From the human T2T-CHM13v2.0 reference genome, Homo sapiens: DNA of 64,000 nucleotides. Under the pieces are notes generated by a model that saw only the letters and a program-made list of their open reading frames with translations, was not told the DNA's origin and did no database searches. The DNA lies in contig CP068257.2 in NCBI GenBank assembly GCA_009914755.4, positions 37,632,001 to 37,696,000 of the forward strand, given 5' to 3'. Of this stretch, positions 1 through 64,000 are shown piece by piece (the first letter of the stretch is position 1; each line of letters starts with the position of its first letter). The position numbers and the translations under genes were made by a program.

Positions 1-229
1 TTCTGAGTTGGGATGCTCAACATGTAAAACCACTGGATTGCACAAGTATACAGTATGTGACTATCTTAGCCATTAAAAGTTTTTGTTAACATTCAAAATG
101 TGAAATTTCATATTAATCTCTGCAGAATGCTGTGTTTTCATATAAATTTGGGGTATATTCATTCAAAGTAAAGAATTAAGCCAAATTCATTTAAGATTAT
201 CTTATAACATTTTAAAGTTTTCCACTCAC

Positions 230-361
230 ATGTCTTACAGAGCTTGAAGACTCATTTCCAGAAGATAACTCACGCCAGCTACGATTTCTTCTACCATAAT
301 TTGGATATTTACGCCTACATGTCCTTTGTCTAGACTGTGATACCAAAACCACTGAATCCGA
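230..361 (-). CDS. BRWD1: BRWD1 coding exon (inferred exon ~19), Arg/Ser-rich
   Basis: Acceptor is tttttctgtgtttcag|TCGGATTCAGTG. Translation is [44 protein letters not shown]. Donor is taken as CAT|gtgagtgga. An alternative donor TCT|gtaaga lies 12 nt upstream, so the 3' boundary is less certain. Confidence 0.7.
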
Positions 362-734
362 CTGAAACACAGAAAAACATGCGAATGAAAATCAACACCT
401 AAATAAGGACAATATCAACAAAATGGGCATTCCGTCAAGTTTCCAGAAGGATTTAAAGCAAAAAGAAAAAAAGGCTTAAAAAGAAGGTAACATTTTTGCC
501 ATACAGTTTTAACTCAAGCTTAGTAGTTTTACTTTTAAGGTCCTTAGAAAACATGAGAAAATGCACATTAGATGGGCATTTTCCAAACTATGCTGTAAGT
601 TAACTGGTTTACCACGAATGAGGGAAAATAACAATAATCTGAAAAGGATGTCACCTTAAAAGTATACATCTCAGAAATGAAAAATACATATTCGTACATT
701 ATGATGCAGTAAGCAACTTCTCAAGGAATGTCTC

Positions 735-1875
735 ACTATCTCTATACATAGGTGTAAAGAAAAAATGTTCAACATACTAATCATTAGAGAAATGCAAATC
801 AAAACCACAATGAGATACCATCTCACACTAGTCAGAATGGCTATTATTAAAAAGTCAAGGCCAGACGCGGGGGCTTACACCTGTAATTCCAGCACTTTGG
901 GAGGACAAGGCAGGCAGATCACTTGAGCCCAGGAGTTCGAGACCAACCCAGGCAACATGGAGAAACCTGCCCCTAAAAAACAACAAAAACAAGAACAAAC
1001 AAACAAAAAACGAAAAATTAGCTGGGCATGGTGGTACACAGCTACAGTCCCAGCTACTAGGGAGGCTGAGGGGGGAGGATCACTCAAGCCCAGGAGGTTG
1101 ACGCTGCAGTGAGTGAGCCATGATTGCACCACAACACTCCAGCCTGGGCAAGAGTGAGACCCTATCTCCCAAAAAAAAAAAAAAAAAAAAAAAACAAAAA
1201 AAAACACTGGGGGGTGGAGGGCATCAAAAAATAGCAGATGCTGGTGAAGTTGCAGAGAAAAGAGAATGGTTATACACTGCTAGTGAAACTGTAACTTAAT
1301 TCAACCACTGTGGAAAGCAGTTTGATGATCCCTCAAAGAACTTAAAACAGAATTACCATTCCACCGAATAATCCCATTACTGGGTATATACCCAAAGGAA
1401 AAGAACTCATTCTACCATAACGACATATATACACCTATGTTCACTGCAGCACTATTCACAATAGTATAAGACATGGAATCAGCCTAAATGCCCATCAATG
1501 GTAGACTGGATAAAGAAAATATGGTATATATAAACTATGGAATACTACCCAGCCATAAAAAAAAAACGAGATCATGTCCTTTGCAGCAACATGGGTGAAG
1601 CTGGAGGCCACTATCCCAAGTGAACTAACATCAGAATAGAAAACCAAGTACCACATATTCTAACTTACAAGTGAGAGCCAAGCATTGAGTACAGAAGGGA
1701 ACAACAGACATCAGAACCTACCTGAGGGCACAACGTGGAAAAAGGGTGAGGACCGGGAAACTACCTATCAAGTACAATGCTTATTATCTGGGTAACAAAA
1801 TAATCCATACACCAAAACCCTATGACTCGCAATTTACCTATATAACAAACTTGCACATATACCCCTGAAGCTAAA
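735..1875 (+). mobile_element. L1 (LINE-1) 3'-end fragment (ORF2 C-terminus and 3'UTR), interrupted by an Alu at 859-1205
   Basis: Matches L1 consensus strings: agagaaatgcaaatcaaaaccacaatgagataccatctcacac, cagaatggctattattaaaaagtc, and after the Alu ccattactgggtatatacccaaagga...cactattcacaatag...atggaatactac...catgtcctttgcagcaacatgg. Confidence 0.8.
859..1205 (+). mobile_element. Alu SINE (inserted in L1), long poly-A
   Basis: ggccagacgcgggggcttacacctgtaattccagcactttgggagg ... cactccagcctgggcaagagtgagaccctatctc followed by (A)n. Confidence 0.9.
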
Positions 1876-2434
1876 AGTTTTCTTTTTAATGTTCAAATAT
1901 TAACTGTAAGTATGTGTATTTTCAGGTTTTTAATGTTTACATAATTTGTTGTCTGTGCTTTTCAGTTCTGAATGTTTTAAATATATTTTTATCAAAACAG
2001 AATAATCATTCAAAATCAGCCAAATAAAGTAACTATATTGGTTTTAGTTTTTTTAAAAGGCATGCCATTCCCCAACCACAAAAGCAGATGAGATTACCCA
2101 ATGAGAGCACATATTCCTTACATTTATGCACAAATCAATTTTCACATGAGTGGCCATCTGTCTAATGAGCACTGGTCAGTTTTAGAATTTCAACATTATC
2201 ACTGGATGATCTTAAAATGAACTGAATGTTCCTTAATTTGTCAGTACTGATTTTGGCAAAAACTCGTATTAATGAGTTTCACGAGTGATAATAGGTTAAC
2301 ATGTAGGTGGGCCAAACTTTCACTAAGAAAAACTAGAAAATCTGGTAAAACATATTTTTTAACAAATCTGTTTAAAGGCACTTTATGCCTTAAAAGGTTA
2401 TGAAGAATCACAGAACCAAGATCAAAAAAAGAAG

Positions 2435-2436
<2 letters not shown>

Positions 2437-2479
<43 letters not shown>

Positions 2480-2505
2480 CACACACACATAGATATATAT
2501 ATATT
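2437..2505. repeat. compound microsatellite (GT)20(AC)5(AT)6
   Basis: Direct read: gtgtgtgt... x20, then atacacacacacat, then agatatatatatat. Confidence 0.95.
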
Positions 2506-3314
2506 TTAACCCTAGAATTTCATTCTGGAAGAGGAAGCTGGAAGGTTTAGCAAGTAAGCAAAATCACAGACTAACTCATGAGTTAGGCTAATAAACTTGC
2601 AATTCATGGCCTCCTATATGTAGGGGACTCCCTCGGGCTTTGGCTGTTAGCCCAAAAGGCTACAGCCTAGACCTGTAGGTAAACTACAGATAGAACAGTA
2701 ATCCCAAGGAACTAAGGCCCATTCTTGTTCGGATAAGGCAATAAGGCTTGAGAGTGGCCCCAGAAGGCTGCCAGAAGTCAATGTAAATCGTCTCTGGGAA
2801 TAAAGCCATCCTGTGCTTCAAATCTTTTCTAACATTTAACAATCAAAAAAGAAACAAAAATATGATGATAAAAAAGGAGAAAAATCAACAGGCAATAGAA
2901 AATGGTCCACAGGGAAGCAAGACATTGAAAAAAATGAAATTACCAGACCTGTTTTTAAAATAGCTATGGCTGCTTTCCAAGTAATTAAAACAATGAGAAT
3001 TTTAGTAGAAAACTGAGAGCCCTTAAAAAAAAAAAAGAAGAACCAAATGACAATTCAGAATCAAATAATTTAGTAACTAAAATTAAGAACTCAATACCAT
3101 TGTTAGGCACTAGGCAATTTTTCTCAAGTTTTCAAACTACTCCTTTCTAACAGCTATATAACCTTAAGTCTACTATTTTAAATCTCAAACAGAAAACCTT
3201 AAGCAAGAAATACTCCACTTCAGATGAAAGTTACTGATAGTTTTATAAATCAAAAAGAAAACTCTATATTTCAATGTAATTTCTAATTTGCTAAGAAAAC
3301 AGAATTTAGGTTAC

Positions 3315-3408
3315 CTTATGTGAGAGCTGAAGAGTCTTTCTTTTTCTTCCTATTATATAAAGATTTCTTTCCTCTTCACCTTTCTCTAATCGGAAGTCTT
3401 CCAGCTTC
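3315..3408 (-). CDS. BRWD1: BRWD1 coding exon (inferred exon ~18)
   Basis: Acceptor is tatttaaatttgtag|GAAGCTGG (AG+G=Arg). Translation is [31 protein letters not shown]. Donor is CATAAG|gtaacctaaa. The phase closes exactly with the previous exon. Confidence 0.85.
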
Positions 3409-4465
3409 CTACAAATTTAAATACCCAGTTATATTAACTACTGAACTGATGGATAACTAAAGGATATAAAGAATAAAAACCAGTGTGATTCTATAAATCA
3501 TAAGTTTATGTACTTTAAAAATACACAAAATCTCTGAAGTTAAAACATGTTAAAAATTTATATGAATATAAATAAAATCTCAGAGGCAGTTAAACCTATT
3601 TTTCATATCAGAGGCAAAAATATTCATTCGTTTTCTGATTGGTACTATCAGGACCAATTCAAACAGAATCTCCCATAATAGCTTTTCAAAACGTCTTCAT
3701 GATTTTCCAAGATTGCAATTCCTTTCCCTAAAGAAAAAATAAGCAGAGTCTGCCTTCTCCACATTTATTCAAGCTATGTTTGATAATTTATAGAAAACAA
3801 GAATAGCAATGTTACTGGTTTTTCTAATCACCTATATTTCACTCACATGATACAACAAAAAGATTATGTTATTGTGACCAATTTCAAAGCAAAGGACCTG
3901 CCACCAAGAAGAAGGTACTAAAAATCATTTTTCTTCTCTGGAAAAGACTGACTGTCCCTTTTCTCCAACTGGAACATTATTAAAAACACGTGGCTTTTAT
4001 GTTTTTGTTTACTTTAACATCTCAAAGGAAAAAGATTTATACTGAAATCTTGGCCATGTTCCAAGGTATAACTAGACACTCAACAGAGTGTAAGAGTAAA
4101 TGCTGTAAGGATAAAAACTGATTTTTAAGAACACTGCATTTTTCTCTAAGTACGCCAGACAGCCCACACTCAAGATTACAGTAGAACATTATTTTATCCA
4201 GCGGGGATTTCTAAAGCAGACTCAACCTTTCACAGGTTGTCAATTTCACTGCTTTATGTGTGTTTAAGGAACCATATAACGAGATTTTCAGCTTGCAGCC
4301 AAATGAAAGTCCCACCTGATATCTGTATGTTTCCCTTTGACAATAAAGCAATACATACAATTGATTCTCAATCAATAAAACAAAGGAACACTTGACATAG
4401 GTATCATTTTCAGCTGCATGCAATTTTACTCCTAATGAGATGGTCAGCTAAGAAAAGTGGTATTA

Positions 4466-4786
<321 letters not shown>

Positions 4787-5489
4787 TTATAATGAATAGA
4801 ATTTCTACCGTTATTGGATCAAGACAAACTACGTGCCTGAATCCTAGGCACAAAAAGAATTACTTATACTGGCAAGCAACATTATATGCTCATAGCTCTG
4901 CACAGCTGTCATTTACCTTTATGCTTTTATATCTATTACTCCAATTTTTCACATTGGACACAAACTTTTATAGTCAGAAAACAAATTTTTAAATACTCTT
5001 CATCCTTATCAAATGATATCCTAACATACAGTTATGAAAAATTCACCCTTGTTTCCACTATTGGAACTGTTGTCATGGGCAATGATCACCACATCTCAAT
5101 CAATTATCGCCTTTATAAAATTTCACATGAGCTTTCTTTTAGAATAAAATGCTAGAAAGAGCTATGTTCTTTTTTGTGAAAATTATATTATGGCAGATAG
5201 CTAGCTGCCGTTCTCCTTTTCTTCCTTAGAAACACAATACCAATTTTTATCCAGGTTCTTTGCTGCTCTAAATAGATACTGTGTTACCTACTCTCCTCCT
5301 TAGCTTATTATGGTCAAATGACAACATTCTGGTCAATGAGTTATAAGCAGAAATGCCACATGGCTACTTAAAGTAAGTTCCTTTGACTAGAAATGCCCTT
5401 TTTGACATCTGAACATCTTTCTTCTTTTCTTCTAAATTTCAACCTACATCACAAATACAGATATGTAATAGCTACAGCTTCAGCAGCTA

Positions 5490-5832
<343 letters not shown>

Positions 5833-6505
5833 GGACTAGAAGCCAAGCTCCACGATGGGGATGAGAAACACAGGAGTCTAAGTTCCTGATTAACTGTGGA
5901 ACCACTATTCCAGCCTTAGATTATTTCTAGTCTTCCTTCGGATAAGAAAATAAATGCTTGTGTTTTAAGAAACTAATTTTTCAGGTCTTTCTCTCTTGAC
6001 ACCTGTTTGCTTCCCTTGGTTTTGAAAAAGCATCCCAAAATGACACTTTTGGTTCTGATGACCATAAGACTTAGACGCCAATTTAAAACTTAATTACAGC
6101 ATACTATATACATATTGATTTTCTGTATTTCTCATCACAATTCCACATTTTGCTTTTCACTATTTTCTAGTCCTTCCCAAATTCACAGAACAATATATAA
6201 GTACTATCTAATAACACTCCAGCATTCACTGAAACTCTTCTGGTTAAACATATAAAAACACAAAGATAAATTTACAAAATTATCTTCAAGCTATTAAGTT
6301 ATTATGACATACAAACATGAGAAAATACTGAAACATTTTAGATATCATTCTAAAAAGTATTTCCTGTTTCCATTTCAATAACTCAAATCAGTACATTACA
6401 ACTCAGCACCAAGGACACTACTGCCCATATTATAATTACAAAATATCATTTCTACACTTGATCTTAGCCAAAAGGCCAAGAAGCAATATAAAATATCATT
6501 TCTTA

Positions 6506-6795
6506 GGCTGGGCGTAGTGGCTCACACCTGTAATCCCAGCACTTTGGGAGGCCGAGGCAGGCAGATCACCTGAGGTCGGGAGTTCAAGACAAGCCTGACC
6601 AACATGGAGAAACCCCGTCTCTACTAAAAATACAAAATTAGCCAGGCGTGGTGGCGCATGCCTGTAGTCCCAGCTACTCGGGAGGCTGAGGCAGGAGAAT
6701 CACTTGAACCCGGAGGCAGAGGTTGCAGTGAGCCAAGATCGTGCCATTGCACTCCAGCCTGGACGAGAGCAAAACTCTGTCTCAAAAAAATAAAA
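6506..6795 (+). mobile_element. Alu SINE
   Basis: ggctgggcgtagtggctcacacctgtaatcccagcactttgggaggccgaggc ... ctcaaaaaaataaaag. Confidence 0.9.
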
Positions 6796-7548
6796 GAAAT
6801 AACATTTCTTACTAAAAGAAAATAGGGCTGCTTAATTTCAGATATAGGTCAAAAATTTACAAGATGAACTATAATATCTTCCCCTGTCTCATAGTAAGGA
6901 TGCTATGGAAAACTACTAGTCATTTTGAAAGGACAGGGAGCCTTGAAAAGAGGCTCCTCATGGCTAGAAAAGAGATGATTTAAACATCAATAAAGAATAT
7001 CAGAAATAAGTTAAACCCCAGCTATTTGATTTATACATTAAAACACACACACATACAAATTGGTCGCTGTTGAATAATGAAAAGGAATAAATCTTTATTT
7101 TGAGGGGAAATAAAGCAAAATAATCAAGCCATCTACTCTGCCTTTCCTACACAAACTTTGCTACTTGAAAACTAAGTATACTTGGGTTTCTTTTTTAGAT
7201 TTCTTTTTCAGAAGTGTCCAAGATAATAAATGAAGAAGTTTTCATAGAGTTAAAAATCATGATTATACAACAGCTAATAAATTAATGAATCTACACATTA
7301 AGCACTGATAGCTGCTAACATCACAAAAACCGAGGAGGCTATTTATGTGTGCCTTCTGATAGAATTATCACTTATGAAGCAGTCTTGCAAAAAACTGAAA
7401 ACATTTATGACACCTGAAACAACTGGAAATTTAAACACAGCCTGGATATTTGGTTATACTGAGAAACCAAGGTACGGTTTTTTTAAGGTGTGATAACAGC
7501 ATTATTTTATATATTTTAAAATTTCTTATCTTTAGAAATACACACTTA

Positions 7549-8391
<843 letters not shown>

Positions 8392-8520
8392 CTAATATAC
8401 ATTTAGCATGTAACAAGCACACGTTCACCTAAGATGCGCACCAAAAATAAAGAACTAAGAGAAGATAGTATCTACTGAAAAAACTTTGTGAGAAAAATCT
8501 TTTTAAAATTTATTTTCTGT

Positions 8521-8640
8521 ACAGACAAGGTCTTGCTATGTTGCCCGGGCTAGTCGCAAATGCCTGGCCTCAAGCAATCCTCTTAACCACGGCTTCCCAA
8601 AGTGCTGGGATTATAGGCATGAGCCACTGCACCCAGCCTG
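8521..8640 (-). mobile_element. Alu fragment (single arm)
   Basis: caaggtcttgctatgttgcccgggctag ... cccaaagtgctgggattataggcatgagccactgcacccagcc. Confidence 0.75.
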
Positions 8641-9072
8641 ACAGAATCTTAACATGACTAAGATCAAAATGTAGAATACGGAACAAACATTAACTATTAA
8701 ACCTCAATTTCAATTTTTACTAGACTTTCTGAAATTATAAAATGTACATTTCACATTACATTATATATGCATTCCTAAAAACTGTGCCTTCTTAAAAATT
8801 GCACACTAAAAAAAGTCTTTTTGAAAAATTTGCACTGAAGACAGATACCTGAAATCAAAGTGGTTTTACAAGAGCTCTTGCAACAGTAATCATGATTCTC
8901 ATGATTCTCAAGAGATAATCTGAGCCACCAAGGCAAGTAGCTGTCAAGATGGTTATTAAAAAGTCAAACAAATAAAATGTTGTGGGTAAATGCCAGTCGT
9001 GCTTAAACTAAAGCTGGGCAGGTGGGTGATGAGGCAATGAAGACAACACTGACGCTCTGAGCCTGAGGGGCT

Positions 9073-9186
9073 GCTGTTAAGGTGGGTATAGGAGGCTGCG
9101 CAACCTCCCATGAGCTGGAAGCCACAGAGGCTGTTAAGGTGGGTATAGGAGGCTGCGCAACCTCCCATGAGCTGGAAGCCACAGAG
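9073..9186. repeat. 57-bp tandem duplication (2 copies)
   Basis: ctgttaaggtgggtataggaggctgcgcaacctcccatgagctggaagccacagag(g/a) occurs twice back to back. This explains the overlapping ORF-track entries at 8956-9282. Confidence 0.9.
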
Positions 9187-10997
9187 AGACTAGCCTCTGA
9201 GGAGGAAGTCCTAGACAAAGTGCTCATTTTCTTACAACAGAAGGTGAAGGGGCTCCTGCTACTAACACAACAGAAAAACTGAGGGTGATATTGATTCTTG
9301 TGGGAGGCTATGGAGCTGTACTCCAGCTGTGCCAGCTCTTCTTGCCTAGGGAAAAATCTACGAGTGAATGCAACTTCTGCACTCTTCTATGTACCACACT
9401 CTATTTACCAATCACATGTGTACCAATGTGCATTAGAGAACACACTATGCTTCACCAACTTCAAATGGCATTAAATGCCCCGCTAGTAAACCAAGCATTT
9501 ATATTAAAATACTATATATTGAAGAAACATTTTTGAACTGAGAAATATAAATTCTAAATTTAACTGCCCAAGTCATAGCATTATTCTCCAACAATCTGAA
9601 AACATGCATAAAGTTATTTATCACATCACTTATAACAGCAAAGCATAAGAAACAACCTAAATGCCCATAAAGAGATTAGAAAGGTTAATTACTCCACACA
9701 GAGGAGTAGTATGAAGCTATTTAAAAAAAAAAAAAAAAAATAGGATGAAGAATTCTGTGAACTGATACGATTTCTAGAATATATTGTTAAGGCAATACAG
9801 TAGGTGCCAGAAGAATGCGTTTATGTATCTTGTGCCTCTTGCCATGACAGACTGAGGACATAGCATCAACTATTCAGTATTCCTGTCTAAATGCTTAACC
9901 TGAACCCAATTATGAGGAAATAATTAGACAAATCTAAATTGAGAGAAATCTTGTGAAAACAACAGGCCTGAAGCTTTCCAAAGTACCAGTGCTCTGAGGA
10001 AACTTTTCTGGATTAAAAGACATAATCCTAAAATGTAATGAGCAGGGCTAATTAAATCCTAAATTTTTTTTTTTTAAAAAAGGCCATGAGGAAGGACAGT
10101 TAGTTATTGGGACAACTGGGGAAGAGTAAGTAAGGACTCAAAATTAGATAGCAGTGCTATATCAACAATTATCATATTCAGCTTGTTGAATGTGATCACT
10201 GTATTATGGTTATGTAAGAGAATATCTCTGGTTCTTGGATGATACAGGATGAAGCATTAAGATATAAAGTGTCACAAGTCTTACTTTCAAATGCTTCTGA
10301 AAAAAAACACATAGGAATGTGTGTGTGCACACATACACAAAAAAAAGCAAAAGCAAGTATAGTAATATAAGGAATCTAGGTAAAGAATATATGGCTGTTC
10401 ATTGTATCCTTCTTCCAACCTTTCTTTCCAAAATAAAAAAACAAAGTCTTATGCTGTAAGTTTAAGAGAAAAAAAGTACTATTTTAAATGAATAATGAAA
10501 CTTGTTAATCATATTGGACTAGAAACAAAGTAAATAGTGGAACTAACTGAGGGGAGACTGGTGATTGTTATGTATTTACTTCTACACTGTACTTTTAAGG
10601 ACTCAACACTGAAAACTCACTAAGTTTTCAAACTTTCTGATTCAATAAGAAAAATCATACTCTACCCAATACAGTTTTTCAAAAATTACCAATGTTAAAG
10701 CAAAGAAAAGCTAGAACTATGGTTTTATTTTAAAAACCAATCTGTTATTCGCTCCTATTTAATACAATTTTGTAAATACTGTATTTTTAGAGTACAAAAG
10801 GCTTCAGCAGTACTTGAAATTCAAAGACCCATTTGTTACTACATTATCTCACACCTCATAAAGCTACCTTCAGACTACTAATTAAGTTGTAAAAATACAT
10901 TGTTTACTTAAGTTTCTCACATTACATGTACCTGACAAAGACTTCGTTTACTCTTTAATTTCAATGCAGCCATATTCAGGTAAAACATTTATCACTA

Positions 10998-11207
<210 letters not shown>

Positions 11208-11819
11208 TTAATATATAATCATATAAAAGCAGAAAACAAAAAAAAATTTCGTTAGGGTACAAATTAAAATACATTAACAATGGTCAGAATTTCCCATTTT
11301 TGAAAAATAACCAGTTTAAAAAGATACTCTACATATTCACCAAGAAGTCAGAGAAAAGATTCAAAGCCAACAAAAGTCTTCCTGTAGAGGACTAAATACC
11401 ACAAAAACCTGAAAGCAGCCTCTGAAATTCCTGCAAGTGGAAGCATGGAAACATATTTCTGTAAAACTTTATTACGCTGTTTCACACTAATGCCCCTCAC
11501 CATACTCGATATATTTCACTAAAATCTTATTCCCCAGAGTCTCTAACTGGAACAGAGCAACTATGGGTCATTTCCAATGTGGAGAAAAATCCCTGAGACT
11601 TAATTTCTTCTCTATGTCTTAAGAAAGGGGAAAAAAGGGAGGTAAGACCTTTTTTAAGCCTTCAACAAGACTTTAGCTCTCCCTCTGCCCCAAGAGTCCT
11701 CGGAGAACAGTGCAATTGATGGTGGTAATTACACAAGCCTCTCCGACTAATCTCAAATTACTCTCTTAGATATGTTTTTAACATAGCTACTACCCATAAT
11801 TCTTACTTCAAGTACAGAG

Positions 11820-12390
<571 letters not shown>

Positions 12391-12819
12391 AGATTAATAA
12401 GGTGATAATCAAAAGGAATGCAAAGATATAACTTGCCACCATAAAGACAGATAGAGAAACTGTAAAACCTCATATAGTATTATGGGATGGGCAAGGGAGG
12501 ACATTTCCATCCTGCTACCTGAGTAAGACTCCCTTGCATATCACTGATAATGTCTTTGTTTTGCTATGGAAACCAAAGAAGAACTTAAAAGAGCTAAATG
12601 TTATATCTCATATTAACTTTGTCTTTAAAAATTTTATCAGTCTCAAAAAATGAGTTGAAAAGGCAGTACATAGAGGCTTAATCTAAAAAGATAAGAAGAT
12701 TTTAATTAGAATTGCTTATAACACAAAATTCCTAAGATTACAACATGATACCAAAGGGAAAACGGCAAAGAAGATTTCTAATCGGCATAAGCCAAAATAA
12801 CCTAAGGCTATATAACTTT

Positions 12820-12960
12820 TCTTTTTTTTCTTTTTGGTAGACACAAAGTCTTGCTATATTGCCCAGGCTGGTCTTGAACTCCTGAGCTCAAGCAATCCGC
12901 CTGCCTGCCTCAGCCTCCCAAAGTGCTAAGATTACAAGCGCGAGCCACTGCACTCAGCCT
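12820..12960 (-). mobile_element. Alu fragment (single arm)
   Basis: ttttggtagacacaaagtcttgctatattgcccaggctggtcttgaactcctgagctcaagcaatccgcctgcctgcctcagcctcccaaagtgctaagattacaagcgcgagccactgcactcagcc. Confidence 0.8.
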
Positions 12961-13458
12961 AACTTTTCTTTCATAGCACAGAACACTTAACTGTTAACTT
13001 CTCAAATATCAGAATGTTAACTGTCTCTATGGAATAATACAATCGATACTGAAATATTGAAGGAGGGTTCTACCCATGAAAACTTAACTGCCGCAGGAAG
13101 TGTCCTTCTGCCATAAACAACTACAATACTGGAAAAAATATATGTAAAACAAAAGCTTTCAGACACTGGACAACAGGCAGCACAAAACTGTGATCCCTGA
13201 GAGAAGGGGAACAATGGAGACAAACCCTCTGATTGCTCCAGATTACTGTCTGGAGGTAGTCTCCAGGTTACAGAACAAAAGAGAGAACCCAAACAGCATC
13301 CACAGATCTAACTGAGTTGAGGAGACAGAGGTGAGAGTTTGCTGGAAGAAGAATGTTAAAATACGCAGGACTGAATATCAGAGGAGAGTGAACTGCACAC
13401 AAAGCTCCAAAGATCTGTAATGAGGTCTCATCAATTATTTGACTAAATACTGATACGT

Positions 13459-13771
<313 letters not shown>

Positions 13772-14954
13772 TTATGTGTGCACATGGGGTAGAACTCCAC
13801 TACTGAGGGGAAAATATAAAAAAGCAGTTGCACAAAAATTTGCAGAGCTCTCACAGGACAGAAAATAGTTCAAGTTCGCAGGAGCCAGAATACACAGCAG
13901 AAGTGCTTTACGTACACTTCCAGTTTTAATACCTAGAATAGTAAAAAGACATGTATTCATGTGCAGAGCAGTAAAGAATATAATAACTCCTACTATTTTG
14001 GTGCCACAACCAAGATTTGTGCTACAGTGCCAGAAGTTTATTTCTACCCACCCATGATCCATCAGTACAAATGTCAACACTGTAAAAAAATAAATATCTC
14101 AGTATTGTTATGAAGATGGCTGTGACCTTGCAGACTCCATGAAAGGTTGCAGATACACCTATGGGTCTGCAAACCACACATTGACAATTTCTGCCCTAAA
14201 GCAACCATTACATACAAATAAACACGTATTGCTAGTAAGACATTAGTGGAGGTCATATGGAACACAAAAAAAAATCATCAATCCCAAAGAAGAAAAAAAA
14301 AAGAAAAAGGAAAAAGGCACAAAGAATGAAAAGAATATAGAGGAAACAAATAGGAATACTCTTATGTTCAAACCCATACCATATGAACATTTAAGTGTAA
14401 ATACTCTACACTTAATAGAGTACTTAATACTTAAATCCCAATTAAAAGTTATCAGATTAGATATATAAAGACACAGATCAGCTGGAAGAACTGACAAAGA
14501 TATACCATGACAATCCTAATCCAAAACAAGTTGAATTGGCTATATTAATATGAAATAAGACTCTTCAAAACAAAAAATATTTTCAGAGATACAGAGAAAC
14601 ATTTCATGAGAAAAGAATTATTTCATCCAGAAGACAAGCAATTCAAAATGTATATGCACCTAATGAATGAACTTTAAAATACATAAAGTAAAAACTGAGT
14701 AAACTGAAGAGAGAAATGACAAATTCCACGTGACAGTTGGATATTTCAATCTGGATGATAGCCCCAAACTGGAAACAAGCCTTTAACCATTAGTGAATGC
14801 AAAAACAAATGATAATATACCCATCTATTCCATGGGGTATTATCAGCCCCAGTGAATAAACAGGAACAAACTACTGATACATGCAACAACACTAATGAAT
14901 CTCAAAAGCACCACACTAAGTCAAAGAAGCCAGACACAAAAGATTACACTTTGT

Positions 14955-15413
<459 letters not shown>

Positions 15414-15438
15414 TTAACATCTGTCAAAACATACTTGA

Positions 15439-15632
15439 CAGCCTGGGCAACATGGCAAAACCCCATCTCTACTAAAAATACAAAAATTAGCCAGGTGTGT
15501 TAGCACACGCCTACAGTCCCAGCTACTCAGGAGGCTGAGGTAGGAGGATCACTTGACCCTCCTGCAGTCAGCCAAGATCGCACCACTGCACTCCAGCCTG
15601 GGCAAACGAGTAAGACCCTGTCTCAAAAAATA
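15439..15632 (+). mobile_element. Alu, 5'-truncated
   Basis: cagcctgggcaacatggcaaaaccccatctctactaaaaatacaaaaattagccaggtgtg ... ctcaaaaaataaac. Confidence 0.8.
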
Positions 15633-16794
15633 AACACACATACACTTGAATTGTACACTTAAAATTGGTGAATTTTGTATATAAAGTACACTTCAATAAA
15701 AGTAATAAAAAATAACATTTGAAATAGCAACCATATAGTAATCTACATTAGGTTTTTACTTTATATATAGCTGGTGATTTAGTTTCAGTAAATCCTCATC
15801 CAAACAAACAAAATAGCATTTTTTCTTTAACATCTGTAGAGAAACACTGCCCTGCTATTAACACAAAAAAGAACTTTGCACTTGGCTACGACAGAGAAAA
15901 GTACAAGACAAACCTGGAACATCCTACATCCAGAAAAGGAAAAAAGTGACTGAAAAAGTGTAAGGACTTGGGGAAGGACAGCTTCAAAAGGCTCTGAGAG
16001 TCAAACCTAAGGATTATGTGAGTAATACAACCCATTAGCCACACCCAGAAGCCCATACTAAAACTTAATAAGCCTCATCAATAAATAAAGGGGTGAGCAA
16101 TAGACAGTCATATGCAATGATACATATGACGCAATGAGGGAGCAATGATACATATGATGCAATGACAGAACAATGATGAAGTTAGAAAATAACCACTTTG
16201 GAGTATTCACAGTAACAACCGATTCAGGCAAAACTCATCAATGGGTCCTAAAACTTGAGGGTAAACTTTGACAATGAACAGGTTATTGACATATCTCCCC
16301 ACAAATTACTATTAATTACAAAGAGAAAAATACTAAGTTTATAGTGTTCAAAAACAACATTACCAGTAATTAGACAAACCACAATCATAAGCATCCTGAC
16401 AGTATGCTCTATTAAGACTAGAACATCATTTATGTTGTATTCTGTCAAAAATGCATAACCGGAACCTAATCAAGAAGTAGACAAACCCAGATTGAGGCCT
16501 TCTACAAAATTCCTGACCTGTAATCTTCAAATACATCAACATCATGAAAGTCAAAAACTGACAACCTGCTCCAGATTACAGGAAATTAAGGAACTATGAC
16601 AACTAACTTTCGTATTTCGTATGTGGTCCCAAATAAAAATTGGGAGAATTTTAAAAGCTATAAACGAACATTACTAGAATAACTGGAAATTTTTGGTTAC
16701 ACACTATAGATTTGATAATAGTATTATCTGAGTGTAAAACGTCCTAATTGTCATAAGTGTCTATAGTTATGTAAGAGAATGTCGTTCTTATTTA

Positions 16795-17202
<408 letters not shown>

Positions 17203-17386
17203 CTAGAAAAATGAAGTTCACAGGATGACATTTTAAGGTTCACACATTTTAAAGGAAACAAATATTAAACAGTTAATTAAAACTAGAAAAACAAGGAAAT
17301 CAAATCACTCAGCTAAACTGTTTCCAAAACATAGCTCATAACTACTTATTTCCAAAACACAGCTGATAACTATTACTTGCATGCTA

Positions 17387-17536
<150 letters not shown>

Positions 17537-17658
17537 CTAGGAAACACAAAAGGAAAAAAGTTAGGACCAATTCTATGCAAGTGATTTGCTATGTAAACTT
17601 TTTTAATGTGGATAACCTGTGACAATATATCCCTTCTGAAAAAAAAAAAAAAAGTTTC

Positions 17659-17965
17659 AGCCAGGCATGGTGGCTCATACCTGTAATCCTAGCACTTTAT
17701 GAGGTGGAAGCAGGTGGACTGCCTGAGCACAGGAGTTCAAGACCACCCTGGGCAACATGGTGAAACCCTGTCTCTACTAAAAATACAAAAAATTAGCCGG
17801 GCGTGGCAGTGTGCGTCTGTAGTCCCAGCTACTCAGGAAGCTGAGACACGAGAATCGTTTGAACCGGGGAGGCAGGGGTTGCAGTGAGCCAAGACTGCAC
17901 CACTGTACTCCACTGCACTCAAGCCTGGGTGACAGAGTGAGACTCTGTAAAATAAAAATAAAAAC
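17659..17965 (+). mobile_element. Alu SINE
   Basis: agccaggcatggtggctcatacctgtaatcctagcactttatgaggtggaagcagg ... gcctgggtgacagagtgagactctgtaaaataaaaataaaaac. Confidence 0.9.
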
Positions 17966-19721
17966 AAATGTTTCATTAAGCATATACATCAATCACTATT
18001 CCAAAAAAAATAAAATTGATTTTGGATACAACTAGCCTAGAAAAAAGTCTTCAAAGTTCTTCTAAGCATTAGTTCTCCAAGTGCTCCAATGAAGGCTAAC
18101 AACCCAATCCAAAGTGAAGGCTTCTTTTACTTCTTATAAACAATTTCATAAATTTTTGTCTTAGTATATAATAAAAGGATAATAAGCTACAAGATAAATG
18201 ATTAAAGATTAACCAAATTTGGTATTCATGAACTAAAATGAACACTTTTCTAGATTTTAAGGTGGGCTCTACTTCAGCTCATTACTAAGATGACTAAGCA
18301 CCATGCAAAATTTGGCAATGCTGCCGGGTCTCAAGCATATATATGAAAAAGTCTGCAGCCACAACTACCCTAACAGAGATTTCAGAAAGGATGCTCTAAG
18401 TCTATCATGAGTGTAACCTTAAATAGATTACTTTTATACTGTTTTATTCTTCCTTTTAAACTGTAAACTATATTAGTTTAATATCATCAATTTATAGTTA
18501 AGTTAGTTATTTGGTTAACTCTACAGTGTAGAGCTATGCATATTTGTTGTCTGCACCTTTAACTTTCCAGTAACTAAATGTTACGCGTTCGGTGTTGGAG
18601 AAATGAGACATCTACTCAGTAACTGCCAGAACAAACTCACGTCCACGCCCAAGTAAGTCACTGCTTGAATAGTGATACTTCACTATTGTTGCACATGAAA
18701 AGGATGACAATTAGCAAACGTGGAAAAAATAAAGTTACTCGGATATTCAGAGGATTGCTGAATAAGATGTGCATATTAATTCATATTCTCTTAACATAAA
18801 AAGGAAAAAATTGTGTGTGTATATATATTATATATTTTTTTTCCTCCAACTGATCATTAAAACATAAGAACATGGTTTCACCCACATGGTCCTTCTAGGA
18901 GCCACCTGTGCCACAGCACAACCTGCATATATGTACCATTTTGCATCCCTGGCCTGGGACCTTCAGTCATGGTTAAAGCAGATGCCAGTGGGGAGGGAGT
19001 GGCAAAATCTCAAAGCTGGAAAGCTGAAGATGGTGGCAGCAACTCTGCCCATCATACATGTGGACTTAACAGCACCAAAAGCTTTTCTATAAATACTTGC
19101 TGAGATGAAAGTTTTCTCAAGTGGGCAGACCTATCTAAGCAGAGCAAGGAGGACTTGGGGTTTCACTTGTAACTGGAAGCGTCCTATACAATGATTCCTG
19201 ACAAAACGCAACCTGCAACTGTGTCTGGAGAAAAATGTCACATTAAAGTTTATTACGTATTCATGAAATATTGTTGCTATTAATAACTGACAACCCTATT
19301 TAGTCTATCTAGAATTAGGAATTATGAGCCTCTTAGCTGAGCAGTAAGGAAATGTCAGTAAACAAGGCCAATTTTGGCTATGCAACTGGAAATAAGATCA
19401 TTGTTGCCCACGTGAAATGTTTTTTCAGATTATTCTTTGGCATAGAGTTTTTCCGCTTATATTCTGCTTAAAGCCTAAATTAATGTAGTTTTTTGTTTTG
19501 AGGAGTTAAATTCAGGATGTAATATTATTACTGAGTATGAAAGGATAGTTAAGGTAATGGATGTATCCCACGGATTTTAAAACGACAGAAAAATTGTCCA
19601 AGAATGTTTAGTTCTTTTTCCAATAATTTGAATACACAGAAACGCAGCTTTCAGAGATGCCTAATTGTCTATTTGTACTTTGATCATACTATGTAAAATG
19701 TTTTAGAATGCATTTAATCAA

Positions 19722-19790
19722 AGGTCTAAGAACCTGAGAATCAAAGGTCTAAGAACCTGAGAATCAAAGGTCTAAGAATGCATCAGCATC
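19722..19790. repeat. 23-bp tandem repeat, about 3 copies (aatcaaaggtctaagaacctgag)
   Basis: gaatcaaaggtctaagaacctgagaatcaaaggtctaagaacctgagaatcaaaggtctaagaatgcatc. Confidence 0.9.
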
Positions 19791-19830
19791 AATAGGATGC
19801 TACTACACTGCCTCTAAAATACATCACACA

Positions 19831-20201
<371 letters not shown>

Positions 20202-20712
20202 TTAACAGTGCTAAAACCCTTTTACACAATAATTCCTTCAGAATTTATCTTAGGGAAATAATCATGTACAAGGCTATTCAAAGTGTTATTGTCATACGTA
20301 TTTTAGAAACCACTTAAGTACTCAACAATAGAAATTAATTGTGTAAAAGTTAACTTTCTTCTCAGACAGGCTGAATTTATACTCAAAAATACATCTGTAA
20401 ATTCTTTAAAAATAAAAATTTCAAAAAAAAAGGTTTTACATGAAATAAGATTACAAAACTATGTGCAAGCACATTTACCCACGTAACCAACCTGCACATC
20501 CTGCACACAGCAGGTAGCCCCTGAACTTAGAAGTTGGAGGAGGAAAAAAAAATACCCCTGTGTGCAAAGACACCAACTAATAAATATGGAAGGAATAATG
20601 CCATTGGAAAATCTTCAATGGATCCAATACTTGTGGGTAAAAATTTAATGAGAAACAGGATATTCAGATTAGTCTCAAAAGCGCTACTAAAAAAATTAGT
20701 TTAATAATTATA

Positions 20713-21055
<343 letters not shown>

Positions 21056-21220
21056 TTATTTCATTTAAAAAACTATAACAATCTAATCATGAAAAAATAT
21101 CAGACAAAACTGAGGACACTCTGTAACAATACTTGCTAATATTCAACAAAAGTTAAAGGCCAAGAAAGAGGAAAAAGAAAAAAGGCTGAGAGGGGCTGGT
21201 GACAATTAAAGAAAACTAGA

Positions 21221-21538
<318 letters not shown>

Positions 21539-21854
21539 CTAGAAAGATACAACCACTTAAACACAACGCATGAGCCTGAACTGGATTCTGGTCTACGGAG
21601 CAAAATATATCTAAAAAGATGTTACTATAGACCTGACTAGATAATGCTATCTTATAAATGTTAAATTTGCTGATTAGTAACTATAATTATGATTATGTGG
21701 AGAAATTCTAAAAAGATACAGTAGGATCCTCATTTGGTTCTAGAATATACATATGCAAAAAAAAAAATTTTTTTTTTTTAAGAATACACCTGTACATAAA
21801 GAAAAAAGGCCGGGAAAACCTAATGATGTTTGATCTCTATTTCAACCATCTTGG

Positions 21855-21978
21855 GATTTTTTTTTTTAAGAGAGTGTCTCACTACATTGCCCAGGCTGGA
21901 CTTGAATTCCTGGGCTCAAGCAATCCTCCTGTCTCAGCCTCCCAAAGTGTTAGGAGTTCAGAGCCACCACACCCAGCC
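21855..21978 (-). mobile_element. Alu fragment (single arm)
   Basis: (T)n aagagagtgtctcactacattgcccaggctggacttgaattcctgggctcaagcaatcctcctgtctcagcctcccaaagtgttaggagttcagagccaccacacccagcc. Confidence 0.8.
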
Positions 21979-22381
21979 CAAGGTTACTGAAATTGGAGTA
22001 ATCAAATATTGTAATATTTGGTTAATATTGAATATTAATAATGTCATTTTATTTTATTACTATTTTTATATTTCTATTTATCAAATATTTCAATTTGTTA
22101 TAGAATATTTCAATAAATTCAAGTAGTGAAAAAGTTTTTACAATTGCCATACTTTTACCAGTTTAAACACACAGGCACATAAAATGCTCAACAGGTAACT
22201 TAAAAATGTCTCCCTCATATAAATCAGTCATACAGAGAATTTCATGTATGTACGTATATACATGTAGCTGTCTAATATTTAGCAGGCTTTGAATATGCTG
22301 ATTTGTAAAAACAAACTGCCAAAACAAGCAGATCAATTTCTGGCTAAGCCGCATAACCCAAATACTCTAAACAAATTATCA

Positions 22382-22555
<174 letters not shown>

Positions 22556-22798
22556 TTAACAAAGTCATAACATTAAGGAGGGTTTACAAGTTACAAATTG
22601 AAAATTTAAAAATACATACTGTTACAGCATATACTTTTAGAAATGTATTCGACAATAATTTATAATTATAAAAATTTCTAATCATTTCATAGTTTACATG
22701 AGAGAAACAACTTGTTCAATATATTATTTTTATAGCTTCAAAATTACAATCATATTTCAAAAAATCTCATTTGTTACATTGTACCAGAAATTACCTAC

Positions 22799-22949
22799 CA
22801 TTAAGTTATGAAGCAGTTGTCCAGTGTAAGAATTCCACACTTTGAGGACATGATCATTCACAGCTGTGACAACAATGCTATCATTTTGATTCCAAGCTAT
22901 CATTGTTACTTTAGGTTTCATAAACCTTTCCTCTTCGGAAGATAAGTCC
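22799..22949 (-). CDS. BRWD1: BRWD1 coding exon (inferred exon ~12), WD40
   Basis: Covered by track ORF 22757..22966(-). Acceptor is tttttttgttag|GGAC (GG+G=Gly). Translation is [50 protein letters not shown]. Donor is ATG|gtaggtaatttc. Confidence 0.9.
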
Positions 22950-23528
22950 CTAACAAAAAAATACACAACATGTAAGCTTATTTAGATGGCTGGCTATACA
23001 ATGTATACAATCTCTCATCAATACAAAAATAAAGAAATCCAACCCATGTGCCTATCTTATCAACCCTACAGTGAGTTCATCACAGCTGACCCAGAACAGA
23101 CTGTCTAGAAACAGGTGAGGGCAAAACCTGAAGAAGGGAGGGATAATTTAGAAACAGTACAGAGACTGAATAAGGGCAGATTTTAGGACACCATTACTGC
23201 TTATGAAAGCAATGCTTTTTCTCCCTACTTCTTTCCTATTATTTCCTTCTTCTGAATACAAACCTATTGCTAACACTTACTTTCAACTGTTTCTCTCCAT
23301 AGAAGACAAAAAAATTTTAGGAACACAAAAATAAGGTAATTCATATTCATATCCCCAATGTTTAGAAAAATAACTGACACACAGATGTTCAATCTGAACT
23401 GTAAATGGGACTATTCTCATCTCTTCATACAACTTTCCTACAGTCTACTCCTACAGGCCCCTTGGCAAGAACGGTCTTGGATACACATGCCTAGAATGTT
23501 TTTCATCCTTTATAAAAGTGTTATGGAG

Positions 23529-23820
<292 letters not shown>

Positions 23821-23933
23821 AGTGATATGCAAAGGGTCTCTGCATTACAGTAGTCAACAGTGGGGTAGGGAAGGCCTAATGGTTCTGAAATAATAGAATA
23901 CGTTTTAAGAAATTACAAGCATCGGCCGGGCAC

Positions 23934-24237
23934 GGTGGCTCATGCCTGTAATCCCAGCATTTTGAGAGGCCGAGGCAGGCGGATAACGAGGTCAGGAGAT
24001 TGAGACCATCCTGGCTAACACGGTGAAACCTCGTCTCTACTAAAAATACAAAAAAAAGCAAAATTAGCCAGGCGTGGTGGTGGGCACCTGTAGTCCCTAC
24101 TACTCGGGAGGCTGAGGTGGGAGGATAGCATGAACCCAGGAGGCGGAACTTACAGTGAGCCAAGATCGCACCACTGCACTCCAGCCTGGGCAACAGAGCA
24201 AGACTCCGTCTCAAAAAAAAAAAAAAAAAAAAAAAAG
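23934..24237 (+). mobile_element. Alu SINE with a 12-bp target-site duplication (attacaagcatc)
   Basis: attacaagcatc|ggccgggcacggtggctcatgcc ... ctcaaaaaaaaaaaaaaaaaaaaaaag at|attacaagcatc. Confidence 0.9.
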
Positions 24238-24273
24238 ATATTACAAGCATCTAACATGTTTTAATTAACAAAG

Positions 24274-24560
<287 letters not shown>

Positions 24561-24671
24561 TTATAAAACAGCTATCTATGTAATTACAAAAAAAAAACAC
24601 ACAGAAGAGAGAATAATTCTAACTAGATTGATTGGTGTTGAGGGTAGAATAATAGTAAGAAGTAAAATGGA

Positions 24672-25098
<427 letters not shown>

Positions 25099-25127
25099 CT
25101 AAAAGGCTTTTGAAGTAATAACATTGC

Positions 25128-25430
25128 TTTTTTTTTTTTTTTTTGAGGTGGAGTCTAGCTCTGTCGCCCAGGCTGGGGTGTAGTGGCTCCATCTAGGCTC
25201 ACTGAAACCTCTATCTCCTGGGTTCAACTGATTCTCCTGCTTTAGCCTCCCGAGTAGCTGGGATTACAGGCGCATGCCACCATATCCGGCTAATTTTTCT
25301 ATTTTTTTTTAGTAGAGGCAGGGTTTCACCATGTTGGCCAGGCTAGTCTCGATATCCTGACCTCAGGTGATCCACCTGCCTTGGCCTCCCAAAGTGCTGG
25401 GAATACAGGCATGAGCCACTATGCCCAGCC
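25128..25430 (-). mobile_element. Alu SINE
   Basis: (T)21 gaggtggagtctagctctgtcgcccaggctggggtgtagtgg ... cccaaagtgctgggaatacaggcatgagccactatgcccagcc. Confidence 0.9.
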
Positions 25431-26016
25431 ACAAATTAATAACTTTGAATTTACTAACAGATATGTTCCATTTCATCAAGTTGATTCGCCAATATTAGAA
25501 CACTAAAATAAACAGATCAATCAATTCTTACATACAGAAGACTCTGTTTTTCAAGATTTGAAAGCAAGAAAACTTAAAATGAGAAGATATTTTCTCATGA
25601 AGAAAATTATAGGAAAAGTCCCCTTCATGGATCGAGTGCGTCAGCAAGAAAACTAAACAGTTTTCAGTCTCATTTAAAAATTTTCATTCAAGTTTTGACA
25701 GTTTCTATTTTCCTTAATAAAACAATAATAGGTGAAACTGACTTTAAATTATCTTCACCCCCATTCCCTTTATTTCAACTAATCAAGGATTGACAGTATT
25801 CACTTTCATACTGAGATGTAACATTTTTATATATAATAAAGATTTTTTAATTTGTTTATGAGCAAGGGTTATCAAATTTCCAGTATATATACTTTTCATT
25901 CTCTATCACAGATAATTCCACAAAAAAACAAGATCAAATTTATTTTGAAAATGCAATACAATTCTTTGAGCTACAGCAGAGAATATAAGTCAATTTCTGT
26001 TGTTAAAAACAAAGCA

Positions 26017-26275
26017 TTTGGGAGGCAGAGGCAAGAGGATCACTTGAGCCCAAGAGTTCAAGATGAGCCTGAACAAAAGTCTTTACAAAAAATAAACATA
26101 AAAATTAGCCAGGCATGGTGGCTCATGCTCATAGTCCCAGCTACTTGGAAGGCTGAGATGGGGGGACAGGCTGAGATGGGGGGACTGCCTGAGGCCGGAA
26201 TGTCAAGGCTGAAGTGAGTCACGATCATACCACTGGCGCTCCAGCCTGGGCGATGGAGTGAGACCCTAAACCATT
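26017..26275 (+). mobile_element. Alu, 5'-truncated and degenerate, with a 17-bp internal duplication (ggctgagatggggggac x2)
   Basis: tgggaggcagaggcaagaggatcacttgagcccaagagttcaagatgagcctg ... ccactggcgctccagcctgggcgatggagtgagaccc. Confidence 0.75.
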
Positions 26276-26817
26276 TTTTTTAAATAAAAATAAAGCAGAC
26301 ATGATTTCCAGAAGACAAAATGTGGAAACATTTCTCAGAAAAACTGATATGAAAAAGTGCAAAGTTAAAATCAGGAAACAAACTCTAAAGTAAAATCTAT
26401 GACTTTTATTTTTAGAGAGTCTCGCTCTGTCACCCAGGCTGGAGCTCAATTTTCTTTTTTAACCTTAATAATAAAGTATGTTTGCTTACCCTATTTCCCA
26501 GCCTTGGCTCTAAGCTACTTTTAAATTTTTTCAAAAATCCTATCCACAGAAAAGTATAATTTCCACTCTTAACGTACTTGAGTTAATTTTATCTTTTTTA
26601 CTTGTAGAAGCTTTTAAATGCAACATCTAAGAAGGAGGTCAATGCTTTGAACCATAGAAAAAGTACATGTTATTCTTTGCTACACAACGTAAGGATAAAT
26701 TTACCTGGATGTCTCTGTTCACCTGATATGCAGTACGCAGCTATTCACTTATACCACAGCTCTTCGTAATAGAAGGTAGCTATAATCCCCTCAACAAAAT
26801 AACCACTGAGAGACACA

Positions 26818-26850
26818 GAGAGCGAGAGAGAGAGAGAGAGAGACAGATCG
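26818..26850. repeat. (GA)n microsatellite, about 60 nt downstream of the exon ~11 donor
   Basis: agagagcgagagagagagagagagagacagatcg. Confidence 0.9.
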
Positions 26851-26889
26851 AACACCTATGATGCACCTACTTCTAACAATCTCAACTTA

Positions 26890-27012
<123 letters not shown>

Positions 27013-27278
27013 TTACTATATTCACACACTTTCCAACAAGGGCTACAATTAAAATCACATGCAAAAAAAGAATGTAATGAAGCTGTCCTAACAACAGGAC
27101 AATCCACAGGTGTTAATTCAAAAGACAAGGTATTTAGAGCGTATCTGGATGGGAAAAAAAATTTGGTTTGCTATGATTTGCCCGGCCCTATGAAATAAAA
27201 CACACCTCAAACTCAATCAATAGCTTTTCAAACAGATTAAGTTTTGAAAATACAATGTATAAGAATGCTGAGAAGAGG

Positions 27279-27570
27279 CAACCTGCAGTGGCTCATGTCT
27301 GTAATCCCAGCACTTTGGGAGGCCAAGGTGGGTGGATCACAAGGTCAGGAGTTCGAGATCAGTCTGACCAACATGGTGAAACCCCGTCTCTACTAAAAAT
27401 ACAAAAATTAGCCAGGCGTGGTGGCACATGCCTGTAATCGCAGCTACTCAGGAGGCTAAGACAGGAGAATCGCTTGAACCCAGGAGGGGGAGGTTGCAGT
27501 GCAGTGAGCCGAGGCTGCACCACTGCACTCCAGCCTAGGCAACAGAGCTAGACTCCGTCTCAAAAAAAAA
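27279..27570 (+). mobile_element. Alu SINE
   Basis: cctgcagtggctcatgtctgtaatcccagcactttgggaggccaaggtgggtgg ... ctcaaaaaaaaataattaaataag. Confidence 0.9.
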
Positions 27571-28267
27571 TAATTAAATAAGAATGCCAAGAAGAAAAAA
27601 AAAACAGAAAAAAGTTTTGAAGTATAGGAAAATAAGAGCAATAGCTCCATTTTAAACATCTTACTTGTTAATTCAAATTAATTCATGTTGGACACTGTGT
27701 AAAAATAAATCAATCTATTAACAAATTAAGTTCTCAACAATTAGTTTAGCAAAGGGACCTGACACACAATGGAGGCAAAGAAGGAGTATATGATTTAAGT
27801 AATAATTTCTTTGCAGGATATATCACGGTGGTTTCTTAGAAAAGTTTTTTTTAACTACCCAAACAAGAAATTTAATGATCCTTACACATAATTTTTTCAG
27901 TAAATCAGACATCTAGCCAAAGAAAAACTACTTTTGGTCGCTAGAAGCTGGCAGAAACTACAATTCTAAAAACTTACATTTCATGTGTTCTTCCCCCAAC
28001 CCCTGCCCTAGACACTTTTCATTCAATTAATACATTTACTAATAAATACCTGCAATATACAAAGTGACAGTTAATTATATATTATTTCAAAATTTCTGAG
28101 TAGATTTCAGATGTTCTGACTACAGAAAAATGCTCAGTATGTGAAGTGGCAGAGATGTTTATTGGCTTGATTTAATCATCCCACAATGTAAATATATATT
28201 AAAACACCACAGTGTACTTACTCCATAAACATAGACAATTATTAGTCAACTAAAAATAAAAAATAAT

Positions 28268-28620
<353 letters not shown>

Positions 28621-28655
28621 CTATACTAACATGTAGCACATTATATTTGCCTAAT

Positions 28656-28689
28656 AACACACACACACACATACAAAACACACACTTAC
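28656..28689. repeat. (CA)n, read as (UG)n in the transcript, directly abutting the donor of the 41-nt micro-exon
   Basis: acacacacacacacatacaaaacacacacttac on the plus strand. On the gene strand the intron begins gtaagtgtgtgttttgtatgtgtgtgtgtgtgt. Confidence 0.9.
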
Positions 28690-28730
28690 CGATCACCATT
28701 GTTACAAAATTGGATACTATCTACTTTATC
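28690..28730 (-). CDS. BRWD1: BRWD1 41-nt micro-exon (inferred exon ~10)
   Basis: Acceptor is ccccctttag|GATAAAGTAGAT. Translation is DKVDSIQFCNNGD plus CG. Donor is GATCG|gtaagtgtgtgttttgtatgtgtgtg. Phase 0 in, phase 2 out, and the next exon starts with G, giving CGG=Arg. PHIP paralog: DKVDSIQFSNTSNR. Confidence 0.8.
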
Positions 28731-29674
28731 CTAAAGGGGGGAAAAGGACAAATACAAAAATGATCATCTACATGGTCTGTGAATTTGAAAAAATGAAGTT
28801 TTAATGCTAGAAGCCTATTTGCTTTAACAAGCAAAATTTGCACTTGTGTTGCTTAGCCCTGTCATTCAACATGTTTTATAATTTTAAGTGAAGACTAACT
28901 ACAAACCTAAGACTACTAAAATACAGCTTTCATTTCAAAGAAAGGCACATCTAACAGGAAAAAAAGCCTTGCTTCTAAACTTAAAGCAGTATTTATAATT
29001 ACATCTGTTTAAGATGACTTATATGGAAGTGAAATGTGTGGAAAGTGCTCAAAATATAGGCTTTAAAGTAGCTAAAAATAAGGCATTTTCAATTGTTGTT
29101 TTAAGTTATTTAAATCTGTATCTATCAAATAACCTCTGGATGTGGACTGCCTTCCCAAAAGCTTCAAATAAAAGAAAAGATGGCCTAACCCTGACCAGTA
29201 CTTCAGAACACTGACAGTTTTCTATCTTACTATGCATTATTAAAATCACATTCTTATTTCATGGGCTTGGTTAGATAAACAGGCTCACTTAAAGTTAACC
29301 CACCCAGATCAACTGTCATAATCAAGATTTTGAACATAAAGCTAAAATAACCACTGTAAAATATTAGGCCTCTCAAGTGCTAATCTGAGTTGCCAGTGAC
29401 ATACCTCCCCTTTAAATATAATTGCTTGTATGCTTAAATTAAAATTAGAATAGAATTAACAAAAACTATATTGTACCTAGACATTTTCATTTTTATAAAT
29501 ATACAAACATCTCTAACAATATTTTAACTGTCAAATAGAATTCAGCAAAAATTTAAGATAACATTCACAAGCAATGACTTATCTCAGAAATGCAACTATG
29601 ATTTAATATTTTAAAACTTAATACCATCAAAAAGTTATAAATGACAGTTCATTTGTTCAACAGAAAAAAAATTA

Positions 29675-29902
<228 letters not shown>

Positions 29903-30090
29903 TTATAACAAATACCTGAACAAATCAAATTTCCATATTAAAATATAAAAAAGAAAGATCATTTACCCTAAAACTAAGTTTATCTCAACAGTTACATTTT
30001 CTGACTCACTATATAGAGGTTATAAAGCTGAACTTGTAGCTTTAAAAAACAAAATTAATTCAATCTGGAAACATTCACAATCTCCTCCTG

Positions 30091-30668
<578 letters not shown>

Positions 30669-31259
30669 CCCATCTGTATTATTAAGGGTGGCAATATAAT
30701 GCCAATTAAGCACCAGCGCTCTAAAAATATTTTTAAGAAAAGAAGTTCTGCTTTCTAAACAATTCTACATACCTAACCCTAGCTTGTTCAAGTTTTCAGA
30801 TTTTATGAGGGAAAAGTCTTTGACCTATCCGAAAAAAGAGAAAGGTTACCACACAAGTTCACTGTACAAAAACTGAAAAAGAATAATTTCATCAAGATAT
30901 TATGTGTGGGAAATAAATTTAAACTATCAAACATACACAGTTTAGCCTATTCAAAGAAAATCACAAATTTAGATTATCATACACATAGTACTGGCATAGG
31001 AATCACTTGTGTGGACACCTCAAGCCTCCCTTTTACCAGCCATCTCTTATATCACTGATTACTACCAGAAATCAGAGAAAGGCAGACTGGAGGACTGGAA
31101 GAACAAGGCTAACAAAATAAACATCATAAATTGAACCTAATGAAATAAACACCAGAAGTCATTTACCATGTAGCTAATAAAAGTTCTTAGCAACCAAGTG
31201 GTCATTTAATAAATGTTTAAAAAAAAAAAACTAAGAAAAAAATGTGAAGAAGTTCTTAC

Positions 31260-31330
31260 CAACACTAAAAGAAGAACAAAGCATTTGAACGCCTGGCCTA
31301 GGCTTTTCAGTGAACTTCAGGGGACGTGGG
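31260..31330 (-). CDS. BRWD1: BRWD1 coding exon (inferred exon ~8), 71 nt
   Basis: Acceptor is tcttttaaag|CCCACG (AG+C=Ser). Translation is [23 protein letters not shown] plus G. Donor is GTTG|gtaagaac. Phase matches both neighbouring exons. PHIP paralog: [23 protein letters not shown]. Confidence 0.85.
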
Positions 31331-31430
31331 CTTTAAAAGAAGAAGATGCTGCTTTAAAATAGATTATTTTACCACATTAACACAGCTTAAAATATTAGTT
31401 TTAATCTAGCATATTTAAATATTATAATTT

Positions 31431-31555
31431 TTTAAGAGACAGGGTCTCGCCATGTTGCCCACACTAGACACAAACTCTTGGGCTCAAGGGACCCTCCAGC
31501 CTCAGCCTCCCTAGTGGCTGGGGACCACAGGCACACAACACCCAGCTATAATCTT
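31431..31555 (-). mobile_element. Alu fragment (single arm)
   Basis: ttttttaagagacagggtctcgccatgttgcccacactagacacaaactcttgggctcaagggaccctccagcctcagcctccctagtggctggggaccacaggcacacaacacccagc. Confidence 0.8.
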
Positions 31556-31851
31556 ATTTCTATAATACCTTATTGTATATCAAATATTTCCACAGATTTC
31601 CATGTATTTTTACAAAATATAAAAAGATCAAATTAATCATATTTCCTTTAACCCAATACACCCAAAATATCAACATGTAATCCAAATCAATAAAATTATA
31701 AGATACTTTCATATTAAGTCTTTGAAATTTTCCAGTGTGTATTTGAGACTCAAAATACATCTCAATTTGACAACTCAATTTTTAACAAAAATATTTTATC
31801 TATATTTGGATTTCCCAAAACTCATTGAAAATTTCACATACTCGTTATTCA

Positions 31852-32233
<382 letters not shown>

Positions 32234-32656
32234 TTAAATTTAAATTATCAATTCAGTTCCTCAATTGCACTAGCCACATTTAAAGTGCTCAACGATCATA
32301 TATGGCTAGTGACTACTGTATTAGACAGCACAGGTATACAATACAGGTCTTATGACTCTCAAATGTTCCTGCCTGAATTTCCAATTATATACCTATTATT
32401 TTAAATGCCTTACTTTGTCTTTGCAAAAATGTGCTAAGATAGAAAAGCTATGCTTCTTTTACAAATCCTGCTATCTACATAATTATAAATAGGAAATAGT
32501 CAATATGGCACATATGCTGTATATAATAAAAATTAAGTTCAAAGGTTAAAAAAAAGCAACAATACACAATTTCTCATAACAATAAAACTTCATTTCATTA
32601 GATTAAACTGTAACTACATTAAAAAACAAAACCTGTTACATAATTAAAGCCACTTA

Positions 32657-32758
<102 letters not shown>

Positions 32759-33913
32759 CTAAAAAGTAAAACATATACAATTCAGTTTCCAGAACTTCTA
32801 CTTAAGTTACAGTTTAATAGTCTTGCAAACTTAACTTCAATTGACAGTTTCAGGAAATAAACACATGAAATCCAAAATATAGGTAATACTACCGTAGTGA
32901 AAAAATCATAACCTCTCCACATTCATTTATATGTAATATGATCTCAATAAGCCTATTTTCAGAATAAACAAGACTGGCCAGAAAAACTTTAACAAGGTGG
33001 AGATCTAGTCCTACTAGATATTAAAGCATATCACAGAGTGTTAATAATTAAAATGATCAGACAAAACAGGGTACACTGATAGAATGACCAATGGAAAAAA
33101 TACAATCCAAAACTAGACCCTATTCAACCTGGGAAAGCTGACTGAAAAACTGGAAGGAAAAATGGGAGAAAACATGAATCCTAATCTAAGACTTAAGTAG
33201 AATTAAGGTATTATCTCAAATCTGTTGGGCGAACAATGGATCACTGCATAAATGGTATTACAATTGTGCAGTAATCTGGAAAAAAACTAAGTCCATTCTT
33301 CAGACTACATCAGGATACATTCGAAATGGGTCAATGATTTAAATATTTTGAAAACAAAGCCATAAAATAAGGAAACACAGGAACTATACTGCAGCGCAAC
33401 TTCAGAATAAGGCTAACATCTGTACTTAATAAAATACCAAAAGTGCTAAACAAGCAAGCTACAGAAAGGAAGATGAACTAGCTAGAGACATCTAGGAAGG
33501 ATTAAATAGTAGGAAAATGCAAGGAAAACAAACACACACTAAGCAAAGGAATAATATCAGCACAAGTTCAAAAGCAAGGGGGAATATGGTATATGATAGA
33601 AACAAAGATCTATATGAACAAAGTGTTCATTTCTCAAAGTCATGCGGCAATGGGGTAAATGAATAGAGAATCTGGATGTAATCAAAGCAGCTTAAAGGGT
33701 AACTGTACTTTTCAAGTAAAAACACCAGAAGCAGCCAAACGATTTGTCTTACAGCAATATACAGTATTGATTGAAAAAGAAGAGGCAAGATGTAATAAAA
33801 AGCCAAGAGGGAACCCAGTTAATCTAAGAAGCAAGAAGCTTAACTGGAATACAGCTCCACCCTTCTCCCCCTAGAATGGGGAGGAAAGACCAAAAGAGAG
33901 GAGCATCAAAACT

Positions 33914-34755
33914 TGCTGACTCGCCCGAGTGCTGTGGCTCATGCCTGTAATCCCAGCGCTTTGTGGGGCCGAGGAGTGAGAATTGCTTGAGTCCAAGAGT
34001 TCAAGACCAGCCTAGGTGACATGGCGAAACCCTGTCTCTACAAAAAAATACAAAATTGTCCAGGCGTGATGACACACGGCTGTGATCCCAGTACTATGGG
34101 AGGCCAAGGCAGGCAGATCACTTGAGGTCAGAAGTTTGAGGCCAGCCTGGCCAACATGGTGAAACACCACCTCTACTAAAAATACAAAAATTAGCCGGGC
34201 ATGATGTTGGATGCCTGTAACATAAAAAGTAGGCAGGAGTGGTGGCGGATGCCCATAATCCCAGCTACTCAGGAGGCTGAGGCAGGAGAATCGCTTGAAT
34301 CCGGGAGGCAAAGGTTGCAGCAGGCTGAGATGGCGCCACTGCACTCCAGCCGGGACAACACAGCGAGACTCCTTCACCTACCAAAAAAAATATATATATA
34401 TATGTATGTATGTATACATGTATATATATATACGTATACATATACATGTGTATATATGTAGACATATATGTATACATATAAATACATGTATATAAATATG
34501 TATATATACACATATGTCAACATATACGTCTATGTATACATATATGTATGTACATATGTATATATACACGTATACGTATATATGGACATATACACATACG
34601 TATATAAACATATATATAAAATAAAATAAAAAATTAGCCAGGCATGGTGGCGCATGCTTGTAGTCCCAGCTACCCAGGAGGCTGAGGTTGCAAAGAGCCA
34701 AGATCACACCACTGCATTTCAGCCTGGGCAACAGAGTGAGACTCTGTCTCAAAAA
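33914..34755 (+). mobile_element. Composite Alu cluster, with partial and duplicated Alu arms, surrounding an expanded TA/TATG/TACA-rich low-complexity tract
   Basis: gcccgagtgctgtggctcatgcctgtaatcccagcgctttgtgggg ..., a second Alu start ccaggcgtgatgacacacggctgtgatcccagtactatgggagg ..., ggcaggagtggtggcggatgcccataatcccagctactcagg ..., then the microsatellite, then a terminal arm attagccaggcatggtggcgcatgcttgtagtcccagctacccaggaggctgagg ... ctcaaaaag. Confidence 0.75.
34385..34625. repeat. About 240-bp compound low-complexity repeat of (TA)n, (TATG)n, (TACA)n and (ATAC)n
   Basis: tatatatatatgtatgtatgtatacatgtatatatatatacgtatacatatacatgtgtatatatgtagacatatatgtatacatataaatacatgtatataaatatg.... The ORF-track entries at 34201-34752 with YIY/MYT-repeat proteins come from this tract. 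Confidence 0.95.
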
Positions 34756-35140
34756 GCAAACAAACTTGCTGACTCAAGAAACATTCAAGACAAAGAAGGA
34801 GCTTAGAAAAGAAAGACTAATAGTGCCATTAACAGAAAGCAAAGTAAGGAAGAAATTATGGATTTTTTTTAATGTTGAAAGTGATTGTTTATATCTAAGT
34901 AGATATGTTCCAGAATGTGGCCTAACATTGAGCTTTGCAGGCTATCTCATTAAAAGTAATGAGAAAAAGTAGTATAATTAAAGTTATATTAGTAGTTGGA
35001 TATTTTTGTTAATTAAAATTGAAGATTCTTTTATTCCTTTGCTTTCTTAATAAACTTGCTTTCACTTTAAAAAAAATTTAAACACCTTCCACACTGAATT
35101 GCTAATTGGACAAAAAAATTTTTTTTTAATTAAAACATCA

Positions 35141-35485
<345 letters not shown>

Positions 35486-36706
35486 GGAATTCTAAACCTA
35501 ACTGTCCATGGAAGAATATGTTTAAGTCACCTGTTCTAAATCAAATTTCCAGACAGATAAGCAATTTGTAGCTATTTCTGTCCCACTTATATCTTCATCT
35601 ATTCATGGACTGATATATACTGTTTTCTTTATAACAGCTCTAAAACATTTTTATATCTCCAGCATGGCTAAACAATTCTTTGCTCTTCTTTCGCTGTCCG
35701 TGCTTATATAATTCTCTTTTAAATGAGCTTGATTGGCTGGCACAGTTCCATAAAAACAAAATCATTGGAATTTCAAATGTAAATACGCTGATTTTATAGC
35801 ATAATCAGGAAAGATCTGACATATTTACAATACTGAATCTTCTGATTCAGGAACATGGTAGAGGTATTTTCACTTACTTAGACTATTTCCTTCCCCAACC
35901 CAAGACTCCGGTCAGTATTTTTAAGACCTTTCTTCATAAACATATTTCACATTTCCTGTTAAATTCATTCCTATGTGTTTGAGGGGTTTTGTTGCTATTA
36001 CAAATTATACTCTTCTTCCATTGTATTTATTACTTGTTTATTGCTGGTGTACAATAAAGTTCTGGTTTTAAGACATGGGTCCTATATATATTTAACCATC
36101 GTATTAAGCTCTCAGCAGTTCTAACAAGTTTTAACAGAATTCACTAATGAAGCCTCTAAGCTTGAAGTTTTAAGAGTTGCGATTTGTTTTTGTTTTTTTA
36201 GTGTCCAACAGGTATTTTTAACTTCTGGGGGCTTCCTTTTACTGTTTCTAAATAGCAACATTTCATCAATTGCAGTATCACTGACATACAACCATGTTTT
36301 GTTATGCCCCCTCAAGGCCAGTCGCCAATGACTACAGTATGTATTTCTGGATATTAAAAATAGTCTTGCTTTTTTTTTCTAAGATGGATTAGCTAAATCC
36401 TGCATAAAAGAAACAGTATGAACTATGATTTCTAAAAGTCTTCTTTGGCCTAGGATTTTAGGATTCCGTGCTACAATCTCATGTGTCTACTTCCAAAGTC
36501 CAAAGTATGCTTGAAATCTACACATTTTGAGTGACTACCTAGTATTTACCACAGGCTCATGAGCTTAAGAACGTCTACTTTTACAACTTGTTCAGTGGTA
36601 AAATAAGCACTCTTTAATATATGCTGATCCTCTCTTTTGCTATGAAAGAATGTATTATTTATTTTCTTTGGATATATAGCCAATCTTTTTTTGTGAAGAA
36701 CCTCCA

Positions 36707-36990
36707 GCTGGGTAGGGTGGCTCATGCTTATAAAGCCCAGTGCTTTGGGAGGCCAATGGAGGAGGATTGCTTGAGGCCAGAAGTTCAAGACCAGCTTGTG
36801 AAACATAGCAAGACACTGTCTCTATAAAAAATTAAGAACTAACTAGATGACGTGGCACACACCTATAGTCCCAGCTACTCAGAAGGCTGAGGCAGGAGGA
36901 TGACTTGAGCTCATAAGTTTGAGGCCAAGCGAGCTATGATTACACCACTGCACTCCAGCCTGGGCAACAGAGAGAGAACCTGCCTCTGGG
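36707..36990 (+). mobile_element. Alu SINE (older, diverged)
   Basis: gctgggtagggtggctcatgcttataaagcccagtgctttgggaggccaatggagg ... ccactgcactccagcctgggcaacagagagag. Confidence 0.8.
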
Positions 36991-36999
36991 GGAGGCGGG

Positions 37000-38095
37000 A
37001 GAACCTCCATACTGTTTCCCATAATAGTTGTACTAATTTACATTCTCACCAAAAGTGCATAAGAGTTCCCCTTTCTCCACATCCTTCCCAACATTTGTTA
37101 TCCTTTGTCTTTTTGAGAACAGCCATTCTGACTGGGGTGAGGTAGTATCTCACTGTGGTTTTGATTTGCATTTTCCTGATAATTAGTGATGTTAAGCATA
37201 TTTTCATATATCTGTCAGCCATTTGTATGTGTTCTTTTTAGAAATGTCTACGCAGGTCTTTTGCCCATTTTTTAACTGAATTTTTTTTCTATTGAGTTGA
37301 GTTCCTTATATGTTCTGGATATTAACTCTTTGTCAGATGCATAAAGTTTACAAGTACTTTCTCCTATTCTTCAGGTTGTCTCTTCGATCTATATTGTTTG
37401 TTTCCTTTGCTGTGCAGAAGCTTTGTAGTTTGATGTAATCCCATTTGTCTGTTTTTGCTTTTGTTCCCTATGCTTTTGGGTGTATATCCAAAGGGAAATG
37501 AGATCAGTATATTGAAGAGATAATTGCACTCCCATGTTTACTGCAGTGCCATTCACAATAGTCAAGACATGAATCAACCTAAACACCCATCTACAGATGA
37601 ATGGACAAAGAAAATGCCGTGTGTCTGTGTATACACACACACAAAATGGAACATTATAAACAGAATATTCTTCCGTCGTTTGTGGTAATATGGATGAACC
37701 TAAAGGCCATTATGTTAAGTGAAATAGCAAGGCACAGAAAGGCAAACACTGTGTAATTTCACCCTTGAATTTTAAAAGTTGATTTCACAGAAGCAGAGAA
37801 TAGAACAGTGGTTACCTATGGCTGGGGAGTATGGGGGAAGGGGGGGACCATGAGAAGTTGTTTCAATGGGTATTAAGTTACAATCAGACAGGAAGAATAA
37901 GTTCTGGTGTTCCATTACACAGTAAGGTGAGTACAGCAAATAACAATGTGATAGACATTTCAAGATAGCTAGAAGAGAAGATTTTGAATATTACCACAAC
38001 AAATAAATGATAAATGCTTAGTGATGGATATAATTACCCTCATTTGATCCTTATACAATGCATATATGCACTGAAACATCACACTGTATTCTTTG
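37000..38095 (+). mobile_element. L1 (LINE-1) 3'-end fragment
   Basis: aaatgagatcagtatattgaagagataattgcactcccatgtttactgcagtgccattcacaatagtcaagacatgaatcaacctaaacacccatctacagatgaatggacaaagaaaatg...tggaacattataaacagaa...gtggttacctatggctgggg...caaataacaatgtg match stretches of the L1 ORF2 C-terminus and 3'UTR consensus. Confidence 0.8.
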
Positions 38096-38149
38096 TCTTT
38101 CTACAAGTATTATAGGTCAACTAAAAACAAAAAATTTAAAAAGAATGTA

Positions 38150-38400
38150 GGCTAGGTGTGGTGGCTCACACACATAATCCCAGCACTTTGGGAGGCCAAG
38201 GCAGGAGGACTGCTCGAGCCTAGGAGTGTGACCAGTTCAGGCAACATGGCAAAACCCCATCTCTACTCAAAAAACACACACAAAAAAACTTAGCCAGGTG
38301 TGGTGACACACACCTGTAGTCCCAGCTACTCCCAGCTACTCAGGAGGGTGAGGGGGGAGCATCACTTGAGCCCAGTCAACAAAAAAAAAAAAAAAAAAAA
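38150..38400 (+). mobile_element. Alu SINE
   Basis: ggctaggtgtggtggctcacacacataatcccagcactttgggaggccaaggcagg ... (A)n. Confidence 0.85.
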
Positions 38401-38523
38401 GAATGTATTCGTCAAAGGTAGTTAGCTGTCCTGAACTGTTAAAATGAAATCTCTTCCTGTATGCTCACTCATGCATCCTAGGGGAGATAAAAATTCACAT
38501 AACATAAAACTCACCATATGAAC

Positions 38524-38831
<308 letters not shown>

Positions 38832-39009
38832 CCATATGAACCATTTTAAAGTCAACAATTCAGTGGCATTTAGTACATGCACAATGCTGTGCAGCCATCG
38901 CCACTACCTAAGGTCAATAGCTACTATTTCACAAGATAAACTGCAACCTGTCAAGGCATTTTTCAATTCTCTTGGATTTTAAGTAGGCAACCAAACTTCT
39001 GGAAAATAA

Positions 39010-39326
<317 letters not shown>

Positions 39327-40399
39327 CATTTTTGTTCTTGCCTAGCAATACTAAAAATGAACAGTTGTAGTAATAGTATAGTGTTCATTTTCTGCAAATA
39401 CTTAATTTTGTAATATTTTTAATCTAGATAAAAGTCGTAATAGTACCATGAGCACCCATACACTGGTCATCAAGATTCACCAATGGTTAATAGTTTGCAA
39501 CACTTGCTTCCTGATGTAGATATCACACTGACATGAACCATCCAAATCTACCTTGCTGACATCATCACTTCAACCCTAAAATCCTTAGTGTGTATCTCCT
39601 AACAATGACATTCTCCTACATAACTATGATTATCAATACTTCGAAAACTTACTATTGATAAAACATTATTATATAATCCATATTCAAATTTTCCAAATTT
39701 CTCAAGCATCCTTTACAGCTTTTTTCTCTCCTAAATCTAGAACCCAAATCAAGGCTCACACATTACACTAACGTTTGTCCCTTTTCCTGAGGTTCCTTAT
39801 TGAAAAGCTCTCCACCTTTCTATCTTTCTTGAAACCAAACTTTTGAGGAATAAGAGATTTGTTTCACAGACTGTTTCTCAATTTGGATTTGTCTGATTGC
39901 TTCCTTGGGAGATTAGCGCCAAACATTTTTTACCTAAATAATAAGTAGGTAGAGAAAATGTTTAACTACAGATACAATGCATTTCATAGTTACAAGTCAA
40001 TTCAGATTTTCTTTTTGTGTCTTGTTTTTCTCTGTATTAACCTTCAATTTTCCTTTATAAAGCTGCTTAAAATATCCTCTTTTTATTATCTGAAGGATAT
40101 GTAGTGATACCCCTTTTTCAAATCTGATAATGGTTATTTGTCACGTTTCTTTTTTGTTCCCTGAACAATGTGTCTTTTACCAGTATTTTTAGTCTTTCAA
40201 AGAACTTCTGGCTTTGTTGATCCTCACTACCGTTATGCACATTTTTTCTATCCTTAATTTCTGTACTTATCTTCATAATTTCTTTCTTCTTGTTTGTTCT
40301 TCTCCTAACTTCTTGAGAAATACACTTGTGATCACTGAATTTCAGCTTCTTTCTAATACATGAATTGGGTGTAAATTTCCCCTTCAGCACAACTTCAGA

Positions 40400-40960
40400 A
40401 GAGAATTATATACTGCTATGAAACAACTTACCCCAAAATTTTTAGCTGCACTGGACAACAATAAATATTCATTATCTCATAGTCTCTATGGTCCAAGAAT
40501 TCAACAGCAGCTTAGCTAGATAGGTCTGGCTCAGTGTCTCAAGGCTGCGAGATGCAGTCAAGATGTCGACCTGAGCCACAGTCACATAAAGGCTTAACTG
40601 GGAATAGGGGGATCTGCTTCCAAAATGGCTTATTCACATGGCTATAGCAGAAGACATCAGTTATTACCATGAAGACCTTTCCATAGGGCAGTTTGAGTGT
40701 GCAATCTACCTAACAACTGGCTTCCCCCAAGACCAGTGATTAAAGAGAATAAGACAAAAGATATTTCATTATGTTGTAGTGTAACTTCAGAAACACTGAA
40801 AGTCACATTATACCATTTTCTCAATATCTTCAAGTTCACAGGTCAACCCTATTCAGCAAGGAGACTACAGTGGCCTAAGTGCCAGAAGGCAAGAATCACT
40901 GGGCACTGCCTTGAAGGCTGGCTCCCAAAGAGTACCTCCCCCAAGTTTTAATATGTAATG
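40400..40960 (+). mobile_element. Probable MaLR-type LTR fragment (MLT1/MST-like)
   Basis: ttcattatctcatagtctctatggtccaagaattcaacagcagc...ctggctcagtgtctcaaggctgcgagatgcagtcaagatgtcgacctgagccacag resembles the MaLR LTR motif (tctcacagttctggaggct(ag)gaagtccaagatcaaggtg...). The classification is from memory of the consensus, not from a search. Confidence 0.45.
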
Positions 40961-41042
40961 TTTTCATTATTAATCAGTTTGAAATATTCTTAAATGTCTA
41001 TTGTGATTTTTCTTCTTTGATGTATGGATTATTTAGAAGTAC

Positions 41043-41468
41043 AGTTAGTTGACCCTTGAACAACGCAGGGGTTAGGGTATCAAACCCCCCCAGGCAGTTG
41101 AAAATCCACACGTAACTTCTGACTCCCAAAAAACTTAACTATTGATAAAGCCTCACCAATTGCATGAACAGTCAATTAACACATATTTTTGTATATGTTT
41201 TATATAATGTATTCTTATAATAAAGCTAGAGAAAAGAAAATGTTATCAAGAAAATCGTAAGGAAGAGAAAATATATTTACTATTAAGTAGAAGTGATCAT
41301 CTTAAAGGTCTTCATCCTCATTGTCTTCATGTTGAATAGGCTGAAGAGGAGGAGGAGGAATAAGAGGAGTTGGTCTTGCTATCTCAGGGGTGACAGAGGT
41401 GGAAGAAAATCTATATATAAGTCGACCCATGCAATTCAAACCCATATTGTTCAAGGGTCAACTATACA
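41043..41468. mobile_element. Non-autonomous DNA transposon (Tigger/MER-like MITE, Tc1/mariner superfamily), about 425 bp with about 20-bp terminal inverted repeats
   Basis: 5' end cagttagttgacccttgaacaacgcaggggttagggtatcaaacc. The 3' end ...cccatattgttcaagggtcaactatac is the reverse complement of agttgacccttgaacaa. Flanked by TA dinucleotides, as expected for Tc1/mariner target-site duplications. Confidence 0.7.
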
Positions 41469-42256
41469 TAAAATTTACAAAAAGTGAGGATTATCTGTTA
41501 TTAATTCTGGCTGTTAGTAATTTCTGGCTTAATTACACTGTTGTCAGAGAATATACTTAGAATTATTTCAGTTGAGACTTGCTTTAGACCATTTAATGTA
41601 CTTGCAAGTAATATAATTATGTTTACATTGACATTTACTATCCCAGTATCATCTTAGTACTGTTTTTTTCTCCTTTCTTGTTTTACTTTCTTTATTAGTA
41701 CATATTTCCCCACCTCTATTAAGCCTAGTAGTTATGCAATCTCTTGCTATACTTTTGGCTGTTATTCTAGAGATTTCAAAATGCATCTTCATCTTAAAGT
41801 CTAATGTAAATTTGTATTATTTTCCACTTCTTGAACAATGCAAAGATCTCAGAATACTGAAGTTACCGCCTCCTGATACACACACTATTCATTCTTTAAT
41901 TCCATATGTATTTTGAAGCCCAGAATTTACTTATCTTATACAGCCAATGTTTATTTCCATTTACCCACACATTCATTTTTTTTTTTGTCTTAAGTCTTCA
42001 TTCCTTCTTGCATCTCCAAGTTTCCACCTGGGATCACATCCCCGCCTAAAGAATATTATTTAGAATTCCCTTTAATGTTGTTCCATTGCTAAGAAGTTCT
42101 CAGCTTGTCTAAATATGCATTTAATATACTTTCATTCTTCAATGATATATTTTAATAGGTTCAGAATTATTGACTGGCATTTTCTATTAGCAATTTAAAA
42201 ATATTACTTCTTTGTCTATCAACTTCCGTTACTTCTATTAAGAAGCTAGCAATCAG

Positions 42257-42594
<338 letters not shown>

Positions 42595-42720
42595 CTAGGG
42601 CTGCAATGATTACTCATTGTACTCCATTCTATCTATTTTCTTCTGGCCTCAATTCCACTTCACTAATTCTCTCTTCAGTTTCATCAGTTGTGTTCAGATG
42701 CTGTTAAAATCACCCACTGA

Positions 42721-43021
42721 GGTTGGGCGAGGTGGCTCACACCTGTAATCCCAGCACTTTGGGAGGCCAAGGCAGGTGGATCACGAGGTCAGGAGATCGA
42801 GACAATCCTGGCTAACACAGTGAAACCCCATCTCTACTAAAAATACAAAAAATTAGCCGGGCGTGGTGGCACGTGCCTGTAGCCCCAGCTACTCGGGAGG
42901 CTGAGGCGCAGAAGAACCACTTGAACCCATGAGGCAGAGATTGCAGTGAGCTGAGATTGCGCCACTGCACTCCAGCCTGGGCAACAGAGCAAGACTCCGT
43001 CTCAAAAAAAAAAAAAAAAAA
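42721..43021 (+). mobile_element. Alu SINE (AluY-like)
   Basis: ggttgggcgaggtggctcacacctgtaatcccagcactttgggaggccaaggcaggtggatcacgaggtcaggagatcgagacaatcctggctaacacag ... (A)19. Confidence 0.9.
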
Positions 43022-43363
43022 TGTACTACTACCCAATTAGATTGTTCAGATATATTCAGTAGGTGATAAACGCATGTGAGCCCCCGTTACAAGAAGAATC
43101 ATTTCAGGGAAGACTAGAACTCCACTTTCAAAGAATTCCAAGATGATTTTAAAACAGGCACTCTCTCAAAGTATAAATTTTCTTATTTGCTGCTATATTG
43201 TCAACACATTCATATCAAACTATAAAATGTTAACTGTGAAACCTAGCAAGAATTTGAATTAATTTTCAAACTATAAAATCTTCCAGAGAACAATATACTT
43301 AACTAAAAGTAAGTACACAAACCAAAAATCTTGCTTAAACTTCCAAAATAAAACACTATCTCA

Positions 43364-43641
43364 GCAAGGCACGGTGGCTCAGGCTTATAATTCCAGCACT
43401 TTGGGAGGTGGAGGAAGAAGGACTGCTTGATCCTAGGAATTCAAGAACAGCCTGGACAACATGGCTAGATTCCATCCCTATAAAGAATTTAAAAAGCCGG
43501 GGTTGGTAAGCACACACCTGTGGCCCTAGCTACTCGAGAGGTTGAGATGGGCAGACCTTGACCCCAGGCTGAGGTTACAGTGAGCCATGACTGCACCACA
43601 GCACTCCGCCTGGGCCAAAAACAAAAAACAAAAACAAAAAC
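43364..43641 (+). mobile_element. Alu SINE (old, AluJ-like) with a 9-bp target-site duplication (ctatctcag)
   Basis: ctatctcag|caaggcacggtggctcaggcttataattccagcactttgggaggtggaggaagaagg ... cactccgcctgggccaaaaacaaaaaacaaaaacaaaaac cg|ctatctcag. Confidence 0.8.
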
Positions 43642-44460
43642 CGCTATCTCAGTTATAACTATCTTCATCCCAAAATAGCTACTCACTCTCTTTTCTTTGA
43701 GAATACTGACTAGAACAAAAGTCACCTTTTATCATAAAATTTCACACCAAATCTATTTAAGTGACCAATAATACACAGCCTAGGTGAATGTGCATAAAAA
43801 AATTGAACCACCACCAGTTTTCACCAAATTCTAATGAGATACACCAATGTACCTTTAAAAGCCTTATAAATCAAACATAAAATAAAAGCCTTACAAATCA
43901 TCTAACAATTTACTTCAGTCTAACCAAACGTTAAGTTTCAAAACATGATAGAAAAGCACTGAAACAGGGTAGTAGGGACAGCACTTGGCCCAACCCCACC
44001 AACATGTTTTTCCATATGTGACCACTGACCACCAGACATTTTGGTACCACCCCCACTGGCCTATACTCGCTGACCAGACCTTGTAAGTTGTCTAAAAAAA
44101 CTAAAACAAGCAGCATTCCACCATGAATCCTACTAAGGAGAGTTAACTCTATCCGCCCATATGTGCACAAGGCCAGGAGAAGGACCAATCCTAACCCTGA
44201 GCCTCATTGTAATACTAAAACCTTCGCCCAGAGGGGCTTATCTGCCCCTCTCATCATGTGACATATGTGTCAGCATGATTCCTTAGTGCATCTGCACACC
44301 CTGTGCTCCATCCCACACATGTAATAACGTTCACCTACCTGATGAGTTATGCACATTACCCTCCTTAAGACACGGCAAGGCATTCCCCTGGGGAGCCAGC
44401 CAGAGAACCCTTCTTCCTTCACTGTCTCACTTATTCCCAATGTTTCAGGCATAAGTCTCT

Positions 44461-44765
44461 TTTTTTATTTTTATTTTTTGAGGCAGTCTCACTTTGTCAC
44501 CCAGGCTGGAATGCACTGGTGCGATAACGGCTCACTGCAGCCTCAACCTCCTGGCTCAAGCAATCCTCCCTCAACCTCAGGAGTACCGAGACTACAGGCG
44601 TGTGCTACCTTGCCAAACTATTTTTTGTGGGGGGTGGGGGGGGGGTGGGGGGGGGGGGGTCTCACTAAGTTGCCCAGGCCGGGTCTCAAACCTGTGAGCT
44701 CAAGTGATCCTCCCACCTCAGCCTCCCTAAAGTGCTGGGATTATAGGCATGAGCCATCGCTAGGC
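44461..44765 (-). mobile_element. Alu SINE whose middle A-rich linker is replaced by a poly-G tract
   Basis: ttttttatttttattttttgaggcagtctcactttgtcacccaggctggaatgcactggtgcgataacggctcactgcagcctcaacc ... tattttttgtggggggtgggggggggggtgggggggggggggtctcactaagttgcccaggccgggtctcaaacc ... agtgctgggattataggcatgagccatcgctaggc. Confidence 0.85.
44627..44661. repeat. (G)n homopolymer-like tract, about 33 of 35 bases G (C-rich on the gene strand)
   Basis: gtggggggtgggggggggggtgggggggggggggtc. Confidence 0.95.
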
Positions 44766-45731
44766 ACAAGTCTTAATAAATCTCAGCATAAGTCTTAATA
44801 AATCTTGTCTGGGAAGTCTGCCTAGCCTCCTATTAATTTCTGTTACACTGACAGCCAAGAACCGTGCACTAGTAAGAGTAACATTTTCTGTCCCTAATAA
44901 CTAACGGATGTAAGGCAATGATCATCAGTGAGTAATACAAAAAACACTAGACATTTTGTGCCTTCTGATGGAAGAACTTACATCCCAATATGATCAATTC
45001 TCTATCAGTGATGAAATACTCATACCCCCGCCCCAGACGTTTTGAAATCAGAAACTTTGGGAGTAGTGCCTAACAATGTTTTAATCAAGCCCTCCAGGTG
45101 ATTCTCATGCACATTAAAGAGAACCACTGCTCTACATCCAATAACCAACTTAACAGAAATACAGAGGAACATATTAAACTACTCCAACAGGATACAATGG
45201 GCAACATCCAAACTGTGGGGAAACTATAGATAACCTAGGTCCTTCAACGAAGAAACTGCAAGCGAATTTTTTTTAAACTGCATAGATAGGTGAAATTTAT
45301 ATTTTAAGTTTCTTTTATTCTACAGCAACCAATTGTAACATGCAGGCTTCGTTTTGCTCCTGATTCAAACAACCTAAATAAAATACCATTATGAGACAAC
45401 TGGAAACTTGAACATCAATAAATAGTGTGATAATGGTGTTGCAGTTTTTTTAAAAAGGAATCTTTTCCTTCCATCATAACCGTCACTATGAAAAAAAGTG
45501 GGGAGGGGAATCCTTATCTTTTAGAAATACAGAATGAAATATTTGCAGAAGAAATTATATAAAACCTAGGATTCGCTTTAGGTACAAGATGAAGCAGTTA
45601 GGAAAGAATTGGCCATGGGTTGACAGATACATAGGGGTTTATACAATTCTGTCTACTCTGTATAGGTTCAAAATTATCCTCTGCTTATTGTGAAAAAAAC
45701 TTTAAATATTTTGGTAAATTAAATCAACTAA

Positions 45732-46028
<297 letters not shown>

Positions 46029-46317
46029 TTAGCAAAATCCACAAGTTTTAAAGTTGAAAAATAATTAATCTATCACCAGTTTCTAATTGACACTCATCCA
46101 GTTCAACCATAAACCCCAAAATATCAATAAGCCTTCATGTAAATATGCATTAGATCTTCATTTCATCAGCCTTCCATGATTTGTATGATTTGTATGAATG
46201 ATTATCACTTCTCTTACTTAAAACATAACTAATACACATCTTACTATTTCTCAATTCCAAAGAAACTGTTTTAAAGAAAAAGGTGAAAATACATATAGGA
46301 ATGTGCCCACTAAGCTA

Positions 46318-46548
<231 letters not shown>

Positions 46549-46891
46549 CTAAGAAAAAATATATCCAAAAATTAATGTTAGTACAGCAAATCTTTTAAAT
46601 ATTAAAAGAATACCTTTTATATGCCATCCAAATTAACTTTAACTCTTTCCAACTACAGAATACTCTCTTATTTATGTAATAAATTATGACTATGGTCAGA
46701 ACACCTATGGAATAATAGTATTTTTCTTTAAGGCAAAGACAGTCTACATAAAGATACTGCCGAGTTATCATTTCTACGGGTCAGACTCCATTACCAATAC
46801 TATTTTCCCCCAAGTTCTCTGCAAAGTAGTAAGTCCAACTCAAAGTTCACGGCTCTCTTATATCAACTAACAATGGTTAAATGTTAGTCTA

Positions 46892-47193
<302 letters not shown>

Positions 47194-47641
47194 CTATTCA
47201 CATCAAGCTATATAATGTGATGAATGTGATGAATGTTGGAACAGATCTATACTTCATAGTGTGAGAAACAGGACTAAGTGGCAATCCCAAAAACAAACAA
47301 AAGTGGTGGGAATAGCCTCCTCACGAACACAGTCTCAAGTTTACAGTACTAGCCAGCACCCATTCAAGAAACATTTGATTATCTACTCTTGAATTTTACA
47401 CCCACAAAATGAAAGTTAAACTTCTCACCTCTCCTAACTTACGCTTAAAACATTAAAACGATAAATTCCAAATTTTTTCAGATAGGTTTTTAATACTTAC
47501 TTGAACACTAATGGGTTATTTTATAATCAACCCATTTTCCTGAACCAGTGATTAATGTGAACATGAATCACTTGTAGAGGTCTGAGGAGCTTTTTATTTT
47601 GGGGGGTTTACAGTTAATACATATATTTAAGTATAATGTAA

Positions 47642-48003
<362 letters not shown>

Positions 48004-48214
48004 AGGTATGTCTATTTTTAAGCATCCTTAAATATCACATTTAAGAACGACTACTCTAAATCACTGTCTTTCAAAACAGCACAGAGTCCTATCTTCAGCT
48101 GAAGCACTTATTAAAAATACAAATTCGTGAGACCCACACCATACCTACTGAGTCAAAATCTCTGAGGATGGGAAACAGAAACTAAGATTTCCTAGATGAT
48201 TCTGAAGCACACTA

Positions 48215-48472
<258 letters not shown>

Positions 48473-48776
48473 CTAAGAAAAACTCAAATAACAATTTCTA
48501 GAGGGTCACAAAAATCTATGTTCAAGAAGCCCTAATGACACAATTTCTTCCCAATTCTATTCTTCTGTATTCAGTAACATAGACTTCTTACTATAAAAAG
48601 ATTTTTTATTAATTTTATTTTTAGTAATTATTTTAACAATAATTTGACATTTGATACTTATTACTATTAAAACAACATTTCAACCAGTATTTCCTTTTAA
48701 ATTTTAATACAGCATTTATAAAGGTTGTTGAGAAATTTAAAAACAATTATTTCAGGCATCTCAAAGGCCAACCTTA

Positions 48777-48971
<195 letters not shown>

Positions 48972-50936
48972 TTATTCAACATTTTACCAACTAGTATACT
49001 TTAACAGAAAAGCCCTGGAGGTTTATTAGACTATTTCTGAAGAAAAAGAAAATTAAGACATCTCAGATACAGCAGCAACAACAACTAACATTTGTGTAGC
49101 ACTTTACAATTCACAAAGTGCTTTCAACATACATTAGCTCATTGAATCCTCACAACAACCCTGTGAGGTAGGTATTTTTGCCAATTTACAAGTGAGGTAA
49201 CTGAGGCTCAAAGGTTCCAGGACCTTTAAAGAGATCCACAGCAAATGATTGGTAAAGATGGACCATAAAACCAGATCTTTTGACTCCAAGTCCCATTTAA
49301 TGCCAAGTGTTTATTTTTCAATGTAGAATTATATCATACAATACTAAAGATGAAAGGTCTTACAACTGATCCAACTTTTCAAAAATGGAAGCTTTTATAA
49401 GGAAAAAGTTCTTTGATTTATATGAAAATTCATGACTTGTTCAGTTTTAAAATTAATTTGGCCAATACTACCATGACTTTAGTCTCTATCTTTAGGAAGT
49501 ACCAATAAATTATATAGCTTTCCCTTCATTGTAGGATCACAGAAAATCCTCTACTGAAGAGCACATACGTAGGATCTGTGACTCTGAACACTAATTCAAA
49601 GTCCATCCCTCCTTGACCTACCAGCAAATGCACTAAGAAAAAAAAGTCTGCCCTCCTCTATAGGAGATAGCATCAGAACATAGGTTTGAAGCAGTCACAC
49701 TGTGCCAGAAATTAGTTTCTTCATAACTCAAAGAAGAAAGGGAAGGCATCATACTAAACCTCTACTGAGCCTCGGGTGCCCCAAACTAACAGACATATTG
49801 CATTTTACATGAATGGATTCATTACCACTATCATGACCAAAGAGCAGTTACAAGGCATCCTCCTGGGGTACCAGTACAAAACAAACAGAGAATATGCCCC
49901 TACCCTAGGGCAGCTTGCTGAAGACTCTTCTAAGGTCTGGCCAGTTCTAAATCACTGCTCATCACAAAACAACGACATGGAGCTTGACACAAGTAAAGAA
50001 AACAAAGGAAAACAGGCTACCAATTAACTACCATATAACCAGCTAAAATAGAATAATTACAAAGTGAATAGGGACACAGAAGAGGAAGAATATAAACAGT
50101 GTCCTGATTAGTGCCACAGGGTGACATGGCTAGAGCACTAAGAAACAACTAAAGCTAACAAACCAGTCTGGCACGGAACTAAGAGGGAGGGGTGTTCTTT
50201 CTCAGTTAAGCTTTATACTGGTGGTGCAGCTAAGAGTAGCATCACATCAGCAATAGCTCGTAATAAAAAATAATCATGGGATGAACTTGATGTATACTCA
50301 GCATCAGAAGAACCAACAATCTTTGCCCATTAGCAGTTTAGCCACATGTACACATATATTATATCACATACATATACTTAGTCTAAGTCATATATACCAA
50401 GCTAACAGAAAAAGAATAGCAATTTCAAACATTTTGCTAGCACATAACTTGGCAAAAAAATTAAATTAGTAAAAAAAGAACCATGCAATTTTACATTTGT
50501 GGTGCTTGTTTTCAAGCTGCTACCAAATTTAGAAAATCACTTCCCTTTATAACAAAGGGCTTTCAGAAGCTAAATATCAAATGAAATACCTCTAGCATTT
50601 AAAGAGTTTATTAGACACATACAATTACATTCAATGAAGTTATGAGTGAGCTACAAAATGGAAAATTAAGAACTCACATTGATAAAACCTCAAACAACAT
50701 CTCAGAATAAATTCAAGCTTTTTAGCTTAACATCTATATCTTTATCAACTTTTTAATGCAGAAGGACCCATTAAACACTTATGTAATAAAATTCAATGTT
50801 CTATGCTAAATGCAGAGAATTTTATAGTCCACAGCATGATTTATAGTTACATTATCACCTTTCTTCCACAATGCTTACATTACTTCACAATTATAATAAT
50901 TATTAGGCTATTAATACAAAGCAGAACACTTCTTCA

Positions 50937-51098
<162 letters not shown>

Positions 51099-51453
51099 CT
51101 AGTTGGAGAGCAAGTTTTAATGACAACAGCTTAATAATATCAAAAACTATTAAATACTTAGGGATAAGTCTGGCAAAATGTGAAAAACATACACTGAAAA
51201 CTGTAAAACATGCTGAGAGAAATTAAAGACGACTTAAATAAACAATAAGCTGATCTACAGATTTGAGCTACAGATTCAAACCTGTAACACTCAAAACTTC
51301 AGCAACATTTTTTTTTGTAGAAATTGACAATTTTGTTCTAAAATTTATATGCAAATGACCTGGAAAAGCACCTCTGAAAAAGAAAAAAGGTTGCAGAGCT
51401 AACAAAACTTAATCTCAAGACTTGAAATCAAGACTTTACTCAAAATTGCACTA

Positions 51454-51775
<322 letters not shown>

Positions 51776-52206
51776 TATATATATATGCTAACTGGCCTGT
51801 AAGTGAAGCATACATCTTTGAGAGAGATGTTAAGATATCAAAGATCCTATAAGACATCATTTAGTATCTAAATCATGGATAACTGGTTCTCAACAACATA
51901 CTAGGCAGTAAAAAACATTAATTCTTTCAGTAAGTACTGACAGCCTATTAGGTGCCAGGAGCCATAAGTGGATATACCTATGGATTACTATAGACAAATA
52001 TATGTCTGTTATAATTTTAAATGAAAAATAATCATTTATTTACTCCAACGTAAGAGATAAAAGATATTGCTCTCATCTCGACAATGAGAATAGGCTGGAT
52101 AAACTTTAAAAAATGTATAAACCCATCACAGCTGAAGAAACAAAGAAAAATCTACATTAACTAATCCCACAAAGTACAAGCTTTTCTGGGAACAGAAAAG
52201 GGACTC

Positions 52207-52510
52207 AGGCTGGGCACGGTGGCTCACGCTTGTAATCCCAACACTTTGGGAGGCCGAGGCAGGTGGATCACTAGAGGTCAAGAGCTCGAGACCAGCCTGG
52301 CGGAAATGGTGACATCCCATCTCTACTAAAAAAAAAAAACACAAAAATTAGCTGGGTGTGGTGGTAGGCGCCTGTAATCCCAGCTACTTAGGAGGCTGAG
52401 GTATGAAATCACTTGAACCTGGGAGGCGGAGGTTGCAGTGAACCAAGATCATGCTATAGCACTCCACAGCCTGGGCGACAAGAGTGAAACTCCATCTAAA
52501 AAAAATAAAG
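52207..52510 (+). mobile_element. Alu SINE
   Basis: ggctgggcacggtggctcacgcttgtaatcccaacactttgggaggccgaggcaggtgg ... ctccatctaaaaaaaataaag. Confidence 0.9.
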
Positions 52511-52599
52511 TTAAAGAAAAGGGACTCATAGCTGCTTACACCCCTAGCAGAGAGGCAGGAAGAACTGACCTCAGAAAAGAATAAGAAAAAACCACTCAA

Positions 52600-53330
52600 A
52601 CCTCTAACAAACTTAATGGCTACTTGTGGCCGGCATGACTGATTAGAATCCTAAGGCGCCTCAGTTACAGTGAGTCTGCACACCTACCACAATTTTTTCC
52701 CATAGGCCTTCACCAACTGCATAGGGCCCAAACACTAAAGCCAGGGCAGCCCTGGAAGAAATGCACTGTAGTGGCCCTCCTAAGGCTAGAGATAGGACAA
52801 CAGGGTGGAGAATGATCTCTTCTGACATGGAAAGCCTAGAGCAGGACGGCAAGGCAGAGCGAACTCTGTAGCAACCTAAAAAGTTGGCAGTCAGGTACAA
52901 AGTAGAAAAAGATCTCACAAAGTTTGGAAAGGTGGCAACTCCAGTGTAAAAAATAAGACATCTCAGAAATTTCATGAGGGCCAAATGTCAAACTCTGCTG
53001 GAAGGGAAAGTATTGATGCCACCCTCAAAGCATGGAAAGCCAGTGATTTACTGAATGTAACAAAGCTCAGAGATGATCAATTACAAATTAGATTGACCCT
53101 GTCTCACACACTAACTGCTTGAGAAAAGAGCACATCTTTACCAGAGGTAAATACATTACTGCAGCCTCTACTCTTTACACAAAAAGTTACAGCATACCTC
53201 AAAAAAATGATGAGATACACAACAAAGCTAGATATATGACCCATGGTCAAGAGGGGAAATGGTCAATAGAAGCAGACCTAGAGATGGCCCAGATGTTCAA
53301 AAATGCTTAGCTGTTATTTCTTCAAACTAC
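52600..53330. mobile_element. Unclassified old interspersed repeat (possibly LINE- or ERV-internal derived); not coding
   Basis: Unique-looking but gene-poor sequence carrying the ORF-track entry 52661..52984(-). Pieces such as ccatggtcaagaggggaaatggtcaatagaagcagacctagagatggcccagatg feel retroelement-derived. I cannot assign a family by eye. Confidence 0.3.
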
Positions 53331-53445
53331 TTCTCCCCTCTATCCTTTCCACTTGGGACTTTAATTACACATTAAACTATTTGATATCATACCACTTATT
53401 CAAAAAGCTCAGAGAACCCAAGAAAAATAAATGCAAAGAAAACCC

Positions 53446-53779
<334 letters not shown>

Positions 53780-54250
53780 TCAGACTTGTGAAATCCCCTC
53801 CTCATTTACTTCAGAAAACAGTAACATTGAGAGGATACTACTTCTATGATTAGGTTACAATTGTGACTTCTGTCTTGCTAAGACTCTACTGCCTCGTCAG
53901 CTTTCATCTTTTGATAACTCAAGCTATCACACTGGAAAGACCAAAAGGGCGAGGAACTGAGAGTGGCCAATAGTCAGGTAGAAACTGAGGCCTCAGTCAA
54001 ACAACCCTCCAGGAACCGAATCCTGCCAAAACTACATGAGCTTGGAAGCCTATTCCTCCCGTCAAGCCTTCAGCTAAAACCCCAGTTCTGCCAATATTTT
54101 GACTGCACCTTCAGAGAAAAGGAGACAGGGAACCCATCTGAGCTGTGTCTGGACCGCTGACTTACAGAAACTGGCAGATAACAACAAATTAGTGTAGTTT
54201 TAAGCTGCTAAATTTTGGGGTAATTTGTTATACAGCAATAGATCATGACT
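53780..54250 (+). mobile_element. MaLR-family LTR (MLT1-like) 3' portion
   Basis: The terminal motif ..gacttacagaaactggcagataacaacaaattagtgtagttttaagctgctaaattttggggtaatttgttatacagcaatagatc parallels the MaLR LTR 3' end (..agaactgtgagaaataaatttctgttgtttataagccacccagtctatggtattttgttatagcagcc). Assigned from memory of the consensus. Confidence 0.5.
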
Positions 54251-54487
54251 ACAGGACAACATAGTAAAACTGCTGAAAATCAAAGACAAAATAAAAATCC
54301 TAAAAGCAACCAGACCAAAAACAACATTATTTTCAAAGGAGCAATAAGACTGCTAAATTTCCAACATTAGGAAGGCATAAGGCAGTAGAACATCTTTACT
54401 GTGCCGGAAAAAAAAAAAAAAAGGACTATGAATCAGAATTCCATAGCTACTGAAGTCACTGTCAACAAACCTTTGTTAAAAAGCTTT

Positions 54488-54807
<320 letters not shown>

Positions 54808-54984
54808 TAAAAGAAATAACAAAATAAGTTCTGCAGACAGAAGAAAAATTACCACAAATAGGTCCCATGGAAGTGGAGGAAAAAATTTAAAATACCAGAA
54901 AAGATGTATAGGTAGGTAAGCAAGTGATTATTGACTTTAAAACAACAGTAACAACATCTTGAAACTTTTATAATATGTGGTAAG

Positions 54985-55287
54985 GCCGGGCTGAGAGCAG
55001 TGGCTCAGACTTGTAATCTCAGCACTTTGGAAAGCTGAAGTGGGCAGATCACCTGAGGTCAGGAGTTCAAGACCAGCCTGGCTAACATGGTGAAACCCCA
55101 CCTCTACTAAAAATACAAAAATTAGCCAGGCATGGTGGCACATGCTTGTAATCCCAGCTACTTGGGAGGCTGAGGCACAAGAATCACGAATCTGGGAGGT
55201 AAAAGTTGCAGTGAGCCAAGGTCACACCACTGCACTCACTCCTAGGTGACAGAGTGAGACTCCGTCTTAAAAAAAAAAAAAAAAAAG
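54985..55287 (+). mobile_element. Alu SINE (first of five same-orientation Alus between 54985 and 56680)
   Basis: ggccgggctgagagcagtggctcagacttgtaatctcagcactttggaaagctgaagtgggcag ... (A)n. Confidence 0.9.
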
Positions 55288-55291
55288 TAAG

Positions 55292-55578
55292 GCCAGGCAT
55301 GGTGGCTCATGCCTGTAATCCCAGCACTTTGGGAGGCCCAGACAGGCGGATCACTTGAGGCCAAGAGTTCAAGACCAGCCTGGGCAACATGGCAAAACCT
55401 CATCTCTACTAAAAATACAGAAAGTAGCTGGGTGTGGTGGCATGCTCCTGCAATTCCAGCTACTTGGGAGGCTGAGGCAGAGAACTGCTTGAACCCAGGA
55501 GACAAAGGTTGCAGTGAGCCGAGATCACACCACCACACTCCATCCTGCACAACAGAGACTCCGTCTCAAAAAAAAAGA
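55292..55578 (+). mobile_element. Alu SINE (abuts the previous element)
   Basis: ggccaggcatggtggctcatgcctgtaatcccagcactttgggaggcccagacaggcgg ... ctcaaaaaaaaag. Confidence 0.9.
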
Positions 55579-55750
55579 TTACTAGCTCAAAGCGACAGGA
55601 TGGTGACAACTAACAGTTATAACTTTATTTATTTGGGAAGTGGTAAAGGAACTAATGTAAAGTAATGTATATTGGTAATGTATATTGAAACCTCTAGGGA
55701 AACCACCAAAAGAATAATAAAAGGATATATAACTAAAAAGAAATAAAGAG

Positions 55751-56062
55751 GCCAGGTGCAGTGACTCACACCTGTAATCCCAGCACTTTGAGAGGCCAAG
55801 ACAGGTGGATCACTAATGGTCAGGAGTTCAAGACCAGCCTGGCAAATGTGGTGAAACCCCATTTGTACTAAAACTACAAAGATTAGCCGGGCATGGTAGC
55901 AGGTGACTGTAATCTCAGCTACTTGAGAGGCTGAGGCAGGAGAATCGCTTGAGCCCAGGAGGCAGAGGTTGCAGTAAGCCAAGATCACACAACTGCGCCC
56001 CAGCCTGGGCAACAGAGCGAGACTCCATCTCCAAAAAAAAAAAAAAAAAAAAATTATTAAAA
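55751..56062 (+). mobile_element. Alu SINE
   Basis: ggccaggtgcagtgactcacacctgtaatcccagcactttgagaggccaagacaggtgg ... ctccaaaaaaaaaaaaaaaaaaaa. Confidence 0.9.
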
Positions 56063-56084
56063 AAATGAAGAAAAGGAATAGTTA

Positions 56085-56745
<661 letters not shown>

Positions 56746-56844
56746 TTAATCAAAAAAAAAAAGTGAGAGAAAGAATAAAGAAAAAATGAGATAAAGAACA
56801 GGTAGACTTAAACCCAATTATGTTTAATTATGTTAAATACAAAT

Positions 56845-57148
56845 GAGCAAGGCACAGTGGCTCACACCTATAATCCCAGCACTTTGGGAAGCCAAGGCGG
56901 GAGGACTGCCTGAGTCCAAGAGTTCAAGATGAGCCTAGGCCATATAGTGAGACGTCTCTAGAAAAAAAAATTTTTTTTAATTAGCCGGCCATGATGGCAT
57001 ACACGTATAGACTCAGCTACTCAGGAGGCTGAGGCAGGAGGATCCCTTGAACCCAGGAGGTCAAAGCTGCAGTGTGCCATGATCATGCCACTGCACTCCA
57101 CCCTGGGCAACAAAGTGAGAACTTGTCTGGAAAACAAAAAAAAAAATA
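56845..57148 (+). mobile_element. Alu SINE
   Basis: gcaaggcacagtggctcacacctataatcccagcactttgggaagccaaggcgggagg ... cactccaccctgggcaacaaagtgagaacttgtctgg. Confidence 0.85.
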
Positions 57149-57149
57149 C

Positions 57150-57950
<801 letters not shown>

Positions 57951-57961
57951 GTAGCACAGCC

Positions 57962-58560
<599 letters not shown>

Positions 58561-58585
58561 AAGAATTGAGACTAGTTATCTTTAA

Positions 58586-58886
<301 letters not shown>

Positions 58887-59381
58887 TAGATATCTTTAAA
58901 TATCTAACCCTGCATTGGGCCTGTCAAATCCATGTTATTTAATTGTAATTTTCATGTATACGAGTGGTAAAGACAGAGGAGGAAGGAAATATAACTACAG
59001 AACTGAGCCTAAGAATTCGGAAGGACTAGGTTTGTAGAGGGGTTTATTTAAAGGGAAAGAGATTAAGAGACTTAATAATTGAATAATGTGTTACATTTTT
59101 GTGGGCCATTTTCTTTGACCGGAAAAAATACCAGAAGATCCTTATATTTAGTGTATCATTAGAAAACTCATTAAGATTTAAAGAAATATATTGGAGTAGT
59201 CCTTTTGTGTGAGGAACAGACTTAAAAGTTATTTATACTGAAATCAGAATTTGGTTTATTAGAATTGCAAGTAGTCATTTTTCTTAAACCTTCAAGTACA
59301 AATCTTATTTATAAATCCAGAAACAAATAGTTACTTTTATTCTTTGGTTACTGTTTAATTGATAATTGAAAATTTGTTTAT

Positions 59382-59668
<287 letters not shown>

Positions 59669-60520
59669 GTTATAATTGAAAATTTAATCATAAAATATTT
59701 TATACCACTTACACATTTAATCAAATTTCCTTGGGCATTTTTCACTACACTTAGAAGCGTACAGTTATTTTAATCACCTCAGCAGGGTTAACTTAGACAA
59801 ACCTAACCATGAATTTTCTAAGACTAAACTTGTAAATAGATTTCAAATTTATTTTGTAATTTTTTTTACTCTATCAAACAAATAAATGTAACTCAGTAAT
59901 TACAAAACTTGTTACTACATCAGAATATGTACTTGTATGAATATCAATGTATTATATGTATATATTTTATGTATATATGTTTGTATGTATATATTGCACA
60001 TATTATATGTATATATACTTGTGTGAATACATTTGTACTTTCCTTTTTCTTCATCTTCGCTTGTTAACCTTCCTGGGTTATGACTTAATTACCCAAACTG
60101 GGAGGAGACTGGTATTACCATTTTAAGTACTCTACAGGATTAAGGAATCAGGTTATGATAGAAGATTATAGGCTATGACTTGGAACTTGGGTGCACTGCC
60201 AGATACTTTAAGTCTTAGGCTGAGCCTTTTTTAATAGTAAAACCCCTTTAAAACAAAAACCTCTTTTACAATTTTGTATTTCCCACAAGTCTTGAAACTA
60301 ATCCCATTATCATTTAATTTTCACAGTGGAACTCTAAAAGACCCTTCCATCCTGAGGGTAGCTAATTTCTTTCCTCTATAGATTCTGTATTGTCATTGAC
60401 TATAGAGATCTATCATTCTATAGGTATTTCATTTGTAACTTGGGGACACTTAATGATCATGGTAGTGTGATTGATGAGTTACAGTCTAGCAATATAGCAG
60501 TGCAGGTAGAGACTAGAAAC

Positions 60521-60692
60521 TTGGGAGCTGGACACGGAGGCTCACACCTGTAAACCAAGGTTTTGTAAACTTTTTTTCTACAGATGAGGTGTTGCTTATG
60601 TTGCCCAGGCTGCTCTCAAACCCCTGGCACCAAGTGATCCTCCCACCTCAGACTCTCAAGTCTCTGTGTAGCCTTAGCCACCACACTTGGCT
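60521..60692. mobile_element. Rearranged partial Alu-like (FLAM/monomer) fragments
   Basis: gctggacacggaggctcacacctgtaaacc..., then the opposite-orientation ctacagatgaggtgttgcttatgttgcccaggctgctctcaaacccctggcaccaagtgatcctcccacctcag. Confidence 0.5.
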
Positions 60693-60695
60693 TCA

Positions 60696-61018
<323 letters not shown>

Positions 61019-61407
61019 CAAAAGTACCAAAAATACTCTTGCCCCCAAATACAGGTTGGAATAACAGCATGGTCACAAGTTTAAGATAAATTGTGGCTTT
61101 ACAAACACTAATACTAGAATCATCTAAAAAGCTTTTTAAAATACTGATGTCCAGTCCCACCACAAAGATTCTGATTTAACTGGTTTGGGGCATACTCTGG
61201 GCAACCAGATTTTATAAAGCTCCCCAGATGATTCTCATCTGAAGATGAAAACCACTAAGAAAAAGGAACAAGTTACCATCATAAGGAACAATAAGACAAA
61301 TACAGAATGTAAAACATTCTACAGGATAAATGATTTGGTCTCCAGTAAATCAATGGCATAGAAACAAGACTATTCAAGATAAAAAGAGATTTAAGATAAT
61401 CAGGGAA

Positions 61408-61991
<584 letters not shown>

Positions 61992-62061
61992 TCAGTCAAT
62001 GCATGTATGGACCTTTCTCAAGACCAAATCAAACTAATTGTAAAAAGACACCCAGGGAGGC

Positions 62062-62465
<404 letters not shown>

Positions 62466-62742
62466 TTAGAGATGAAATGTAGTGTCTGGAATCTGCCTTA
62501 AAACATTCCAACACATTAACCAGTGAAATGAATGGCTTTCTGGAATTTGCTTAAAAACAAGGCAGCAGACAATATGCAACATTCTCTGATAATCACTGAA
62601 GTTGGAAAATGGGCACCTAGTGGGTGGGTCATTTATTCTATTATTTTTGTTTGAAGATGTCCATTGATAGTTTCTTAAAACATATGTATACCTCAAACAG
62701 AAACCAAAGTAAATATAGCAAGTTAGTAACTTTCAAAATTCA

Positions 62743-63133
62743 AATTTGTTGGCCAGGCGCAGTGGCTCACGCCTGTAATCCCAGCACTTTGGGACACAGA
62801 GGCGGGCAGATCACCTGAAGTTAGGAGTTCAAGACCAGCCTGGCCAACATGGTGAAACCCCTTCTCCACTAAAAATATAAAAATTAGCCAGGTGCCTGTA
62901 ATCCCAGCACTTTGGGACACAGAGGCAGGCAGATCACCTGAAGTCAGGAGTTCGAGACCAGCCTGGCCAACAGGGTGAAACCCCATCTCTACTAAAAATA
63001 CAAAAATTAGCCAGGTGCCTGTAATCCCAGCTACTGAGGAGGCTGAGGCAGGAGGATCACTTGAACCCAGGAGGCAGAGGTTGCAGTGAGCCGAGGCTGC
63101 TCCTCAAAACAGACTGTCTCAAAAAAAAAAATA
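62743..63133 (+). mobile_element. Alu carrying a ~122-bp internal tandem duplication of its left arm
   Basis: ggccaggcgcagtggctcacg[cctgtaatcccagcactttgggacacagaggcgggcagatcacctgaagttaggagttcaagaccagcctggccaacatggtgaaaccccttctccactaaaaatataaaaattagccaggtg][cctgtaatcccagcactttgggacacagaggcaggcagatcacctgaagtcaggagttcgagaccagcctggccaacagggtgaaaccccatctctactaaaaatacaaaaattagccaggtg]cctgtaatcccagctactgaggagg.... Confidence 0.9.
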
Positions 63134-63213
63134 ATTATTATTCAAATTTGATGATATACAGGGGTGCATTACATTATTCTCATTTGTGTACATCTGAAAT
63201 ACTTCTTTTTTGT

Positions 63214-63366
63214 TGTTGCGTTTCGAGACAGGGTCTCGCTCACCTAGGCTGGAGCACAGTGGCTTGATCAGGGCTCACTACATCCTCAACCTCACTTTAG
63301 GCAGGTCTAGAACTCCTGGCCTCAAGCGTCCTGCCAAAGTGCTGGGATTACAGGTGTTAGCACCGC
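63214..63366 (-). mobile_element. Rearranged partial Alu
   Basis: tttcgagacagggtctcgctcacctaggctggagcacagtggcttgatcagggctcactacatcctcaacctc ... ccaaagtgctgggattacaggtgttagcaccgcagctggcc. Confidence 0.75.
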
Positions 63367-63702
63367 AGCTGGCCTGGAATACTTCTTAATAAGGTATTTT
63401 TAAAAGACTTTGAAAGTTTAGAAACGATACATATACCATTAACAAAAGAATAATTCTCTACACATGAGGCTCATCATCACTCAGTCCTGGGGGACTGGAG
63501 GGCAGAGAGGAAGGTAAAAAAAGAAAGGACACCCACCAGACAGACCAAATCAGGGAGGCAATGATAGATGCCATATGTCATAGCCAAATCACAGCCATAT
63601 TATCACAGAATTTAAGTGATTTTAAACAATAGTAAGTAGGGTTTTAAGCAATTCTACCAACAAAAGCCAAAAAATTTATATAAATTTTTTTTTTAAAAAA
63701 AA

Positions 63703-63972
63703 GAAACTAGGCCTTGCTCCATCTCCCAGGCTGGAGTGCAGTGGCAGGAGGATAGTTCAATGCAGCCTCAAACTCCCAGAGTCAAGTGATCCTTCCGCCT
63801 CAGCCTCCGAAATAGCTGGGACTACAGGCACGCACCACCACAGCCGCCTAATTTTCTGTTACTTATTCTTTGTGGAGACAAGAGTTGGTCTGAACTCCTG
63901 GCCTCAAGTGATCCTCCCACCTCGGCCTCCTAATGTGCTGAGATTGCAGCCATGAGCCACTGCACCCAGCCC
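63703..63972 (-). mobile_element. Alu SINE (old, diverged)
   Basis: aaactaggccttgctccatctcccaggctggagtgcagtggcagg ... cctcctaatgtgctgagattgcagccatgagccactgcacccagccc. Confidence 0.85.
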
Positions 63973-64000
63973 CTATAAATGTATTTTAAAAGTAACTTTT

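What the first reader, a model, noticed from the sequence alone, without database searches (positions are those of the whole stretch)
28656..28730. 41-nt micro-exon whose 5' splice site runs directly into a (UG)n repeat
The exon 28690-28730 (DKVDSIQFCNNGD plus CG) is only 41 nt. On the transcribed strand its downstream intron starts gtaagtgtgtgttttgtatgtgtgtgtgtgtgt. This is a GU/UG-repeat of about 30 nt beginning at position +5 of the intron. (UG)n runs are the canonical binding motif of TDP-43 and also of CELF-family proteins. Intronic GU-rich elements immediately downstream of a 5'ss are known to modulate recognition of short exons. Skipping of this exon (41 nt, not a multiple of 3) would frameshift BRWD1 within the WD40 domain. 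So this is a plausible point of TDP-43/CELF-dependent regulation, or of NMD-coupled splicing. The (CA)n on the plus strand is also a candidate length-polymorphic microsatellite, so repeat length could act as a cis-modifier of exon inclusion.
Basis: partly seen in the sequence, partly recalled or inferred. Interest (0 to 1): 0.5.

Follow-up and report, generated by a model that had tools for sequence, protein, structure and literature searches.

The report
GU repeat beside tiny BRWD1 exon
A 41-base coding exon of the primate BRWD1 gene is followed directly by a short GU-repeat that matches the TDP-43 binding motif, but the evidence available here suggests an ordinary intronic microsatellite next to an ancient exon with very strong splice signals rather than a proven splicing switch.

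Summary
Window 28730..28690 (minus strand) is a 41-nt BRWD1 exon (DKVDSIQFCNNGD+CG). Its intron begins gtaagtgtgtgttttgtatgtgtgtgtgtgtgt, a 29-nt imperfect GU tract at +5..+33: (GU)4-UUU-GUA-(UG)7-U. Skipping the exon shifts the frame and gives a stop four codons later.

The regulatory interpretation is untested, and what I could test does not favour it.
- The 41-nt exon with identical borders is present in PHIP, BRWD3, frog and the placozoan Trichoplax, none with a GU tract. The exon therefore does not need the tract.
- The tract is found only in the two primate BRWD1 sequences available (the window and tamarin), in different lengths.
- The flanking intron is no more conserved than the intron average (91.6% against 89.4%).
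- The primate exon has the strongest splice signals of its family (17/18 pyrimidines; U1 duplex −11.2 kcal/mol).
- BRWD1 is absent from the TDP-43 knock-down and over-expression splicing tables I could search.
- The longest perfect run is 7 units, which makes it a poor candidate for a polymorphic repeat.

Most likely this is a TDP-43-bindable but functionally near-neutral microsatellite seeded by the donor's own GTAAGTGT. A TDP-43-sensitive, decay-coupled skipping event remains possible (about 10-15%). Interest is low.

The parts
28690..28730 (-). 41-nt BRWD1 coding exon (DKVDSIQFCNNGD + CG), phase 0, within the WD40 propeller
   Evidence: The same 41-nt exon is found in tamarin, sauropsid BRWD1 and PHIP, mole-rat BRWD3, frog and Trichoplax.
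28731..28750 (-). 3' splice site with polypyrimidine tract tgtccttttcccccctttag (17 of 18 pyrimidines at -20..-3, the best of 13 exons mapped)
28682..28692 (-). 5' splice site UCG|GUAAGUGU (-3..+8); predicted U1 duplex -11.2 kcal/mol with 9 contiguous pairs, second strongest of 13 exons
28657..28685 (-). Imperfect GU tract at intron +5..+33: (GU)4 UUU GU A (UG)7 U; 12 GU units in all
28678..28685 (-). Proximal (GU)4 block at +5..+12; overlaps donor positions +5..+8 and so the U1 pairing region
28658..28671 (-). Distal perfect (UG)7 block at +19..+32; the only stretch long enough for a full 12-nt TDP-43 site
   Evidence: site size from PMC13558559
29768..29868 (-). Upstream exon (101 nt) that would be joined to the downstream exon if the 41-nt exon were skipped
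26891..26989 (-). Downstream exon (99 nt)
26975..26977 (-). TAG stop codon read in the shifted frame if the 41-nt exon is skipped (...ESHT VPKW*); it lies 84 nt before the next exon junction, so nonsense-mediated decay is predicted
   Evidence: One search gives the translation; the coordinates are derived from the exon start at 26989

Best explanation
This is an ancient, constitutively spliced 41-nt BRWD1 exon with near-optimal splice signals. A GU microsatellite has grown in the primate lineage from the donor's own GTAAGTGT. The tract is a genuine TDP-43/CELF-type motif: one full 12-nt site in the (UG)7 block at +19..+32, plus a (GU)4 block that overlaps the U1 pairing region. It is probably protein-bound in cells (inferred). 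It most likely has little or no effect on inclusion of the exon at normal protein levels, so it is a bindable but near-neutral intronic simple repeat. Shown here: the sequence anatomy, the gene identity, the age of the exon, the absence of the tract outside primates, the lack of extra conservation, and the strong splice signals. Inferred: protein occupancy and the absence of a functional effect.
For: 1. The 41-nt exon with the same ag|...|gt borders and phase exists without any GU tract in sauropsid BRWD1 and PHIP (L003, L002), naked mole-rat BRWD3 (L004), a frog homologue (L006) and Trichoplax (L005). Its recognition therefore does not depend on the tract. 2. The peptide is present in nearly all of about 110 aligned homologues, as expected for a constitutive WD40 strand. 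3. The primate version has the strongest signals of the family: 17/18 pyrimidines and a U1 duplex of -11.2 kcal/mol, against -6.6 to -11.0 elsewhere. 4. Human and tamarin both carry the tract, but with different lengths and interruptions (12 against 10 GU units). The first 100 intron bases are 91.6% identical against an intron-wide 89.4%, so there is no excess constraint. 5. BRWD1 does not appear in the held splicing tables for TDP-43 over-expression (uncut human PSI table) or depletion, and no paper links BRWD1 splicing to TDP-43. 6. GU tracts near splice sites are very common in human introns.
Against: The coincidence is locally rare (about 0.3-1% for this window). The tract has persisted in two lineages separated by roughly 40 million years (a divergence date from general knowledge). 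TDP-43 binds 12 nt of GU with very high affinity. UG motifs are slightly enriched at the downstream donor of TDP-43 skiptic exons, and several of those exons are very short. The negative literature evidence comes from thresholded lists, some of them truncated, and a decay-sensitive skipped isoform is easily missed. No CLIP or RNA-seq data could be examined.
Confidence: 0.6

Rival explanations
1. One reading: the GU tract is an intronic silencer. TDP-43 (or CELF) bound at +5..+33 competes with U1 or blocks definition of the short exon. This would cause regulated skipping, a frameshift and nonsense-mediated decay, so that BRWD1 dosage tracks nuclear TDP-43 level.
For: There is a full TDP-43 site within 32 nt of the donor, and the proximal block overlaps +5..+8. 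Skipping gives a premature stop. There is precedent for GT repeats that promote skipping through TDP-43, and for skiptic exons with UG motifs near the downstream donor, several of them 23-49 nt long.
Against: BRWD1 is not in the uncut human TDP-43 over-expression table, although that table does report decay-predicted events. It is also absent from the depletion tables. The U1 duplex is very strong and extends to +8. There is no flank conservation of the kind typical of regulated decay-coupled exons. UG repeats downstream of a donor enhanced rather than repressed splicing in model substrates.
Confidence: 0.12
2. Enhancer model: protein bound to the GU tract (TDP-43, or another GU-binding factor) stabilises U1 at the donor and so helps define an exon that is too short for comfortable exon definition.
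For: A (UG)13 element or UG repeats placed downstream of a donor stimulated its use and increased U1 binding, and a UG-tailed oligonucleotide raised SMN2 exon 7 inclusion (PMC3973305). Internal exons under about 50 nt are known to be hard to define (general knowledge, Dominski and Kole 1991; not checked here).
Against: The same 41-nt exon is spliced in lineages and paralogues that have no tract and weaker donors (U1 duplex -6.6 to -8.1 kcal/mol). The primate donor is already near-optimal. BRWD1 is not among the events reported as mis-spliced on TDP-43 loss.
Confidence: 0.15
3. Repeat-length polymorphism acts as a cis-modifier: alleles of different (CA)n length change inclusion of the exon.
For: Thousands of tandem repeats are associated with splicing in GTEx, and TARDBP is the most enriched binding protein at them (PMC10078293). 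The tract differs in length between human and tamarin.
Against: The longest uninterrupted run is only 7 units and the tract is interrupted twice. Dinucleotide repeats this short are usually monomorphic or nearly so (general knowledge, Weber 1990; not checked here). No independent human allele could be retrieved. That paper's supplements are not held.
Confidence: 0.05
4. RNA-structure models: either the tract folds into a pUG quadruplex at the donor, or it pairs with a complementary (AC)n at the far end of the intron to bridge the splice sites, as in fish (AC)m-(GT)n introns.
For: The human tract contains exactly 12 GU units. The pUG fold needs at least 11.5 repeats and tolerates short insertions.
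Against: The 1,700-nt intron has no (AC)n of 3 or more units, so bridging is rejected, and that mechanism is restricted to teleosts and lamprey. The 12 units are split by a 3-nt and a 2-nt insertion, the first four overlap the U1 site, and the tamarin has only 10 units. pUG folding is slow (half-time about 15 min) and is prevented by TDP-43. Ordinary secondary structure is no better than in shuffled sequence (z = -0.49).
Confidence: 0.03

Closest known systems
CFTR exon 9 (TG)m(T)n element bound by TDP-43
   Same: A UG repeat directly abuts a splice site of an exon whose loss inactivates the protein. The TDP-43 motif is on the transcribed strand (described in PMC10078293 and PMC2978352).
   Different: The CFTR repeat lies upstream at the 3' splice site, next to a weak and variable T tract. 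It is longer, polymorphic and experimentally proven. Here the tract lies downstream at a very strong donor, is interrupted, has at most 7 perfect units, and is untested.
UG repeats near 5' splice sites (Passoni et al. 2012, J Mol Biol 415:46; Brosseau et al. 2014, PMC3973305)
   Same: The geometry is the same: a TDP-43-binding UG tract in the intron just downstream of a donor.
   Different: Those studies report effects that vary with context ('unpredictable' in the title of Passoni et al., a paper that is not held; stimulation of the donor in Brosseau et al.). BRWD1 was not found in any text I could search. From memory, the genes studied by Passoni et al. were others.
TDP-43 'skiptic' constitutive exons (Fratta 2018; Carmen-Orozco 2024, PMC11163724)
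   Same: These are constitutive, conserved exons with short, species-specific UG motifs near the downstream donor. Several are very short, and some are predicted to trigger nonsense-mediated decay.
   Different: BRWD1 is not in the uncut human table of such exons.
Splicing-associated tandem repeats, for example the PLEKHA1 GT repeat (PMC10078293)
   Same: An intronic GT repeat flanks a cassette exon, and TDP-43 is the top binding protein for this class.
   Different: Those repeats are polymorphic and statistically associated with splicing in GTEx. Neither property is shown here.
Fish (AC)m-(GT)n bridging introns (PMC4691745) and the pUG fold (bioRxiv 2021.12.21.472683; PMC13558559)
   Same: A GU dinucleotide repeat at an intron boundary, with 12 GU units in the human sequence.
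   Different: There is no complementary AC partner, and in fish the orientation is AC at the donor and GT at the acceptor. The units are interrupted and are not conserved in number in the tamarin.

Membership tests
TDP-43-regulated UG-repeat splicing element | At least 6 contiguous UG repeats (a 12-nt site) on the transcribed strand | tested here: met
   (UG)7 at window 28671..28658 on the minus strand; 12-nt site size from PMC13558559
TDP-43-regulated UG-repeat splicing element | Located close to the splice site of the affected exon | tested here: met
   The tract spans +5..+33 of the intron after the 41-nt exon
TDP-43-regulated UG-repeat splicing element | TDP-43 cross-links to the tract in cells (CLIP) | not testable with these tools
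   No CLIP tracks are available. No paper in the library reports BRWD1 as a TDP-43 target at this site.
TDP-43-regulated UG-repeat splicing element | Exon inclusion changes when TDP-43 is depleted or over-expressed | tested here: inconclusive
   BRWD1 is absent from the held tables of PMC11163724 (uncut), PMC12667841, PMC8891020 (truncated) and PMC5446763. These lists are thresholded, and the skipped isoform would be sensitive to decay.
Micro-exon | Length of 27 nt or less (strict, neuronal SRRM4 class), or 51 nt or less (loose definition) | tested here: not met
   At 41 nt it fails the strict definition and meets only the loose one. The thresholds are from general knowledge.
Decay-coupled regulated cassette exon | Skipping or inclusion introduces a premature stop upstream of exon junctions | tested here: met
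   Skipping gives ESHT-VPKW*, with the stop at 26977..26975, 84 nt before the next junction
Decay-coupled regulated cassette exon | Elevated conservation of the flanking introns | tested here: not met
   Human-tamarin identity is 91.6% in the first 100 nt downstream, 96% and 95% in the last 137 nt upstream (polypyrimidine tract), and 89-90% across the introns. Only one species pair was available.
Decay-coupled regulated cassette exon | Both isoforms are observed | not testable with these tools
   No RNA-seq junction data are available
(AC)m-(GT)n structure-bridged intron | Complementary AC and GT repeats at opposite ends of the same intron | tested here: not met
   No AC run of 3 or more units in the 1,700-nt intron
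pUG fold | At least 11.5 GU repeats, short insertions tolerated | tested here: inconclusive
   12 GU units, but split 4 + 1 + 7 by UUU and AU; the tamarin has 10; requirement
Polymorphic dinucleotide microsatellite | A long uninterrupted run (roughly 10-12 units or more) and observed length alleles | tested here: not met
   The longest perfect run is 7 units. Allele data are not available; the metagenome and genome scans returned no human copy.

The most novel reading that the evidence does not exclude
A primate-specific GU tract has turned an ancient constitutive 41-nt exon of BRWD1 (from memory, a chromosome 21 gene encoding a chromatin reader) into a TDP-43-dose-sensitive switch. Excess nuclear TDP-43 would cause skipping, a frameshift and nonsense-mediated decay. 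This would give a species-specific link between TDP-43 level and BRWD1 dosage that standard RNA-seq misses because the skipped isoform is degraded.
Probability: 0.1. Interest if true: 0.4.

Novelty: new member of a known kind. Interest (0 to 1): 0.15.

Why it matters
If the tract were functional, BRWD1 would join the list of genes whose dosage depends on nuclear TDP-43 through a species-specific UG element. That would be of some relevance to TDP-43 proteinopathies and to BRWD1 dosage. As things stand, its main value is as a caution: a perfect binding motif placed right next to a fragile-looking short exon is not evidence of regulation. Such tracts are abundant near human splice sites, and this exon is spliced without the tract across animals. 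The comparative result is a small but clean piece of gene-structure history: a 41-nt exon whose borders are conserved from placozoans to primates and across three vertebrate paralogues. It also explains why some automated gene models omit these 13 residues.

Tried and rejected
1. Fish-type AC/GT intron bridging was rejected: the intron has no AC partner.

2. A stable local hairpin that sequesters the donor was rejected: z = -0.49 against shuffles.

3. The repeat as part of the nearby Alu tail was rejected: the Alu A-rich tail ends about 70 nt away.

4. An hnRNP L-type CA-repeat element was rejected: the transcript carries GU, not CA, at this site.

5. Dating the tract in non-primate mammals failed. 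Pongo, Sminthopsis and Colius BRWD1 isoforms are not on record as genes. The eel gene is too long to return DNA. A 130-aa query found nothing (a wasted search). The P0091 query returned no non-primate mammalian BRWD1 fragment that covers the exon.

6. Looking for independent human alleles in metagenome and prokaryote genome contigs failed. Only two sauropsid contigs were found, and nothing in genome contigs.

7. Passoni 2012 and Tollervey 2011 are not held. The splicing-repeat catalogue supplements and the NMD-inhibition preprint supplements are not held.

8. A literature link between BRWD1 and TDP-43, exon skipping or micro-exons was not found. The only hits were an unrelated FUS knock-down event in BRWD1, a retained-intron signature and miRNA target lists.

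9. The Rfam scan of the window found only an Alu-related SRP hit.

Full report
**Observation**

Reading the minus strand of window 28400-29000 shows ...tgtccttttcccccctttag|GATAAAGTAGATAGTATCCAATTTTGTAACAATGGTGATCG|gtaagtgtgtgttttgtatgtgtgtgtgtgtgttattagg. The exon is window 28730..28690, 41 nt, and encodes DKVDSIQFCNNGD plus CG.

The GU-rich tract runs from +5 to +33 (28685..28657, 29 nt) and is imperfect: (GU)4, UUU, GU, A, (UG)7, U. Tandem Repeats Finder lists it as (AC)15 with 82% matches at 28657-28685. The perfect 14-nt core is at 28658-28671, where none is expected in dinucleotide-preserving shuffles.

**Gene and exon map**

I first used a probe recalled from memory only to locate exons. 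I then defined every junction from the sequence and built a 562-residue peptide purely from the window.
- That peptide is 100% identical to 'BRWD1 isoform 9 [Pongo abelii]'. It is 86-96% identical to BRWD1 of beaver, a marsupial, a bird and a gecko. PHIP and BRWD3 are more distant paralogues.
- It is WD40 throughout.
- Thirteen exons were mapped with exact borders, and four further downstream exons from tblastn matches only. The 41-nt exon is the shortest of these 17 exons.
- The label 'exon 10' cannot be checked here, because residues 1-66 lie outside the window.
- Skipping the exon gives ...ESHT-VPKW*, with the stop at 26977..26975, 84 nt before the next junction. By the standard 50-55-nt rule, nonsense-mediated decay is expected (the rule is established knowledge).

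**Splice signals**

The exon has the best polypyrimidine tract of the 13 (17 of 18 pyrimidines). Its donor is UCG|GUAAGUGU, whose predicted duplex with the U1 5' end is -11.2 kcal/mol with nine contiguous pairs reaching +8. That is the second strongest of the 13. The first four GU units therefore overlap the U1 pairing region. Only the (UG)7 block at +19..+32 is a free, full-length 12-nt TDP-43 site (site size from PMC13558559). Local RNA structure is no better than in shuffled sequence (z = -0.49).

**Comparative evidence**

- In the tamarin Saguinus oedipus (L001) the exon is identical, and the intron begins gtaagtgtgtgtatttgtgtgtgtgtgctgttagg. A GU tract is present, but with a different interruption and 10 rather than 12 GU units.
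- A degenerate back-translation of the exon found two contigs from one metagenome. They are the BRWD1 and PHIP genes of a sauropsid, with BRWD1 94.7% identical to bird BRWD1.
- Gene loci were also retrieved for naked mole-rat BRWD3, a frog homologue and Trichoplax.
- In all five of these loci the exon is again exactly 41 nt with the same ag|...|gt borders, and none has a GU tract.
- The exon architecture therefore predates bilaterians and is shared by the three vertebrate paralogues, while the tract is seen only in the two primates.
- The donors of the tract-less versions are weaker (U1 duplex -6.6 to -8.1 kcal/mol in four of five). The exon peptide is nonetheless present in nearly every homologue aligned.
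- Human-tamarin identity is 91.6% in the first 100 intron bases, against 89.4% for the whole intron and 90.0% for the upstream intron. That gives no sign of extra constraint.
- I could not obtain a non-primate mammalian BRWD1 locus. The tract's origin is therefore bounded only between the amniote ancestor and the anthropoid ancestor.

**Chance**

This is the only tract of this GU density on the transcript strand in 64 kb. With 17 donors in the window, the probability that such a tract starts within 10 nt of one is about 0.3%. Scaled to about 2x10^5 human donors, tens to about 100 such cases are expected from placement alone. The donor consensus GTAAGT followed by GT is itself a slippage seed. 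The literature reports about 20,000 human (GU)>=12 tracts, 97% of them intronic and enriched near splice sites. The arrangement is real but not exceptional.

**Literature**

- The mechanism class is well established. The CFTR exon 9 TG repeat and the PLEKHA1 GT repeat promote skipping through TDP-43, and TARDBP is the top binding protein at splicing-associated repeats (PMC10078293).
- TDP-43 over-expression causes skipping of constitutive exons that carry short, species-specific UG motifs. These motifs are slightly more frequent at the downstream donor (PMC11163724).
- The geometry found here has also been reported to act the other way. UG repeats downstream of a donor stimulated splicing and U1 binding, and that paper calls the role of TDP-43 at donors 'more ambiguous', citing Passoni et al. 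2012 (PMC3973305). The Passoni paper is not held.
- BRWD1 is absent from the uncut human over-expression PSI table, which does contain 23-49-nt exons and decay-predicted events. It is also absent from the held tables of three depletion studies, one of which is truncated.
- No paper links BRWD1 with TDP-43, exon skipping of this exon, or micro-exons.

**Alternatives tested**

- Fish-type AC/GT bridging needs a complementary AC tract in the same intron. There is none, and the mechanism is restricted to teleosts and lamprey.
- A pUG quadruplex needs at least 11.5 GU repeats but tolerates short insertions. The human tract has exactly 12 units, split 4 + 1 + 7; the first four lie under U1, and the tamarin has 10. 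Folding is slow and is blocked by TDP-43. The fold is not excluded, but it is unlikely.
- As a polymorphic marker the tract is weak, because the longest perfect run is 7 units.

**Verdict**

The most likely explanation (about 0.6) is a TDP-43-bindable but functionally near-neutral primate microsatellite, lying beside an ancient constitutive exon that has unusually strong splice signals. If functional, it would be a new member of a well-known class and not a new kind of element. Interest is low (0.15).

Noticed in passing
window 26808-26847 (+ strand (GA)20; CU-rich on the BRWD1 transcript): A roughly 40-nt (UC)n-type tract lies 44-83 nt downstream of the donor of the next exon (26989-26891). 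CU repeats are the classical PTBP1-type motif, so two consecutive BRWD1 exons are each followed by a different dinucleotide repeat.
   Followed up: no
window ~28400-28585: An Alu that is sense on the + strand, and so antisense in the BRWD1 transcript, starts about 105 nt downstream of the 41-nt exon. On the transcript it gives a U-rich run followed by ttttttgag|atggag, the usual Alu-exonisation acceptor. Part of it aligns with the tamarin intron.
   Followed up: partly
window 2437-2476: A perfect (GT)20 on the + strand, which is (AC)20 on the BRWD1 transcript, lies deep in the intron between exons 3416-3315 and 364-230. It is a far better candidate for a polymorphic microsatellite or an hnRNP L-type CA repeat than the tract in the finding.
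   Followed up: no
proteins P0028 (Erpetoichthys BRWD3) and P0010 (Anolis PHIP): These database gene models lack the 13 residues encoded by the 41-nt exon, while all other homologues have them. The likely cause is that gene predictors missed the short exon.
   Followed up: partly
window 28689-26990 compared with L001 33324-34224: The human intron is 1,700 nt against 901 nt in the tamarin. The human sequence has two extra blocks at intron positions ~340-870 and ~1100-1400, presumably lineage-specific repeat insertions.
   Followed up: no
window 9073-9186 and 19716-19778: Two perfect (100%) tandem duplications in BRWD1 introns: a 57-nt unit x2 and a 23-nt unit x2.7.
   Followed up: no
window 7650-7766 (+): The only Rfam hit at gathering threshold in the window is Metazoa_SRP (72.4 bits), consistent with an Alu-related sequence rather than an SRP RNA gene.
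   Followed up: no
tool behaviour: A 130-residue query to the search for homologous proteins returned only 96 candidates and no hit, although the 562-residue query that contains it returned 188 hits. The word index seems too sparse for short queries. Almost all hits returned were under about 1,100 residues, so full-length BRWD1, PHIP and BRWD3 were never seen.
   Followed up: no
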